Positions 1-64,000 of a DNA stretch of 64,000 bases are shown here, one piece after another. The notes below the pieces were generated by a model. The model did no database searches. It was given only the letters and a program-made list of their open reading frames with translations, and had not been told where the DNA came from. The position numbers were made by a program, and so were the translations under genes. The stretch lies in IMG/VR virus record IMGVR_UViG_3300037466_003648, positions 64,001-128,000 of that record; one strand, written 5' to 3'. Each line of letters starts with the position of its first letter. Positions within the stretch are counted from its first letter, which is position 1. The DNA is from a virus (lineage: Duplodnaviria > Caudoviricetes).

Positions 1-11
1 ATCTGCGCACC

Positions 12-326
12 GTGATGCCGGACTGTCCGGGGTTGCCGTACCTGTTCTCTTTCGAGGAACCGAACGGCGCGCTGCGCGAGATCCACGCGGTGTTCCAGAA
101 GAACTTCATCGCGTTGCCTGGTCTGGGCGAATCGCACCCGTCGGAACTACCAGGCGATGAGCTGACGCGGGTAGCCACGCGCTGGTTCGCCAGCAACACG
201 TCGACCGAGGCGATTCAGAAGCATCGAGCCGACCTGCCGACCGCGCTCTGCAAGAAGTGCAGTAACCGGGACGAGTGCAAGCAGCGGATGATCCGCGCTG
301 GCGTTCGCTCTGGAGCTACTCCTTGA
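12..326 (+). CDS. 3' part of a protein, probably truncated by the window edge, ending in a CxxCxxxxxC motif
   Basis: ORF track; LCKKCSNRDEC near the C-terminus resembles the three C-terminal Cys of Cas4/AddB-type nucleases. Confidence 0.5.
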   Translation: MMPDCPGLPYLFSFEEPNGALREIHAVFQKNFIALPGLGESHPSELPGDELTRVATRWFASNTSTEAIQKHRADLPTALCKKCSNRDECKQRMIRAGVRSGATP

Positions 327-351
327 TCCCTGGCTACTCCTGTGTTATGCT
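323..351 (+). promoter_or_regulatory. sigma70-like promoter
   Basis: TTGATC 323-328, 17 nt, TATGCT 346-351 with upstream TG. Confidence 0.6.
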
Positions 352-387
352 GGCGATGCTAGCCCTGCGATCCACAAGGAGCCTCCT

Positions 388-663
388 GTGAAGACCGTCA
401 ACAACACCACCGTCCTGGAAGCCGGAGACATCGACAAGGTCGAGTACCGCGCCGCTGCCAAGGCTGCTCTGCTCAACGGCGGCAGCGTGTCGATCCCGCA
501 CCTGGGGCTGTCGCTCCACATGGTCAACACGACCACCGTGGAAGTCGTGGACCTCGCCAAGGGCGAACCCAAGCAGTACCCCGGCAAGACGGCCGAGGCG
601 GTCATGGACTGCATCGCCAGCTACAAGACGACGGATCGGATCCTCGCCTTCCTGGGCGCCTAG
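388..663 (+). CDS. hypothetical protein
   Basis: AAGGAG SD, GTG start, typical codon bias. Confidence 0.75.
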   Translation: MKTVNNTTVLEAGDIDKVEYRAAAKAALLNGGSVSIPHLGLSLHMVNTTTVEVVDLAKGEPKQYPGKTAEAVMDCIASYKTTDRILAFLGA

Positions 664-672
664 GTCACGACC

Positions 673-972
673 ATGAGCGACGCCGCAGAAGCTCTCTGGG
701 TTGAAGTCGAAGGTGCCAACGGCACCGAGAACTACTTCGTCGACGAGACCTTCGAGTTGGAGTGGAGCGGCGTCGCTTACACCTACGCCGTGCTGGTGCG
801 CGAAGAAGACTTCTCCGCATACGCCGAGGGCGAAGAGGTCATTCCAGACGTCCTGCGCTTCTCCGAGGACAAGCAGACTCTGGAGGAGATCGAGGACGAC
901 GACGAGAAGGCATACGTCATCGACACCATCGACGCGTTCTACCGTGCCGATGCGGAGTCCTCGCCAAGCTAG
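673..972 (+). CDS. acidic hypothetical protein
   Basis: ORF in operon context, strongly D/E-rich. Confidence 0.75.
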   Translation: MSDAAEALWVEVEGANGTENYFVDETFELEWSGVAYTYAVLVREEDFSAYAEGEEVIPDVLRFSEDKQTLEEIEDDDEKAYVIDTIDAFYRADAESSPS

Positions 973-1041
973 GGTGCCCAGACTTCACCGTCGCCCTCCC
1001 CTACGCTGGTGGTGAGCCCCTTCCAGCCTAGGAGGTCCGCC

Positions 1042-1272
1042 ATGTTCATCATCGTTGGGTCGCAGCTCGCCTACCGCCAGCTCCTCACGGTCGATCCTAA
1101 CAACATGGACCCTTCGGAGATGCTGAACCTGGTCGACCTGGCTCGCCAGGAAGCCCGGCGCTCTACCGATCCGGCCACCGCCGAACAGGTCGAGGCCAAG
1201 TGTCGCTCGATCGAGCTGGACGTCCATCTGACCTACACTCCGCCCAGCCTTGCCTTGGTCTGCTGCGAGTAA
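1042..1272 (+). CDS. hypothetical protein
   Basis: GGAGG SD before ATG 1042. Confidence 0.7.
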   Translation: MFIIVGSQLAYRQLLTVDPNNMDPSEMLNLVDLARQEARRSTDPATAEQVEAKCRSIELDVHLTYTPPSLALVCCE

Positions 1273-1275
1273 GTC

Positions 1276-1593
1276 ATGCGGTCCATCCTGATCAAACGGT
1301 GCGAGGCTTGTGGGGAAACCCGCGGGCTGACCAAGCACCATGTCTATCCGAAGAGCCTGTCCGAAGTATGGGGGCACAAGGTCAAGCAGGTGATGGCACT
1401 GTTGTGCCGCACCTGCCACGACGTCGTGCACTACCGGGGAGGTCGTCGGGTAGCGCGGCTGCAAGGTAAGCACGAGTACGTGCGCCGCTTCTGTGACCCA
1501 CAGATGCAGGCGGTTATAGGATCGTACCGTTTGATCATTCGGCAGTTGGAGCGCGAGTCCCGCGCCCTGCACATCGGGGAGTTGTTGAACTAG
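1276..1593 (+). CDS. HNH endonuclease-like protein
   Basis: CxxC...HHVYP...LCxxCHxxxH pattern. Confidence 0.7.
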   Translation: MRSILIKRCEACGETRGLTKHHVYPKSLSEVWGHKVKQVMALLCRTCHDVVHYRGGRRVARLQGKHEYVRRFCDPQMQAVIGSYRLIIRQLERESRALHIGELLN

Positions 1594-1626
1594 ACAACCT
1601 ACCCTTAACCCTTGTATGATAGGAGC

Positions 1627-2133
1627 ATGATGAAGAAGCTGATCCCCACCATCCTCGCCCTTGCCTTGATCGCGCTCCCTGCCAGCGCCGCGGAGCAACC
1701 TCTGCACCAGTACATCCGCACCCAGTGCGAACTGGAGTTCGGCTCCAAGGCAATCGCCAAGGAGAAGGCCGACTACTACGCGCCCCTGATCACGAAGTAC
1801 GCCACGCGCTATGGGCTGCCGCCCGAGGTCGTGGCCGCCGTCGTCTGGCACGAGAGCAACTTCCGCCCGCGCTGTACGTCCAGCTGCAATGCACAAGGCT
1901 TGATGCAGGTGATCCCGTTCGCCGGTCGGTTCCCCGCCGGGTCGGACCACTACGATCCCGATGTCAACTTGAATGCCGGGTGCAAGTTGCTCAAGGGTTA
2001 CCTGTTGGAGTTCCATGGCGACTGGCCGCGTGCCCTCGCCGCCTACAACTGGGGACCGGCCAACGTCTCTCGCGGTACCTACCGCCTCGACTACTCACGC
2101 GCGGTGTTGAAGAGCGCTGGTCACGCTCGTTAA
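1627..2133 (+). CDS. lytic transglycosylase (SLT domain) with N-terminal signal/anchor
   Basis: VVWHESNF catalytic Glu, AQGLMQV, ALAAYNWG motifs; hydrophobic N-terminus. Confidence 0.9.
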   Translation: MMKKLIPTILALALIALPASAAEQPLHQYIRTQCELEFGSKAIAKEKADYYAPLITKYATRYGLPPEVVAAVVWHESNFRPRCTSSCNAQGLMQVIPFAGRFPAGSDHYDPDVNLNAGCKLLKGYLLEFHGDWPRALAAYNWGPANVSRGTYRLDYSRAVLKSAGHAR

Positions 2134-2648
2134 GGTTTCTTCTTGGGCCAGGTCTTGCCTTCCGGCTCGCGACCCGTCTTGAGGTCCCACTTGAGCGGGT
2201 GGAGTTGGAAGTGCCGCTCCAGGTGGCGCAGGCCATCCTCGAAGTCGGGAGCCATCAAGACCGGTTCGGGGTCACCCGGCTGCGTCTCGGGGCAGGTCAT
2301 CGAGCGTACGTAGCAAGACGCCAACTCCTTTTGCTTCGTGCGCAGCTGCTCCAGTCGCCACTCCACGTACTTCGCGAGGTTCTCGTCCTCGGTGTACATT
2401 TCCCAGACCTGCTGCTTCTTCACCTCGAAGATGCGCAAGGTCAGGCGGGTGCCGAACTCCAGGACCAGCTCGCGCAGCGTGTGCATCTCGCCCAGTCCCA
2501 TCGTACGCGGCTGGACCGTGTAGCGTTGGGGCTTGGCGCCGCCAACGGGTTTCTTGTCATTGGGTTCACGGTCATGTGTCGCGGACACGAGAGACCTCCT
2601 CAAGCGAGATGGGCCGTCCCCATGGTGGGGCGGCCCATCGTGCATCAT
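2130..2648 (-). CDS. hypothetical protein
   Basis: ORF downstream of 2658-4184 on the same strand. Confidence 0.65.
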   Translation of the reverse strand: MMHDGPPHHGDGPSRLRRSLVSATHDREPNDKKPVGGAKPQRYTVQPRTMGLGEMHTLRELVLEFGTRLTLRIFEVKKQQVWEMYTEDENLAKYVEWRLEQLRTKQKELASCYVRSMTCPETQPGDPEPVLMAPDFEDGLRHLERHFQLHPLKWDLKTGREPEGKTWPKKKP

Positions 2649-2657
2649 CTGGGTGGC

Positions 2658-4184
2658 TTAGGTCCAGCTCATCTGGGTTGGGAGGTAGACCTCATCCGGC
2701 CGACGGTAGTAGTACTTGCCGCCCACCGCCGCGAAGTCGCCCTGGATCAGGACCGGCTCCGGCACCACGATGCCCGTCTCGGGCATGACGTGGAAGATCG
2801 CGAAGCCGCGGTCGCTCTTGTCGAAGCCGTCCGTGTACTCCGCGTTGCCCCGGCACGCCGAGGGCGTGATGGTCCAACTGTAGGGAGCCGGGGTACCCTT
2901 GTTGAGGACGCTGCCCGTGTAGAGCTGCTGCTTGTGGATGTGACCGCTGGTGCCCGGCATGCCGAACTTGTCGTTGCGGATGTGCATCGCCACAAAGCTG
3001 TCCCAGAACACCACCCAGTTGTTCTTGATCTCTTCCTGCTCGTCCGCCTTGTTGAAGGCGCCCAGGTCCCACTTGCAGTTGACGTTGATCTGCAGATCGC
3101 GAATGCCGAAGAAGTCCGCCCACGTCCAACCGTGGAAGTCGGCCAGCACGGACCCCGTGTAGGGGCTGGCGATCGCCATGTGCTTCTGTACGCGCCACTC
3201 GTGATTGCCCAGGTTCCAAACGATCTCGCTGTCCGGGCAGACCTCACGCGCCGCACGGAAGATCTTGTCCCGCAGGAAGAACATCGACTTCACGATCTCC
3301 GCGTTGCGCGGGTCGACCGTGTACTTGCTGAACTCGTAGCAGTCCGCCTGGTCGCCGTTGAACAGGACGACGTCGGGCTGCATGTCCCGAAGCACTTCCA
3401 GGAACACCCGGTAGACGAAGGGGTCCTGCATCCGGTCGTGGTTGTCGCTGATGTCAACGATTGTGTTGATGGCCGCCTTCGCCGCGCGGGGGTAGAGCAT
3501 CTGGATGGGCTCGATGTCCCGGCGGTAGTACTGACGGAAGTCATCGAGGCTTGCGTGCTTCGCGATCTGCTTCTCGATCATGTGCTGGCTGCGGTGCAGC
3601 TGCAGCCCCGCCTGCCGACGGAACTCCAGGAACGTACCGAAGTGACGGCTCCAGGTGGCCTCGGAGTACTTGCCCTGATGCTGGTACATCGTGCGGCTGA
3701 CGAAGGAGTACTTGTTCTCGCGCTGAACGCGGCGCAAGTCTTCCCGACAGTCGTCCGGCGTAGCATTCGGGTCGAACTTCTTGCCCTCTTCGCTCATGAG
3801 GGCCAGCTGGCGCTGCGTTGGCTTGGGTTCCTTGGGAGGCTTCTCCTCCGTCGAGGGATCCGTGGGCGGCTCCTGATCCAACTGCTGGTACACGGGTTGG
3901 CCGCCAGGAATGTCCAGCTTGGCGTAGTTACCACGCTTCGTCGCGGGCTCGCCTTCACGGGCGATCGGCTGACGGGTGCGCTCGCTTGCGGACTTGCGGT
4001 AGTCGGGATCGATGACCGCGCGCACCGCGTTGCGCTTGATACCCAGTGTATCCTGGATCTGGTTGATCGACTGACCCACCTTCCAGCGCTGGATGATCTC
4101 CACCCGTGTCGCACGGTCGAGCGCCGATCCGTTGGAGGGCTCCAGCTCCTCGTTCGAGACCGCAATGTGCCGGAACTGCAGCAT
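2658..4184 (-). CDS. calcineurin-like metallophosphoesterase with N-terminal HTH-like region
   Basis: DxH (SDNH), GDxxD (GDQAD), GNHE, GHxH (GHIH); GGAGG SD before ATG 4184. Confidence 0.8.
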   Translation of the reverse strand: MLQFRHIAVSNEELEPSNGSALDRATRVEIIQRWKVGQSINQIQDTLGIKRNAVRAVIDPDYRKSASERTRQPIAREGEPATKRGNYAKLDIPGGQPVYQQLDQEPPTDPSTEEKPPKEPKPTQRQLALMSEEGKKFDPNATPDDCREDLRRVQRENKYSFVSRTMYQHQGKYSEATWSRHFGTFLEFRRQAGLQLHRSQHMIEKQIAKHASLDDFRQYYRRDIEPIQMLYPRAAKAAINTIVDISDNHDRMQDPFVYRVFLEVLRDMQPDVVLFNGDQADCYEFSKYTVDPRNAEIVKSMFFLRDKIFRAAREVCPDSEIVWNLGNHEWRVQKHMAIASPYTGSVLADFHGWTWADFFGIRDLQINVNCKWDLGAFNKADEQEEIKNNWVVFWDSFVAMHIRNDKFGMPGTSGHIHKQQLYTGSVLNKGTPAPYSWTITPSACRGNAEYTDGFDKSDRGFAIFHVMPETGIVVPEPVLIQGDFAAVGGKYYYRRPDEVYLPTQMSWT

Positions 4185-4300
4185 GTTCAACCTCCTGGAA
4201 CCACGCCTTATCACAGGCCATGCTCCCAGGACAGATCCACCAAAAACTGCGCAAGCCTAGGTGGGTTGGGACGGTTGGGGTAGTTGGTCGGGCTGTTGCC

Positions 4301-4585
4301 CTACCTGGAGTGGAACACGCTGGCGAACACGGAGGCCAGGTGACACGCACGGCGCAGGTCCACCAACATGACCCAGCCTCCATCGAACTCGTGGAACGTG
4401 AAGGTGAACAACTCCGCTGGAGACGCAAGCTTCTCGATGACGATGTCGCGTGCTCGGTCCCAGCTCATGCTCTTGGTGATCGGGATGGCAAACACGAAGC
4501 CGTTGTCTACCGCTTCCGGTGGGTAGAGCTGGCGCACCAAGGGCTGCAACCGTGCGACCAGCTCGTCAGAGTAGGGCAACTCCAC
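4301..4585 (-). CDS. hypothetical protein
   Basis: ORF track, operon context. Confidence 0.55.
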   Translation of the reverse strand: MELPYSDELVARLQPLVRQLYPPEAVDNGFVFAIPITKSMSWDRARDIVIEKLASPAELFTFTFHEFDGGWVMLVDLRRACHLASVFASVFHSR

Positions 4586-4588
4586 GGA

Positions 4589-4906
4589 CTACCCCTTCAC
4601 CTGATTGGGCACCACGAACGCGTGCTCGAAGCCGAGCTTCGCGATGTAATTGCCGTACGCCATGAGCCCGTTCACCTCTACCAACCCGGCCTCGCCGTGC
4701 ATCTGATGGTACAGTCGTCCCATGGCGTCGACCCCCAACACCAGCACCGTACGACTGGGCGGCAGGGCCAGGTTGACTTGTTGAGGCGCGTTCGTCGCCT
4801 CGTTCTTCGGCTTCCGTTCCTTGCTACGTGACATAACAACTTCCTCCTGTGGGTCGTCTTGCATGACGGACCTCAGTCTACCAGATCCAACAGCCCCAGG
4901 GAACAC
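4589..4906 (-). CDS. hypothetical protein (true start probably internal, MSRSKERK)
   Basis: ORF track; GGAGG-like SD before the internal Met. Confidence 0.55.
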   Translation of the reverse strand: MFPGAVGSGRLRSVMQDDPQEEVVMSRSKERKPKNEATNAPQQVNLALPPSRTVLVLGVDAMGRLYHQMHGEAGLVEVNGLMAYGNYIAKLGFEHAFVVPNQVKG

Positions 4907-4949
4907 GGCAGTACATCTTACTCACCCAGGCAACCGTAAGAATTAACTG

Positions 4950-4979
4950 TTGACACTTCTACATTAACCAATGTAAAGT
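4950..4979 (+). promoter_or_regulatory. sigma70-like promoter with operator-like inverted repeat
   Basis: TTGACA 4950-4955, 18 nt, TAAAGT 4974-4979; TACATT-aacc-AATGTA dyad in the spacer. Confidence 0.65.
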
Positions 4980-5020
4980 GAACTCCAGTTGTTCCCTATC
5001 CGCTATGGAGGTACCCTCGA

Positions 5021-5644
5021 ATGTTTCAGCCGGTTCAACCCCACGTCTTCAAGAACAAGGATCAGCGGCGCCTCCTCGGCGAGAAGCTGGCTCTGGCCCG
5101 CTTGACCAAGGGCTACTCGCAGGCAGAAGCCCTGCGTGCGTCGGGCCTGCTCAACCCCGACGCCAGCCACACCACCCACGAAGGTGGTGTGACCCGCGGC
5201 TTCCTGACCTACGTGGAGGCCGGTACCCGCGGCGTCACGAAGGACCAGCTCTCCGCGCTCGCCAAGCTCTACGGCGTTAGCTATAAGAGCTTGATCGATC
5301 CCGCAGCCCTGACCGCTTCCCAGGTCAAGATGCTCAAGACCCTGCAGCTTGGGATGAAGCATCGGACCGCGCCGACCGGCACCAAGAAGTCCACGTCCAT
5401 CGGGGCGGGACGTACCCACAAGGTGATGGCGACCGCCAACGGGCGTCGCACCCAGCGCCAGGCGACGGTACCCCAAGCAGCGCCGCAGCATGGCATCACC
5501 CCGGCGGACATCGCCATGCTCGATGTGGTCCGCGACTGCTCTGAGCCCGAGAAGGTTTGGTTGCGGGATGGGCTGATCAAGCTCAAGGACCGCATGCGGT
5601 CGACGGTCGCGTCACCCACCAAGCAGTTGGTCGGCACCCGCTAA
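5021..5644 (+). CDS. XRE-family HTH transcriptional regulator
   Basis: LGEKLALARLTKGYSQAE...YVEAGTR...LSALAKLYGVS pattern. Confidence 0.8.
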   Translation: MFQPVQPHVFKNKDQRRLLGEKLALARLTKGYSQAEALRASGLLNPDASHTTHEGGVTRGFLTYVEAGTRGVTKDQLSALAKLYGVSYKSLIDPAALTASQVKMLKTLQLGMKHRTAPTGTKKSTSIGAGRTHKVMATANGRRTQRQATVPQAAPQHGITPADIAMLDVVRDCSEPEKVWLRDGLIKLKDRMRSTVASPTKQLVGTR

Positions 5645-5650
5645 TCCACC

Positions 5651-5682
5651 GGGCTCGGGAGAGAATCCCGAGCCCTTCTTCT
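5651..5682 (+). terminator. intrinsic terminator
   Basis: GGGCTCGGGA-gagaa-TCCCGAGCCC followed by TTCTTCTT. Confidence 0.75.
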
Positions 5683-5693
5683 TAGGAGGCTTC

Positions 5694-6038
5694 ATGACGC
5701 AGACCTTACAGTTCAAGCGTCTCGAAGTCGTAGGGGCACGGTTCCAGGCTGGGGTTGACTGGGCAGCGCTCCGAACGGGTGACCGGTTGGAGTTGATCCC
5801 GGAACCAACCAACGAGGTTGACAGCACAGCCGTGGCGGTCTATGCTGGCGCGACCCGGATCGGTTACCTGGCTCGGGAACGTGCCGAGATGTTCAGTCCT
5901 CTGTTGATTCACGGCTACATCAAAGCACGCGTCCAGCTTGTTCAGATCGATCCGTGGGTCGAGCGGCGACGCTTCACCCCCATCTTGATCGACTGTGAGA
6001 TCGAGAAAGTTGCTACGCCTACCCCCTTACCTGGCTAA
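5694..6038 (+). CDS. HIRAN domain protein
   Basis: VVGARF...LELIPEPTNEVDSTAVAV...IGYLAR matches the HIRAN pattern. Confidence 0.85.
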   Translation: MTQTLQFKRLEVVGARFQAGVDWAALRTGDRLELIPEPTNEVDSTAVAVYAGATRIGYLARERAEMFSPLLIHGYIKARVQLVQIDPWVERRRFTPILIDCEIEKVATPTPLPG

Positions 6039-6233
6039 GCGCATCCTGCTGGCCTTGATGCGATTCTGGTACCGCCGCGCCCACCAGGCGATCGCATCCA
6101 CCCTGACCCTGTTTGGCCTCGACCGCGTGTCATCCGACAAGCTGGCCGAAGGCTTCTTGCTGCGTGCCCTCACCCGGTACCGCGCTTCCCTGTCACAATC
6201 CCCAAGCAAGTCACCCAAGGAGGAGACCATCCC

Positions 6234-7160
6234 ATGGCTGAAGAGTTGAAGCTGCCCACGAACCTGCCGAAGGACATCGCGGAGTTCATGTCCTCGCAGA
6301 AGTACGCGAACGGCATGTGCATCCGCAACGTCAACAACTTGGCAGCGACCATCGCCAACAACGCCGCGATCACCGACGAGGTCTTCGCGGACATCCTCTC
6401 GAAGACCAACAAGACCTCGATGGAGACCCTGCCCGACATCTACGCGGTGCGCAACGAGATCAACGCGCGCTACGGCGATGGCAAGGGTGCTGCGCCTGCC
6501 CCCGCTGCCGCGGCGCCGACCCCGGCCCCCACCCCGGAGCCCGAGGCCGCTCCGGCTCCCACCCCCGAGCCCGCGGCTGCTCCGGCGCCGTTGCTCGAAG
6601 GCTTCGGCGCGCCTCCCACTTCGACCCCGACTCCCACGCCGGAGCCCGAGGTCGCTCCGGCTGCCGCTCCCGCGCCCAAGAAGCTGTCCGCTGCCGGTAA
6701 CAATCCGGTCGTGAGCAGCGCTGCTGCCGCGCCCCCGGTGGACGACATCGCGGCGGCGTTTGCCGCGGCGCCGACCGCGGTCACGGCCCAGCTGGAGACG
6801 GCGGTGGACGAGATCATGGACGAGCTGCCCGAGCCCCCGGCGGCGGAGGAAGAAGGTCCGGTGATCGACACGGAAGCGGAGACGGTCACTTCGGCACCCA
6901 CGCCGAAGCCCGAGACGCCTGCCCCGTCGGCTACCACGACCGAGGAAGCTCCCAAGCCGATCAAGGCTGGTGGTCGGGGTGCCAAGGTTGTCGCGGCCGG
7001 TCCCGAGAACGTGGTCAAGCAGCTGCTCGACAAGATCGACGAGCGCGACAAGCGGATCGAAGAGCTGGAGAAGGCGCTCACCGAGGCCAGCGCCAGCTCG
7101 ATGAAGCTGTCGGCTTCCATCGCCAAGCGCCTGGAGGCGGTGGGCGTCTCCGTCGAGTAG
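6234..7160 (+). CDS. Pro/Ala/Glu-rich low-complexity protein with C-terminal coiled coil
   Basis: AAGGAG SD; PTPEPE/APA repeats; C-terminal heptads. Confidence 0.75.
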   Translation: MAEELKLPTNLPKDIAEFMSSQKYANGMCIRNVNNLAATIANNAAITDEVFADILSKTNKTSMETLPDIYAVRNEINARYGDGKGAAPAPAAAAPTPAPTPEPEAAPAPTPEPAAAPAPLLEGFGAPPTSTPTPTPEPEVAPAAAPAPKKLSAAGNNPVVSSAAAAPPVDDIAAAFAAAPTAVTAQLETAVDEIMDELPEPPAAEEEGPVIDTEAETVTSAPTPKPETPAPSATTTEEAPKPIKAGGRGAKVVAAGPENVVKQLLDKIDERDKRIEELEKALTEASASSMKLSASIAKRLEAVGVSVE

Positions 7161-7164
7161 ATCC

Positions 7165-7193
7165 TTGTAAGCGGGGCTTCTTCATGGTAGGAT
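7165..7193 (+). promoter_or_regulatory. sigma70-like promoter
   Basis: TTGTAA 7165-7170, 17 nt, TAGGAT 7188-7193. Confidence 0.6.
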
Positions 7194-7214
7194 CACTGCC
7201 ATTGGAGGAGCCCC

Positions 7215-8000
7215 GTGAACTGGGATCACCCTGACCACGAAGTATTCAAAGAGCGGCGGGACGAGAGCCAGATTCTCACGAGCTGGTACGTCGCCCGCCC
7301 TCTTGTTCAGAAGCAGCTCGACGGTCATCCACTAACCGAAGCCGAGCGGATGTACGTTCGACGCTTCTACGGCTCGAACGTCAACCAGGAGTTCTTCTGC
7401 CGCCTGGGGCTGACCTTCGCCAACAACAGCGAGTGTTGGCTGCCGGGCATCCCCACAGAGGAGCAGTGCCAGCGCTGCTCGCTGCATTACGCCTCGACCC
7501 ACGTCGTGAACTTCGGTCGCGATGAAGTCCCGAACGCGCCACCCGATCGTACCAACGTGAGCATGGTGGCAACCAAGGACGAGCAGGGCATCACCCGCAT
7601 CACCTGGATTCCCGTGAAGGACGCGCCAGCTGGAATGAACGGCCAGTTCATCGCGGGGGTGCAGCACGCGTTCAGCTCGTCGCTGACCCGCATCTTTCCC
7701 GTTTGCCTGCCTGGCCTGAGCCCCAGCTTCGACAAGTCCTGTGACGGGAACTGTGCGAAGTGTCCTGGCTATGGGTATTATGATGCTACACAAGAAACAA
7801 CCACGACCAACCTTGGGAACGTGAAGCTGACCAATGCCACCCTGCACCCTCGCATCGCCGAGCGGTTGAAGGTGATAGGCACGCAGCATGAGGAGCCACC
7901 TCTTGACGAACGAATCGAAGTACGATCCAATGATACCGATGGACTTTCACCAAGCGGAGATCCGAGTCGTACCGAGCTACCGCCGCCGGAAGGGTCGTGA
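7215..8000 (+). CDS. hypothetical Cys-containing protein
   Basis: GGAGG SD, GTG start. Confidence 0.7.
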   Translation: MNWDHPDHEVFKERRDESQILTSWYVARPLVQKQLDGHPLTEAERMYVRRFYGSNVNQEFFCRLGLTFANNSECWLPGIPTEEQCQRCSLHYASTHVVNFGRDEVPNAPPDRTNVSMVATKDEQGITRITWIPVKDAPAGMNGQFIAGVQHAFSSSLTRIFPVCLPGLSPSFDKSCDGNCAKCPGYGYYDATQETTTTNLGNVKLTNATLHPRIAERLKVIGTQHEEPPLDERIEVRSNDTDGLSPSGDPSRTELPPPEGS

Positions 8001-8166
8001 GCTGATCGGCTCTCGGTACGCTGGTCGCAAGGGGACCATCGAGGTCCGTCCCGCCATCCACGGCGCCTACGCCTCCGCCTTTGTGATGCCCAACGGCTAC
8101 CGTGCTGGCAAAACCGACGAGGTCGTCACCATCCCCGTGGACATCTCGTCCGCCACCCTAATCTAG
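7888..8166 (+). CDS. hypothetical protein (start probably near 7930)
   Basis: ORF track. Confidence 0.55.
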   Translation: MRSHLLTNESKYDPMIPMDFHQAEIRVVPSYRRRKGRELIGSRYAGRKGTIEVRPAIHGAYASAFVMPNGYRAGKTDEVVTIPVDISSATLI

Positions 8167-8175
8167 GAGATCCAG

Positions 8176-8496
8176 ATGCTCAAGAAGACCCTGCTCGCTG
8201 TCGTCGCTGCGCTGTTCATGACGGGCTGTGCCAACGCCTTCAACCGCGTTGACCGTACGTTCTTCCAGAACTCGGCGGGCGACTACCACCTCGTCCAGTA
8301 CACCCTGGCAGGAAATGTGGACTACTGGGTCCACAACATCAAGGTGACCCAGGAGCACGAGACCGATGGCGTGTTCTTCTTCCTCGCCGACGGTACGATG
8401 GTGGAGATCCAGGGTCCGGTGACCAGCGTCCGCCTCAAGCACGGCTTCGACGGCCCCGATCGGTTGCCCGCGAACCTGCTGGCTCCGGCCAAGTAG
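8176..8496 (+). CDS. putative lipoprotein
   Basis: signal peptide ending LFMTGC (lipobox-like). Confidence 0.7.
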   Translation: MLKKTLLAVVAALFMTGCANAFNRVDRTFFQNSAGDYHLVQYTLAGNVDYWVHNIKVTQEHETDGVFFFLADGTMVEIQGPVTSVRLKHGFDGPDRLPANLLAPAK

Positions 8497-8504
8497 GCGC
8501 ACCC

Positions 8505-9611
8505 ATGAGCGCCAGCTACCCCGAGAACCTCGTCGAGCTTGAAGCCTGGTTGAAGGACCGGGACCGCGAGTACTACGAGAAGGATGCCCCTACTGTCAGC
8601 GACGCGGTCTACGACGCCGCCACCAGCTACTGGGAGCGCATGGCGGGCAAGACCTGGGAGGTGCTGGGCAAGCCCTCCGAGCAGTTGACCCGCATCCCGC
8701 ACGTCGTGCCGATGCTCTCGCTCTCGAAAGAGACGGAGATCGAAGGCGTCGTCGCTTGGATTCCCGACCCCGACGAAGTCTACGTGCTGCTGCCCAAGAT
8801 CGACGGCATGGCAGGTCGCCTCAAGTACGATGCGGGTCAGCTCGCCAACGCGGTGTCTCGTGGTGACGGGTCCGTGGGTGAGAGCATCCTGCACAGCCTC
8901 AAGCTGCCGCTTGCCTCGGGTCACATCCCCGACGTGCTGCCCGACCCGCCACCGGGCGATCTCTACCCCGGTGGTGAGGTCTACCTGCCCAAGGAGCTGT
9001 TCAAGCTCGTGGGTGGTGCCAACCCCCGCAACGTGGGCGCTGGTCTGGTCCGTCGTCAGACACCGCACCCGCACCAGGCGCATCTGCGCTTCGTCGCCTA
9101 CCACCTGGTGGACCCGACCGGTCATGCGGGCGAGACGTACCTGGAGCAGCTGGAGTGGCTGCGCTGCCAGGGCTTCGAGATTCCCCCGCACGCGACCATC
9201 CATGGGGCGGACTTCCAGCACCTGACGCTCGACGCGCTGCACCCCGACCAGTGGCTCAACCCCGGCGAAGTGCTGCCCTACGAGATCGACGGCGTCGTCA
9301 TCACCTTGAACAACCTCGCCAAGCGCGCGGCGTTGGGCGAGACGGGCCACCACCCGCGCTGGGCGTGTGCCGTCAAGTTCGCGACGGAGATCGCCGTGAC
9401 CAAGCTGATCACCGTAGAGTGGAGCGCCACCCGTACGGGTGTCGTGGTCCCCACCGCGGTGTTCGAGGCGGTCAACTTGTGCGGCACCATCGTGACCCGT
9501 GCCACATTGCACAACCTGGAGCACTACCAGAAGTTGGGTGTGCGTCCGGGGGATATGGTGAAGGTCAGGAAGGCGAACGACATCATACCCGAGCTGATTG
9601 GCAAGGCGTGA
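8505..9611 (+). CDS. ligA: NAD+-dependent DNA ligase, N-terminal half (Ia, adenylation and OB domains)
   Basis: YY...SDAVYD, PKIDG active-site Lys, SRGDG, YEIDGVVI, PRWACAVKF, RATLHN; ends after KVRKANDIIP. Confidence 0.9.
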   Translation: MSASYPENLVELEAWLKDRDREYYEKDAPTVSDAVYDAATSYWERMAGKTWEVLGKPSEQLTRIPHVVPMLSLSKETEIEGVVAWIPDPDEVYVLLPKIDGMAGRLKYDAGQLANAVSRGDGSVGESILHSLKLPLASGHIPDVLPDPPPGDLYPGGEVYLPKELFKLVGGANPRNVGAGLVRRQTPHPHQAHLRFVAYHLVDPTGHAGETYLEQLEWLRCQGFEIPPHATIHGADFQHLTLDALHPDQWLNPGEVLPYEIDGVVITLNNLAKRAALGETGHHPRWACAVKFATEIAVTKLITVEWSATRTGVVVPTAVFEAVNLCGTIVTRATLHNLEHYQKLGVRPGDMVKVRKANDIIPELIGKA

Positions 9612-9766
9612 TGGGTGTGGTCCTTTGTTTCTTCGGGTTCGTCTTGCTGCTGGCCGACCTCGACAACATCCTACAGCATGACTACTTCTGGGGCTTGGTT
9701 GGCCTGGGTGTGATGATCGTGGGCTACGTCATCGACGCCTACGAAGATTGGAGTATGACCTCGTGA
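9611..9766 (+). CDS. small two-TM membrane protein between the ligase halves
   Basis: TGATG overlap with the upstream stop, GTGA overlap with the downstream start; 51 aa with two hydrophobic stretches. Confidence 0.65.
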   Translation: MGVVLCFFGFVLLLADLDNILQHDYFWGLVGLGVMIVGYVIDAYEDWSMTS

Positions 9767-10641
9767 CCGTTTCGTTGGATCTCCCCTATCCGCCGACCTG
9801 CCCCAGCTGCAAGCACCCGACCGTCGTGTCGCTGCCGCACCTGGTCTGCCCCAACCCCTCGTGCCGGGCCAAGCTCGTGTTCCTGTTGGCACACGTCGCC
9901 AAGCGCCCGAACTTCGACATCGGCACGCTGGGCGAAGAGGTGGCCGAAGCCCTTGTCGCGTCGGGCTTGGTCAAGAACCTGTACGATCTCTTCACCCTCG
10001 AAGAGGCCAAGGTTGCGTCGATCCCCTTCGGCAAGGGCACGTACGGCAGCGTGCGGGCCAAGAAGTTGGTCGACAACATCGACAAAGCACGCGAGAAGCC
10101 CTGGAACGTGGTGCTGCACTCGCTGGGCATCCCCGGTCTGGGCGAGCCCGAGTGCGACATCATCGCCGCCAAGTACTCGCTCTGGGATCTCGCAGTCGCG
10201 ATGAACCCCGCGCAGCTCAAGGTCGAGCTGATGACCCTCAAGGGCATGGGCGAGAAGACCGCGGTGGCACTGGCCGAGTGGTTGAAGATCAACCGGGACT
10301 GGCTCGTCCAGTACGAACTGACGGAGGCTGGTGGACGCGCAACGGGTGGTCTCATCACGCTGCTCAACACGCGTCCCGAGGTCATCGACAGTCGCACACA
10401 GCCCTTGCTGGGCTACAAGATCGTGCTGACCGGCAGTTTCAGCACCAAGAGCGCTCGCAGCGACTACGAGAAGCGCCTGAAGAAGCTGGGTGCCGAGGTG
10501 CCCGGCAGCGTCAGCGTCAACACCACCTACCTCGTGGCCGGTGCCAACGTCGGCGCCAACAAGACCGACGCGGCCAAGAAGCACGGCGTCAACATCATCG
10601 ACGAGGCGACGCTGGTCGCCCTGCTGAAGGAGCACGAGTAA
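9763..10641 (+). CDS. ligA: NAD+-dependent DNA ligase, C-terminal half (Zn finger, HhH, BRCT)
   Basis: CPSC...CPNPSC, FDIGTLGE, LGIPGLGE, VLTGSF...VSVNTTYLVAG; GGAG SD before GTG 9763. Confidence 0.88.
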   Translation: MTVSLDLPYPPTCPSCKHPTVVSLPHLVCPNPSCRAKLVFLLAHVAKRPNFDIGTLGEEVAEALVASGLVKNLYDLFTLEEAKVASIPFGKGTYGSVRAKKLVDNIDKAREKPWNVVLHSLGIPGLGEPECDIIAAKYSLWDLAVAMNPAQLKVELMTLKGMGEKTAVALAEWLKINRDWLVQYELTEAGGRATGGLITLLNTRPEVIDSRTQPLLGYKIVLTGSFSTKSARSDYEKRLKKLGAEVPGSVSVNTTYLVAGANVGANKTDAAKKHGVNIIDEATLVALLKEHE

Positions 10642-10850
10642 TGCCCACCAACAAAGCCGAGACGCCCGAACCGAAGCCGACTCACGGCACACCGGTTGTG
10701 CGGATCTTCCGCGAGAAGCAGACCCTGATCGTCGAGGCCAACGAGATGCTCGTCGACCGCGATGCCTTGGGCCAGCTCGCGGGCAAGATGCCCGACCTCT
10801 ACCGACACCTGTCGTCCTACGGGATCGACACCGTCGAGCTGCGGGTGTAA
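10641..10850 (+). CDS. hypothetical protein
   Basis: TAATG coupling to the ligase C-half; 69 aa. Confidence 0.6.
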   Translation: MPTNKAETPEPKPTHGTPVVRIFREKQTLIVEANEMLVDRDALGQLAGKMPDLYRHLSSYGIDTVELRV

Positions 10851-10852
10851 CC

Positions 10853-11425
10853 ATGGCCGAAGTCGAAGCCAAGTTCCATCTGACGGACATCCAGGTTGGC
10901 GAGATCACCCGCATCCTGGGCCGACCCAAGGCTCATCTTGTCCAGACGGACACCTACTTCGACACGCCGAAGGGCTTGAGCTTGCGCATCCGCGAGGAGC
11001 GTAACCTCGCGCTGGGCAGCCACACCGCCTACCTTACCGCCAAGAGCGTGAGCGACCACACCGGCGGCATCCGTGCCGTCGAGGAGATCGAACCCGTCAT
11101 CGACCCCGACGACATCGACGTGTGGACCCGCATGTTCACGAACCTGATGGGCTTTCCTAAGGACGTGACGGTGGAGAAGCAGCGTGCGGAGTACGAGATC
11201 GACCGCGAGAGCGGTGGCATTGCCAAGCTCGTGCTCGACTTCATCTCCCAGCTGGGCCACTTCTGCGAGATCGAGATCGTCACCGAGGCATCCGACACGT
11301 TGTCGTGCGAAGCAGCCACTACCGAGCTGCAGAAGCTCATCAAGGAGCTGGGGCTGAGTCACCTGACCCCTGCCACGGGCTCGTACCGCTACATGCTCAA
11401 GCAGAAGGTGAAGGAGGGTGCATGA
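10853..11425 (+). CDS. CYTH-domain (class IV adenylate cyclase / triphosphatase family) protein
   Basis: N-terminal ExExK (EVEAK), QTDTYF, LRIR, VEKQR, LGHFCEIE. Confidence 0.85.
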   Translation: MAEVEAKFHLTDIQVGEITRILGRPKAHLVQTDTYFDTPKGLSLRIREERNLALGSHTAYLTAKSVSDHTGGIRAVEEIEPVIDPDDIDVWTRMFTNLMGFPKDVTVEKQRAEYEIDRESGGIAKLVLDFISQLGHFCEIEIVTEASDTLSCEAATTELQKLIKELGLSHLTPATGSYRYMLKQKVKEGA

Positions 11426-11763
11426 CGTCTCTCCGCTTCGGTGTGGCGTTCGCCGTGACGTTGCTGGTCAGCCAGCTGCTCCTCTCGGCCTCGGTCGGCG
11501 CCCGTCAGCCGTACCATCCTGATGTTTCGATGCCGGGTTGGACACTCAACAACCACCCCGGCGGTGGTCCCTACGTCTCGATCTTCGAGCAGTGCCCGAA
11601 CTTCGACCTGTTGCTGGTACACGATCGCTTCGGCATCGTCGAGCCCCGACCGGGTTGGTGGTACGCGGGTCAGGACGAACACGTCCCTGGTTACTTGATC
11701 TACCGCCGACCGCAGAACAAGAGCTTCCAACAGATCTGGACGGTCGATCCGTCCCCGCACTAG
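11422..11763 (+). CDS. secreted or membrane hypothetical protein
   Basis: GGAGG SD, ATGA overlap, hydrophobic N-terminus. Confidence 0.65.
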   Translation: MTSLRFGVAFAVTLLVSQLLLSASVGARQPYHPDVSMPGWTLNNHPGGGPYVSIFEQCPNFDLLLVHDRFGIVEPRPGWWYAGQDEHVPGYLIYRRPQNKSFQQIWTVDPSPH

Positions 11764-11771
11764 GAGATCCA

Positions 11772-12314
11772 ATGCCCGACACGAACTACAGCGGCTACTA
11801 CCAGCACTACAAGGGTGGCTACTACCAGCGGCAGCTCTGCGGTAACAGCTGGACGGTGCTCGACACCACCTCCGGGAAGGAGCTGGCGATCTACAGCGCC
11901 GTTAACGAGGACGAGTACAAGCACGCCGCGTTCGCTCGTCCCGTCGAAGAGTTCGAAGGCACGGTCGAGGTGGATGGCAAGACCGTCCCGCGCTTCCGTC
12001 TGATCGGAGCCGACGAGAAGGTCCGCGTCGTCTGGTACACCTACATGTGCCCGATGTGCGGAGACCAAGCGCTGCCGGGCAAGTTCAGCTCGAAGCAGAT
12101 CTTGCTTGACTCTCGCGAGGCGCTCACTCTCGACGAGTTCTCGTGCTACAGCTGCCGCATGGACTTCGAAGAGTCCGTTGGCGAGGGCTGGCGCGAAGCC
12201 CAGTCGTTCTCGCGCAACATCCGCGAGAACTCGATCAGCGTCGTGCCTCCCCTGGTGGCACGCTGGCGCAAGGACATCGAGACCGTCGCCCGTGTAGCAC
12301 CGACCGACGAGTAG
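11772..12314 (+). CDS. DUF1653-like domain protein with CxxC motifs
   Basis: YQHYKGGYY...IY...FARPVEEFEG...RF pattern. Confidence 0.7.
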   Translation: MPDTNYSGYYQHYKGGYYQRQLCGNSWTVLDTTSGKELAIYSAVNEDEYKHAAFARPVEEFEGTVEVDGKTVPRFRLIGADEKVRVVWYTYMCPMCGDQALPGKFSSKQILLDSREALTLDEFSCYSCRMDFEESVGEGWREAQSFSRNIRENSISVVPPLVARWRKDIETVARVAPTDE

Positions 12315-12392
12315 CCTACCGGGTGTCCGGTTGGGGCGGTTGGTCCGTTTTGATCCTGCCCCATCCGGGAACACGCCCGCAAGGAGAACCTG

Positions 12393-14111
12393 ATGCCCCC
12401 GACCAAGTCCCTCGATTGCTACGACCACTACCAGGAGAGCCTGTGCGGACTGCTGTCGCGGTTCCCGTTCTTCTACGCGTTCACGAACCAGTCGCCCTAC
12501 ACGGAGTCCCGGCAGGTTCCCATCGCGGAGATGTCTTTCGACGAGACCTCCAACAACATGAAGCTCGTTCTCAACCCGGACGAGTTCCCGCGCTACAACC
12601 TCAAGGACCAGATGTTCCACCTGGGTAAGCAGACGATCCACCAGATCCGTCTGCACCCGATCAGCCCCTTCGCCAAGCACGATCTCTGGCCCCTGGCCGC
12701 CAACATGGATGCGGTCAGCACGATGCTGGCCATGCAAGGACCAGACGGCAAGCCCTTCTTCACCATGCCCGAGGACCCCGATGACCCCGGCCATGGTGTC
12801 TACGTCACCCTGGATGGCGTGGCACGTCAGATCGAAGCGATGTGGGCGGCCAAGGGACAGCTCAAGCAGATCACCGCGCCCGAGCCCGAGCTGGGTGCGC
12901 TCGACTACTTCAACTGGCTGCTGGAGAACGTCCCCGCGGAGGCCAAGGAACCGGGCAAGGACAGCCAACCCAACCCGGAGGGCAAGCCCCAGAAGCAGAA
13001 GAACGACAATCCCGAGCCCGACGACGAGACCGAGCCCGAGCAGGAGCCCGAGGAGGAAGACGACGAGTCCGACCAGCCCGACAAGGGCGAGGGTGAAGAC
13101 GGCGACGGCGAATCCGACGACGACAGCCAAGGTGGCGGTGAAGAAGACAGCGACGACGAGGGCGACAGCGGGGAAGGCAAGGACGACCCCAAGGAAGACC
13201 CCAACGGCGAGGACGGCGACGGCAACGAAGACGATCCCGACACCGACAGCTCCGGTGACGACGGCGACGGCGAAGGTCAGGACGGCAAGTCTGGTGGCGC
13301 GCCACAAAACAAACCCGGCAAGGGTGGCGGTAGTCCCCGCGAGCTGATGCAGGAACTGCTGGACAAGTGCCAGCAGGACTGGCCTGACATGAACCCCGAT
13401 GAAAAGGAGATCATGAAGCAGGTCATCGCCGACCAGGTCGTGCAGGCGATGGCACAAGCCAACCCACCCGGCTCGTTGTCCGGCTCGTGTGCCGAGCTGA
13501 TCGAGAGCCTGAAGGACAAGGAAAGCTGGGAGCGTCACCTCAACAAGTTCACGGGTATGTCGGGTGGCCTCGATGGCCGCACCACGATGGCCCGTCGCAA
13601 CAAGTACGGTTCTTTCCCGCGCTACGTCTGGCGTCCCACCAAGAAGATCCTCATCATGATCGACACCTCCGGGTCGATGGATTCGCGCTGGATTGCTCGC
13701 GCCATTGGCGCCTGCGACAAGATCGCGAAGCACGCCGACGTGGACGTGATGTGGATCGATTGCGAGGTCCACGAGATCATCTCGTTCGCGGAAGCCAAGC
13801 GTCGCTCCAAGAAGCCGCGCGAGGACGGTCGCACTGGTTACGAGGCCAAGGGTCGGGGTGGTACCAGCATGCGTGCTGGCTTCCGTCACGTCCGCGATCA
13901 CAAGCTCAAGTACGACGCCCGCCTGGTCTTCAGCGATCTGGAGCTGGGCGATGCGAAATGGGGCGACAACTTCGGCTTCCCGCCCAAGACGGAGCAAGCT
14001 GGAATCCGTACCCTCTGGATCGGCGTCAAGGGTGATGCCAAGTCCCACCCCGTCCCGCGTGAAGCGGGTCCTGCCATCTACATCCCCGAGAGCGACCTGC
14101 TCGCTGCCTAA
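12393..14111 (+). CDS. VWA-domain protein (DUF2201-like) with acidic linker
   Basis: MIDAS IDTSGSM, GRGGT, LVFSD; long D/E/G-rich linker. Confidence 0.85.
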   Translation: MPPTKSLDCYDHYQESLCGLLSRFPFFYAFTNQSPYTESRQVPIAEMSFDETSNNMKLVLNPDEFPRYNLKDQMFHLGKQTIHQIRLHPISPFAKHDLWPLAANMDAVSTMLAMQGPDGKPFFTMPEDPDDPGHGVYVTLDGVARQIEAMWAAKGQLKQITAPEPELGALDYFNWLLENVPAEAKEPGKDSQPNPEGKPQKQKNDNPEPDDETEPEQEPEEEDDESDQPDKGEGEDGDGESDDDSQGGGEEDSDDEGDSGEGKDDPKEDPNGEDGDGNEDDPDTDSSGDDGDGEGQDGKSGGAPQNKPGKGGGSPRELMQELLDKCQQDWPDMNPDEKEIMKQVIADQVVQAMAQANPPGSLSGSCAELIESLKDKESWERHLNKFTGMSGGLDGRTTMARRNKYGSFPRYVWRPTKKILIMIDTSGSMDSRWIARAIGACDKIAKHADVDVMWIDCEVHEIISFAEAKRRSKKPREDGRTGYEAKGRGGTSMRAGFRHVRDHKLKYDARLVFSDLELGDAKWGDNFGFPPKTEQAGIRTLWIGVKGDAKSHPVPREAGPAIYIPESDLLAA

Positions 14112-14123
14112 AGGAGAACCACC

Positions 14124-15455
14124 GTGTCCGACACCACCATCGACCAGGTCGTCGATCAGCAGATGGCCGAGCACGCCATCCCCGCCCCGTCCCAGGCACC
14201 CGTTTACCGGGCGCTGAGTCAGACGGAGGTAGCCGAGAAGCGTTTGGAGCGTGTCCTCGCCACCGTCGAACGTGCCATGAAGTACTTCCCCGAGAACCCG
14301 TACATGCGGGCGGGCTTGTACTGCCACGCGGCGACGTTGGAGGGGCGCGACAACCCCAAGCTGTCGCCACGTATCATCACCCCGATGATCGTGGGCAAGG
14401 CAGGCTACGGCAAGACGTCCGTGCTTCGTCAGCTGGCGCGCGACACCGGCATCGGCTACCGCGAGATCCAGCTGGGCGGCATCACCGACATCGCCGAGGT
14501 CTTCGGTCTCGTCGAGAAGATCGTCATGGCGCCTGGTGAGCGGCCCAAGACCGTGCTGGCGCTGCCCGAGTGGTGGCCCGACCCGGACACCAACCCGCAG
14601 GAAGCGGAAGGCATCATCGTCTTCGACGACGCCACCCGCGCGCTGCCGCACATCCTGCAGGCCATCATGCAGTTCGTCATCAACGGCGAGTACAACGGCC
14701 TGCGCCTGCCCGAGGGCTGGAGCTGCCAGGTGACCGCCAACCCCGCGGACGGCGAGTACAACGTGGCAGAGCTGGACCCCGCGCAGTCCTCGCGCATGCT
14801 CGTGATGGGCTACAACCGCGCGCCGGAGACCTTCCACCACCAGTGCGAGGTGCAGGAAGTCGACGAAGACATGAAGGCTTACTGGGCTTCGCACCCGGAA
14901 GAGCTGGAGGTCGCGCCGGTCGAGGTTCCGCGCCCCGACAACAACGACCGTACCAAGATGATCTGGAACCGCATCTTCACCTACATGAAGCACGACCTCA
15001 TCGTGCTCAAGATGGTGGGCAACACGATGTTCGGTTCCGCCTGGGTGACGTCCTTCCTGGCGTCGCTCAAGAAGGATCAGCCCATCGACCCGGTGTCGAT
15101 CCTGTACAACTGGGATGGCGTGAAGGAACGGATGCAGAAGTACGTCGACGCTCGTCGCACGGACCTTGTTTCCGCCACCGTCGTTCGCCTGGTGACCTGG
15201 GTCAACACGCGCGAGCTGAAGGACTTGGAAGACGAGTGCTTCTCGAACCTCGCGCACCTGGGTGCGATGCTCCCCACCAGCGACGCGCACAACCTCATCG
15301 AGCGTCTGTGCGGTAACGGTGACCGCGGCGTCCAGATCTCGATGCGGATCAAGATGCGCACCGATGGTACGCCGCGTACCGAGGAGCACATCCAGGCGTT
15401 CGGCAAGAAGATGCGCGAGGTCATCTTGAGCATCAAGACCAAACTCGGCATGTAA
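14124..15455 (+). CDS. MoxR-like AAA+ ATPase
   Basis: Walker A GKAGYGKT, Walker B IIVFDD, TANP, LDPAQSSR; adjacent to the VWA gene. Confidence 0.85.
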   Translation: MSDTTIDQVVDQQMAEHAIPAPSQAPVYRALSQTEVAEKRLERVLATVERAMKYFPENPYMRAGLYCHAATLEGRDNPKLSPRIITPMIVGKAGYGKTSVLRQLARDTGIGYREIQLGGITDIAEVFGLVEKIVMAPGERPKTVLALPEWWPDPDTNPQEAEGIIVFDDATRALPHILQAIMQFVINGEYNGLRLPEGWSCQVTANPADGEYNVAELDPAQSSRMLVMGYNRAPETFHHQCEVQEVDEDMKAYWASHPEELEVAPVEVPRPDNNDRTKMIWNRIFTYMKHDLIVLKMVGNTMFGSAWVTSFLASLKKDQPIDPVSILYNWDGVKERMQKYVDARRTDLVSATVVRLVTWVNTRELKDLEDECFSNLAHLGAMLPTSDAHNLIERLCGNGDRGVQISMRIKMRTDGTPRTEEHIQAFGKKMREVILSIKTKLGM

Positions 15456-15650
15456 ATGTCCGAGCCGCTCCATCGGTTCGTCGACCTCCCGCTGGATGTC
15501 CAGCGGGAGGTCGCTCGTTCTTGGGCACGCGCTGCCCAAGACCTCGTGGACACCGACCACGAACCCAGTGAAAGCGCGCTCATCTATGCGTGGGAGTGTC
15601 TGCGCACGGAACCCGAAGCGAAGTTTACGGCCGACGGCCGGGAGGTTTGA
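15456..15650 (+). CDS. hypothetical protein
   Basis: abuts the upstream stop, translationally coupled. Confidence 0.55.
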   Translation: MSEPLHRFVDLPLDVQREVARSWARAAQDLVDTDHEPSESALIYAWECLRTEPEAKFTADGREV

Positions 15651-15829
15651 TGCAGAGTGCTCTGGAAGACTGGGCGTGCCGCCAACTCCAAAAGGCGCAG
15701 AGTATCCTCGAAGAGTTCGCCAATGACGTTGAAGCCGTTGGTGTGCTTGATGTCGATCGAGACTGGCCGGACCTTAGCCAAACCTACCGGAAGGCACGCG
15801 CCTTCCTCGATCAGAACAAGGACAAGTAA
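15650..15829 (+). CDS. hypothetical protein
   Basis: TGATG overlap, GGAGG SD. Confidence 0.6.
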   Translation: MQSALEDWACRQLQKAQSILEEFANDVEAVGVLDVDRDWPDLSQTYRKARAFLDQNKDK

Positions 15830-15831
15830 CA

Positions 15832-16026
15832 ATGCCGAAGACTGACAACATGGAGATGTTCCGCGAGGGTGACATCCTCACGATCTCCATCGACCTCTCC
15901 AAGCGCTACGGCGACAGTAGCACGGGCAAGACCACCACGGTCGCCAGTAGCGGCGGCTTCATGGACGTGCCGGATTCTCCCGGTATGATCCTGAGTCTCA
16001 ACCTGGCCGAGAAGAAGCCCAAGTAG
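15832..16026 (+). CDS. small hypothetical protein
   Basis: ORF in operon context. Confidence 0.65.
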   Translation: MPKTDNMEMFREGDILTISIDLSKRYGDSSTGKTTTVASSGGFMDVPDSPGMILSLNLAEKKPK

Positions 16027-16027
16027 G

Positions 16028-16056
16028 TTGACGATGCGGATCGTCTCCTGTAGGAT
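16028..16056 (+). promoter_or_regulatory. sigma70-like promoter
   Basis: TTGACG 16028-16033, 17 nt, TAGGAT 16051-16056. Confidence 0.7.
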
Positions 16057-16094
16057 TGGATCATTAGATCCCTATCCGATAAGGAGACGATCCC

Positions 16095-16553
16095 ATGTCC
16101 GACGACCGCCTGGGTACCGCCCAGCTCAACCCGATCACCCCGCTGGGCAACACCGCGGGTGTGCCCGAGGCCAACCTTCCGCCCGCGACGCCGACCTACT
16201 CGGCCGACTACATCGCCGAGGCCGCGCGCCAGGCGCACGAGATCAACCGTGCCTACTCCAAGGGGTTGGGTGACCACTCCCACCTGCCGTGGGACGAGGC
16301 GCCCCAGTGGCAGAAGGACTCCGCCATCAAGGGTGTCGAGGCCGTCATTGCTGACCCCGACGTGACCCCCAAGCAGCTGCACGAATCTTGGTTGGGCGTC
16401 AAGCTCGCCGCTGGCTGGGTCTACGGCGAGGTCAAGGACGAAGACAAGAAGACCCACCCGTGCATGCTCCCGTACGAGGACTTGCCCGAAGCGCAGCGCG
16501 TCAAGGACGAGCTGTTCGGTGGCACCGTCCGTCGTGCACTGGGGATGGTGTAG
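16095..16553 (+). CDS. RyR-domain-like phage protein
   Basis: HESW...GWVYG...KKTHPCMLPYEDLPEAQRVKD pattern. Confidence 0.75.
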   Translation: MSDDRLGTAQLNPITPLGNTAGVPEANLPPATPTYSADYIAEAARQAHEINRAYSKGLGDHSHLPWDEAPQWQKDSAIKGVEAVIADPDVTPKQLHESWLGVKLAAGWVYGEVKDEDKKTHPCMLPYEDLPEAQRVKDELFGGTVRRALGMV

Positions 16554-16555
16554 CT

Positions 16556-17329
16556 GTGGAGCGCCGCATCCTCAACGTCAAGCTCACACCGCCCTCGCCC
16601 GAGAAGATCGAGGGGCTGCACAAACAGCTGGACCTGCGCATCGCGAGTCCTGCCCTGTCGGTCGACCTGCGCTCCAAGTGCCCGGCGATCTATGACCAGG
16701 GCTACCTGGGCAGCTGCACCGGCTTCGCGTCGGCCAAGGGCTTGCGCGAGATCCTGGACTTGATCGAAGGTCGCCCGCACACCGAGTTCTCCGCGCTCTT
16801 CGCGTACTGGAACGAGCGGTCGGCCGAGAAGACCATCGACCACGATGCGGGCGCCCAGATCGTGGACGCCGTGGCGGTACTCCTGCACGAGGGCGCTTGC
16901 CCCGAGGCGCTGGACCCGTACGAGATCGGTGCCTTCCGTACCGCGCCGTCGCGGGAAGCCTTCGAGGCGGCCAAGGCGCACAAGGTGACCGACGCCACGC
17001 ACTTGCGGTCGGTCTCGACCCTCATCGATTGCCTCGCCAAGGGTTACCCGGTGATCGGTGGCATCCCGGTGTACGACGGTGACAACGGGTTGGAGAGTTC
17101 CCAAGCGCTGGTCTCCGGCAACGTGGGGATGCCCAACCCCGGCGACAACATCGCTGGTGGTCACGCTGTCGTGCTCGTGGGCTACGACCTGCGGTCGCGG
17201 ACCTTCTTGGTGCGCAATAGCTGGGGTAGCAACTGGGGTGACCGCGGCTACTTCCGTCTGCCTTTCGACTACGTCGAGCAGCTGGCGAACCCGGCCACCG
17301 GCGACTGGTGGACCGTCCGCATCTACTAG
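16556..17329 (+). CDS. papain-like (C1) cysteine peptidase
   Basis: DQGYLGSC, GGHAVVLVGY, VRNSWG catalytic motifs. Confidence 0.9.
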   Translation: MERRILNVKLTPPSPEKIEGLHKQLDLRIASPALSVDLRSKCPAIYDQGYLGSCTGFASAKGLREILDLIEGRPHTEFSALFAYWNERSAEKTIDHDAGAQIVDAVAVLLHEGACPEALDPYEIGAFRTAPSREAFEAAKAHKVTDATHLRSVSTLIDCLAKGYPVIGGIPVYDGDNGLESSQALVSGNVGMPNPGDNIAGGHAVVLVGYDLRSRTFLVRNSWGSNWGDRGYFRLPFDYVEQLANPATGDWWTVRIY

Positions 17330-17512
17330 ATGCTGGTCTGCTGCGAGACGCACGGAGTTCCCCTCCTGGACGGTGGTCCAGGAGGGCTCTTCTGTCCTGC
17401 CTGTGAGTACGAAGACGCACAGGCAGCCGAGTACGTGCCGTCCGACTTCAGCACCGTCCACCCCATCACCATGGAGACAAGTTTCAAGTATGCCATCATC
17501 GTCCGAGGCTGA
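17330..17512 (+). CDS. small Cys-rich (Zn-ribbon-like) protein
   Basis: CCETHG...FCPAC. Confidence 0.5.
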   Translation: MLVCCETHGVPLLDGGPGGLFCPACEYEDAQAAEYVPSDFSTVHPITMETSFKYAIIVRG

Positions 17513-17789
17513 GTGCCAACACAACTGGGTCTCGTCGGGCGAAGCCTTCATGACGAGTGACCCCGTGCACACGGTGTTCTGCACCAAGTGCGATGCACTA
17601 GATAACCGCTATCGTCAGAGCCTGGGCAACTTCACGATAGATATGTCCGCCACGGTAACCGAGATGCGTAAGCGCGGTGGCGTCTGGACGAGCACCGCGG
17701 ACTACCTGGAGAACAACCTGAAGCTGAAGCGACCCTCGCTGTGGGAGTACCGCCGCTGGGTCGAGCCCGGCACCCGGAGCTTGTCATGA
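17490..17789 (+). CDS. hypothetical protein with CxxC
   Basis: 3' part of ORF 17058-17789; ATGA overlap with the next gene. Confidence 0.5.
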   Translation: MPSSSEAECQHNWVSSGEAFMTSDPVHTVFCTKCDALDNRYRQSLGNFTIDMSATVTEMRKRGGVWTSTADYLENNLKLKRPSLWEYRRWVEPGTRSLS

Positions 17790-18538
17790 GCCGCCCGCTG
17801 TTCTCCACGACCGACCTGCACGGCTGCTACGACGAGACCCTGCGCGCCTTCAACCAGGCAGGGTTGGTGGTCGGTGATCGCTGGGTAGCACCTGATGTTG
17901 ACCTGGTACTGCTGGGCGACTACATCGACCGTGGCCCCAAGTCCGCGCAGCTCATCGACATGCTGATCCGCTGGGAGGCAGAGGCCCAAGCTCTGGGTTC
18001 CATCTTCACCAAGCTCATGGGCAATCATGAGATGATGATGCTGACGGCGCCGCGGCAGGTGGAGATGGCCCAGCTCTGGCTGCAGCCACATGTGGGCGGT
18101 GTCGACACCCTGGAGTCCTACGGTGTCAAGCTGAGCTACCACCTCCGACCGTTCTACGAGCCGCGCTACACCAAGGCGATCATGAAGCGGCACAAGGAGT
18201 TCTTCCTGAGCCTCAAGAGCTATCACGTCCAGAACGACATTCTGTTCGTGCACGCGGGGCTGCCACCGGGGACGACCCGCGCGCAGATGGACATCGGTGT
18301 AGGCCACCTGTGGGTTCCCCGCAACCAGTGGGTCCACAACATCGACTACACCCGGTTGATCCAGGACTTTGGGGCTCACCGCATCGCGTTTGGTCACAGC
18401 ATCCTGTTCGAGGGTCCCGTCGAGTTCTACGGTATCGCCTTGAGCACGGACACCGGTAGCTACGAGCCCGAGGGCTGCGTCACCGTCGTTCACTACCCTT
18501 CCTCCGGCGGCTTCGTCGTCGCCGGTACCTCTCGATAG
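17786..18538 (+). CDS. Ser/Thr protein phosphatase-like metallophosphoesterase
   Basis: DLHG, GDYIDRG, GNHE, FVHAG, FGHS. Confidence 0.88.
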   Translation: MSRPLFSTTDLHGCYDETLRAFNQAGLVVGDRWVAPDVDLVLLGDYIDRGPKSAQLIDMLIRWEAEAQALGSIFTKLMGNHEMMMLTAPRQVEMAQLWLQPHVGGVDTLESYGVKLSYHLRPFYEPRYTKAIMKRHKEFFLSLKSYHVQNDILFVHAGLPPGTTRAQMDIGVGHLWVPRNQWVHNIDYTRLIQDFGAHRIAFGHSILFEGPVEFYGIALSTDTGSYEPEGCVTVVHYPSSGGFVVAGTSR

Positions 18539-18546
18539 GAGACTTC

Positions 18547-19215
18547 ATGAACATCCAAGAGTACCAGCTTGCCGCCGAGAAGACCTCGCCCGCCTATGGG
18601 TTGGTGGCGACGCCCTTGTCGCGTGAAGTTGACGGTGTCATGGTCCTGCACTACGGCATCGTTCCTCGGGACCAGGGTGCGAGCCGCGCTGCCTGGCGTC
18701 TGGCGAACGGCATTGCCGGGCTGGGCTCCGAGTCCTGCGAGCTGGTTGCCTTGACCCTCGACTGGGACAACCAGTTCCCGGACCTGTCGACGATCACCGC
18801 GGCCGACGAGGAAGAGCTGGTCAACCTGGTCAAGAAGGAGTTGGGGGACATCGCCTGGTACATCGCGGAGTCCGCGAGCGCCATGGGCTTCAACCTCGGC
18901 GGCATCACGAACTGGTCGAACGTCCTCGTGGACCACTGTGACTGGGGTCTCAACGCCCTGCAGGTCGCCAAGTACGCGGGTGGGGCGGCCGACTACTTCA
19001 AGAAGCTGGCGTGGCACGACAAGACCATCGACTGGGCCACGGTCGAGAGCCACTTCGCCTGTGCGCTGGGGGCCATCGCCATCCTCGCGAAGACGCTGGG
19101 CTTCACGATCGAGGACGTCCTCGACGCCAACATCGCGAAGTTGTCCGTCCGCTACGAGAAGGGCTTCTCCGGCACCACTTCGGAAGCGCGAGTCGATCTC
19201 GCCGCGGGGGCTTGA
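18547..19215 (+). CDS. MazG-like NTP pyrophosphohydrolase
   Basis: GLGSESCE, KKELGDIAWY, LDANIAKLSVRY. Confidence 0.8.
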   Translation: MNIQEYQLAAEKTSPAYGLVATPLSREVDGVMVLHYGIVPRDQGASRAAWRLANGIAGLGSESCELVALTLDWDNQFPDLSTITAADEEELVNLVKKELGDIAWYIAESASAMGFNLGGITNWSNVLVDHCDWGLNALQVAKYAGGAADYFKKLAWHDKTIDWATVESHFACALGAIAILAKTLGFTIEDVLDANIAKLSVRYEKGFSGTTSEARVDLAAGA

Positions 19216-19241
19216 CAACCAAGGGCACTTCCGCTTAGGAT
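19212..19241 (+). promoter_or_regulatory. sigma70-like promoter P1 of the RNA island
   Basis: TTGACA 19212-19217, 18 nt, TAGGAT 19236-19241. Confidence 0.65.
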
Positions 19242-19247
19242 GGACTT

Positions 19248-19352
19248 GCCCGTGCCAACTGGCGTCTGTGAGGGGTGTTCCCTGTCCCCAACAGTCCACC
19301 CCGTACACAGACGAGAATCGAGCCCCCGATGTCGCGATCGGGGGCTCTTCTC
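19248..19352 (+). ncRNA. putative small RNA (hairpin plus terminator-like hairpin)
   Basis: CGTCTGTG/CACAGACG and GGGGTG/CACCCC stem; AGCCCCCGAT/ATCGGGGGCT hairpin at 19321-19346; no ORF. Confidence 0.45.
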
Positions 19353-19373
19353 ATGGTGATCGATCCTAACCTC

Positions 19374-19403
19374 TTGACGGACGAGCCGGGGTCATGTTAG
19401 GGT
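19374..19403 (+). promoter_or_regulatory. sigma70-like promoter P2
   Basis: TTGACG 19374-19379, 18 nt, TG-n-TAGGGT 19398-19403. Confidence 0.6.
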
Positions 19404-19686
19404 AGGATCATCTTGGCTCTGGTGGACTGTGGGGACAGGGAGACCAACCGAGATGAAGTCGAAGGGGCTTTATACGCCAGTTCTGCTTCCAGCGTAGGTA
19501 GCGCGTTACCTGCCGTGAACCTCCCCCTGCCTCACTCCGCTGTCGCCTCCGGGTCGATGGCTCTCCTGTGTTGTCTTAGTAAGACACCATTGGATCGGCA
19601 CGAGTGAACTAGGGGTAGGGGGACACGGTTGTTTTGGAAGTCTCAGCTAACATTACCGCCAGTTTGCGGGCGCGCGAAGAAAGTGC

Positions 19687-19716
19687 TTGACAGATCCGTT
19701 AGGGTCATGCTACTGT
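19687..19716 (+). promoter_or_regulatory. sigma70-like promoter upstream of the tRNA array
   Basis: TTGACA 19687-19692, 18 nt, TG-n-TACTGT 19711-19716. Confidence 0.65.
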
Positions 19717-19957
19717 CACTTTCACCGGCTGAAAGAGCCGATCGACCGAAGGAGTTTCCTGTGTTTACGATGGGCAACCAGATTGAAGGAGCCGCCAGCG
19801 GCTCGAATCAGGTCTCGATCGTGACGGTCGATCCGAGCAACGCCGGGCGCCACCCGAAGTGAGTGGCAAGTAGGTCCAAGCCTACAAGGTTCCCGCCCGG
19901 CACCCAGGTCCAAGTGACCAACGGATGCCGGGCTTCTTCTTGGGACAACAAGTTTGT

Positions 19958-20030
19958 GGCGGAGTGGGCCAGCGGCTACGCCGGGAGTCTCATAAGCTCC
20001 AGATCGAGGGTTCGAGTCCCTCCTCCGCCC
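19958..20030 (+). tRNA. tRNA-Met/Ile2 (CAT), elongator type
   Basis: GGCGGAG/CTCCGCC acceptor, GGAGT-ctCATaa-GCTCC, TTCGAGT loop. Confidence 0.9.
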
Positions 20031-20061
20031 CCTAATCGTACCTTGACAACCTAACACACTA

Positions 20062-20153
20062 GGGCAGATGGTCGAGAGGCCGATGGCACCTGTTTCGAAA
20101 ACAGGAGGCCGGTGTAACAAGCCGGTCCGGGGGTTCGAATCCCTCTCTGCCCG
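20062..20153 (+). tRNA. tRNA-Ser(CGA)
   Basis: cloverleaf with long variable arm, G73. Confidence 0.92.
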
Positions 20154-20161
20154 CTTAACTT

Positions 20162-20247
20162 GGGTGGTTGGCAGAGAGGCCGATCGCGCGACTTTGCTAA
20201 AGTCGTGACCTCTATGGGGTCCGTGGGTTCGACTCCCACACCACCCG
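20162..20247 (+). tRNA. tRNA-Ser(GCT)
   Basis: cloverleaf with long variable arm, G73. Confidence 0.92.
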
Positions 20248-20250
20248 CCT

Positions 20251-20326
20251 TGGTCTGTAGCTCAACTAGCAGAGTGCTGGATTCTGACTCCAGAGGTTGC
20301 GGGTGCGAGTCCCGTCAGACCTGCCA
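20251..20326 (+). tRNA. tRNA-Gln(CTG)
   Basis: cloverleaf, encoded CCA, T-loop TGCGAGT. Confidence 0.88.
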
Positions 20327-20331
20327 TCAAT

Positions 20332-20404
20332 GGTCCTATCGTTCAGAGGCCAAGGACGCCGCATTGTCAATGCGGTAACACGGGTTCGAATCCCGTTAGG
20401 ACCG
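20332..20404 (+). tRNA. tRNA-Asp(GTC)
   Basis: cloverleaf parsed by hand. Confidence 0.92.
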
Positions 20405-20408
20405 CCTC

Positions 20409-20467
20409 GGGCATCGCCTACCCAGACCGTGGTGACGCGGCGTAAGTAGGAGCAACGGTGTCCACCA
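20409..20467 (+). ncRNA. armless Ala-identity (G3:U70, A73, CCA) minihelix-like RNA
   Basis: GGGCATCG/CGGTGTCC stem followed by ACCA; inner CCTAC/GTAGG stem; no D, T or anticodon arm. Confidence 0.55.
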
Positions 20468-20471
20468 ATAT

Positions 20472-20544
20472 GCGCGTGGAGCTGGGTTGGTTCAGCGCCG
20501 CCTTGCCAAGGCGGAGTCCACGGGTTCGATCCCCGTTACGCGCT
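20472..20544 (+). tRNA. tRNA-Gly(GCC)
   Basis: cloverleaf, U73. Confidence 0.92.
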
Positions 20545-20549
20545 CTCAT

Positions 20550-20621
20550 TGCTACGTAGCACAGCGGTAGTGCGGCGCACTGTTAATGCGAAGGTCGCTG
20601 GTTCGATCCCAGCCGTAGCAG
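20550..20621 (+). tRNA. tRNA-Asn(GTT)
   Basis: cloverleaf, G73. Confidence 0.92.
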
Positions 20622-20626
20622 CCTAT

Positions 20627-20698
20627 GCCCCAGTAGCTCAATGGCAGAGCGTCTGCCTTTGGAGCAGATGGTTGTCCGTTCAAGTCGGACCTGGGGTT
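20627..20698 (+). tRNA. tRNA-Gln(TTG)
   Basis: cloverleaf parsed by hand. Confidence 0.88.
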
Positions 20699-20709
20699 CT
20701 CAAGTTCCT

Positions 20710-20782
20710 GGTGATGTAGCTCAACAGGTAGAGCAAGCTCTTGATAAGGGCTAGGTCGGAGGTTCGAGTCCTCCCGTCACCA
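20710..20782 (+). tRNA. tRNA-Ile(GAT)
   Basis: cloverleaf, A73. Confidence 0.92.
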
Positions 20783-20790
20783 CCTCAAGA

Positions 20791-20925
20791 CGGTCGCGGG
20801 TAGCCAAATGGGTTTAAAAGTACCCGGCGGACGAGCGGCTGGTGTTCCTACGGGACCCGGTCATCCGCCTCGACGGTCTGATCTAGCGGAAGGACGCTCC
20901 GCAAGTGGGTGAGAATCCCACACCC
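20791..20925 (+). ncRNA. structured RNA ending in D-arm/T-arm-like elements
   Basis: GGGTA/TACCC; GGCGGA/TCCGCC stem with cTACGg loop; GTGGG-TGAGAAT-CCCAC T-arm-like hairpin. Confidence 0.45.
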
Positions 20926-20928
20926 TTT

Positions 20929-20999
20929 GGGTCTATAGCTCAATGGCAGAGCTGCCGACTCTTAATCGGTAGATCAGAGTTCGACTCTCTGTGGACCCA
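20929..20999 (+). tRNA. tRNA-Lys(CTT)
   Basis: cloverleaf parsed by hand. Confidence 0.92.
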
Positions 21000-21003
21000 C
21001 TCC

Positions 21004-21075
21004 GCCGGTGTGGCTCAATGGTACAGCAGTTGATTTGTAATCAACCACCTCTCGGTTCAAGTCCGGGTACCGGCA
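21004..21075 (+). tRNA. tRNA-Thr(TGT)
   Basis: cloverleaf parsed by hand. Confidence 0.92.
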
Positions 21076-21088
21076 TCGCACAGTTCTC

Positions 21089-21161
21089 GCTGGTGTAGCT
21101 CAGTTGGTAGAGCGGCTGCTTCGTAAGCAGCGGGTCACGAGTTCGATTCTTGTCACCAGCA
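21089..21161 (+). tRNA. tRNA-Thr(CGT)
   Basis: cloverleaf parsed by hand. Confidence 0.93.
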
Positions 21162-21166
21162 CCTAC

Positions 21167-21238
21167 GGTCGTCTGGCGCAACGGTGGCGCGGCTCCTTTA
21201 CACGGAGAGGGTTCAGGGTTCGAGTCCCTGGATGACCA
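21167..21238 (+). tRNA. tRNA-Val(TAC)
   Basis: cloverleaf parsed by hand. Confidence 0.92.
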
Positions 21239-21242
21239 CTAA

Positions 21243-21314
21243 CGGAATGTACGCAAGGGGTATGCGGTCTGCTTTGGGAGCAGGAAGTCGGGGGTTCAAA
21301 TCCCTCCATTCCGA
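21243..21314 (+). tRNA. tRNA-Pro(TGG)
   Basis: cloverleaf, C1:G72, A73. Confidence 0.92.
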
Positions 21315-21319
21315 CCTTT

Positions 21320-21401
21320 GGGGGTATAAGGGCTGTCGATTCGGTGAAAGCCCCATGCGGGAACGCCGAAGACCTGGGTTCAATTCCCAGTACCTCCACC
21401 A
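21320..21401 (+). ncRNA. tmRNA-like RNA reduced to the tRNA-like domain (no tag reading frame)
   Basis: GGGGGTA/TACCTCC with G3:U70, stemless D-loop ending TCGA, helix TTCGGTG/CGCCGAA, GAC linker, CTGGG-TTCAATT-CCCAG, ACCA. Confidence 0.8.
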
Positions 21402-21404
21402 ACG

Positions 21405-21541
21405 ACAGGGGCAACAAGGTGACCTGACCTTCCCCTACGCACCGCTCAAGGCCGTGTGGTTACAGGTGACGCTCGGGAGAGGACACCCGCTGATGGCTTG
21501 CCTCGCGGACACCGGGTGACAGTCGGGAATAGACCGGCACC
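21405..21541 (+). ncRNA. unassigned structured spacer RNA
   Basis: nested AGGGG/CCCCT and AAGGT/ACCTT; 3' GTCGG-GAATAGA-CCGGC hairpin. Confidence 0.3.
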
Positions 21542-21547
21542 TTTCAC

Positions 21548-21619
21548 GCCCGTTCAGCTCGTCGGTCGAGCATCTCCTTGACATGGAGAAGGCGGCTGGT
21601 TCAACTCCAGCAACGGGCT
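21548..21619 (+). tRNA. tRNA-Val(GAC)
   Basis: cloverleaf; U73 is atypical. Confidence 0.88.
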
Positions 21620-21625
21620 CTACAC

Positions 21626-21701
21626 GCCGTGACAGTCTGACTGGACAGATCTCTGGCCTTCATCCAGAGGGAAGCGGGTTCGAGTCCCGCACGCGGCACC
21701 A
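21626..21701 (+). tRNA. tRNA-Glu(TTC), atypical (C33)
   Basis: TCTGG-ccTTCat-CCAGA, encoded CCA, one acceptor mismatch. Confidence 0.75.
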
Positions 21702-21713
21702 TCAACAAATCAT

Positions 21714-21788
21714 GCCCCGGCAGACTGCTCGGCAGGGTCGCCAGGTTCTCAACCTGGAGGTAGGTGGGTTCGAATCCCCCGCGGGGTG
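21714..21788 (+). tRNA. tRNA-Glu(CTC)
   Basis: CCAGG-ttCTCaa-CCTGG; mismatches in the acceptor and T stems. Confidence 0.78.
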
Positions 21789-21795
21789 CCTTAGT

Positions 21796-21922
21796 CCTAC
21801 GTTAGCTTCAAGCCGTATCGAGAGGTGCGGACACCGCCTGGGTGACCAGGATAGTCGGTGGGTTAGAGCGACCCAGGATTCTGTGCCTGGGGAGGTTGTC
21901 GGTTCGAGTCCGGGGCGTAGGA
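21796..21922 (+). ncRNA. tRNA-like RNA with a 57-nt D-loop and 8-nt anticodon loop
   Basis: CCTACGT/GCGTAGG acceptor, TA, D-stem GCTT/GAGC, CCCAGG/CCTGGG stem, TTCGAGT loop. Confidence 0.7.
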
Positions 21923-21929
21923 TACTAAC

Positions 21930-21996
21930 GGGAGATGGCAGATCCTTCCGATAGGCTGCAGGGCGGGCAACCGCCGTAAGTGCAAAACTGCCACCC
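21930..21996 (+). ncRNA. small structured spacer RNA
   Basis: TGGCAG/CTGCCA closing stem; GGCGG-GCAA-CCGCC GNRA hairpin. Confidence 0.3.
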
Positions 21997-22002
21997 TTCA
22001 AT

Positions 22003-22075
22003 GCGGTAGTAGCTCAGTTGGCAGAGCGCGTGCCTTCCAAGCATGATGTCGCAGGTTCGAAGCCTGTCTACCGCA
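22003..22075 (+). tRNA. tRNA-Gly(TCC)
   Basis: cloverleaf parsed by hand. Confidence 0.92.
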
Positions 22076-22104
22076 CCTGGTCGTAGCAAGAGAAGGAGAT
22101 CGCC

Positions 22105-22266
22105 ATGGCACATTACAAGCGGAAGAAGCAGAAGGAACGGGTTCGTCGGACCAGCGGCTACGACACGGAGAAGGTCCGAGCCTCTTACCACGGATGGCAC
22201 GCCTTGCTGCCTGCCATCCGTCTGCAGATGATCAAGGTCAAGGAAGAGCTGCGCGACGCAGCGTAA
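22105..22266 (+). CDS. small basic protein (53 aa) inside the tRNA array
   Basis: AAGGAG SD; MAHYKRKKQKERVRR... Confidence 0.6.
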   Translation: MAHYKRKKQKERVRRTSGYDTEKVRASYHGWHALLPAIRLQMIKVKEELRDAA

Positions 22267-22271
22267 GTTAT

Positions 22272-22411
22272 GGCCGGGTAGCTCAAGAGTAGAGCGCGAG
22301 CCTGATAAGCTCGTCTTCGTTGCGTAGTGGACACTGATCAACCACGGTAGCAACGAAGCGGTTGGAGGTCGCTCCTTCAACTGATGCCGGTGACGACTCC
22401 GGCCCTGGCCG
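22272..22411 (+). ncRNA. tRNA-like RNA (GAT anticodon) with a 72-nt two-hairpin variable region
   Basis: GGCCGGG/CCTGGCC acceptor, normal D arm, CGAGC-ctGATaa-GCTCG, GCCGG-TGACGACT-CCGGC, G73. Confidence 0.72.
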
Positions 22412-22426
22412 CCCTTCACAACATCT

Positions 22427-22499
22427 GGGCCTGTAGCTCCAATGGTAGAGCAGCTCCTTTGCAAGGAAAGGGTTGGCGGTTCGAGTCCGCCCAGGTCCA
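22427..22499 (+). tRNA. tRNA-Ala(TGC)
   Basis: G3:U70, A73; weak anticodon stem. Confidence 0.85.
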
Positions 22500-22501
22500 C
22501 T

Positions 22502-22610
22502 GGTTCTCACGACGTCCCGTGAACCTTGTTCGAACTGTTGCAACAGTTCGAACAAGGGTAGATGACAGGGATCAAAGCGCTGAAAGGTAAGCCGCGTCGT
22601 GAGAACCGCC
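22502..22610 (+). ncRNA. structured RNA with a 13-bp terminal stem and 34-bp perfect palindrome
   Basis: 22502-22514 pairs with 22595-22607; palindrome at 22524-22557. Confidence 0.5.
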
Positions 22611-22613
22611 CTT

Positions 22614-22686
22614 GGTCGGGTAGCTCCAACGGTAGAGCAGGCGCCTGAAAAGTGCCGTGTTGTCGGTTCGAGTCCGACCCCGACCA
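22614..22686 (+). tRNA. tRNA-Phe(GAA)
   Basis: cloverleaf parsed by hand. Confidence 0.92.
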
Positions 22687-22703
22687 CTCTTTTGATCCAG
22701 GGG

Positions 22704-22733
22704 TTGACAGATCCCATCTATGTGTGTTAGGGT
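22704..22733 (+). promoter_or_regulatory. internal promoter of the tRNA array
   Basis: TTGACA 22704-22709, 18 nt, TG-n-TAGGGT 22728-22733. Confidence 0.7.
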
Positions 22734-22867
22734 TGTCCAACTATGAACGCCGTGATCGCCAACTTGCTGTTGCTAGCCCTGCCGGTTGCAGGGTATCGAC
22801 GCTGGCGACATTCTTCTTGCGGCGGTCGACTTACCCTGCATCTGGCGTAACCTCTTCACTCCTTTCT

Positions 22868-22950
22868 CGGGACGTGGCGAAATGGCAGATGCGCCTGGCT
22901 CAGAACCAGGTGGGCGAAAGCCCGTGGGAGTTCGACTCTCCCCGTCCCGA
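22868..22950 (+). tRNA. tRNA-Leu(CAG)
   Basis: cloverleaf with variable arm, A73. Confidence 0.92.
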
Positions 22951-22954
22951 CTCT

Positions 22955-23037
22955 GCGGATGTGGCGTAATGGCAGATGCGCACGCCTGAGTAGCGTGTGA
23001 GCGTAAGCTCGTGTGAGTTCGAGTCTCACCGTCCGCA
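22955..23037 (+). tRNA. tRNA-Leu(GAG)
   Basis: cloverleaf with variable arm. Confidence 0.92.
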
Positions 23038-23043
23038 CTACAA

Positions 23044-23126
23044 GTCGGGATGATGAAATGGCAGCCTTGGTGGTCTCAAAAACCGCTGTCCGTAAGGACG
23101 TGGGGGTTCGACTCCCCCTCCCGGCA
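23044..23126 (+). tRNA. tRNA-Leu(CAA)
   Basis: cloverleaf with variable arm. Confidence 0.88.
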
Positions 23127-23149
23127 CTCTTCCAGTACCTTGACAATCT

Positions 23150-23224
23150 GTGCCCGCAGCTCGATGGACGAGCACTCCCCTCCGAAGGGAGCGGTTGCGC
23201 GTTCGAGTCGCGCCGGGCACGCCA
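23150..23224 (+). tRNA. tRNA-Arg(CCG)
   Basis: cloverleaf, encoded CCA. Confidence 0.92.
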
Positions 23225-23225
23225 T

Positions 23226-23298
23226 GTGCGTGTAGTTCAAACGGAAGAACGTCGGCCTCCTAAGCTGACGGTTGCTGGTTCGAGTCCAGCCGCGCACT
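23226..23298 (+). tRNA. tRNA-Arg(CCT)
   Basis: cloverleaf parsed by hand. Confidence 0.9.
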
Positions 23299-23302
23299 CT
23301 AA

Positions 23303-23375
23303 GCCCGCATAGCTCAATTGGACAGAGCACTGGTCTACGAAGCCGGGGACGTAGGTTCGACTCCTACTGTGGGTG
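23303..23375 (+). tRNA. tRNA-Arg(ACG)
   Basis: cloverleaf parsed by hand. Confidence 0.9.
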
Positions 23376-23379
23376 CTGT

Positions 23380-23451
23380 GGTGACTGTAGGCTAACGGTA
23401 AGCCGCCTGATTGTGGATCAGGTGATGCGGGTTCGATCCCCGTCAGTCACA
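23380..23451 (+). tRNA. tRNA-His(GTG)
   Basis: cloverleaf with encoded G-1; A73 rather than the usual bacterial C73. Confidence 0.9.
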
Positions 23452-23456
23452 CCTAT

Positions 23457-23537
23457 GCCAGTATGGGTGAGTAGCAATACCGGCTGCCTGTAAAGCAGCT
23501 CCCTCTGGGTTCCCTGGTGCAAGTCCAGGTGCTGGCA
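23457..23537 (+). tRNA. tRNA-Tyr(GTA)
   Basis: cloverleaf with variable arm; T-loop TGCAAGT. Confidence 0.88.
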
Positions 23538-23543
23538 CTCCAT

Positions 23544-23614
23544 CTACCGGTAGCCAAGTAGTAAGGTAGCGGTCTGCAAAACCGCCAGCGTGGGTGCGAT
23601 TCCCACCCGGTAGT
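23544..23614 (+). tRNA. tRNA-Cys(GCA)
   Basis: cloverleaf, U73; T-loop TGCGATT. Confidence 0.88.
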
Positions 23615-23618
23615 CTCT

Positions 23619-23690
23619 GCGTCGTAAAGATTACGGTAGTCGGCTGGTCTCCAAAACCAGCAGCGGTGGGTTCGACTCCCCCACGATGCG
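23619..23690 (+). tRNA. tRNA-Trp(CCA)
   Basis: cloverleaf, G73. Confidence 0.88.
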
Positions 23691-23697
23691 CTCTCTT

Positions 23698-23781
23698 GGT
23701 TGGTAGGGTTCAGTGGTGAGCACCACCGTCGGAAGCGGTGGCCGGGTGTCACAGCCTTCGGTTCGACTCCGATGCCAACCG
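23698..23781 (+). tRNA. tRNA-Ser(GGA), 8/4 architecture
   Basis: 8-bp acceptor GGTTGGTA/TGCCAACC, 4-bp T stem TCGG/CCGA, variable arm, G73. Confidence 0.75.
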
Positions 23782-23791
23782 CCTCATCCCC

Positions 23792-23821
23792 TTGCACAAG
23801 CTCCTATGGATCGGGTACAGT
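23792..23821 (+). promoter_or_regulatory. sigma70-like promoter
   Basis: TTGCAC 23792-23797, 18 nt, TACAGT 23816-23821. Confidence 0.6.
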
Positions 23822-23849
23822 AGTGCCATAATCCATAGGAGCTTTTGCT

Positions 23850-24155
23850 ATGTCAACACTCAGTCCCGAAGTCCAACGCGTGATGCGCAAGATTGCAACC
23901 GACTTGGCGATCGCCGCCCAGGCGTTCAGCAAGCCAGCCGATCCTAAGGTTACCCGCGAGACGTACGCCCTGATGTACTTCCGCTACCATTTCCCGGAGA
24001 TCACCCTGCAGGACATTCGTGATCCGCGAGTGACCCTCACCGACAGTACCATCTCGTACGACAGCGACTGGCTCAACGAGCTGCGCGTGCGTCACGGGAT
24101 GCCGCCGTTCGAGTTCCAGCCACCTGCTGTGTGGGCGGAGTTCAAAGTCAACTAG
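23850..24155 (+). CDS. hypothetical protein
   Basis: AGGAG SD. Confidence 0.7.
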   Translation: MSTLSPEVQRVMRKIATDLAIAAQAFSKPADPKVTRETYALMYFRYHFPEITLQDIRDPRVTLTDSTISYDSDWLNELRVRHGMPPFEFQPPAVWAEFKVN

Positions 24156-24163
24156 GAGGACCC

Positions 24164-24508
24164 ATGGACATCGGCGGGTATAGCCACCCCAAAGCTCGCA
24201 AGCAGCACGTCTGCTACATCTGTAGCACGTTCATCGAGGTGGGTGAGACCTACACCCGCTGTAAAGGTCTCTGGCAGGGTGAGTGGCAGAACTGGTGTGC
24301 CCACAAGATCTGTCTTGCCATCGAAGATGCCAGCCGCGACTGTTGCGACGACGAGTTGTCCCAGTTGGGGTGGTCGGAGTTGGTCGAGCTGTGTACCACG
24401 GAAGCCCATCTCTGCACCTTCCTCGAACGTTTCCCTCCCGAAGATGAGGAGCAAGCCAAGCTCGCTCACTTCCAAGCCAAGCATTTAGGAGCACGTCAGC
24501 ATGCCTAG
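24164..24508 (+). CDS. Cys/His-rich hypothetical phage protein
   Basis: GGAGG SD; KARKQHVCYIC...CAHKIC. Confidence 0.7.
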   Translation: MDIGGYSHPKARKQHVCYICSTFIEVGETYTRCKGLWQGEWQNWCAHKICLAIEDASRDCCDDELSQLGWSELVELCTTEAHLCTFLERFPPEDEEQAKLAHFQAKHLGARQHA

Positions 24509-24932
24509 CGCCCTTCTCCCCATCAAGAACGACTACCACATCATGGGTCTGCGGGGCATCTTCCGCACCGAGATCAAGTTCGAGGAGAACCACGTCAACC
24601 TCACGATCAACAACGTCGAGGTCCAGCTGGCGCATCAAGGGCTGCAGGACATGCGCGCCATGGAGATGCGCTACCAGCTCGTGCGTGCCATCCACCAGAA
24701 CCAGGAGTTCACGATGTGCTACACGACGCCGGGCACCAAGAAGGTGGCCTCCACGGATGTCGTCGTGCGCGTGCTGCCCATCAAGCTCGGCTTCATCGAG
24801 ACGCCGCTTGCCAAGGCCAAGTCCTGGGTGCTGACTGCCTCCGTGGACGGCAAGGAGCAGGACTTCCTGGTGGAGAACATCCGGGGCACCTGGAACTACC
24901 TGATGCACGTCAAGCAGGAGGCCACCGCGTGA
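24501..24932 (+). CDS. hypothetical protein, C-terminal part possibly WYL-like
   Basis: Y...RVLPIKL...WVLTA...DFLVENI loosely resembles a WYL domain. Confidence 0.55.
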   Translation: MPSALLPIKNDYHIMGLRGIFRTEIKFEENHVNLTINNVEVQLAHQGLQDMRAMEMRYQLVRAIHQNQEFTMCYTTPGTKKVASTDVVVRVLPIKLGFIETPLAKAKSWVLTASVDGKEQDFLVENIRGTWNYLMHVKQEATA

Positions 24933-25150
24933 CCGGCGCCTGGTGCAAGCACCCGCTCAGCTTGATCGAACACTATGTCCCCGACGCTGGCATGAAGCGC
25001 AAGAAGCTCAAGTCTCTTTGCAAAGAGGCAGAAGCTAACAACTGGCTGCTTGACGAGCAAGGCGCGGCACATTGCCGCGCTTGCGTCGACCTGATCACCA
25101 CCCACTACCAACAGCTCGACGCGCAGGCGTCGGAAAGGACTACCCCATGA
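24929..25150 (+). CDS. small Cys/His hypothetical protein
   Basis: GTGA overlap, AGGAGG SD. Confidence 0.55.
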   Translation: MTGAWCKHPLSLIEHYVPDAGMKRKKLKSLCKEAEANNWLLDEQGAAHCRACVDLITTHYQQLDAQASERTTP

Positions 25151-25689
25151 GCGACGCGCTCGGCAACATCGACCTCACCGCCCTCGTCCAGATGCTCAAC
25201 AGCTGCGACGAGATCCAGCTGCAGGGCACCCCGCGCCTGAAGATCGAGAAGATCACCTGGAGTTCTGCTGACGGCGAGCCGCGCTTCGTCATCACCGGTC
25301 CCTACTCCAAGGTCGGTAGCGACCTGCGTGCCGTCTGGACCGGCGAGACCTGGCTCTTCCAGGAGGAGGGCTCCTCGCGCCTCAACACCAGCCACGGCAA
25401 GGCGTACGACAGCATCACGGACGCCTACAAGGACGTCGACACTGCCCGCCAGGCGCACCCGCGCTACAAGGCACCCAAGCCGGTTGCCCCGGCGCCGATC
25501 GATGCGGAGAAGCTGGGCGAGATCGGCTACGCGCGCATGGCCGAGGTCGGCCGCACGCTGGGCATCGAAGGCTTCGCCGGCTGGGGCAGCATCTCGCCGG
25601 AGATCCGCGGGATGTGGGCCGAAGTGGCGCGCCAGGTCGTGCAGGCGGAGCGGGACAGCGCGGCTGCTCCTGCACCTGCCAGCGTGTAG
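25147..25689 (+). CDS. hypothetical protein
   Basis: ATGA overlap, codon bias. Confidence 0.7.
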   Translation: MSDALGNIDLTALVQMLNSCDEIQLQGTPRLKIEKITWSSADGEPRFVITGPYSKVGSDLRAVWTGETWLFQEEGSSRLNTSHGKAYDSITDAYKDVDTARQAHPRYKAPKPVAPAPIDAEKLGEIGYARMAEVGRTLGIEGFAGWGSISPEIRGMWAEVARQVVQAERDSAAAPAPASV

Positions 25690-25956
25690 ATGTACTGCCC
25701 TCACTGCAAGCGGGTCGCCCCTCGGGGCGGTCCGCGCTTCTGTCGTTGCTCCGGTGCGCTGGAAGCACGGCGCAAGGAGAGACTCTTGTCAGATCCTCAG
25801 GTGCGCATTGCCGCACTCGAAGCAGCTCTTCGCGAGCTGATCGACATCAAGGCGCTCAAGGACAGTGAGGGCAACGACACCCGCGACTACATCGACCGTG
25901 AAGTCAAGGCGTGGGAGACCGCGCGCCAGCTACTCAAGAAGGAGCACATGCAGTGA
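25690..25956 (+). CDS. hypothetical protein with N-terminal CxxC
   Basis: abuts the upstream stop. Confidence 0.6.
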   Translation: MYCPHCKRVAPRGGPRFCRCSGALEARRKERLLSDPQVRIAALEAALRELIDIKALKDSEGNDTRDYIDREVKAWETARQLLKKEHMQ

Positions 25957-26384
25957 GTGACAACAAAGACAAGGGCATCTTACCCAAGTACAACGTGAGC
26001 CGTACGGACGGCAAGCCCACTGGCTTCTGCTTCGTCCTCGACGTGTCGCGCGACCCGATCGCGATTGAAGCGCTCTCGGCTTACGCGATGCACGCACGTC
26101 ATGCAGGCTACACCAAGCTCGCTGACGAGTTGGCCGTTCAGGTCTCGGCAGCTCGCGACGCTCATCTCATGGTGACGCTGAAGCAAGATCTGGTCCGTGG
26201 GCAGGAGCTGCTACGAGAGTTGACTGCGGACCTTTTGTTCTTGGAACCCTTGAGCAATCACCCCAACGAGCTGCGTGGGAAGGTCAAGCTGGTGCGCGAC
26301 GTCATTCGCAAGCTGATTGGTCCCGACCCGATCCAATCCAACCAGCTTTTGGTGGAAGCCCAGCGGTACGCGAGCGGGGACTAG
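25953..26384 (+). CDS. hypothetical protein
   Basis: GTGA overlap, AAGGAG SD. Confidence 0.65.
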   Translation: MSDNKDKGILPKYNVSRTDGKPTGFCFVLDVSRDPIAIEALSAYAMHARHAGYTKLADELAVQVSAARDAHLMVTLKQDLVRGQELLRELTADLLFLEPLSNHPNELRGKVKLVRDVIRKLIGPDPIQSNQLLVEAQRYASGD

Positions 26385-26704
26385 GCGTAACTGTCCAACG
26401 AGCACAGCGGCAGGATGGTTCCCGTCCCGCCGCAGTGTGTCGTCTGGTCGCCCGACCGCGCCGCGGCGTAGTCCTCGACGTACAGCACCGGCGACCCCGA
26501 CGAGGGGTAGAAGGTGTTGGGTCCGGCACACGCGGCGTGCGTGCTCTTGTGGTTGGGATTGGTCGTGGCCGTCGCCCGGTCGTTCGTGTAGTCCGACTGC
26601 GCACCCACCTGGATCAACCCCGTCACGGGCACCGGCCAGCCGAAGGGATGGCCGTCGGCCGGACAGAAGACGGCGTCACCGACGCGCGCGATGGGGTTTC
26701 CCAT
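26381..26704 (-). CDS. PAAR-like spike-tip protein
   Basis: PIARVGD...C...H...SGS..V.VE..AAARSGD..HCG pattern. Confidence 0.75.
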   Translation of the reverse strand: MGNPIARVGDAVFCPADGHPFGWPVPVTGLIQVGAQSDYTNDRATATTNPNHKSTHAACAGPNTFYPSSGSPVLYVEDYAAARSGDQTTHCGGTGTILPLCSLDSYA

Positions 26705-26844
26705 GGTACAGCTCCTTCGGAGGGCTCAGACGCACGAGCATCGGACGCAAGATTCCATCGTCGTGCTTGGGGTTCGACCAGCAGACGCCCAAGTAGGTGG
26801 CGTCGTCCGCCTTCATAACCACGATGGCCTGCAGCGCGGTGTAG

Positions 26845-27060
26845 TCACTGGTGATCATGCAGTTTCCCTTGATAGCGGAATGCCAACCCGCATCCGCACT
26901 CGACGATGCCCCAGTAGTGGTTCTGGAAGTCCTTGAAGGCGGGTCCCTTGAGGCGCCGCACGAGACGACACTTCGGACAGCGCGAGCCATCCGGGGTGGT
27001 CGGAAAGACCAGCTCCCAGAGCCAGTGGCTCAGCGCATCCAGCACCCAACGTCCTGACAT
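26845..27060 (-). CDS. small Cys-containing hypothetical protein
   Basis: CPKC...CGC; same-strand operon. Confidence 0.5.
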   Translation of the reverse strand: MSGRWVLDALSHWLWELVFPTTPDGSRCPKCRLVRRLKGPAFKDFQNHYWGIVECGCGLAFRYQGKLHDHQ

Positions 27061-27061
27061 C

Positions 27062-27694
27062 TCACCACCCCGTCAGGGACGAGCGAATTGCGTAATCGTA
27101 ATCAATTGTGACATCACTCAAGTCAGCGAGATTAGTCAAGACACGCACGGTACCGTCTTCGTTGATCACGTAGTCATCGCCCAGAACCAACCGGCGTCGA
27201 GACGTCCCTGTGAAGGGATAAGTGTCGCCGTTCATGATGCCCGACGGCTCGATGCCCATCGCGTAGACGTGGACCTCCGGTCCGATGCGGTACTCCCACG
27301 GCAGCGCGCCCAGCGTGCTCGTGATCTTGTTCACGGACGCCGTACCCGCAGGCATCGCGATCGGGGTCAACCCCGTGCGGGTGAAGCTCTGCGTGGTGGT
27401 GACCCCTAGCGTGTCCGTCAGCTCGACGTCGAACGTGTTGGGCAGCTGGTCGGCATCCGTCAGCGCCCAGTCCACGAACCACAACCGCAACGGATAGTCA
27501 CCCGCACTGGGCTTCTTCGCGATGAGATCCACGCTGCTAGGACCGATACGCACGACGTTGAAGGCGAACGCCTCCGTCGCGACGATGTGGGTGACCGCGA
27601 TCACCTTCTTGGTGGTTGTGAAGATGTTGCCCGTCCCTGCGACCGCCGTAAAGCTCTCGATCGCCGCGCCGGGAATTTGGGGAATGTTACTCAC
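27062..27694 (-). CDS. putative virion structural protein (beta-rich)
   Basis: T/V/G-rich composition; in the PAAR-containing operon. Confidence 0.6.
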   Translation of the reverse strand: MSNIPQIPGAAIESFTAVAGTGNIFTTTKKVIAVTHIVATEAFAFNVVRIGPSSVDLIAKKPSAGDYPLRLWFVDWALTDADQLPNTFDVELTDTLGVTTTQSFTRTGLTPIAMPAGTASVNKITSTLGALPWEYRIGPEVHVYAMGIEPSGIMNGDTYPFTGTSRRRLVLGDDYVINEDGTVRVLTNLADLSDVTIDYDYAIRSSLTGW

Positions 27695-27815
27695 GCTTCC
27701 CTCCCAGTGAGCAGGCGCCCAAGAGCAGCGTCAGCAACAACGAAGCCACCTCGATCATGGTCGGGTTGATCCGGCTCGCCGCGGCCTTCGTCTTGGTCCA
27801 GAGGGTCTTGAACAT
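27687..27815 (-). CDS. small membrane or lipoprotein-like peptide (42 aa)
   Basis: MFKTLWTK...LLLTLLLGAC; AAGGAG upstream. Confidence 0.45.
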   Translation of the reverse strand: MFKTLWTKTKAAASRINPTMIEVASLLLTLLLGACSLGGKRE

Positions 27816-28385
27816 CTACTCGCTCTCCTTGTGGTCCGGTGGTAGCAGGGTGGCCGCGACGACGATGCGCTCGCCGCCCGGTGCCAGGGTGAACTCCCAG
27901 GTCTTGAGACCGGTGACCCCTGGGTTGGGGACGACCGTGAAGTCGATGGTGTAGCGGTTGCCGGGCGTCGCAAAGCAGTCCAGGATGCCAGGACCACCGC
28001 CGGGTTGAACAGTGGGCAACGGCAGCCCGACGAGCATCCCGGCCGTGATGACCACGGGACTGGGTGAGGCGCTTACAGGCGGTGGTCCGATCACCAACGG
28101 CAAGAACCCGAACCCCACGGGGGTCCAGGTCGGCATCGTGGCGCCCGCGGGCAAGACGCCCTGCGTGGACACCACACACCCATGAATCATCAGGGTGATC
28201 TGTGCCCAGTCGCAGGGAGGGAAGACCGCCGGGAGGCTAAGAAACGGGATGGGCGGCCCGCCATCCTGGACGATAGTCAAGGTATCGTGGAACATCTGTG
28301 TCCCGTCGTTCTTGACTGTGCCCAGCATGATCGAGCCGAGGTTCTGTGTCAGGTCCGCCCGAATGCGGAGAATGTCCGCTGGCAT
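27816..28385 (-). CDS. putative structural protein (start uncertain)
   Basis: P/G/V-rich ORF in the minus-strand module. Confidence 0.55.
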   Translation of the reverse strand: MPADILRIRADLTQNLGSIMLGTVKNDGTQMFHDTLTIVQDGGPPIPFLSLPAVFPPCDWAQITLMIHGCVVSTQGVLPAGATMPTWTPVGFGFLPLVIGPPPVSASPSPVVITAGMLVGLPLPTVQPGGGPGILDCFATPGNRYTIDFTVVPNPGVTGLKTWEFTLAPGGERIVVAATLLPPDHKESE

Positions 28386-28677
28386 CCCGCTCCTCCTTCA
28401 AGCCATGCAGCTTGGCATGCGCGGCGGCGATGTCGTCGCGTGTGCCATAGTTGTCGAGCACCTTGCAGTTGTTCAGCACCGCACCGTGCAGGTTCGTCCA
28501 GGTGGTGTTGCGCACCGCGTAGACGTCCACGTTCCCGTCCGCCCGGAAGCGGACGAACGATCCTGTTGGCGTGTGCTCGATGCGCACGCTGCCGTCTTGC
28601 CCGACGTTGACGGCCACTACCTGGCTCAACCGAACCAGGAGCTTCACCCCACGAAATACGGATCGCAGTAGTTGCAT
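28237..28677 (-). CDS. baseplate-spike (gp5/gpV C-terminal)-like protein
   Basis: IEHTPTGSFVRFRADGNVDV beta-repeat-like segment upstream of PAAR. Confidence 0.4.
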   Translation of the reverse strand: MQLLRSVFRGVKLLVRLSQVVAVNVGQDGSVRIEHTPTGSFVRFRADGNVDVYAVRNTTWTNLHGAVLNNCKVLDNYGTRDDIAAAHAKLHGLKEERDASGHSPHSGGPDTEPRLDHAGHSQERRDTDVPRYLDYRPGWRAAHPVS

Positions 28678-28715
28678 GAGGCGAGTGTAACACGGTACCA
28701 CATAGGAGTAAACCC

Positions 28716-28913
28716 ATGGCCCTTCAGGATGTCATCGAGCAGTTTAACGAGCGCGTGAAAGACACGCGGTACAACCACCGGCAGGCACCCGCGGGGATGT
28801 CTCAGAAGGATCTGGTCCTCCACATCGCCGATCTAATCGACGACCTCCACACGTTGGAAAGCGATCTTCGGATGGATCTCCAGATCCTCCTCGCCGACGC
28901 GCGTAAGTGTTGA
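28716..28913 (+). CDS. hypothetical protein
   Basis: AGGAG SD. Confidence 0.65.
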   Translation: MALQDVIEQFNERVKDTRYNHRQAPAGMSQKDLVLHIADLIDDLHTLESDLRMDLQILLADARKC

Positions 28914-28931
28914 CCGGTTGGGCTGGCGGCT

Positions 28932-29135
28932 ATGTTTGAGCATGCCCAAGATGTCTGCGCGGTGACGATCGGCGATGGGGAACTGTACTTCCACCTCGTC
29001 CGCCCCGACCAGACCCTCAAGATCCAACGAACCGCCCGCACCATTCAGGTGGAGGGTCCCCTTGTCATCACAATCGACGAAGGATCGCAAGGTCCCGTCG
29101 GTGTCCACCTGGTTTTCCCGAAGGAGAAGTCATGA
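28932..29135 (+). CDS. hypothetical protein
   Basis: ORF track, coupled to the next gene. Confidence 0.55.
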   Translation: MFEHAQDVCAVTIGDGELYFHLVRPDQTLKIQRTARTIQVEGPLVITIDEGSQGPVGVHLVFPKEKS

Positions 29136-29650
29136 GCACCTACCGCCACTTCTACAAGCAGGCCAAGGCGGCCAGCCCCAAGCAGTGGGCCAAGATCAAG
29201 ACCGACGTCGAGAAGTTGCTTGCGAGCCTGCCACCCAACTCGGAGAGCGCGGGTGGTACCTTCCGCCAGTGGACCTTGATGATCGGTGACGCGTCCGGTG
29301 CGGTGGGTAGCAAGCCCACCGTGACCGATGACGAGATCGCGCTGAACGGCGTCCACGGCAAGGTCGACCTCTCCCATGAGACCTTCTGGATCACCCGCAG
29401 CAAGAACACGGAGCCCGATGCCGACTACTGCAAGACGGCGCGCAAGCCCTACGACCTGGTCGTCTGCGGCATCCTGATCGTCTTGCAGCACCACGCGCCC
29501 GGCGTCTGGAAGATCTCCACCAACGGCACGCTGGAGGACTGGGACCCGGCTCGCGAGTGGGTGGAGTCGATCCTGGGCTACGCAGGCTTCGATGAGGTGC
29601 TGCACATCTGCGGGGAGGTAGAGGATGCAAGCGACAAACGCGCCTCTTGA
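29132..29650 (+). CDS. hypothetical phage protein
   Basis: AAGGAG SD; HETF...YCKTARKPYD. Confidence 0.75.
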   Translation: MSTYRHFYKQAKAASPKQWAKIKTDVEKLLASLPPNSESAGGTFRQWTLMIGDASGAVGSKPTVTDDEIALNGVHGKVDLSHETFWITRSKNTEPDADYCKTARKPYDLVVCGILIVLQHHAPGVWKISTNGTLEDWDPAREWVESILGYAGFDEVLHICGEVEDASDKRAS

Positions 29651-29674
29651 CCAGAGGCAGATCCGTGGTACGAT
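29647..29674 (+). promoter_or_regulatory. sigma70-like promoter of the DNA polymerase gene
   Basis: TTGACC 29647-29652, 16 nt, TG-n-TACGAT 29669-29674. Confidence 0.5.
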
Positions 29675-29711
29675 GGTCTCCGCCTCGCCCATAGCACCTC
29701 CAGGGATCAGC

Positions 29712-31778
29712 GTGAGTACGACCCTTCGCCAAGCTCCGACGCACCACCCCTACACGTTGGTGGAGACCGACCAGGATGCCCAGGACGTCTGCGAGTACCT
29801 GCTGACTCAAGACCTGCTGGCCCTGGACACGGAGACCCACGCCAACGGCAAGGAAGGCCCCAAAGCGCTCGACCCGAAGAAGGCGTTTACCGACCCCTTC
29901 ATCAACACGGTCCGGTTGTTACAGGTGCGCTCGCGCGATAGCGAGAGTTTCATCTTCGACCTCCGCAAGATGGGCGTCGCGGGCACCTTCGCCATTAAGA
30001 ACCTGCTGTCCCAGGAGCACATCACCTGGGTCGGCCACAACCTGAAGTTCGACTACAAGATGCTCGCCACGAGTCTGGACGTGTACCTCAAGAAGGTGTA
30101 CGACACCATGATCGCGGCCAACTGTGTCGGCTTCGCGGTGGGTGACCAGGCAGCGTTGGCGCGTGGCTACAGCTTGAAGGACGTGGTGCGGGACTACCTG
30201 GGTCACTACCTGGACAAGACTGAGCAGTCGTCCAACTGGAGCGCGCGGGAGCTGACCGAAAGCCAGTTCCAGTACGCTGCCGACGACCTGCTCTACCTGT
30301 TCGATCTCTACGACCTGCTGACCTACACGGTCCGGCACGAGTACGGGATGGAAGGGGGCGTCCAGCTGGAGATGGACGTGATGCCGGTCGTCGCCAAGAT
30401 CGAGCTGAACGGCATGGCGCTGGACCCGGTCATGTTCGAGATCGTGCAGAGGTCCGCCGCTGCGTACATGCCAGCGCTCGAAGAAGAGCTGTGCAAGTAC
30501 ATCAACTGGCCGATGATCGCCTGTCCTCCGCTGGTCAAGCTGAAGACGAAGCGTAACTTCATGCCGAAGCCGGTCAGCTTCGACGGCAAGTCCGGCTCGC
30601 CGCTCATGTCCAACTCGGTCATGCTCAAGGCGTTCCACGAAAAGGGCTTGCCGCTGGAGAACCTGCAAGGCGACTACCTGGAGGAGCTGGCGAAGTCGAG
30701 CGGCAACGAGATCCTGAAGAAGTTCGTCTTCTACCGTGACCTTGCCAAGCAACTCTCTACCAACTATCTGGACTGGGTGCATCCGGTCACGGGTCGCATC
30801 CACCCCAACCTGAACCAGATGGGCGCGTCTACCGGTCGCTTCAGCGGCAGCGATCCCAACCCCCAGAACGTCCCGACCTTGAGTGTCGAGGTTCCTCCTG
30901 ACCTGTTCGAGTTGTACAAGGAGTTCCTGCAGGAGTACATCGACGCGAAGACGGGTAAGTGTCTGGTCAACTACCGCTACTGCTTCGTGCCTGCCAAGGG
31001 TAAGAAGATGGCGTCGGCCGACTACAGCGGGCAAGAGGTCCGCATGATGGTGGCGCTGTCCAAGGACCCGGAGCTGATCCGCATTCACCTCGAACCTGCC
31101 AAGGTCGAGCGCGACGGCAAGATGGTCAAGAACATGGCCGCCGACGTTCACGCCAAGACCGCGGAGCTGATGTGGGGCAAGTCGCACGGCGTCACCTGTT
31201 GGAACGCTGACGAGCTGGTCATGCCGGGTGTGGGCAAGAAGTTCCGCGCCGTTGCCAAGGTGATCGTGTTCGGTCTGGCCTACGGCAAGACCGCGGCAGG
31301 TATGGCACTCGACTGGGGCATCTCCCAGGAGGATGCCCAGGTCATCATCGACGAGTTCTTCCGCGCGTACCCCGTGCTGAAGAAGTGGCTCGACAGCAAG
31401 GGACGCGAAGCCAACGACACCCGCATGTCGTGGTACGGTTGTCGCGAGGCGGGCATCATCCGTTGGCGCATGGTCAACTCCGCTCGCCACGCAGATCGTG
31501 GTGCTCTGGAGCGCGCGGGCAAGAACACGCCCATCCAGGGCGGCTCTGCCTTGCAGATGAAGCTGGCTCTGGTTATGCTGGACAAGGCCCTTGCCGGGAC
31601 CGGCATCTTGATGACCGGGACCGTGCACGACGAAGCGCTGTTCGAGTTCTACGAGGCGGAAGAGAAGCTGGCCGTGACCACCATCGATCGCTGCATGACC
31701 GCGGCAGGTGATGTCTTCCTGCAGCACGTCATCCCCAGTACCTGCGGTGTCGGTGTCGGCACCCACTGGTTCCACTAG
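29712..31778 (+). CDS. polA: family A DNA polymerase with 3'-5' exonuclease, no 5' nuclease domain
   Basis: ExoI DTE, ExoII HNLKFD, ExoIII YAADD; TGRFSGSDPNPQN, ADYSGQE, K...FGLAYG, VHDE. Confidence 0.95.
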   Translation: MSTTLRQAPTHHPYTLVETDQDAQDVCEYLLTQDLLALDTETHANGKEGPKALDPKKAFTDPFINTVRLLQVRSRDSESFIFDLRKMGVAGTFAIKNLLSQEHITWVGHNLKFDYKMLATSLDVYLKKVYDTMIAANCVGFAVGDQAALARGYSLKDVVRDYLGHYLDKTEQSSNWSARELTESQFQYAADDLLYLFDLYDLLTYTVRHEYGMEGGVQLEMDVMPVVAKIELNGMALDPVMFEIVQRSAAAYMPALEEELCKYINWPMIACPPLVKLKTKRNFMPKPVSFDGKSGSPLMSNSVMLKAFHEKGLPLENLQGDYLEELAKSSGNEILKKFVFYRDLAKQLSTNYLDWVHPVTGRIHPNLNQMGASTGRFSGSDPNPQNVPTLSVEVPPDLFELYKEFLQEYIDAKTGKCLVNYRYCFVPAKGKKMASADYSGQEVRMMVALSKDPELIRIHLEPAKVERDGKMVKNMAADVHAKTAELMWGKSHGVTCWNADELVMPGVGKKFRAVAKVIVFGLAYGKTAAGMALDWGISQEDAQVIIDEFFRAYPVLKKWLDSKGREANDTRMSWYGCREAGIIRWRMVNSARHADRGALERAGKNTPIQGGSALQMKLALVMLDKALAGTGILMTGTVHDEALFEFYEAEEKLAVTTIDRCMTAAGDVFLQHVIPSTCGVGVGTHWFH

Positions 31779-31790
31779 AAGGAGAGGTCC

Positions 31791-32123
31791 ATGACCGATA
31801 ACGTTCCCTACATCAACGGCTTCAACAGCCACGTCATTGGCGGCATGGTCGGCCTGACCAGCTTCCTGGGCGGCATGTCCCCGAAGGTTCAGAACGAGCA
31901 GTCCATGGTCATGACACCGGGCGATGCCGTGGACATGGGCCGCGTGCTCATGCAGATGGCGGTCACCGCGATGATCCAGAGCAGCGCTGACCGCGGCACC
32001 GACCGCCCCGAGCTGCGAGAGCGGCTCGTGGCTATCGCCGAGCAGGCGTACAAGGATGCTGTGACTGCGTTGACGCCACCCCCGGCGCCCCAGCAGTCCG
32101 CTCCGAGCAAGAAGAAGCGCTAA
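31791..32123 (+). CDS. hypothetical protein
   Basis: AAGGAG SD. Confidence 0.7.
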   Translation: MTDNVPYINGFNSHVIGGMVGLTSFLGGMSPKVQNEQSMVMTPGDAVDMGRVLMQMAVTAMIQSSADRGTDRPELRERLVAIAEQAYKDAVTALTPPPAPQQSAPSKKKR

Positions 32124-32125
32124 CC

Positions 32126-32500
32126 ATGGCCACCCTGATCATTCCTGTCAGCGAGCAACCTTACCTGCTCATTCTCCCGACTGGGTACGACTCGCTGCAC
32201 ATCGGTGGTGTTCCCATCGAACCCAGCTCTGCTACGGACTTGGCAGCCATGCTGTTCGCTAATCCCTTCCTGCCACCGCCCAGGTTCCCCTTTGCCCAGG
32301 TCATCGACCGAGCCGAGGTGAAACTGGTGGTGCCTGACACGCTGGCCCAGGTCATCGTCAAGAACCTCGCCACCGGCCACGGTAGGATTGTCCTGGCGCC
32401 GGTGGATACAGTTATTGACACGCACGATCAGGTCCACATCACGGACCCCTTGCAGTCGTTGACCTTGACCACCTACTACGGCACCTTTTACATCATCTAA
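32126..32500 (+). CDS. hypothetical protein
   Basis: ORF in operon context. Confidence 0.6.
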   Translation: MATLIIPVSEQPYLLILPTGYDSLHIGGVPIEPSSATDLAAMLFANPFLPPPRFPFAQVIDRAEVKLVVPDTLAQVIVKNLATGHGRIVLAPVDTVIDTHDQVHITDPLQSLTLTTYYGTFYII

Positions 32501-32509
32501 GGAGCACCC

Positions 32510-33631
32510 ATGTTCGTTCGCATCCAGAGCGCTGACCGCCTCGCCAAGGCGCTGGGTTCCGCCAACAGCGCCATCACGGCGAAGGGCACGGACAACCCGA
32601 TCCCGAACTCGATGCTCTTGGAAGCACAGGGCGAAGAGCTGACCATCACCGTCGTCGACACGAGCAGCCACCAGCTCAAGTTGGTGGTTCCGGCGGAGGT
32701 GAACCTGCCCGGCTCCGTCATGTTACCGGGTGACTACTTCACCAAGATCATCGCGCGACTGGGCAACCAGCCCGTGGTGCTCAAGACCGAAGGCAGTCAG
32801 CTGCACGCCCAGTCGGGTGCGAGTGACACGCACAAGTTCGATCTGACGCAAGGCGATCCCGAGGACTTCCCTCTGGAGACGGACCTGCCGCCCATCATGG
32901 GGACGGTCGACGGCGACGGGTTGCACGAGGCACTGAAGGCGGTGCTGAAGGCAGCCACCGAAGCCGAGCAGGAGGTCATCTTCCACAGCGAGACGGGCAC
33001 CCTGGCGATCTACACCTCGCACTGGATCAGCTGCCGCTCGCGGTTCCAGATGATCGATATCGCGCAGGCGTTCACCTTCGCGGTCAAAAAGACGGCCATC
33101 GCCGGAGGTCGCCTCCCCCAGTGGAGTGGTCCGGTCAACATCCACCACGAGGACGGCAAGGCCGCGTTCAGTCAGGGCAACGAGCACCTGCTGATCAAGA
33201 TGCCACCGACCGAGATCGACATCGAGGGGCTGGACGCCATCATCTCCGTGAGCCCGATCGGCCACCTGGTCGTGCACACGGCGACCATCCGCAACCGCAT
33301 CCACACCATCGCCATCGGCAAGCAGCGCTGCGTCATCAAGACTACCGGCAAGGCGCAGAAGAAGCTGCAGATCGTGGCGGAGACCAGTGGCTCCGGTGGC
33401 TCGCGGATGGAGGTGCCCATCAACGGCGAGATTCGGGGCAGCGTACCCGAAGTTCACCTGAGCGTCGAGTTGCTGGAGAAGGCGCTCGCGACGGTAGATG
33501 GCGACGACATGCGTCTGGAGTTCATCGACTACGATGGCACCGGGCAGAGCATCGCCGTGCGGATCTCCAATGATGGCAACCCGGAGAAGCGGCAGACATT
33601 CGTGTTGCCCTTGCAGGATACCCAACAATAA
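32510..33631 (+). CDS. dnaN: DNA polymerase III beta (sliding clamp)-like protein
   Basis: 373 aa; PIPNSMLLEA..ELTITVVD, PGSVMLP, DPEDFP, LEKAL..VDGDDMRLEF; adjacent to the polymerase. Confidence 0.75.
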   Translation: MFVRIQSADRLAKALGSANSAITAKGTDNPIPNSMLLEAQGEELTITVVDTSSHQLKLVVPAEVNLPGSVMLPGDYFTKIIARLGNQPVVLKTEGSQLHAQSGASDTHKFDLTQGDPEDFPLETDLPPIMGTVDGDGLHEALKAVLKAATEAEQEVIFHSETGTLAIYTSHWISCRSRFQMIDIAQAFTFAVKKTAIAGGRLPQWSGPVNIHHEDGKAAFSQGNEHLLIKMPPTEIDIEGLDAIISVSPIGHLVVHTATIRNRIHTIAIGKQRCVIKTTGKAQKKLQIVAETSGSGGSRMEVPINGEIRGSVPEVHLSVELLEKALATVDGDDMRLEFIDYDGTGQSIAVRISNDGNPEKRQTFVLPLQDTQQ

Positions 33632-33635
33632 AGGC

Positions 33636-33664
33636 TTGACGGATCGTCTGGTAGGAGCTACAGT
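33636..33664 (+). promoter_or_regulatory. sigma70-like promoter of the HU gene
   Basis: TTGACG 33636-33641, 17 nt, TACAGT 33659-33664. Confidence 0.65.
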
Positions 33665-33719
33665 AGTCCGGTAACCACTACCCATCTACTTCTCCCTAGG
33701 GAGTAAGAGGAGGACATCC

Positions 33720-33998
33720 GTGAACAAGGCCGAGCTGATCGACGCCATCGCCGCCAAGACCAAGCAGTCCAAGAAGGACACCGAGGAGACCCTGACCGTC
33801 GCGCTCGACGTCATCGCCACCTCCGTCCTGAAGGGCAACAAGGTCCAGCTGAAGGGCTTCGGCACCTTCGAGCAGGTGGAGCGTGCCGCGCGTAACGCCA
33901 AGAACCCCCGCACCGGCGCCGAGATCCAGGTGCCCGCCAAGAAGGTTGCCCGCGCCAAGCTGAGCTTCGGCAAGGAGCCCAAGTCCGCCAAGGCGTAG
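33720..33998 (+). CDS. hup: HU-family DNA-binding protein
   Basis: MNKAELIDAIA...GFGTFE...RAARNAKNPRTG. Confidence 0.95.
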   Translation: MNKAELIDAIAAKTKQSKKDTEETLTVALDVIATSVLKGNKVQLKGFGTFEQVERAARNAKNPRTGAEIQVPAKKVARAKLSFGKEPKSAKA

Positions 33999-34014
33999 AC
34001 CTTCGCCACCCGCC

Positions 34015-34046
34015 AGGCGGGGTCGACTTGTTCGACCCCGCCTTTC
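34015..34046 (+). terminator. intrinsic terminator after HU
   Basis: GGCGGGGTCGA/TCGACCCCGCC stem followed by TTT. Confidence 0.7.
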
Positions 34047-34060
34047 ACTTGAGAGAGCCC

Positions 34061-34696
34061 ATGACCCAAACCGCTCTGACCATCGCCTGTACAGGTACCC
34101 ACTGCTCCGGCAAGTCCACGCTGACCAACGCGCTTGCCAAGCGTCTGCAGCTAGACCCCATCAACATCAGTCGCCCGACCACGGCTGCCCAGCAGCTGGG
34201 CTACGTCAAGGCGGCGGATGTGCCGCCAGAGCAGGTGCAGCTCTTCCAGTGGATGGGGTTGATGGAGCAGATTCACCAGGAGCGCATCCGGCTGGAGCGT
34301 CCTCTGCCTAAGCTAGCGGATGAGCAGCCTAAGATCGGACCCCTCGTGTATACCACGTTGCGTCCTGGCTTCGTGTCGGATCGTGCTACCATCGACTTCC
34401 TGGCGTACTACGCCTACCGGTTGCCGGTGGACGAGCGCGTGCCGACTTACAACGACCTGGTCCTGGCGTACGCTCGCAAGTACAGCGTCATCTTGTACCT
34501 GCCCCCGAACCCCAACGGCGTCGAGGATGACAACCGCCGGTTCGTCGAGGGCACGGAGCAGATCGACAAGAACATCACCAAGATCCTGGGCATGTGGTCC
34601 AAGGGACTGCCGCCGGTGATCACCGTGCCTTGGCTCCCCATCGAGGAGCGCACCAACTTCGTCATCGACGAGCTGACCCGCCTCAAGCTCATCTAG
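34061..34696 (+). CDS. P-loop NTPase (AAA_28/NadR-kinase-like)
   Basis: TGTHCSGKST; SDRATIDFLAY. Confidence 0.75.
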   Translation: MTQTALTIACTGTHCSGKSTLTNALAKRLQLDPINISRPTTAAQQLGYVKAADVPPEQVQLFQWMGLMEQIHQERIRLERPLPKLADEQPKIGPLVYTTLRPGFVSDRATIDFLAYYAYRLPVDERVPTYNDLVLAYARKYSVILYLPPNPNGVEDDNRRFVEGTEQIDKNITKILGMWSKGLPPVITVPWLPIEERTNFVIDELTRLKLI

Positions 34697-34704
34697 GAGG
34701 ACCC

Positions 34705-36186
34705 ATGCTTCCCGATCTCTGGCTGGCGAACTCGCGCGTGCGGTCGCTCTGGAAGGACAAGTTCCCGGAGCAGCCCAAGATCGCGCTGGTCAACCTGGCC
34801 GAGGCGTTGTTCGGGACGGCTGACCTCACCCGCAACCAGGTCTCCATCCTCATCAACACGCTGGCCGAGGCCACGGTGTGGCCGACGGGTGTGGCCGACG
34901 ATGGCATCGACGTGACCATGCCGGACGAGATGTACGGCGAGGAGTACGTGGCCGCGGCGAATCACCCGAGTGCTAACGTCGAGACGTGGGTGCTCGAAGT
35001 CCTCTCGATGCTGCTCGCGATCCCGAACGACGTGAGCGTGCTCGACCTCTACTGTGGGGACGGCACGCTGCTCGACGTCTTGCCGGAAACCTCCTTCTAC
35101 GAAGGGCACGATCCCAATCCGGTTCACGTCGCACGCGCCCGGCGCGCTCACCCGGAAGCGATGATCCGTCACACGGATCTAACGCAACTGGTGAACCAGG
35201 AAGTAGACACTACCTACGGGTTGGTGTTCTGCCACACGACCGTGCAGCGGAGCGAAACCGCGCCCACCTGCTTGGAGCTGCGTCCTCATCTGGAAGCGGC
35301 AGCTGCTCGTCAGCGGAGTCTCCTGGAGGACGTACCCACCCAGCGTGAGCACAGCGAACCCGGCTACCGCATGGGTTGGGCGATGGCCGAAGCAGCGGTC
35401 AAGGCGTGCGTGCCTGGTGGCATCGTTGCCATTGCCAGCCTGAGCCAGCGCGACTTCGTACTGGACTACCTGCGCTCCAAGGGCACGGTGCTGGCTCAGA
35501 TCGGCTCGCAAGAAGCGATGCTGACGCTCACGATCTTCCGCAAGATGCGCGTCAAGAACCACGTCGAGGAGGACATCTTCCTGCCGACGCTGGACGAGGT
35601 GCGCGAATGGGCGGCGACTCGCGGCGTGCTCGCGCGCGTGCCGGTCTGTCCAGACGATCCTCGTCCCATGGTGATCCGACCGTGGGACATTCAGCTCACC
35701 CCCAACCCGGCAGGCAAGAAGTTCGGCAACTGCGCTCTGGGGCGTGATGCCGAACTGTACCTTGCCAAAGGCCGCGTGGGTGTGCGCTGGGCGGACCGTC
35801 TGGTGGCCTTCGAGTGGGCGCAGCATCAAGCGCTGACTGCACCGCCGGAGGAGTCGTGGGATAAGACCGTGGCGCGCTTCAACGAGCGGCTGACGCCGGA
35901 GTCCTACCTGCGTCTGCGGCAGGGCAACCTCAACGTCATGTTGAACCTGCCGCCTGCCTACACGGTGCGGGAAGACCCCGCGCTGGGTACGCATATGGGT
36001 AAGTTAGGTCGTCGCTTGGAGCGTGCCCAGCTCAGCTACCCGGAGAAGACGACCCTCGACAATCGGTACTACACGCTGGGCGTCGGGTCGGTCCTGATGC
36101 AGGGCGAGGACCGGTACGAAGTGCGCTTCTCCGAGCCGGACTTCTCCAACTCCAAGCCGCCCAAGGTCCATATCGAGAAGGTCTAA
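34705..36186 (+). CDS. protein with a central SAM-dependent methyltransferase-like domain
   Basis: motif I VLDLYCGDG, GHDPN; no clear (N/D/S)PPY. Confidence 0.6.
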   Translation: MLPDLWLANSRVRSLWKDKFPEQPKIALVNLAEALFGTADLTRNQVSILINTLAEATVWPTGVADDGIDVTMPDEMYGEEYVAAANHPSANVETWVLEVLSMLLAIPNDVSVLDLYCGDGTLLDVLPETSFYEGHDPNPVHVARARRAHPEAMIRHTDLTQLVNQEVDTTYGLVFCHTTVQRSETAPTCLELRPHLEAAAARQRSLLEDVPTQREHSEPGYRMGWAMAEAAVKACVPGGIVAIASLSQRDFVLDYLRSKGTVLAQIGSQEAMLTLTIFRKMRVKNHVEEDIFLPTLDEVREWAATRGVLARVPVCPDDPRPMVIRPWDIQLTPNPAGKKFGNCALGRDAELYLAKGRVGVRWADRLVAFEWAQHQALTAPPEESWDKTVARFNERLTPESYLRLRQGNLNVMLNLPPAYTVREDPALGTHMGKLGRRLERAQLSYPEKTTLDNRYYTLGVGSVLMQGEDRYEVRFSEPDFSNSKPPKVHIEKV

Positions 36187-36188
36187 CC

Positions 36189-36755
36189 ATGCAACTCCCA
36201 GCCCACCGTGGTGGCGGTCCCCGACTCGAAGCGTTGAGGCACTTGGCAGCGGATGTTCGCGAGGACCCTTGTCTTCGGCTCTTCGCGTTGGTCGTCTTGT
36301 CGATTGCTGGGATGGCGGACGTGCGGGAGATGCCCTTCGTGGTGGAGGGTCGGAATGACCTGAAGCGGGAGTTCGTAGAGACCCAAACCATCCTGCTGGG
36401 TACGGACCAGCGTCAGGTCTTCGTGGAACTGCACAAGATGATGGGCAAGCACGGACGGGCGCGTGCCTGCATCAAGGTCGGCGTCTACCGCAATGGCAAC
36501 ACCCTGCGCCTCACCCGCGATGGCGCGTTGGTGCACGAGGACGACCCGGCGTGGGACGATGCCACCAAGTACTGGACGTTGGACGAGAGTCACATGGACG
36601 AGATCGGTCCGGTGTCACGCAAGATCGCGTTGACCTTGATCGAGTGCGGCATGTGGCACTCGACCGACATGGGTGGGTTGATGCCTCGTTGCGAGACCTG
36701 CCCCCACCAGCTCACCTGCATGGTGGTGCCCCAGTACTTGATCAAGCGGTCCTGA
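36189..36755 (+). CDS. hypothetical protein with C-terminal CxxCxxxxxC
   Basis: CETCPHQLTC. Confidence 0.65.
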   Translation: MQLPAHRGGGPRLEALRHLAADVREDPCLRLFALVVLSIAGMADVREMPFVVEGRNDLKREFVETQTILLGTDQRQVFVELHKMMGKHGRARACIKVGVYRNGNTLRLTRDGALVHEDDPAWDDATKYWTLDESHMDEIGPVSRKIALTLIECGMWHSTDMGGLMPRCETCPHQLTCMVVPQYLIKRS

Positions 36756-36758
36756 TCC

Positions 36759-37238
36759 ATGGTAGACTCTCATCCTACCCTCGATCATGAGTTGCGGGAC
36801 GCGATCCTGAAGCCTCTGGTTGCCAAGCTTCTGTCGGCGTCGTTCCACCAGAATCTGCTGGGTTTGGGAGACTTCCGAGTGGGGCACGATCTGACCATGG
36901 GTCGGGTCGAGATCGAGGTCGAGAACCCCCGTTACTTCATCGTCCTGATCTACCAGCTCGTGCCCACCATCGAGGTCGTGGTGACCATCACCCGCGGCAC
37001 CAAGTCGGGCGGCACCTCGCGCAAACTGCTCTACTACCTGGGGTCGGATGGTCGGCTCATGACCGAGCGCACACCCTGGCCGGGCAGCGCCGTAACAGCT
37101 GACCGGTTGTGGGATGTGATGATTGTCTGTGGGCTGGGCGCCATCCGCGAGCGTCGTGGTACCCAGGAAGCGCACTGTGACAAGTGTGCCTACCAGTTCT
37201 CCTGTTTGACGGACAAACCCTTGTCGAGGAAGCGCTAA
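36759..37238 (+). CDS. hypothetical protein with C-terminal CxxCxxxxxC
   Basis: CDKCAYQFSC. Confidence 0.65.
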   Translation: MVDSHPTLDHELRDAILKPLVAKLLSASFHQNLLGLGDFRVGHDLTMGRVEIEVENPRYFIVLIYQLVPTIEVVVTITRGTKSGGTSRKLLYYLGSDGRLMTERTPWPGSAVTADRLWDVMIVCGLGAIRERRGTQEAHCDKCAYQFSCLTDKPLSRKR

Positions 37239-37900
37239 TGCCCACCCCCAAGAATTGTAAGCTGTGTAAGCTCGGCTGCGGCAAAGCGGTCCCCGGTCAC
37301 GGCCCCAAGGCGCCGCGGCTGATCGTGGTGTCGGACTACCCCGGCAAGAACGAGACCGAGCAGGGGCTGAACATGGTCGGCAAGGCAGGTCAGCTGATGC
37401 GCTCCGCGCTGAAGAACGTGGTCGGTGTCGATCCCGAGACCGAGGTCTTCTTCATGAACGTCATTCGGTGTGAGCCAGGCGATCAGAAGGTGACTCCCGC
37501 GATGCTCACCTCGTGCCGTCGCTGGACGCAGGAAGACCTGCGCGAGGTCGACTGCAACCTGATCCTGATCGCGGGTGCCCAAGCGTTCGAGACCATGCTG
37601 CCGAACATCTACGAGCAAGAAAAGCTCAAGGACAAGAAGTTCGGTGTGGGTCATGCACACGGCTCGGTCTATCAGCATCTGGGCAAGACCTACATGGTCA
37701 CCTGGAACCCGGCTGCGATTGAAGCCAATTCCTTCCGCGCACCGGACGGCAACATCCTCAAGATCCTGGATGGGTTGCCTAAGAAGGCAGAGCTGTCCAC
37801 CTGCTTCCCGACCGGCTCGATGCCCAAGCTGTTCGTTCAAGACCTCGAACGACTCAAGATGATTGTGGAGACGCACTATGGAATCCCAGCTCAAGCGTGA
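37238..37900 (+). CDS. uracil-DNA glycosylase superfamily protein (family 4-like)
   Basis: CKLC, VPGHG, PG..E...G..MVGKAGQL, NVIRCEP. Confidence 0.8.
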   Translation: MPTPKNCKLCKLGCGKAVPGHGPKAPRLIVVSDYPGKNETEQGLNMVGKAGQLMRSALKNVVGVDPETEVFFMNVIRCEPGDQKVTPAMLTSCRRWTQEDLREVDCNLILIAGAQAFETMLPNIYEQEKLKDKKFGVGHAHGSVYQHLGKTYMVTWNPAAIEANSFRAPDGNILKILDGLPKKAELSTCFPTGSMPKLFVQDLERLKMIVETHYGIPAQA

Positions 37901-38159
37901 AGTCGCCGTCGATGCGACGCATGACTTCGGCATCACCCACAGCCACGAGAACGCCAACATCTTGGCAGACGCTATCCGTCAGCAGGTGCAAGAGCGCTAC
38001 GATGCGGGGTACAACCTGGACGGCATCATCCCCGACATCGGTTCGGACGACAGCCACTACCCCTACGCCTTCCTGATCTTCAGCCGCCCCCAACCCACCG
38101 AGATCGACGATGCCTACGAGGTTCGTCCGGTCACCCGTCCCCGAAAGGACAAGTCATGA
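37878..38159 (+). CDS. hypothetical protein
   Basis: GGAG SD, overlap. Confidence 0.6.
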   Translation: MESQLKREVAVDATHDFGITHSHENANILADAIRQQVQERYDAGYNLDGIIPDIGSDDSHYPYAFLIFSRPQPTEIDDAYEVRPVTRPRKDKS

Positions 38160-38911
38160 GCCTCTCCATCAACCTGCTCACCACCGTTGCTCCCGCCGTC
38201 CAGTGCTCTGCCTGTGGGCAGTGGCACGGCATCGATGCTGCGAGCTACATTACGATCGTCGGCGACATCCGCCTGGGCGCCAACTTCAGCATCTATCCGA
38301 CCAATCTCGATGAGAGCGGCCGGGTGGAGAAGGCCACGATCCTGTGTCGCAACGACAAGTGCACCCTCGCCTTGATGGAAGCGCTGACGAAGGCGGACCC
38401 CGACTACGAGAAGATCGCGGATCGTACGCGCGCCTGGCGGCCCCAGTTCGACCAGCCGACTACTACGCGCGAGAAGGCGGTACTCCTGACGCCTGCACCG
38501 GTTGGTAGTCCTTGGGACTACGTGCCCTCTGTTCCGCCGGGCACGCCTTTGGATGATGGCCCCTTGATCCTGAACGCCCAGCAGCAAGCCGCGGTAGATG
38601 CGTTGGCCGAGCACCTGGTCAAGACGACCGAGCCGGTCACCAAGGAGATGATCGAGGAGGCCATCAGCGCCACGATCGTCCCCGCCGACCAGCGGAAAGC
38701 CATGGACGCGGCGTTGCCTGCCGAGCCTGCTCCCTCGATCGAGAGGTCCGTGGGTGATCCCCTCGTTGGGGTGCCCTTGGGTGACCCGGCCAACGTGGAG
38801 GTCGCCACGAGCCCCGAGGACCCTACGCCTGCTACTTCTGCGGCCAGCGATGCTGGGACTCCTGCGGCATCGAGTTCTACGAACTCCGATGACGACATCC
38901 AGAAGTTCTAG
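38156..38911 (+). CDS. hypothetical protein with N-terminal CxxC and P/A-rich tail
   Basis: ATGA overlap. Confidence 0.65.
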   Translation: MSLSINLLTTVAPAVQCSACGQWHGIDAASYITIVGDIRLGANFSIYPTNLDESGRVEKATILCRNDKCTLALMEALTKADPDYEKIADRTRAWRPQFDQPTTTREKAVLLTPAPVGSPWDYVPSVPPGTPLDDGPLILNAQQQAAVDALAEHLVKTTEPVTKEMIEEAISATIVPADQRKAMDAALPAEPAPSIERSVGDPLVGVPLGDPANVEVATSPEDPTPATSAASDAGTPAASSSTNSDDDIQKF

Positions 38912-39111
38912 TGAAAGGACCGGACAGCTGGGAGGGTCGGCCCCGCGACATCGAGACGATTGCTGTCAGCAAGCTTTCGCCCGACCTACGTGCTGACTTC
39001 AAGCGGCTGATCGGGAAGCGACGCTGGACCACCTCCACGGAGGTCCAGCGTCTGCTCGACCTCCGCAAGATTCGCTTCAAGCAAGGAGACCCTGATGGCA
39101 GCCCTTCGTGA
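38911..39111 (+). CDS. hypothetical protein
   Basis: overlap-coupled ORF. Confidence 0.5.
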   Translation: MKGPDSWEGRPRDIETIAVSKLSPDLRADFKRLIGKRRWTTSTEVQRLLDLRKIRFKQGDPDGSPS

Positions 39112-39547
39112 TGGCTTCGCTCCTGCGATCGCGCAGGAGAAGACCGAGCTTCCCACCTACACCGTCCCGGAGAGCATCGACCTCTTCAAGTACCCACGGG
39201 TCATCCGCGACTTCGAGAAGCACCTGCGCAAGCTGCAGCGCCGCCTCGCCGAGGACGAGCGTATGCGCGATGCGCACCGCGACCTGCTTCACAGCACGGA
39301 GTGGCACGCGGGCGGCACCAACGACAAGCAGCGTGACAGCCGCTTCAAGGTGCTGCTCCAAACCGACCGGGTCTTCCAGGGACTGGAAGAGGGCATCATC
39401 GAGTTGTACTGGCACATCAAGGACGAAGAGGCCGAGTACAACAAGCTGATCAGCGAGTCCGTGAACGCCCGCCTGCGCTACCGCAACAACCTGGTAGCAG
39501 CCGAACTGTTCGCCGGTGTCCCGGTCAACCCCTTCGAGGACGAGTAG
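39095..39547 (+). CDS. coiled-coil hypothetical protein
   Basis: AAGGAG SD. Confidence 0.7.
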   Translation: MAALRDGFAPAIAQEKTELPTYTVPESIDLFKYPRVIRDFEKHLRKLQRRLAEDERMRDAHRDLLHSTEWHAGGTNDKQRDSRFKVLLQTDRVFQGLEEGIIELYWHIKDEEAEYNKLISESVNARLRYRNNLVAAELFAGVPVNPFEDE

Positions 39548-39550
39548 CCC

Positions 39551-40240
39551 ATGTCCATCTTCGACCGCGATCCGCGCCAGCTCACTACTGAAGAACTGCT
39601 CAAGATGCCTGTAGCCGAGTTCAACAAACTCGACGTCAATAAGCTGAGCATGCGACAAATGATGGACATGTGGGCTATGTTCGAGGCCGAAGAGACACAA
39701 GCAGATCGTTACGCTCCGCAGAAGCTGTGGCACGATCGGGAAAGCCGAGCCCAGTGGGTCACTGCTGGGATCGAGCCGCCTGTTCAGATCCAACTTACCC
39801 GCACGGTCGCAGGCGTGTGGTATGATCAGACCGGTGCGTACTACACACCGGAGGAAGTCAACGATGGTGAGACGGCCGCCAACGCTGTTGGTCGCCGTCG
39901 GCGCAGCTTCCGGGAGAAGCTGGAGCATACGGATCGCCTATTGAATCAACTGACCATCAGGGTTGGTGATGTTCTCAGGAACCAGTCCAGTAACACCATT
40001 CGTCAGGTCGAACAGATCTGCCACCAGATGCAGCAAGAGATGAAGCGGCTGCAGCTGTTCGTCCCGACCTTCGAGATGACCAACCATGGGGCGAAGGGCA
40101 TCCACTTCGCGTTTAGCGGACCGCCCGACACCCCCGACTACTACGCCCTCAAGTACGGGACCGACGTCCAACCAGACCCCCACCACTTCCCTTCGTTCTG
40201 GTTGGACGAAGACGCCTTCAAGCCAAAGGACAAACCATGA
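39551..40240 (+). CDS. hypothetical protein
   Basis: ORF in operon context. Confidence 0.65.
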   Translation: MSIFDRDPRQLTTEELLKMPVAEFNKLDVNKLSMRQMMDMWAMFEAEETQADRYAPQKLWHDRESRAQWVTAGIEPPVQIQLTRTVAGVWYDQTGAYYTPEEVNDGETAANAVGRRRRSFREKLEHTDRLLNQLTIRVGDVLRNQSSNTIRQVEQICHQMQQEMKRLQLFVPTFEMTNHGAKGIHFAFSGPPDTPDYYALKYGTDVQPDPHHFPSFWLDEDAFKPKDKP

Positions 40241-42069
40241 GCAAGTTGGTTCTCACCGGTCCTGACGACCTGACTGCTCAGGGCTTCACCATCGTTGACG
40301 AGCCGACGCTGCTCGACACCGCGCTGTTCGACGAGCAGCACAAGCTGGTGACCCAGTGGGCAGGCGCGTTGCCGCGTCTCGACGGCAAGGCAGCACGTCC
40401 GTACCAGATCCGCTACGCGGCGATGGTCGCGTGCCGAACCCGTAACCTGCTCGCCCACGAGCAGGGCTTGGGCAAGACCTACGAGACGATCCTGGCAATC
40501 CTGGCACGCTACGGTCCTGCCCTGTTGGGTGGTCAGCGCAAGCTGCGTCGTGGGGCCATTCAGCTGGTCGTTCCGCGTCACACGATGGAGCTGGCGTGGC
40601 TCGCAGAGTTCAAGATGCTCCAGCTGGACGAGCACGTCGAGTTGATCCTGTCGGAGCGCGACGTGCGCATGAGCACCAAGCCCATCTGGTTGATCGACTA
40701 CGACTTCCTCAAGCGCCAAACGGACGCGGGCAGGAAGATGCGGCGCGCCGGTCGGCAACGCGTCCAGGTCAACCGCAAGAAGGAGGTCGAGCCCTTCTTC
40801 GTCGGCAAGCCGATGTGGAAGCTCATCCGCCAGACGGCTCGCCCGCACTTCGTTGCCTTCGATGAGATCCACATGCTGCGGTCGGACTCCGATCGCACCG
40901 AGGCAGTGGAGCAGTACGTCCGGGGTGTGAAGAACCGGTTGGGTCTGACCGGTACCCCGGTGGACGGTTGGATCGAGCACCTGGCGACCATCCTCCGCAT
41001 CATCTACGGTGAGAACAACGCCACGTTCCCCTGGACAGAGAAGACGTTCACCAAGCGTTTCACCCGCGAGCGGGTCATCGACCAGGACTACGTGACGGGC
41101 GAGGTGGGTGGTGCGACGCCGCGCAAGGTCAAGGCGCCGGGCATCAACCCCGACCAGATCCCCGAGTTCTACCGGGCGACCCGCCACCTGTTGCACCGCC
41201 TGATCATCCGCGACCCCGAGGTTGCCGGGCAGGTCACGTTCCCGAAGGTGAACTACCACCTGGAGGTGGTCGACCTCGACCCCGACCATCAAGAGTTCTA
41301 CATGGCGGCGCACGAAGCCATGATCGAAGCCATGACGCGCGAGCTGCAGAAGATCGAAGCCAACCAGACGAACTACGAGCGTCTCAAGGCCAACGTCTTG
41401 CAGCACATTACCCTGCTGCGCGAAGCGGCTTCGACGCCCTGGACGTTGAACAAGATGGGCATCACGCCCTTCCCGCACCGGATGACCAACAAGGTCATCA
41501 AAGCCATCGCGTTGGCGCACGAGGCGGCCGACCAGGGACGCAAGTCGATCATCTTCACGAACCAGATTCCGACGGGCTCCGTGCTGATGAAGCACGCCAA
41601 GGAAACCGGCTTGAAGGCGGTACGGGTGTTCGCGTCGGACCCCTTGGAGAAGCCCAACACGCTCGACCAGATCGCACGCAACCATCGCATCGAGCAGTTC
41701 CTGGTGGATCCCGATGTCAACCTGTTGGTCGGCAACCTGGGGTTGTTGGCGACCGGGTTGAGCCTCCAGACCGCCGCGTCGGTGGTCATCCACCACGACC
41801 ATGACTGGAAAGCCAACAAGTACCGGCAAGGCAACAGCCGCGTCATCCGCCCCAGCTACTGCTGGCCGGATGGTGTGGACGTCTACGACCTGGCGGGCGC
41901 GGGCACCGTCGACAACTACGTGCTGGCCGCCATGCTGCGCAAGGCCAAGGCCAACGACGAGATGATCGACCGCCGCTTCAGCTTGGAGATCCAGCTGACC
42001 CCCGAGGACGAGGTAGACGCCGTGGCCGTTGCACGCGCCCTGATCGCTGGAGACTCCGGTTTGTTGTAG
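40237..42069 (+). CDS. SNF2-family helicase
   Basis: HEQGLGKT, FDEIH, LTGTP, GLSLQTA, QGNSRVIR. Confidence 0.88.
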   Translation: MSKLVLTGPDDLTAQGFTIVDEPTLLDTALFDEQHKLVTQWAGALPRLDGKAARPYQIRYAAMVACRTRNLLAHEQGLGKTYETILAILARYGPALLGGQRKLRRGAIQLVVPRHTMELAWLAEFKMLQLDEHVELILSERDVRMSTKPIWLIDYDFLKRQTDAGRKMRRAGRQRVQVNRKKEVEPFFVGKPMWKLIRQTARPHFVAFDEIHMLRSDSDRTEAVEQYVRGVKNRLGLTGTPVDGWIEHLATILRIIYGENNATFPWTEKTFTKRFTRERVIDQDYVTGEVGGATPRKVKAPGINPDQIPEFYRATRHLLHRLIIRDPEVAGQVTFPKVNYHLEVVDLDPDHQEFYMAAHEAMIEAMTRELQKIEANQTNYERLKANVLQHITLLREAASTPWTLNKMGITPFPHRMTNKVIKAIALAHEAADQGRKSIIFTNQIPTGSVLMKHAKETGLKAVRVFASDPLEKPNTLDQIARNHRIEQFLVDPDVNLLVGNLGLLATGLSLQTAASVVIHHDHDWKANKYRQGNSRVIRPSYCWPDGVDVYDLAGAGTVDNYVLAAMLRKAKANDEMIDRRFSLEIQLTPEDEVDAVAVARALIAGDSGLL

Positions 42070-42077
42070 GAGGTAAC

Positions 42078-42263
42078 GTGAAACAGGCAATCGCGATCGT
42101 CGACCGCATGGTCGAGGGTTACATCAAGAAGAACCAGGAAACACAGACCTACACGGATGCGCACGACAATGCGCTCCGCCAGGTGTTGTACGACCTGATG
42201 GACCGGGTGATGACGCTCGAAGCCTCGCTGGCTCCCGCGCTCTCGCCCACGATCAAGCACTAG
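42078..42263 (+). CDS. hypothetical protein
   Basis: GGAGG SD. Confidence 0.6.
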   Translation: MKQAIAIVDRMVEGYIKKNQETQTYTDAHDNALRQVLYDLMDRVMTLEASLAPALSPTIKH

Positions 42264-42271
42264 GAGCTACC

Positions 42272-42568
42272 ATGACCAAGCGCATCGAACTCTCCTGCCA
42301 ACCCGCCGCCTGTGTGCCAGGCAATCTCGTCTCGACCTTGATGGTCGTCGAGACCTTGGAGCACGGGTCGAAGGTCTGGCCGCAGAACCAGCGACCAGCA
42401 ACGGTGCAGGATCTCGAAGCGCTGGGTTACCTGGCTCCCGAAGCGGTCGAGAAGCTGCGCGCGGCAGGTGCGGCTCTGCTACGATGGATCTACGAGGGTG
42501 GTCTCGCCTACGACAACCCCGAGATCGAAGCTGCCCTCAAGGCATTTGCCGATAAACAGAAGGAGTAA
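42272..42568 (+). CDS. hypothetical protein
   Basis: AGGAG SD. Confidence 0.65.
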   Translation: MTKRIELSCQPAACVPGNLVSTLMVVETLEHGSKVWPQNQRPATVQDLEALGYLAPEAVEKLRAAGAALLRWIYEGGLAYDNPEIEAALKAFADKQKE

Positions 42569-42571
42569 CCC

Positions 42572-42997
42572 GTGGACAAGATCACCGCCCCGTTCACCGA
42601 TGAGCAGGTGCGTGCGCTCAACGAGTACCAACACAGCGGCCTCTTCCACGAGTACACCTGTGGCAACGACAGCCGCCACCGCGTGTTGGTTGCGTCCACC
42701 GAGGGTTGGTCCTGCCCCGACTGCACCTACACGCAGAACTGGGCGCACGCCTCCATGGCCGTGCCGTTGACATCGGAGCAGAAGCGCCAGGCGCTCGCCA
42801 TGGGTGGACAGGTTTCCGTGCCGGACTTGGCAATCCGATACAACGACAACGGCACCCGCGACCTCGTCTCCGAAGAGTTGGGGTTGGAACTCAAGAACTT
42901 CAAAGTAGATTCGTTCAGTTTCGGTGCAACCACTGGTCGCCATGTTGTCGCCGAGTCCTGGCAAGGTGTCGCCCAACCCGATAAGGAGAACCCATGA
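42572..42997 (+). CDS. hypothetical protein with Cys motifs
   Basis: FHEYTC...WSCPDC; AAGGAG SD. Confidence 0.7.
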   Translation: MDKITAPFTDEQVRALNEYQHSGLFHEYTCGNDSRHRVLVASTEGWSCPDCTYTQNWAHASMAVPLTSEQKRQALAMGGQVSVPDLAIRYNDNGTRDLVSEELGLELKNFKVDSFSFGATTGRHVVAESWQGVAQPDKENP

Positions 42998-43125
42998 TCC
43001 GCTTGATCGCATCCGTCATCGTACCCGCTACGATCGCAGCCTACCTGGTACCTCAACAACCAGGATCGTTGATCCTTTCTATCACGGGTACGGTCGTCAT
43101 GCTCGCCCTCTGGCCCAGCAAGTAG
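42994..43125 (+). CDS. small membrane peptide (43 aa)
   Basis: AAGGAG SD, ATGA overlap, two hydrophobic stretches. Confidence 0.5.
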   Translation: MIRLIASVIVPATIAAYLVPQQPGSLILSITGTVVMLALWPSK

Positions 43126-43136
43126 AAGGAGAACCC

Positions 43137-44393
43137 GTGACAACTCCTCCCATCCTGGGCGACGTGCCCACCATCTCGAAGTCCGACAAGGGCGAGCTGG
43201 CCGCCAAGACCACCACCCTCGCACTGGAGAACCGCCCCAAGAAGTGGTCCCAGTTGGTCGGCCAACCCATTCCGGTGACGGTGCTCACGAACTCGATCAA
43301 GCTGGGTGACATCAAGCCCGGCTACGTGTTCGACGGCATCACCGGCTGTGGCAAGTCGTCGGCTGCGTACCTGGTCGCCAAGCGCCTCAACTGCGATAAC
43401 CCGGACCTGGTAGCCCAGGATCCCTGTGGTGACTGCCGGTCGTGTCGTACCATCGACAAGGGCACCAGCCCCGATGTCAAGTTCGTCGATGGTGCCAGCG
43501 ATCGCAGCGTGGCCTTCGTGCGCGAAACGCTGAAGCCGTTCCTCTCGACCGCGCCGATGGGCAAGTACCGCGTCGCCATCATCGACGAGGCGCACCTGTA
43601 TGGCAAGGATGCGATCAGCGCCTTCCTCACCCTGCTGGAAAACATGCCGCGCTTCACCGGCAAGTCCGTGGTCATCCTGACCACCACGGAGAGCGAGAAG
43701 ATGGACCCGGCGGTGATGAACCGCTGCATGAACTTGCACTTCGCCTCCATCCCCAACGACATGTTGGCGGAGCAGATGGCCGCGTACACCGGCGAGGACG
43801 TCGCTGCATTGCGCATCCTGGCCGAGGAAGCAGGCAACTCCTTCCGTTCGATGTGGTCCTACATCGAGGTCTGGCAGCACCTGGGCGAGCCGCTGACCGA
43901 AGCCGTGGTCATGAAGCTGATCGGGGGCGTAAGCCTGGCCGAGCGGCACCGCTTGTGGGGCGACCTCACCAGCGGCAAGGTGGACAAGATCGGCGAGCGC
44001 TGGCGCGGTTGGCTCCAGGGTGGTGCGCGTGCGAGTGTCGTGGGCGCGCTGCTCCTGCGGGACCTGATTGGCGTTGCCGCGAAGTGTCCCGACCGCACGA
44101 CGTGGCACGATCCCATGCGCCTCCTGGCGGGTGCGCAGCAGCAAGGCTCAGATTCCGCCTGGCTGCCAGCGCTATACCTGATGGTGGGGCTGCCACTGGA
44201 CGTCCAAGTAAGCCACCGGCAGGAGCCAGCAGAAGGGCAGCCCCATCTTTCGCAACCCACCGTGCGCCACCCCGCCGGGCGGTTGTCCCCACCCGAAGGT
44301 ACACCAGCAGTGGCTGGGGTGGGACTCACCAGAACGAACAACACCGTTGAGATTGCTCCAGTTCACGACCGCCTGTTGTTCTTTGGTGCGTAA
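43137..44393 (+). CDS. dnaX: DNA polymerase III gamma/tau (clamp loader ATPase)
   Basis: RPKKWSQLVGQ, GITGCGKSS, PCGDCRSC, IIDEAH, SRC-like NRC. Confidence 0.9.
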   Translation: MTTPPILGDVPTISKSDKGELAAKTTTLALENRPKKWSQLVGQPIPVTVLTNSIKLGDIKPGYVFDGITGCGKSSAAYLVAKRLNCDNPDLVAQDPCGDCRSCRTIDKGTSPDVKFVDGASDRSVAFVRETLKPFLSTAPMGKYRVAIIDEAHLYGKDAISAFLTLLENMPRFTGKSVVILTTTESEKMDPAVMNRCMNLHFASIPNDMLAEQMAAYTGEDVAALRILAEEAGNSFRSMWSYIEVWQHLGEPLTEAVVMKLIGGVSLAERHRLWGDLTSGKVDKIGERWRGWLQGGARASVVGALLLRDLIGVAAKCPDRTTWHDPMRLLAGAQQQGSDSAWLPALYLMVGLPLDVQVSHRQEPAEGQPHLSQPTVRHPAGRLSPPEGTPAVAGVGLTRTNNTVEIAPVHDRLLFFGA

Positions 44394-44397
44394 GGGG

Positions 44398-44426
44398 TTG
44401 ACTTCGTACCTCGTATCGTGGAGAAT
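44398..44426 (+). promoter_or_regulatory. sigma70-like promoter
   Basis: TTGACT 44398-44403, 17 nt, TG-n-GAGAAT 44421-44426. Confidence 0.5.
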
Positions 44427-44461
44427 GGGATCGCTCCCATCCTGAAGTACGAGGTACGTTC

Positions 44462-44719
44462 GTGGCAAGCCTTCAGACCCTGCTCACCGCCTGGATGACC
44501 AACGCCCAGGTGGTCACCCTCACCCTCCAGAACGGCCAGGCCGTGTCGGGCGTCGTGACGGACGACGGGGCTGCGGGTGACACGATCACCATCAAGCAGG
44601 GCAACGCGCGCACCAACGTCCCGAAGTCCGCGATCTGCACGCTGCCCGATCCCAGTGACATCACCCCGGCCGTCGGCACGCCGGGCCAGGGCACCAACAG
44701 CATTCGTCTCTTGCCCTAG
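44462..44719 (+). CDS. Hfq/Sm-like protein
   Basis: LQ..L......V.L.L.NG....G (Sm1) and V.KSAICT (Sm2; E. coli YKHAIST). Confidence 0.6.
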   Translation: MASLQTLLTAWMTNAQVVTLTLQNGQAVSGVVTDDGAAGDTITIKQGNARTNVPKSAICTLPDPSDITPAVGTPGQGTNSIRLLP

Positions 44720-44728
44720 TTCGCGGCG

Positions 44729-45085
44729 ATGGCTACCTACCGTCGCCGCAAGAAGCGTGAGGCTGACAGTCTCCCGCTTCCCTGGGGTCGCGATCCACTC
44801 AAGGGTCTGCTGGGAGACACACCGCGTGTCGAAGCTGTGGTGCCTACGCGTAAGCGCACGCGCTACTACTCGCCGCTCAAGGAGCGTGGTTGGTGTCCGC
44901 GGTGCGGTGCTCAGCGTTGGTCGGTGATCCTCGATGACACCCGTTACCGAGACATGTTCCTCGCGTGCGGGCAGTGCCACGAAACCTTCAGGATGGACAT
45001 GACGCCCCTCGACTTCCAGTACGCCTGGCGTGACGGCATCCCGATGCCCAAGGAAGTCAAGCTCAAGTACCATCGGAGGCACTAG
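44729..45085 (+). CDS. Zn-ribbon protein
   Basis: CPRC...CGQC, basic N-terminus. Confidence 0.6.
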   Translation: MATYRRRKKREADSLPLPWGRDPLKGLLGDTPRVEAVVPTRKRTRYYSPLKERGWCPRCGAQRWSVILDDTRYRDMFLACGQCHETFRMDMTPLDFQYAWRDGIPMPKEVKLKYHRRH

Positions 45086-45763
45086 GTGAAGTCGAACGCG
45101 TACGGCGATCCGTTTCCCAACGAGCAAATGACCATCGGTCTGATCGGCTCGCACTGCACGGGCAAGACCACGGCCGGGCAGTTGCTGTCCGCTTGGACGG
45201 GCTTCCCGCTGCTGGCCGAAGGAGTGCGCGACATCGTGCACCTGATGGGCTACCAGCAGATTGCCGACGTCCCCGACCAGGCACTCATGCAGTGGAACAT
45301 CATGCGCCACCAGATCAACCAGGAAGAGTCCATCGTGCGGCTCCAGGAAGTGCAGGGTGCACCGACGATTGCTTACATCACCGACCGTACGACGCTGGAC
45401 AACGCGGCGTACTTCCAGATGTACCAGTTCGGCAAGATCTCCCAGGCGGAGTTCGACGCCTACACGGGCAAGGCGTTCGACCACGCCCAGTTGGCCTACT
45501 CGCACTTCATTTACTTCCCCATCCTGTGGGACGAGATCGAAGACGACGGCTTCCGTGACACCGCACCCGGTCCGCGCCGCGAGATCGATGATATGATCCG
45601 TGGGCAGTTGACCGCGCTGAACCTTTGGGACCGCACTTTCACGGTCGGCGCGGGCTCGACCGCCCAGCGCTGCACCGCGATCATGGAGCACCTGAACCTC
45701 TGGCCGCGTATGCGCGAGCTGGCGCACACCCTCAAGCCTCACCGGGAGATCCCCACGTCATGA
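45086..45763 (+). CDS. P-loop NTPase (AAA_28-like), paralog of 34061-34696
   Basis: IGSHCTGKTT; TDRTTLDNAAY; EDDGFR. Confidence 0.78.
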   Translation: MKSNAYGDPFPNEQMTIGLIGSHCTGKTTAGQLLSAWTGFPLLAEGVRDIVHLMGYQQIADVPDQALMQWNIMRHQINQEESIVRLQEVQGAPTIAYITDRTTLDNAAYFQMYQFGKISQAEFDAYTGKAFDHAQLAYSHFIYFPILWDEIEDDGFRDTAPGPRREIDDMIRGQLTALNLWDRTFTVGAGSTAQRCTAIMEHLNLWPRMRELAHTLKPHREIPTS

Positions 45764-46515
45764 TGAACCAGAACAACGACCAGCCCACGACGGAGACGGT
45801 CCGCCTCAACCAGCCCCTGGACCCCGGTGCTCCTGCCGAACCGGGGGACGACATGTTGGCCGACCTGCCCACCGCGGCGGAAGTGGGGCAGACAGGTCCC
45901 GTGCGCAACCCCAATGCGCCGCCCAGGAGCGACGAGATGACCGCGGGCTTGCCCCGTACCATCAATCCACAAGGCAACGGCCCGACCGTCGTGCCCGCCT
46001 ACGACATCGCGCCCAATGCGCCGGAGGTGGTGATCGGCTTCGGTCCCCCGGTCGCGCCCGAGCTGGCCGACATCGATCCGCCCCTCGTCGCGCCCGTGAC
46101 GAACGTGGGCGGCAAGTCCGACATGTTGCGCTCCGATGCGCTGGGTCCCATGAGCATGCAGAAGCAGTCGGAGAAGGAGCGCATGGCGCTCTTCCTGAAC
46201 GACCTGGTCGACGACCTCAAGCGTCTGGCCCACGGTCCCGTCAACCCGGTCAAGCGCATCATGGGTCGCCAGACCTTGGGCGCCGACCTGCTGCGCTTGT
46301 ACCAGGACCACGAGTACACCATCGATCACTGCATGACGATGGTGGAGATCGAGTCTGTCGGCCACCACACCACCCAGATCTCGCTCACGCTGCCCGCCAG
46401 CAAGATGACCAGCCGCATTCAGATGAAGCTGATCGCCTTGGGCTACAAGACGACGAAGACCGAGAACGGTCTGGTTCTGCGCTCTCCCGTGGAGGCCGCT
46501 GGTGCCGATTCGTAA
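45760..46515 (+). CDS. hypothetical protein with Pro-rich N-terminus
   Basis: ATGA overlap. Confidence 0.65.
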   Translation: MMNQNNDQPTTETVRLNQPLDPGAPAEPGDDMLADLPTAAEVGQTGPVRNPNAPPRSDEMTAGLPRTINPQGNGPTVVPAYDIAPNAPEVVIGFGPPVAPELADIDPPLVAPVTNVGGKSDMLRSDALGPMSMQKQSEKERMALFLNDLVDDLKRLAHGPVNPVKRIMGRQTLGADLLRLYQDHEYTIDHCMTMVEIESVGHHTTQISLTLPASKMTSRIQMKLIALGYKTTKTENGLVLRSPVEAAGADS

Positions 46516-47257
46516 CGACCTCAACCTCGAAGGCGAGGGCTGGCGGAAGTACAAAGGCATCATCCACACCGGTACGCTGCGTCTCATCAACAAGCGCGGT
46601 ACGGGTGGTAGCGCGAACTACCCCGGCAACTTCAGCCCGGAGATTCCGCGCAACGAGATGTTGCGCTACTCCAAGACGGGTGACCTGATCGCAGACCTGT
46701 TCGCGGGTTCCGAGACGACCTTCCACGTCTGTCGCGAGCTGGGCCGCATCTACTGCGGCTGCGACTTGCGCCCGCACAGCGATGCCACCGATCTGGGTGA
46801 CGCTCGCACCTGGGACCCCGGCTGCGAAGTCCAGATGGTCTTCCTGCATCCACCCTACGCGGACATCATCGACTACAACGAGAAGCTGGGCGCGCAGCCT
46901 GGTGACCTCTCGCTCCCGTGGCAGCAGTTCCTGGTGGAGTTCGAAGCGGTTGCCGTCAACGCCGCCCGCATGCTTGCCCCCGGCGGCTTTGCGGTACTCG
47001 TCATCGGTGACCTGTACACCAACAGCGAACATGTGATGCTGGCCTTCTACACCGCCGAGTTGCTGCGCAAGGCGGGTCTCCGGCTTAAGCATGACACCAT
47101 CAAGAACTTCGGCGACGAGGTAGCGAACAAGAACAAGAACGAGAACTTGTGGTACCTTCGGTCTCTCAAAGGCGGCTTCGGCGTCCTGGAGCACGAGCAT
47201 ATCTTCGTGTTCGAGAAGCCCGCAGTATCCAAGAGAAAAGCGAAGCAGCCGTCTTGA
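46502..47257 (+). CDS. amino (N6-A/N4-C) DNA methyltransferase-like protein
   Basis: YPGNF, DLFAGS motif I, HPPY motif IV, HEHIFVF. Confidence 0.8.
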   Translation: MPIRNDLNLEGEGWRKYKGIIHTGTLRLINKRGTGGSANYPGNFSPEIPRNEMLRYSKTGDLIADLFAGSETTFHVCRELGRIYCGCDLRPHSDATDLGDARTWDPGCEVQMVFLHPPYADIIDYNEKLGAQPGDLSLPWQQFLVEFEAVAVNAARMLAPGGFAVLVIGDLYTNSEHVMLAFYTAELLRKAGLRLKHDTIKNFGDEVANKNKNENLWYLRSLKGGFGVLEHEHIFVFEKPAVSKRKAKQPS

Positions 47258-47304
47258 CCGGATGATCCGGTTGGGTTGGTTGCTCTAGGTTGAAGGAGAT
47301 CCCC

Positions 47305-47505
47305 ATGGACATCAACAGTACCATTCGTCCCATCAACACGATCGTGCACCGGACGGGCAGCCACATCACCGCCTCCGACGTCAGCTCGTGGGAGCGCGCG
47401 GGCGGCCGTCACGGTATCTGCGCGCATTGCAAGGGCTGGCGGCGCTTGGGGCTCGACACCTGCTACATCAAGGAGGGTGTCGAGCTGAAGGTCTGCTACG
47501 CATGA
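47305..47505 (+). CDS. small Zn-binding hypothetical protein
   Basis: AAGGAG SD; CAHC...C...C. Confidence 0.55.
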   Translation: MDINSTIRPINTIVHRTGSHITASDVSSWERAGGRHGICAHCKGWRRLGLDTCYIKEGVELKVCYA

Positions 47506-48287
47506 CCCAGATCCTTTTCGGTGAGCGTGAGCTGCTGGTGCGAGCCATCGGCGACGCGCAGCTGATCGTCGCCCCCGACGAGGGAATGGTCAAGGGTCAG
47601 GAGCTGCGGCTTCGGTGGGCGCAACGGTCGCTCAAGCCGAAGCCGCTTGCCATCATGGACCCGCCCGAGCCGTTGAAAGGGTTCAACCCCATCGACGGCT
47701 ACTTCTTGCTCTTCACCAAGGACAAACTCCCCGCTGCGTGGGGCCGCTGGGCGCAGGCGAACAAGATCACGCCGGTCGCCAAGCTCTTCCCCAGCGAGGA
47801 CCAGATGCGCGGCTACCTGGCATCGGGCAAGGCCCCGGTCAAGTTCACGCCGGACGCGGCCGAGTGGTACACGCGGGTCGTGGGCACCTCGCCCATGCGC
47901 TTGGACAGCGAGCTGCGCAAGATCCTCTTGTTGGGTCGCCAGCACGTCGATCTGAACGAGTTGCTGGACCTGATCGGCACCCAGGAAGAGATGAAGGCCG
48001 AGCACATCCTCAAGGCGTTGGGTACCCGACGAGCGCTGGATCTAGCGCGCGAGGTTCCTGACAAGCGGTCGATCCCGCTCATGGCCTACCTCGACAAGGC
48101 GCTGGAGAACCGGAAGAATGGGTGGTCGTTGCTCTTGAAGGCCATCCGCATCGGTGCAGACCGCAAGCGGTACAGCTACTGGACGGGCGTCCAGCTGTTC
48201 GTACATGCTTGTTACCGTATCGAACATGGGAGCAATCAAGTTTCTGTCGCACTGGAGCTACTAGAGGCGGCAAATGTGGTAAAATGA
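47502..48287 (+). CDS. DNA polymerase III delta (HolA)-like subunit
   Basis: FTPDAAEW...VG...RLDSELRKILL...VDLNEL resembles the delta signature. Confidence 0.6.
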   Translation: MTQILFGERELLVRAIGDAQLIVAPDEGMVKGQELRLRWAQRSLKPKPLAIMDPPEPLKGFNPIDGYFLLFTKDKLPAAWGRWAQANKITPVAKLFPSEDQMRGYLASGKAPVKFTPDAAEWYTRVVGTSPMRLDSELRKILLLGRQHVDLNELLDLIGTQEEMKAEHILKALGTRRALDLAREVPDKRSIPLMAYLDKALENRKNGWSLLLKAIRIGADRKRYSYWTGVQLFVHACYRIEHGSNQVSVALELLEAANVVK

Positions 48288-48306
48288 ATCTGTGTCTGGA
48301 GGTTAC

Positions 48307-48861
48307 GTGATCGATCCCATCCACCTGATTAGCTTCGACGTGGACGCCGAGATCCCAACGGTGACCTTCAAGGCGGACTACCGACCCACGACGGGTCCGC
48401 TGCCGGAGTTGTCCTACCCCCTCGTGGGTCTTTGGGTATACAACGGTTTGGTGGTCCGCGCGCTGTTCGAGGCGCCGACCGTTCCCACCCACGAGCGCGA
48501 GCCCATCCTGCACCGCTACGAGGGACCCACGATCGTCCACCAAGGCCAGGCGCGCTATCGCTACTTCACCGTCCCCGGCTACGCTGGGATGGTTCTCACC
48601 CCGAAGGGCTTCGCCGCGGCAGGCGTCCCGGTTCACCACATGTGGGCGTCGTTGTCGGAAGCCACCAACAGCCTTGCCTACCAGGAATGGGCGAACAACC
48701 ACGATACCCACATCGGTGGTCTCGCCCCATCCATCGTCCGTCTGAACGACTTGCTTGGCGGACTTCCCCCCATCCACCTGTGTGTCCCCATCCTCCCCGA
48801 AGAAAGGCTTGATCCCCTTGAGCACCGAGACCCAGACCCGCAACCCTTGGACCGCGCTTGA
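48307..48861 (+). CDS. hypothetical protein
   Basis: GGAGG SD before GTG. Confidence 0.6.
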   Translation: MIDPIHLISFDVDAEIPTVTFKADYRPTTGPLPELSYPLVGLWVYNGLVVRALFEAPTVPTHEREPILHRYEGPTIVHQGQARYRYFTVPGYAGMVLTPKGFAAAGVPVHHMWASLSEATNSLAYQEWANNHDTHIGGLAPSIVRLNDLLGGLPPIHLCVPILPEERLDPLEHRDPDPQPLDRA

Positions 48862-49468
48862 ACACACGCAGCAGCGCGTGAAGAGCGTGCTGCACGCCTT
48901 GAACGTCACCACCCGTCGAGGCAACACCACGACCCTGGTGCGCGGTATCCGCGCGCAGGAGAACGACATGGCCCTCGTGGTCGGCTCCCACGAGCTTGGT
49001 GAGTCGTTCTTGAAGAGCGAGAACTACCGCGTGCCCACCGTCTGCGTCGAGCACTTGCAGTACGCGCTGCAAGGCACGCAGCGCGGGCTCGTGTTCGACA
49101 ACAGCGCCGTGACTTCGATCCTGTCCGAAGTCGACCGCTCCATCACGGACGCCCTGGCCGCCGCGGCGCCTCGCAGCGTCGACAGCGTGGGTGCCGAATT
49201 GGATGCCCTCAAGCAGCAGCTCGGCGAGACCCAGCGTACGCTGGAGACGGCGCAGCGGGGCAACGTCCGCCTCAAGAACGCGTTGGTCAGCGCTAACGCC
49301 ATCATCAAGTCCATGATGATGGCCGGTGACCAGGTCTTCGGCGCCCAGAAGGACGAGATCGAGAAGCAAGCCCACACCATCCATCTGCTGGACGAGCAGG
49401 TGCAAGTGCTGACCCGTGCCCTGGGCGACTCCCAGGACCGCATCGCCGAGCTGACCGCTCGGAACTAA
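48755..49468 (+). CDS. coiled-coil hypothetical protein (start uncertain)
   Basis: long heptad-rich C-terminus. Confidence 0.65.
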   Translation: MADFPPSTCVSPSSPKKGLIPLSTETQTRNPWTALEHTQQRVKSVLHALNVTTRRGNTTTLVRGIRAQENDMALVVGSHELGESFLKSENYRVPTVCVEHLQYALQGTQRGLVFDNSAVTSILSEVDRSITDALAAAAPRSVDSVGAELDALKQQLGETQRTLETAQRGNVRLKNALVSANAIIKSMMMAGDQVFGAQKDEIEKQAHTIHLLDEQVQVLTRALGDSQDRIAELTARN

Positions 49469-49482
49469 GGAGAACACACCTC

Positions 49483-50550
49483 ATGTCCGAGCAGACCCCG
49501 GAAACCACGGATCTCACCACCCAAGGCACCACGGCGCTCAGCACCGGCGCGGAGAACGCGCTGGCTTTGCTGATGCAGGCGGAGGAGAGCCTGGAGCAAG
49601 TCTACGACCAGATGACCGCCATGTCGGAGAACAACATGGGCGGCGCGGGTGCGGGCTCGTCTGGCTACGACTTCACCGGCAAGGTGAAGGTCGAGGTCCA
49701 GCGTAACGGCACGCTGGTCTTCCAGAACCCGTTCACCGGCAAGATCGACGGCGGCAACTCGATCAGCATCGTCCCCATCTCCGTCAAGTTCCAGCTGCAG
49801 CGCTGGTTCGGCGAGAAGGAGGAGATCGAAGGCATCGACAAGGAGAAGCAGAAGGGTCCCCTCTGCCGCTCCGTCATGTTCGAGGAGCCCGTCCCGACGC
49901 GCAACGCCGAGACCGGCGAGATGGAGAACGCCATCAACGAGACCGGCTGGTTCCACCAGCCTGCGATGTCCGCCTACAACGCGCGTCGCATGCTGCCCAC
50001 GCTCACCGGCAACCACGGCTGCGACGGCAAGAGCGGCATGACCCTCTGTGCCGACTGCCCGATGGCTGTTCAGGGCTACAAGGGCAACGAGCAGGGCGGC
50101 AAGTGCGGCCCCATCGGCATGGTCGAGTGCGTCATCTTCCAGGTCAACGACGAGTTCCTGCCGCAGCCGGTCTACGCGTACGTCAAGATGTCGGTCACCT
50201 CGATCATCGAGTACGTGGAGTTCCTCAAGCAGATCAAGAAGGTGCACAAGGACCCACGCACCGGCAAGGAGCTGCAGTCGCCCGTGATGCGCCTGATCCT
50301 GAAGCTCACCTGCGAGTCGCAGACCAGCGGCGCGAAGAGCTGGGGCAAGCTGAACTACCACGCCTTCGGCGCGGTCAACCCCAGCACCGAGCAGGGCCAG
50401 AACATCACGAAGACCATGGCGACCGCCATCGAGCTGACGACGGCCAAGCTGGCCGAGATCGCCGAGAAGGACGCCAGCAAGGCCAACAACAAGGGCAACG
50501 CGGGTGGTGGCGGCACCACCCAGGTTGCCAAGGCGGGCGCGCCCTTCTAG
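49483..50550 (+). CDS. hypothetical protein, possibly ssDNA-binding or recombination mediator
   Basis: AAGGAG SD; Cys motifs; flexible tail ending GAPF. Confidence 0.7.
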   Translation: MSEQTPETTDLTTQGTTALSTGAENALALLMQAEESLEQVYDQMTAMSENNMGGAGAGSSGYDFTGKVKVEVQRNGTLVFQNPFTGKIDGGNSISIVPISVKFQLQRWFGEKEEIEGIDKEKQKGPLCRSVMFEEPVPTRNAETGEMENAINETGWFHQPAMSAYNARRMLPTLTGNHGCDGKSGMTLCADCPMAVQGYKGNEQGGKCGPIGMVECVIFQVNDEFLPQPVYAYVKMSVTSIIEYVEFLKQIKKVHKDPRTGKELQSPVMRLILKLTCESQTSGAKSWGKLNYHAFGAVNPSTEQGQNITKTMATAIELTTAKLAEIAEKDASKANNKGNAGGGGTTQVAKAGAPF

Positions 50551-50568
50551 GCGATCCCACCCTTGGGG

Positions 50569-50608
50569 TTTACAACGAGCGCTGGAGTGGTATACTCACT
50601 CCAGCGCT
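50569..50608 (+). promoter_or_regulatory. promoter with a 12-bp inverted repeat flanking the -10
   Basis: TTTACA 50569-50574, TATACT 50591-50596; AGCGCTGGAGTG/CACTCCAGCGCT. Confidence 0.5.
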
Positions 50609-50635
50609 TGTTGCTTATCTGCTAAGGGAACAACT

Positions 50636-50857
50636 ATGACGACGATCCAACAGGACGACTCGTGGAAGAACATGCTCTCGGCCGCTCTTGACCCGTGCAA
50701 GAACGAACCCGTGACGCTCTACTTCTCGGAGGACTCCAACGCCAGCCGCGGCGTCTTCGAGGTGTTGTACACCTCCGGCGACGACGTTATCGTCTCCATC
50801 CCCAAGGACCAGATCGACCAGGTGCTCGCACCCCACGTCAACCTCAACCGCCACTAG
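50636..50857 (+). CDS. hypothetical protein
   Basis: AAGGGA SD. Confidence 0.6.
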   Translation: MTTIQQDDSWKNMLSAALDPCKNEPVTLYFSEDSNASRGVFEVLYTSGDDVIVSIPKDQIDQVLAPHVNLNRH

Positions 50858-50866
50858 GAGGGCACC

Positions 50867-51277
50867 ATGGGCCATTTCAAGATCGGCGTCGCGCGTCTCG
50901 ACAACGCCAGCGATCCGCACCCGGACCCTGCTCAAGGGTTCGACACCTACGTCAAGTTCATCGACGACGAGGGCAAGGAGCACAGCATCCCGGCAACCGG
51001 GGTCGACGTCCAGCTGCGCGCCGGTCGCGCGGTGAACCTCGTCGCCATCACCACCGGTGCGTTCGAGCTGGATCTGCCTGGTTGCGTGGTCGACTTGATC
51101 CGCGATCCCGACGTCAATATGGAGAACACCTTCGACGCCAACCGCCGCAGCCACGTCCTCTCCGTCACCCCGGACGACCAGTTCAAGGCGGCTATCCTCG
51201 AAGCCATCGAAGTGGAAGCTCCTGGCACGAAGGCGAAGGTCTTGAAGCGCTTGGCCGAGCTGAAGGGAGAGGTGTAG
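50867..51277 (+). CDS. hypothetical protein
   Basis: GGAGG SD. Confidence 0.7.
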   Translation: MGHFKIGVARLDNASDPHPDPAQGFDTYVKFIDDEGKEHSIPATGVDVQLRAGRAVNLVAITTGAFELDLPGCVVDLIRDPDVNMENTFDANRRSHVLSVTPDDQFKAAILEAIEVEAPGTKAKVLKRLAELKGEV

Positions 51278-51278
51278 C

Positions 51279-52196
51279 GTGGCGCCCCGTGGTAAGTTCA
51301 TCCCGCCGTCCGGCATCGTCGTCGTGTTCGACTTCGAGACCACCGGCCTCGACCCCGCCGACGGCTCCGAGCCCATCGAGATCGCGGCCATCGCGATCGA
51401 TACGCGCAAGTGCCCGGAGTACCCCGAAGTGGGTCGCTTCCCGGCGCGCGTGATGCGCGTCACCAACACCGCCAAGTTGACGGAGACCTATGATGTTCGC
51501 GTAGGCGACACCCTCGACTCCATCGCGGGTGCGCACAAGACCACCACCGCCTGCCTGCGTGAGCTGAACCAGGTCGACTGGATCGACAGCATCAACCCCG
51601 GCGACGAGATCATCGTGCCGAGCGGTGCGCTGGGCGTGAACGGCAAGACGCCCCGCCAGGTGCTGGAGGGCGAGGACCCGGTTAAGGTCTTCCAGGAGTT
51701 CATCGACTGGTGTGGCAAGGTCACCGGTGCCCGCCACGGCAGCGTCAAGTGCATGCTCGCGGGCCACAACACCCAGTTCGACGTGCGCTTCCTCAAGGCG
51801 GCGCTGAAGCAGCACCTGCCGACCTTCGACTACGAGTCGTTGTTCGACTACCACGACCTGTGCTCGCACAAGGTCTTCCACTTCCGCCACGTCATGGTCA
51901 GCAAGCGCTCGCAGTTCTCGAACCTCGTGCGTGCCACCAAGATGTACGGCATCCCACACAGCGCCCACGAGGCGATGGGCGATGTGGAAGCCACGGTCGA
52001 AGTGTTCCGTCGCATGGCGACCGAAGAGAAGCAACTGGGCAGCGTCCAGCAGCTGGCCGCGGCTCTGCCGCACGTCCTGTACGGCTCGGCCGGTGACATC
52101 GACATGGTGAAGCTGGAAGCCCTGATCAAGCAGGTCTACCCGTCGATCAACACGAGCGACGAGTCGACCTTCCCCGTCCCCGCCCTCGCCGACTAG
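51279..52196 (+). CDS. DEDDh (DnaQ-like) 3'-5' exonuclease with inserted LysM domain
   Basis: ExoI DFETTG, ExoII HNTQFD, ExoIII HEAMGD; LysM at aa ~70-114. Confidence 0.88.
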   Translation: MAPRGKFIPPSGIVVVFDFETTGLDPADGSEPIEIAAIAIDTRKCPEYPEVGRFPARVMRVTNTAKLTETYDVRVGDTLDSIAGAHKTTTACLRELNQVDWIDSINPGDEIIVPSGALGVNGKTPRQVLEGEDPVKVFQEFIDWCGKVTGARHGSVKCMLAGHNTQFDVRFLKAALKQHLPTFDYESLFDYHDLCSHKVFHFRHVMVSKRSQFSNLVRATKMYGIPHSAHEAMGDVEATVEVFRRMATEEKQLGSVQQLAAALPHVLYGSAGDIDMVKLEALIKQVYPSINTSDESTFPVPALAD

Positions 52197-52204
52197 GAGG
52201 TCTT

Positions 52205-52774
52205 ATGTCCGCACCGACCCGCGAAACCCTCATCGTCAATCTGTTCGCCGGACCCGGTGCGGGCAAGTCTACCCTCGCGGCGGGCTTGTTCTACAAGCTC
52301 AAGATGGACAAGCAGCTGCAGGTCGAGTACATCCAGGAGTACGCGAAGGACAAGACCTGGCAGTCGGAGGCGTTCACCCTCCAGTGTCAGCCGTATATCA
52401 CCGCCAAGCAGCTCTACCGGCAGCACCGCCTGTTGGGCAAGGTGGACGTGGTGATCACCGACGCACCTCTACTGCACGGCTTGATCTACCCCGGTCACTA
52501 CACCGGCCCCGACTTCGAGAAGTGGTTGGTCACCACCTTCCACAGCTTCTGGAACCAGAACATCCTGCTCGTGCGCGATGAAGACCCCGCCAACTACGAA
52601 GGTTACGGACGCTCCCAGACCTTTGACGAAGCGCGTGCCATCGACGAGCGGACCAAGGAGATCCTAGAAACGGCTGGTGTCGGTTACTGCACCGTACCTG
52701 CCCAGGGTCACGAGACCGTTGATCGTCTGGCCGACCTCGTGAACGCTGTCTACCGAGAGGCGAACAAGTCGTGA
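52205..52774 (+). CDS. P-loop NTPase (AAA_28/NadR-like)
   Basis: NLFAGPGAGKST, EYAK, ITDAPL, GRSQT. Confidence 0.78.
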   Translation: MSAPTRETLIVNLFAGPGAGKSTLAAGLFYKLKMDKQLQVEYIQEYAKDKTWQSEAFTLQCQPYITAKQLYRQHRLLGKVDVVITDAPLLHGLIYPGHYTGPDFEKWLVTTFHSFWNQNILLVRDEDPANYEGYGRSQTFDEARAIDERTKEILETAGVGYCTVPAQGHETVDRLADLVNAVYREANKS

Positions 52775-54348
52775 GTTACACTCTCACCTGCGACGGGCGC
52801 CAGGTGTCCATAGGACCCCGGCTGCCCGACGCGATCTACGAGACCTTGAAGAAGGTCTTGAGCTACGAGCCCACGGGTGGCGAGTGGGCACCGAACCACC
52901 AGCGCAACCAGTGGAAGACGGGTGCGGACGGCAAGCGGCAGTACAACCGGCAGGCGCACTGGGACGGCAAGGTCGCGGTCATCAAAAAGAACCGCCAAGG
53001 CCAGCCTCACACCTTCCCGCTGGGTCTTCTGGACGTGGCGATGGAAACCCTGCAGCAGTTCAAGGGATACCAGTTCATGGTGGTCGACGAGATCACCCAC
53101 GTTCCGCCCACCGAGGACACACTGCATGGCCGAACGGTGCCCCTCAAAGGCGAACCCACCACCATCGAGATCCGTGACTACCAGGCACGGATCACCACCG
53201 CGTTGCTCAAGCGCACGCACGCCATGGCCGAGCTGGCTACGGGCGGTGGCAAGAGCATCATCATCGGCGAGCTGAACATCAAGTTCCCCACGCTGCGTCG
53301 GTTGGTCACCGTTCCCTCCAAGTCCCTGATGCACCAGACCGCGGCCGACCTGGAAGCGATGCTGGGCGTCAAGGTGGGCCGGTTGGGGGATGGCCTTCAC
53401 CAGGTGGAGGACATCACGGTTGCCATCATCAACTCGGTCTCGTACGCACTGACGGAGAAGGGCCGAACCGCCCGCCCCGACATCGCTGCGTGGATCGAGG
53501 GTGTCCAGATGTGGGTGTGTGACGAGAGTCACCTGTCCTCCACCGACCAGTACAAGGCGGTGGATGAGGCAATGCCACTCACGCAGCGTCGCTACGGTGT
53601 GTCGGCCACGCTGATCCGCGAAGACGGTGCGGAGATGGTCTTCCACGGGATGTTCGGACCCATCGTCGAGCAGGTCCCCGCAATGGAGCTGATCAACCTC
53701 GGCTGGTTGGTGCGCCCCCGCATCGAGATGCACGTCATCGAGCACAACTACATCCATGACGGCGAGGGCAAGAAGCCCAAGTTCGATGATGTGTACGCCG
53801 CCTGCATCACCTACGACCTCGAACGCAACCTGTTCTTTGCGCGGCAAGCCAAGCGCTGTCTCGACGAGAACCGTTGGCCGGTGCTGATCCTGGTTTCCGA
53901 CCTGGAGCACGGCGCCAACCTGCAAGACCTCATCGCGCAGTATGGCCGCACGGCCTTCCTGCAGGGCGAGGACAAGCAGAAGGTGCGCGACAACGTGCTC
54001 AAGATGCTCAAGCGGGGAGAGCTGCCCTTCTTGGTGGCTTCGACCATCTTCGACATCGGTGTGGACATCCCGCCCCTGCGGGCGGTGTTGCTTGCCGGGT
54101 CTGGCAAGGCACAGAGCCGTGCCGCCCAGCGCGTTGGTCGCGGACTCCGTCCCGACGAGCGATCGGTCTTGGTGCAGCTCGTAGGCCCCAAGGATGAAGT
54201 GCTGATCATCGATGCCGAAGATCGCGAGAAGTACTTCCTTCACGGACACAGCGGCCTGCGCAGGAACTTCTTCGACATGTACTACCCCGGCTGCCGCAGC
54301 ACCTGGAAGAACGGCAAGAAGCTGCAAGAGTTCGGCGACCTCTTCTAG
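52771..54348 (+). CDS. superfamily II helicase (UvsW/Rad25-like)
   Basis: RDYQ, LATGGGKS, CDESH, SAT, GVDIP, QRVGRGLR. Confidence 0.9.
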   Translation: MSYTLTCDGRQVSIGPRLPDAIYETLKKVLSYEPTGGEWAPNHQRNQWKTGADGKRQYNRQAHWDGKVAVIKKNRQGQPHTFPLGLLDVAMETLQQFKGYQFMVVDEITHVPPTEDTLHGRTVPLKGEPTTIEIRDYQARITTALLKRTHAMAELATGGGKSIIIGELNIKFPTLRRLVTVPSKSLMHQTAADLEAMLGVKVGRLGDGLHQVEDITVAIINSVSYALTEKGRTARPDIAAWIEGVQMWVCDESHLSSTDQYKAVDEAMPLTQRRYGVSATLIREDGAEMVFHGMFGPIVEQVPAMELINLGWLVRPRIEMHVIEHNYIHDGEGKKPKFDDVYAACITYDLERNLFFARQAKRCLDENRWPVLILVSDLEHGANLQDLIAQYGRTAFLQGEDKQKVRDNVLKMLKRGELPFLVASTIFDIGVDIPPLRAVLLAGSGKAQSRAAQRVGRGLRPDERSVLVQLVGPKDEVLIIDAEDREKYFLHGHSGLRRNFFDMYYPGCRSTWKNGKKLQEFGDLF

Positions 54349-54356
54349 GAGCCCCC

Positions 54357-55607
54357 ATGGACATCAAGGACATCAAGGCGGAGATCGAGTCGTCGATCCC
54401 CATCTCCGCATTGGCGAACAGCCGCGACCGGCAGATTCAGTGCCCCTTCCACCACTCGCGCGACCCCGACATGAAGCTCGCCCACGACACCAACATGTGG
54501 CGTTGCTTCGGGGCGTGTGACGACGGGAAGTGGCACTCGATCTACGACTGGGTCATGGTGCGCGACGGCGTCGACTACAGCTCCGCGCTCAAGATCCTGG
54601 CCGACGAAGCCGGGGTGTCCTTCGCTCCCAACAAGGAGCGGACGCAGGTGCTGTCCGCTTCTCAGAGCTACTACTACGAGCAGCTGCTGAAGGCGCCGCA
54701 CGTCTTGGAGTACCTGCATCGGCGGGGCTTCCCGGACAGCCTGCTCTTCCAGCGGCAGATCGGCTACGCGCCGGAGGGGTTCTTCCCCAACACGGTCACC
54801 CTGCGTCAGCTGACGGACGTCGGTCTGATGAAGGTCGGTATGTACAAGCCCTACCCCTTCTTCTCCGACCGGATCGTCTACCCTGTCTACGACCATCAGT
54901 ACAACCTGGTGCAGATGCAGGGACGGTTGGTGGGCAGCCCCGAGGTTCCCGAAGGCAAGCACATGCCCAAGTACCTGGCGCTGTCGACCGAGGTCGAGCT
55001 GAAGGGGCGGTCGATCTACCACTGCCTGGGTGGCGAGGAGATCCTGAAGAAGGGCGGCATTCCCTACGTCTTCCTGGGCGAGGGATGGCCCGACCGCGAG
55101 ACCCTGACCGCCTGGGACCTCAACGCGGTCAACCTCTTCGGCCACTCCGGCATGGAGAAGCACGCGTCGAAGCTCAAGGGTGTCAAGGAAGTCTATGTGG
55201 TCCTGGACCCGGACGAGGCGAGCCAGCGCAAGTTGCTCAACGGCTTGTACGCGCTCGCCATCAAGATTCCCGAGGTTTCGTTCTTCGTGATCGACTTGGG
55301 ACCTATCACCAACGGCCTCGACCTCAACGACTGGGGGATGAGCGGCAAGCCTGCTGGTGAGCTGCTCGGCGTGCGCAAGGACGAAGCCAAGATCGACGCG
55401 CTGCGCAATGCCTGCGTCAACGCCACGCCCCTGCCCCAGGCGCTCATCAACACCTGGGGTCAGCACCCTCATCTCATCGAGATGGTCGCGCGCTTCGTGG
55501 CCCGGATGCCGGACCGCGAGCGCTGGGTGCACGCGTTGGCCCAGCGTGTTGGAGAGCCTGCCCGTTCCATCGAGTTCTTGATCCGTGTGTTGACCCCCGA
55601 GAGTTAG
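54357..55607 (+). CDS. dnaG: DnaG-type DNA primase (CHC2 Zn finger + TOPRIM)
   Basis: CPFH...CFGAC, YLHRRG, FSDRIVYP, PKYL, LGEGWPD, LDPD. Confidence 0.88.
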   Translation: MDIKDIKAEIESSIPISALANSRDRQIQCPFHHSRDPDMKLAHDTNMWRCFGACDDGKWHSIYDWVMVRDGVDYSSALKILADEAGVSFAPNKERTQVLSASQSYYYEQLLKAPHVLEYLHRRGFPDSLLFQRQIGYAPEGFFPNTVTLRQLTDVGLMKVGMYKPYPFFSDRIVYPVYDHQYNLVQMQGRLVGSPEVPEGKHMPKYLALSTEVELKGRSIYHCLGGEEILKKGGIPYVFLGEGWPDRETLTAWDLNAVNLFGHSGMEKHASKLKGVKEVYVVLDPDEASQRKLLNGLYALAIKIPEVSFFVIDLGPITNGLDLNDWGMSGKPAGELLGVRKDEAKIDALRNACVNATPLPQALINTWGQHPHLIEMVARFVARMPDRERWVHALAQRVGEPARSIEFLIRVLTPES

Positions 55608-55615
55608 GAGAACCC

Positions 55616-56020
55616 ATGCCCTGGTACGAAGAGTTCAAGATCAACGTCCGCGCCGATGAAAACGGCAACCCCGTCCCCCAGCACCAGATCAACCTGAGCA
55701 GCAAGATGCCGCCCATCCCGCGTAACCCCGGCAACGTGTGGGTGTTCGTCGAAGGGCGTTTGTTGGCGCCCGAGCTGCAGTGGCGGCAGGTCGGTCAGCG
55801 TGAGATCGCGTGTCTGCCGATCAACCCCGGTCAGCATTGGCACGTCAAGATCTGGCTCGATAAGCCGTACGAGGGCACCACCTACACGACGCCCGACAGC
55901 ATGCAGAACGCGGACCCCAATTCCGCCCATGTGCAGGGCATCGTCGAGCAGGGGCGGCATGCCGATCCGAACGCCAACATCAGCATCGGTCGCACGCACC
56001 AAGGGCCGCGGTACCAATGA
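55616..56020 (+). CDS. hypothetical protein
   Basis: AGGAG SD. Confidence 0.65.
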   Translation: MPWYEEFKINVRADENGNPVPQHQINLSSKMPPIPRNPGNVWVFVEGRLLAPELQWRQVGQREIACLPINPGQHWHVKIWLDKPYEGTTYTTPDSMQNADPNSAHVQGIVEQGRHADPNANISIGRTHQGPRYQ

Positions 56021-56760
56021 GCAACGTCATCGGCATCGACGAGGTCGGTTGGGGCGCGCTCGCGGGTCCTGTGGTCGTGTGTGCGGCCAGCGTTCCGTTC
56101 GGGCAGTGGGACGTGCTCAAGGGCTGGGGCTTCCGGGACTCCAAGAAGGTCGGCAACGATCCTAAGAAGGTGTCACCCAACCCCCGCACCCGCTACTCGG
56201 CCAACACCTGCGATAAGCTGGTTGACCTGTTGGAGTCGGATGCTGGGAAGGGTTTGGCAACCTGGGCAATCGGCCACGCGGACGCAGCCGATGTCGACCG
56301 CGAGACCCCGCTCTCTGCCAAGAACCGCATCATCCGCACGGCGTTCATGCAGCTGTGTCTCGCCAATGGGTGGGACATGGCGCACGACGTCGAGGTGATC
56401 ATGGACGGCCAGGACAAGGTGCCGACCCTGCCCGAGTGTGTGCCGCAGGAAGCCATTCCCAAGGCGGACGACCTCATCCTGCCCGTGTCGGTCGCGTCGG
56501 TGATTGCCAAGAGCTACCGGGACAAGCTGATGCGCCAGCTTCACACGCGCTACCCCGCCTACGGCTTCGACACCAATGTCGGCTATGGGACGGAGAAGCA
56601 CTTCGAGGCGTTGATCAAGTACGGCCCTATCCCCGGTGTTCACCGGCTTTGCTACGTCAAGAGCCAGGTGGAGAAGTACTACTACCGCACGTACACCGAC
56701 CGCGACCAACGGCGTAAGGCGCTCCCCAAGTGGGTAAATGACCTGGGTTGGGCGCGCTAA
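56017..56760 (+). CDS. rnhB: ribonuclease HII
   Basis: GIDEVGWGALAGPVV, RDSKK, MDG, SVASVIAKSYRD, NVGYGT..H. Confidence 0.92.
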   Translation: MSNVIGIDEVGWGALAGPVVVCAASVPFGQWDVLKGWGFRDSKKVGNDPKKVSPNPRTRYSANTCDKLVDLLESDAGKGLATWAIGHADAADVDRETPLSAKNRIIRTAFMQLCLANGWDMAHDVEVIMDGQDKVPTLPECVPQEAIPKADDLILPVSVASVIAKSYRDKLMRQLHTRYPAYGFDTNVGYGTEKHFEALIKYGPIPGVHRLCYVKSQVEKYYYRTYTDRDQRRKALPKWVNDLGWAR

Positions 56761-56770
56761 AGGAGAACTC

Positions 56771-57007
56771 ATGGAAAAGTTTGGTGTCATTGCTCTGTTG
56801 GTGCTCGTCGCTTTGTGCGGCTGCCCGGAGAAGAAGGCGGAATACCTCAATCCGGGTTGGAACTACGAGTCCATCAACATGATTCATGACGAAGGCACCT
56901 TGGTGTACCGACTGAACAGCGGTTGGGCGATCTACGACAAGACGAACGAGGGCCGCATCGTCATCATCCGTCGGTGGGGTGGCCCCGGTCCCGCGCCGAA
57001 GGAGTAG
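56771..57007 (+). CDS. putative lipoprotein
   Basis: signal ending VALCGC. Confidence 0.6.
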   Translation: MEKFGVIALLVLVALCGCPEKKAEYLNPGWNYESINMIHDEGTLVYRLNSGWAIYDKTNEGRIVIIRRWGGPGPAPKE

Positions 57008-57010
57008 CAC

Positions 57011-57268
57011 ATGTACTTTCAGAAAGCGTCGGAGGCCGTTCACGCGGTGCTCCGCAAGTGCGAACTGCAGACCCAGAAGGGCACCCACCCAGATGACCAG
57101 AGCCACTTCAGCGACGACCTCCAGATCGACGATCTCGAAGAGCTGGAGCTGATCATGTTCCTCGAAAAGGAGCTGGACATCGAGATTCCCGACGAAGATG
57201 TCGCCGACCTGCGTAATCAAACTGTCGACTGGCTCATCAAGTACCTGATGATCAACCACCATCACTAG
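57011..57268 (+). CDS. acyl carrier protein-like protein lacking the Ppant serine
   Basis: FSDDLQIDDLEELELIMFLEKELDIEIPDED aligns with the ACP F..DLG.DSL...EL...LE..F.I.IPD pattern. Confidence 0.75.
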   Translation: MYFQKASEAVHAVLRKCELQTQKGTHPDDQSHFSDDLQIDDLEELELIMFLEKELDIEIPDEDVADLRNQTVDWLIKYLMINHHH

Positions 57269-57280
57269 AAGGAGAACCCC

Positions 57281-59395
57281 GTGGCAGACCTCCAAGACGG
57301 CTTCGGCAGCGCCCCCGTAAAGATGCGCAGCGCCGATGCCGAGGCGCCCAAGGAAAAGGCGGCGCCGACCGTGAGCCTGCCCGATGGCTTCGGCAGTGGC
57401 GAGAAGCGTGCCCCGCGCAGCCTCGAACGCCTCAACGATGACCAGCGCGAGATCATCGCGTCCAAGGCGAAGCGCAAGCTCGTCGTGGCGGGCGCGGGCA
57501 GTGGCAAGACCTCCGGTGTCTTGCTGCCCGCCTGTGACCAGCTGTACCTCGATCGACCCGGCCGCATCGGCATCTTCTCGTTCGGCAAGCTCATCAAGGA
57601 GGAGCTGGAGGAGAAGATCCAGACGGTCCTCGATCCCATAGCAGCGAGCAAGACCAAGGTGTGGACGAACCACGCGATTGGTTTGCGCATGGTCATGAAC
57701 AACCTGGAAGAGCTGGGGCTGCCCAAGGACACCGAGTTGGAGGGCACCCTCTGGAAGATGGTGGCCTGGCTGCGTGAACAAACCGCCGAAGAGACGCGCC
57801 AATCGGCCGCCAACCGGACGCCGCATTTCCGCTTGGAGTTCGGTGGCTTCTCGGATCCCCAGATCAAGGCGCTGCTTGCGATCGAGGAGACCTTGATCGC
57901 CAACGGTGAGCCGCTCGACGGCGAGAAGATCGGGCAGCAGCTGTCCGCCTTCAAACCGCTGGAGCAGTTGATGCGGAGCCCGGATGGTAAGCGCATCGCG
58001 TGGAGCTACATCCACTGGGCGCGCACCATGCGCATGGTGCGCGGCAAGCTGATGTTCCGGGACCTGCTGCCCCTGGCGGCGCTGTTGCCCGATGAACGCT
58101 TCCGTTCGCTGAACCTCAAGCACATCCTCGTGGACGAGGCGCAGGACTTGTCGGCCGACCAGCACGCGGTCATGCGCAAGCTCTCGAACGTGGTAGAAAC
58201 CACCCTGTTCGTGGGCGACCCGGCCCAGTGCATCTACCGCTTCAGCGGCTCGCGTCCCGATCTGTTCATGGGCATCAAAGACTCCTACCAGGATGTCCAG
58301 ATGTTCACGATGGGTGTGAACTACCGCTGTGACGAGCCAATTCTGGACCTCGCCAACCACATGCTCAAGAACGTCATCCAGTCCCCGGTGCGCTTGTCGC
58401 CCCCGGAAGACCGGATGGGCGGTCCCATCGAAACAGGCAACGCCACGGGCAAGGAACTGTGCGGTTGGATCGAGAAGCGTATAGCCGACGGCGAGCAGAA
58501 GCGCGACATTGTGGTGCTCACCCGCACCAACGCCCAGCTGTTGACCATCGAGTTGGCGCTGACGCGCGCGGGCATCACCTACAACTGCTGGAAGGGTTCG
58601 CTCTTCGAGCACCAGGCGGTTGACGACTTCTTGGCGTACGTACGCTTCCTGGCCTCCGAGCGCTCCGCGAGCGACTGGAGCAAGATCGTCACGCACATCA
58701 AGTTCCTGGGGAAGAAGACGGCCGACGACGCTTGGGACATCTCGCAGGGCGACCCGCTCAAGATGCCCAGCAGTTGGTACCCCTCGACGGTTAAGGGCGA
58801 CGCGGCGAAGAAGCGCTGGTTTGATCTCACCGGTCGCCTGCGCGAGCTGCGCGACCGGATGCAACCGCGGGAGTTTGGCAGTGCACAGGTCACCTGGCCG
58901 TCCGTATTGTTCAACCAGCTCAAGGGTGTCTGGCTGGAGCGCTGGCCGGATGACCCGGACAGGTTGCGTGAAGCGGAAGAGATCGGCGAGGTCTTCGTCG
59001 AGTGGGCCAGTGAGATTGCCGATCCCATTGCCTTGCTCGACCAGATCGAGACGATGTCCGTCCAGGACCCCAATGGTGTCGTGCTCTCTACCCTGCACAA
59101 GTTCAAGGGTTTGGAGCGCAACTCCGTTGTTGTCTGGAACGTGGGCATGGGCAAGTCCAAGGGTCTCTTCCCCCGCAATGGTGGCGACGCCGAAGAGGAA
59201 GCGTGCATCTTCTACGTGGCCGTCACCCGCGCGCGGCACCATCTCCTGTTGCTCAAGAACATCGAGTGCGCCTGGCCCTACGGGATTGACACGATGTTCT
59301 GCCAGCAAGGTCTCTTGCTCCCAGTCCACGGTACACAGAAACCCTGTGTCTCGTGTCCCTACGAGTTCTCGTGCCTAGCCAAGCTAGGTGCATAG
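57281..59395 (+). CDS. UvrD/Rep-family (SF1) helicase
   Basis: AGAGSGKT, LVDEAQD, VGDPAQCIY.F.G, NYR, STLHKFKGLE, FYVAVTRAR. Confidence 0.93.
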   Translation: MADLQDGFGSAPVKMRSADAEAPKEKAAPTVSLPDGFGSGEKRAPRSLERLNDDQREIIASKAKRKLVVAGAGSGKTSGVLLPACDQLYLDRPGRIGIFSFGKLIKEELEEKIQTVLDPIAASKTKVWTNHAIGLRMVMNNLEELGLPKDTELEGTLWKMVAWLREQTAEETRQSAANRTPHFRLEFGGFSDPQIKALLAIEETLIANGEPLDGEKIGQQLSAFKPLEQLMRSPDGKRIAWSYIHWARTMRMVRGKLMFRDLLPLAALLPDERFRSLNLKHILVDEAQDLSADQHAVMRKLSNVVETTLFVGDPAQCIYRFSGSRPDLFMGIKDSYQDVQMFTMGVNYRCDEPILDLANHMLKNVIQSPVRLSPPEDRMGGPIETGNATGKELCGWIEKRIADGEQKRDIVVLTRTNAQLLTIELALTRAGITYNCWKGSLFEHQAVDDFLAYVRFLASERSASDWSKIVTHIKFLGKKTADDAWDISQGDPLKMPSSWYPSTVKGDAAKKRWFDLTGRLRELRDRMQPREFGSAQVTWPSVLFNQLKGVWLERWPDDPDRLREAEEIGEVFVEWASEIADPIALLDQIETMSVQDPNGVVLSTLHKFKGLERNSVVVWNVGMGKSKGLFPRNGGDAEEEACIFYVAVTRARHHLLLLKNIECAWPYGIDTMFCQQGLLLPVHGTQKPCVSCPYEFSCLAKLGA

Positions 59396-59421
59396 TGCAT
59401 AACGATCCCGAGGAGGGTACA

Positions 59422-59826
59422 ATGACCAAGACCGATCCGCGTACGGCAGGTTTCCTCCGGGCGTACCACAGCTACAAGCTGCGCTACACAGGTGACTCCG
59501 AGCTGCAGTTGCTGCGTCGGATGGACGCCCGGATTCTCCCTTGCTTTGCCACTACGATCGAACACCCCCCGCTCTCGCCCTTGACCACCAAGACCCTCCT
59601 CAACGGGCTCGTAGACTTCGTCACTGCCATGGACAACCGCCTTGCGGAGCTGGGGCACGCCGAGTTCGTCGAGCACAGTCGGATCGTCGGCGCGAAGAAC
59701 TTCTTCGGCCGAGAGGGCATCGATGTCGAGGATGTGATGAAGCCAATGGTGGAACTGGACAACCAGAGCCCCATGCAAGCTTTCATCGCCGTCCGCAAGA
59801 GCCTGTGGGATCAGATCCCCACCTAA
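59422..59826 (+). CDS. hypothetical protein
   Basis: AGGAGG SD. Confidence 0.65.
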   Translation: MTKTDPRTAGFLRAYHSYKLRYTGDSELQLLRRMDARILPCFATTIEHPPLSPLTTKTLLNGLVDFVTAMDNRLAELGHAEFVEHSRIVGAKNFFGREGIDVEDVMKPMVELDNQSPMQAFIAVRKSLWDQIPT

Positions 59827-59846
59827 CCCATCAGGAGAAGAACTGA

Positions 59847-62558
59847 ATGTTCACCGAAGAGCTGCCGAAGGCTGCCCGCGCTCTACTGCCCACGCTCCGA
59901 CCAATGTCGGACAACTCCCTCACCGTCCTGAAGAAGCGGTACTTCGACAAGGACGACAACAAGACCTTCAAGGAAGACGAGAACGGCCTGTTCTGGCGGG
60001 TCGGCGAGTTCCTCGCCCGTGCCGAGCAGCTCTACAACTTCGGGTACAATCACCACCCCGAGATGGCGGTCGAGTTCTTCCGCCTGATGCGCGGCGGCTA
60101 CTTCCTCCCCAACTCCCCCACGTTGGCAAACGCTGGCACGCGGACCGGGCAGCTCTCCGCGTGCTTCGTGCTCCCGATTCTGGACTGCCTCTCGAACGGC
60201 AAGAACGGCATCATGGACACGCTCACCAAGGCACAGCTGATCTTCCAGACCGGCGGTGGTGTGGGCTACGCGTTCAGCCGCCTGCGCTCGGCCAACGCGC
60301 TGGTCGGCAGCACCAAGGGCACGTCGACCGGTCCGGTCTTCTACATGGACGTGTACGACGTCGCCTGCGAGAACATCAAGCAGGGTGGGATGCGTCGTGG
60401 TGCCCAGATGGGCATCCTGCGCGTCGACAGCCCGGACATCGTCACCAACCCGGACGCGCCCCTGGTCGATGGCAAGCCGTCGCAGGTGGGCTTCATCGAG
60501 CGCAAGAGCGACCTGACCAAGCTCACGAACTTCAACGTGAGCGTGGGCGTGACCGATGCGTTCCTGGAGGCCGTCGAGCGCGGTAAGCGCGGCGAGGACG
60601 ACACCTACGAGCTGATCGATCCCAAGTATGGGCCGACCGGTCGTCGCCTGTCCGCTACCATGGTCTGGAACCTGATCAAGGAGCGTGCGCACGCCACCGG
60701 CGAACCGGGTGTCGTGTTCCTCGATCGCATGAACGACGAGAACCCGGTGCCGGGTCTGGGCGAGTACGAAGCGACCAACCCCTGCGGCGAGCAGCCTCTG
60801 GTGCCCTACGAATCCTGCAACCTGGGCTCGATGGTCCAGGATCGCTACGTCAAAGAGCTGAGTGCTGCCAGCGATCGCCACGACGTGTTCTTGTACAGCC
60901 AGGACGGCAAGCGGGTCTTCGACCTGACTGCTTACCAGGCTGACATTCGCCTCTCGACGCGCGCCATGGACGACGTGGTAGACATGAACGAGTACGTTCC
61001 CGCGCGCGGCACGCCGGGCACGGAGAACTACTCGCCGGGCGTCCCCGAGATCAAGGAGACCACGCTCAAGACTCGCAAGCTGGGGCTGGGCATCATGGGC
61101 ATGGCACGCGCCTTGTTCATGATGGGTCTCAGCTACGACAGCGACGAAGGTCGCCGGATGGCGGAGTACCTGTACGCCATCCTGGACGTCACGTCCAAAG
61201 AAGCGTCGGTGCAGCTCGCCAAGGAGCGTGGCGCGTTCCCGTACATGCAAGAGAACTGGGACGAGTGCGTAGCGTTCTACACGCGCATCTGGTCCAAGCG
61301 CATCGCGCGTGCACGGGCGGCGGGTTTCCACACGATCGCCGATCGTTACGAAGCGCTGATCCCGCTGATGGCGGAGTACGGTATGCGCAACTCGACGACG
61401 ACCACGATCGCACCGACCGGCACGATCAGCATCATCGCCGAGACGTCGGGCGGCTGCGAGCCGGAGTTCTCGCTCTACACCTCGCGCTGGCAGGCTGGCG
61501 TCGAGATGGTCGAGCTGAATCCCGTCTTCATCGCCGAACTGCGCGAGCGGGACTTCACGGCTGCGGAGATCGATCTGCTGATCACCGTGCTGAAGGACCG
61601 CAAGCGCGGCAAGGGTTCGCTCAAGCAGACCCTCAAGTACATCGGTGCGGAGTTCAGCCCCGCGTCGGTGGCGCACCTCCACCAGTTGAAGGACATCTTC
61701 GTGGTGGCGGGCGACATCGCCCCGCGCGACCACGTCCTGATGCAGGCGGCGCTCCAGAAGTACAACGACAGCGCGTGCTCTAAGACGATCAACTTCCCCG
61801 AGGAAGCGACGTTGGAGGACGTGTCCGAGGCGTACGACCTGGCGGTCAGCGAAGGCTGCAAGGGCATCACGATCTACCGCGACAACTGCCGCGCGTTCCA
61901 GCCACTCACGGCCGGTTCCAAGGAAGAGGTCAAGGCGACCGTGCCGCTGGACGAGTTCAAGTTCGGTACCGCGCTTGTACTGGAGGAGCCCAGCGCCCCG
62001 CGTCCTCGCCCCGAACGCCTGCCCGGCTTCAACGAGCGGGTGGACACGGGCGACGGCACCCTGCACCTGCAGGTGGGCTACGACGAGTTCGGCATCCGCG
62101 AGGTGATTGCGAACGTCGGCAAGGGTGGTGGCACGATCAACGGACTGGTCGAAGCCATCGGGCGGCTCGTGAGCCTCGCGCTCAAGTACCGCGTGCCGGT
62201 GGGCGAGATCGTCAAGCAGCTGCGCGGCATCCGGTCTGCCAATCCCCAAGGGATTGGTCCGCGTCTGGTGTTGTCCGTCCCGGACGCGCTGGGCAAGGTG
62301 CTCGCGGCGGCGCCTGTCGAGTTGGTGGCGGCGACTTGGGGCGAAACCGAAGAGGAACCGAGCGAGGGTATTACCCACGCCGAGATCCCTCTGATGGAGA
62401 GCGTCACGTTCGCCAAGACCCAACCCGACAACTTGCACAGTGTGCACGACCTGGGCGAGAGCCCGGAGTGCCCGCAGTGCAGTGCCCCGATGAAGTTCGG
62501 GGAAGGGTGCCGGGGTGGTAGCTGCACCGATCCGACGTGCGGCTACGCCAAGTGCTAA
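59847..62558 (+). CDS. nrdJ: class II (adenosylcobalamin) ribonucleotide reductase with C-terminal extension and Zn ribbon
   Basis: PNSPTL, LSACFV, RRGAQM, TNPCGEQPL..ESCNLGS, TIAPTG, KGITIYR; no R2 gene adjacent. Confidence 0.9.
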   Translation: MFTEELPKAARALLPTLRPMSDNSLTVLKKRYFDKDDNKTFKEDENGLFWRVGEFLARAEQLYNFGYNHHPEMAVEFFRLMRGGYFLPNSPTLANAGTRTGQLSACFVLPILDCLSNGKNGIMDTLTKAQLIFQTGGGVGYAFSRLRSANALVGSTKGTSTGPVFYMDVYDVACENIKQGGMRRGAQMGILRVDSPDIVTNPDAPLVDGKPSQVGFIERKSDLTKLTNFNVSVGVTDAFLEAVERGKRGEDDTYELIDPKYGPTGRRLSATMVWNLIKERAHATGEPGVVFLDRMNDENPVPGLGEYEATNPCGEQPLVPYESCNLGSMVQDRYVKELSAASDRHDVFLYSQDGKRVFDLTAYQADIRLSTRAMDDVVDMNEYVPARGTPGTENYSPGVPEIKETTLKTRKLGLGIMGMARALFMMGLSYDSDEGRRMAEYLYAILDVTSKEASVQLAKERGAFPYMQENWDECVAFYTRIWSKRIARARAAGFHTIADRYEALIPLMAEYGMRNSTTTTIAPTGTISIIAETSGGCEPEFSLYTSRWQAGVEMVELNPVFIAELRERDFTAAEIDLLITVLKDRKRGKGSLKQTLKYIGAEFSPASVAHLHQLKDIFVVAGDIAPRDHVLMQAALQKYNDSACSKTINFPEEATLEDVSEAYDLAVSEGCKGITIYRDNCRAFQPLTAGSKEEVKATVPLDEFKFGTALVLEEPSAPRPRPERLPGFNERVDTGDGTLHLQVGYDEFGIREVIANVGKGGGTINGLVEAIGRLVSLALKYRVPVGEIVKQLRGIRSANPQGIGPRLVLSVPDALGKVLAAAPVELVAATWGETEEEPSEGITHAEIPLMESVTFAKTQPDNLHSVHDLGESPECPQCSAPMKFGEGCRGGSCTDPTCGYAKC

Positions 62559-62576
62559 CCTGCTCCTGACGTGTGA

Positions 62577-62606
62577 AGGGGTGAGCTGGTGACAGCTCAC
62601 CCCTTT
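62577..62606 (+). terminator. intrinsic terminator after RNR
   Basis: AAGGGGTGAGCTG/CAGCTCACCCCTT. Confidence 0.7.
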
Positions 62607-62762
62607 AGCGTTATGGTGACAAGTTTACACTTGTTGACATACACACGTTACAATACTTAATTGTCAATGCGAGCTAGGGATCTAGCAAGTTGCACAAGGT
62701 TCAGGGTATAGTCCTTTCGTCCACCAACCGAAGTTGTTGGTTAACCGAAAGGAACCTACTAC

Positions 62763-63197
62763 ATGTCTGAGATGTCCGAGATTCCCATGGCCGAGCAGCT
62801 GGCAACGCCGGATGAGGTCATGATCGTGACCACCGAAGACTTTCTGCAGATGATGAAGGATCACTTCGAGAAGGTGCCCTTCGTTGCCCTGAACCTGACG
62901 CGGTCGCAGACCATGTCGCCTGCTGACGGCGAAGAAGGCTACACAATGGCGACCCTGGTGGCCGTGGCCTTCGAGCGCGAAGAGATCACGATGGTCCCTG
63001 GTGCGATGTCAATGCTGACCAACCACTCCCCGCTGGTCGTTGGTGCCGAAGCCGACGACACCGACATCCAGACCATGATCGACCAGGAGCTGTACGCCAA
63101 AGTCCCCGGCGCCATGAAGGTGCTGGAGGCCGACGTGCCCCAGCAGCTGCAGAGCCACCCGGAGCTGCCGCCCGGCACCACGGTGATGCAGTTCTAG
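62763..63197 (+). CDS. acidic hypothetical protein
   Basis: AAAGGA SD after an AT-rich promoter region. Confidence 0.7.
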   Translation: MSEMSEIPMAEQLATPDEVMIVTTEDFLQMMKDHFEKVPFVALNLTRSQTMSPADGEEGYTMATLVAVAFEREEITMVPGAMSMLTNHSPLVVGAEADDTDIQTMIDQELYAKVPGAMKVLEADVPQQLQSHPELPPGTTVMQF

Positions 63198-63200
63198 CGC

Positions 63201-63229
63201 TTGACACTTGGCAGCGCCTGCTCTAACGT
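63201..63229 (+). promoter_or_regulatory. sigma70-like promoter
   Basis: TTGACA 63201-63206, 17 nt, TAACGT 63224-63229. Confidence 0.7.
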
Positions 63230-63258
63230 AGGATCAACTTGCTCCCGTTGGAGGAACC

Positions 63259-63990
63259 GTGGCCCACAAAACTGAAAGTGGTAAAAACAGTCGGGCGCCC
63301 CAAGCCCTGGAGAACCGCGTCGCCGAGTTGTTTCGCAAGTTCGGCTTCCGTCGCGCGGAACGTGTGATCAAGGAAGCCCACGACTCCCGTCCTGACGTCG
63401 AGGTTCCCGAGTTGCCAGGACTCGCGGTCGACAGCAAGTACTCCAAGGACGGCTGGACCAAGGCGCACAACTTCTTCATGAACCAGGTCGAGACCTACGT
63501 CGGCCAGCGTCGCAAGAACGAAGACAAGACGTACGAGTGGGCGGTGATGCCCATCCGTCCGGGTGGCAGCCCTGACATCCTTGTGGTGATGCGCATCGAG
63601 AAGTTCCTGGAGATGCTCCAGCAGCTCTTCCTGCGCAACAAGGATGGCGCCTGGGGTTGCATGCGCTGCGGCAGTCCGCTCGAAGAAACTGCCTGTTTCG
63701 CCGGTCAGTACCACTACCGCTGCACCGTGTGTAGCATGGAGTGCAGCACCAGCGAGACGCCGGACCCCAAGCACCGGGGCAGGATCTCCTCCCAGCGCGA
63801 GAAGCTGCGCGCCGCGGCACCCAAGCACGAGAAGTCCGTGATCAAGGACCACACGGTCCCTGCTACGACGGGTGATGGGCATCACCCATTGCCGGGTCAG
63901 TTGTCCGTCAAGGACGCCATCGAACGCTTCAAGAACCCACCCGCTGCCCCATCCACGCCCCGGCGCTCGAAGAAGAAGGAGACCCCATGA
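63259..63990 (+). CDS. PD-(D/E)XK nuclease, Holliday junction resolvase-like, with Zn ribbon
   Basis: LENRVAE...PDV...VDSK; CMRC...CTVC. Confidence 0.65.
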   Translation: MAHKTESGKNSRAPQALENRVAELFRKFGFRRAERVIKEAHDSRPDVEVPELPGLAVDSKYSKDGWTKAHNFFMNQVETYVGQRRKNEDKTYEWAVMPIRPGGSPDILVVMRIEKFLEMLQQLFLRNKDGAWGCMRCGSPLEETACFAGQYHYRCTVCSMECSTSETPDPKHRGRISSQREKLRAAAPKHEKSVIKDHTVPATTGDGHHPLPGQLSVKDAIERFKNPPAAPSTPRRSKKKETP

Positions 63991-64000
63991 CGACCAACGG

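Follow-up and report, generated by a model that had tools for sequence, protein, structure and literature searches.

An uncultured soil jumbo phage of 205 kb encodes an exonuclease, here called P0001, in which a true, complete and near-consensus LysM domain is nested between the ExoI and ExoII motifs of a DEDDh core. The architecture is real, rare (two phages) and, as far as we have searched, undescribed. Our preferred reading, to which we would give roughly a 50% probability, is that an ordinary DEDDh exonuclease has acquired the LysM at the rim of its cleft as a lineage-specific addition that it can do without. The gene lies in a window (the whole stretch of DNA that was analysed, 64,000 nucleotides) that corresponds to bases 64001-128000 of a source record of 205,180 bp with direct terminal repeats, rated complete, and P0001 is the sole RNase_T protein as well as the sole LysM protein of this complete genome. 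The gene and its parts are given in Table 1.

Table 1. Position of the exonuclease gene and of its motifs and domains in the window
Feature	Position	Strand	Remarks
P0001 gene, 305-aa DEDDh exonuclease with nested LysM	51279..52196	+	GTG start, TAG stop
ExoI motif FDFETTG (catalytic D18, E20)	51327..51347	+	invariant in alignment; in first RNase_T stretch
LysM insert, residues 69-114 (Pfam match 71-114)	51483..51620	+	Pfam, alignment, AF2, PDB search, superposition
Junction SG and helix alphaA (ALGVNGKT, residues 117-124)	51621..51650	+	profile alignment to RNase T
ExoII motif GHNTQFD (catalytic D168)	51762..51782	+	alignment; direct sequence reading
ExoIII motif HEAMGD (general base H230, D235), DEDDh subtype	51966..51983	+	alignment; direct sequence reading
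C-terminal helical extension, residues 250-305 (LPHxLYG...ESTFP)	52026..52193	+	alignment, AF2

Pfam recognises RNase_T (PF00929) in P0001 with an E-value of 1.4e-18 and 68.4 bits against a gathering threshold of 24, the match falling into two stretches that are split by the insert. The PHROG profiles divide the protein in a similar manner, with the flanks assigned to 'DNA polymerase exonuclease subunit' (PHROG 192) and the middle to an endolysin family. All five catalytic residues, D18, E20, D168, H230 and D235, are present and invariant across the aligned relatives, in line with a first-pass annotation of this DNA which had described the DEDDh residues as intact. In the full-length AF2 model (pLDDT 86) the core has an RNase H-like alpha/beta fold, and Foldseek related the model with a probability of 1.00 to RNase T, Orn, REXO2, DinG-exo and PolC. 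The best structural match of the core is RNase T of E. coli and P. aeruginosa (3NH1, 3VA3, 2F96; TM 0.75 by target), which has the same DEDDh motifs. Since the first catalytic strand begins at residue 13, no space is left for a signal peptide, and the earlier statement that the protein has none is upheld. Taking motifs and fold together, the core should be a catalytically competent cytoplasmic 3'-5' exonuclease. Its C-terminal extension is common to four close orthologues only, more distant phage relatives being without it, and may serve as a partner-binding tail.

The insert scores 31.4 bits with the Pfam LysM model (PF01476, cut-off 20.9), and 35.1 bits when the segment is searched alone. 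A PDB sequence search with residues 60-120 retrieved LysM domains only, headed by T. thermophilus P60 and Ecp6 (E 3.7e-5), and in an alignment with 16 LysM repeats of bacterial proteins the insert was 40-51% identical to them and fitted the LysM consensus TYxVRxGDTLxxIAxxHxTTxAxLRxLNxLxxxDxIxPGQxLxVP. In the full-length AF2 model it has the topology beta-alpha-alpha-beta (strand 68-72, helix 79-85, helix 90-97, strand 110-114) at a pLDDT of 93-95; modelled alone, it superposes on the LysM structure 4uz2 with an rmsd of 0.8 Å over 47 residues at 40% identity, and a fold search with this model has almost exclusively LysM domains among its best 30 matches. The first-pass annotation had placed a LysM at residues 70-114 (nt 51486-51620) between ExoI and ExoII and had proposed AlphaFold modelling as a check; Pfam, PDB search, alignment and model all agree with that placement, and the segment does model as a LysM.

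Canonical LysM or CBM50 domains (P60_tth 4UZ2/4UZ3, YkuD, MltD, AtlA, Ecp6) carry the GDTL..IA...LN...PG..hxhP signature that is also found in P0001. They are, however, extracytoplasmic, usually terminal and often repeated, and occur in cell-wall enzymes or receptors, whereas the domain in P0001 is single, nested and part of a cytoplasmic nuclease. Seven of the nine positions at which LysM1 of P60_tth contacts chitohexaose, mostly through the main chain, are kept or conservatively replaced in P0001 (V73, G76, T78, L79, I102, I105 and N106). This conservation, along with the near-consensus sequence, would favour the possibility that the LysM keeps a glycan function, its ligand being a molecule with GlcNAc that is within reach of a protein in the cytoplasm or released by lysis, such as peptidoglycan precursors, muropeptides or wall debris, the bound ligand tethering the nuclease or switching it allosterically. 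The same observations, namely the identity that persists with canonical bacterial LysM domains and the retained contact positions, count against regarding the domain as an add-on, as such conservation would exceed what simple foldability might demand and a real GlcNAc-type ligand could account for it.

An origin of the insert as an assembly chimera, or as a chance LysM-like stretch of a loop, can be given practically no weight. The Pfam score above the curated cut-off, the PDB sequence matches and the fold superposition argue against chance resemblance, and the identical P0001 protein was found on contigs of two JGI samples. Contigs from further soil and rhizosphere metagenome runs span both insert junctions with 0 differences, and wherever contigs of additional runs (four in all) lie on the gene they match the window sequence exactly. 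Moreover a diverged orthologue, P0002, assembled from another run, carries the insert at the identical site.

The position of the insert within the fold gives a clue to what it may affect. Orthologues without the insert read RFPARLMRV-T/E-x-P-D/E-L/N-A-x followed directly by A/P-E/R-AL-x-VNGKT, and it is at the point where these two parts meet that P0001 has residues 69-114; in the insert-less orthologues a short loop, PDLAT-AE or PENAH-PR, stands there in place of the 46-residue LysM. The family profile aligns the segment after the insert with the stretch EPF-EGANIEPAALEFTG of P. aeruginosa RNase T. The E. coli counterpart of this stretch is the helix QPEALAFNGI, which holds Gln71, Glu73 and Phe77 and to which the post-beta3 segment of P0001 aligns. 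Of these residues, Gln71 and Glu73 belong to the wall by which the E. coli enzyme stops duplex digestion, while Glu73 and Phe77 touch the 3'-terminal base (PMC3439924). According to the profile alignment the LysM ends 1-2 residues ahead of the helix equivalent to this substrate-contact segment, and it should for that reason be located at the edge of the substrate cleft, a placement that we infer from the alignment. RNase T differs from P0001 in having no inserted domain, and the equivalents of its Glu73 and Phe77 are Gly116 and Val120, the base-selecting residues of RNase T being absent from the phage enzyme. That a LysM can be plugged into this loop at all would follow from its topology, in which the first and last strands pair antiparallel and bring the ends of the domain next to each other.

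An insertion adjoining the substrate-contacting helix would have a geometry able to couple ligand binding with activity, which again would suit a retained glycan function. A more specific proposal is that the LysM acts as a ligand sensor, in which a GlcNAc-containing wall metabolite (muropeptide, UDP-GlcNAc/MurNAc, lipid II) shifts the adjoining helix and so turns the nuclease on or off in response to the condition of the host wall. We regard this sensor as a long shot; if true, it would constitute a natural domain-insertion allosteric nuclease and would define for the first time what a bacterial-type LysM does in the cytoplasm.

A nested binding domain has a parallel among DEDD-superfamily exonucleases in PARN, where a small domain, R3H, is likewise nested after the ExoI and before the ExoII residues; catalysis relies on D28/E30 ... 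D292, and W219 is part of R3H (PMC3116163). PARN is, however, eukaryotic, its R3H is a known single-strand nucleic-acid binder and not a LysM, and there is no homology to P0001 beyond the DEDD core.

The architecture was sought widely. In a collection of 5.8 billion clusters a single-sequence search gave 7 relatives and a profile search 204, of which the best 120 were examined. By precomputed annotation P0001 alone carries PF01476 among these best 120 of 204, and the insert itself is found in two proteins, P0001 and P0002, among the best ~120 of the 204 family members, 14 close ones included. P0002 is 63% identical to P0001 and syntenic with it. In an exhaustive scan over 1.84 billion representatives all exonuclease matches except P0002 align in two stretches and skip the insert, and other candidates from this set that were checked with Pfam proved to be plain RNase_T proteins. 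Four proteins with alignments over both ExoI and the LysM (P0120, P0046, P0052 and P0091) were rejected, as Pfam identified them as multi-LysM proteins without exonuclease; likewise the metagenome loci L076, L052, L080 and L044, where the tblastn range overlaps the insert, encode insert-less exonucleases. Scans of IMG/VR and of JGI metagenomes added insert-less relatives only and no further carrier, none of 50,697 GenBank phage records was matched by tblastn, and a search for longer, fused forms of the protein found none. No cluster combining RNase_T and LysM was seen among AlphaFold DB clusters and ESM Atlas clusters, and literature searches for LysM with DnaQ/exonuclease, or for LysM domain insertion in a nuclease, were empty or gave only unrelated co-mentions. 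The first-pass annotation, made without searches, had known of no such fusion, and the architecture searches bear this out: it is not common, being confined to two phages.

P0001 to P0004 are syntenic orthologues in related jumbo phages. P0003, P0004 and PHROG 192 share with P0001 the DEDDh core (50-67% identity), the C-terminal extension and the syntenic slot between a 340-367-aa unknown gene and helicase-primase genes; the insert is absent by alignment from P0003, P0004 and all more distant relatives. A maximum-likelihood tree of 14 close relatives, computed with outgroups after removal of the insert, has the order (P0004,(P0003,(P0001,P0002))) with support of 92/92 for the pair that carries the insert. 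As P0001 and P0002 are sisters on this core tree, a single gain is most likely, and one gain after the split from P0003 would be the simplest history. Site patterns in four concatenated syntenic proteins were counted as 22/20/16 and do not resolve the branching of the P0001, P0002 and P0003 phages. The insert agrees in GC and GC3 with the remainder of the gene, and its gain is accordingly not recent; a search for direct repeats flanking the insert yielded only 8-12-nt matches at chance level.

Comparison of the two carriers indicates how the insert has been maintained. P0001 and P0002 are 68.5% identical in the core and 32% identical in the insert, with dN of 0.26 and 0.78 respectively, i.e. 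an approximately threefold faster insert. Omega is 0.28 for the core and ~0.37 for the insert, thus below 1 in both, the value for the insert being rough as its dS is saturated. The P0002 copy scores 12.7-16.1 bits as LysM, under the Pfam threshold of 20.9; it keeps the hydrophobic pattern, but the Gly of GDTL and the Asn of LN are gone. P0002 also has the longer core branch on the maximum-likelihood tree (0.36 vs 0.13 for P0001). The length and frame of the insert have been preserved over a dS of ~1 or more. The insert is thus constrained more weakly than the enzyme, yet is not free. Selection just for a folded plug by the active site would look alike, so that such rates do not separate a functional domain from a tolerated one.

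Dispensability of the LysM is favoured both by the syntenic orthologues that lack it and by the drift of the P0002 copy below the Pfam threshold. These two points equally disfavour a retained glycan function, given that the orthologues manage without the domain and that the eroded copy has lost the Gly and Asn mentioned above. The missing signal peptide and the location of the gene in a replication module also speak against it, as does the single LysM in P0001, because solved LysM ligand-binding systems use several cooperating domains (PMC4356369). Weighing these points against the near-consensus sequence and the conserved contact positions, we consider a retained glycan function unlikely, if still a serious alternative.

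The replication module includes, as neighbours of P0001, genes for an SNF2 helicase, a clamp-loader-like AAA+ protein, a methyltransferase, two AAA_28 P-loop proteins, a DEAD helicase, DnaG primase, RNase HII, UvrD and ribonucleotide reductase (RNR). One nucleotide separates the TAG that ends a 136-aa gene from the GTG with which the exonuclease begins (51275-51281), and GGGAGAGG lies just 5', which makes translational coupling likely; a further gene with a good Shine-Dalgarno sequence begins 8 nt past the exonuclease stop. A homologue of the 136-aa gene (39.5% identity) is encoded by the P0003 phage, and in the P0002 phage the equivalent slot contains no gene of its size. Directly upstream of this operon pair, at 49483-50550 (+), a 355-aa protein without Pfam or PHROG match is encoded; its middle is rich in Cys, and its C-terminal tail, rich in Gly, ends in APF. 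All four related phages keep this protein at 62-68% identity, and its ESM Atlas features (0.94-0.95) lead to viral clusters, some with Pam3_Gp34 or DUF5895. The AAA_28 P-loop proteins are paralogues of 189 aa and 225 aa, at 52205-52774 (+) and at 3808-4485 of locus L001, which PHROG names 'thymidylate kinase'.

The polymerase of the phage belongs to family A (PolA; 29625-31778, + strand) and its 3'-5' exonuclease domain is intact, with the motifs DxE, NxxxD (NLKFD) and YxxxD (YAADD), while neither Pol III alpha (PF07733) nor PolB gave a match in the complete phage genome. Pol III epsilon, or DnaQ proper, has the same DEDDh fold as P0001, and JGI names relatives of P0001 'epsilon subunit-like'; however, with no Pol III alpha and with a PolA that brings its own exonuclease, P0001 is not Pol III epsilon and not the sole proofreader. 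As PolA has its own proofreading domain, a role of P0001 in DNA-end processing or nucleotide scavenging may be proposed.

The first-pass annotation had offered several new uses for the LysM: recognition of sugar-modified nucleic acid, recognition of a cytoplasmic glycan or protein, and localisation of the nuclease. On the first and most specific of these proposals the domain would recognise glycosylated nucleic acid and steer the nuclease to, or away from, modified phage DNA, and the only point for it is that the insert would adjoin the 3'-end pocket. We know of no LysM that binds glycosylated DNA. Four families were searched in the complete genome and no ThyA-type dNMP hydroxymethylase, GT1 or GT2 match was obtained, the only thymidylate synthase in the genome being of the ThyX type. 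The suggestion is therefore unsupported, and we rate it as highly improbable. The ThyX (Thy1) match itself, at L091/L092 (G000:C1:60490-61161), lies ~3 kb before the start of the window in one 319-aa frame in which profile positions 60-190 precede positions 15-57, an order that suggests a permuted or partly duplicated protein.

The replisome genes around P0001 would also fit a use of the LysM fold as a protein docking module through which the exonuclease would be brought to a partner from phage or host, for instance the replisome, SSB or the clamp. The fold search with the insert matched contractile-injection baseplate subunits and a mitoribosome assembly complex as well (7b5h, 8kea, 9gtp, 6rbk, 7pub), from which it follows that the fold has glycan-independent structural uses. 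The P0001 insert is, however, nearest to canonical glycan-binding LysM repeats and not to those of baseplates. The one neighbour difference that was compared, the downstream AAA_28 gene, does not co-vary with the insert; co-occurrence was rejected since this gene also adjoins insert-less P0003. On balance docking seems to us rather improbable.

Considering the LysM as a dispensable, lineage-specific add-on, the following course of events may be envisaged. A complete LysM would have been inserted once into the loop between beta3 and alphaA, in the common ancestor of the P0001 and P0002 phages, and would since have been under relaxed purifying selection that kept it folded, with the basic job of the enzyme independent of it. 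The exonuclease would be expressed with the replication genes and would act beside, and not instead of, the proofreading domain of PolA. In P0001, where the LysM is still near consensus, it may supply an additional surface, for tethering or gating, by the substrate entrance. As a rough apportionment of the role of the domain, we would assign 40% to a ligandless passenger or steric modifier, 25% to a contact with protein or nucleic acid, 25% to a GlcNAc-type ligand and 10% to something else.

P0001 can be seen as a lineage-specific form of a known enzyme, and the evidence leans to a LysM that is a non-essential add-on. The general importance of the architecture is modest, as only two soil phages, both uncultured, have it and it may simply be tolerated as a passenger. 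LysM is usually taken as a marker of extracytoplasmic glycan-binding proteins, and P0001 offers a clean natural case of domain insertion; the natural series of insert-less orthologue, near-consensus insert and eroded insert makes the LysM question directly testable at the bench. P0001 could in this way reveal roles of the LysM fold away from the cell wall and the remodelling of substrate access in DEDDh exonucleases.
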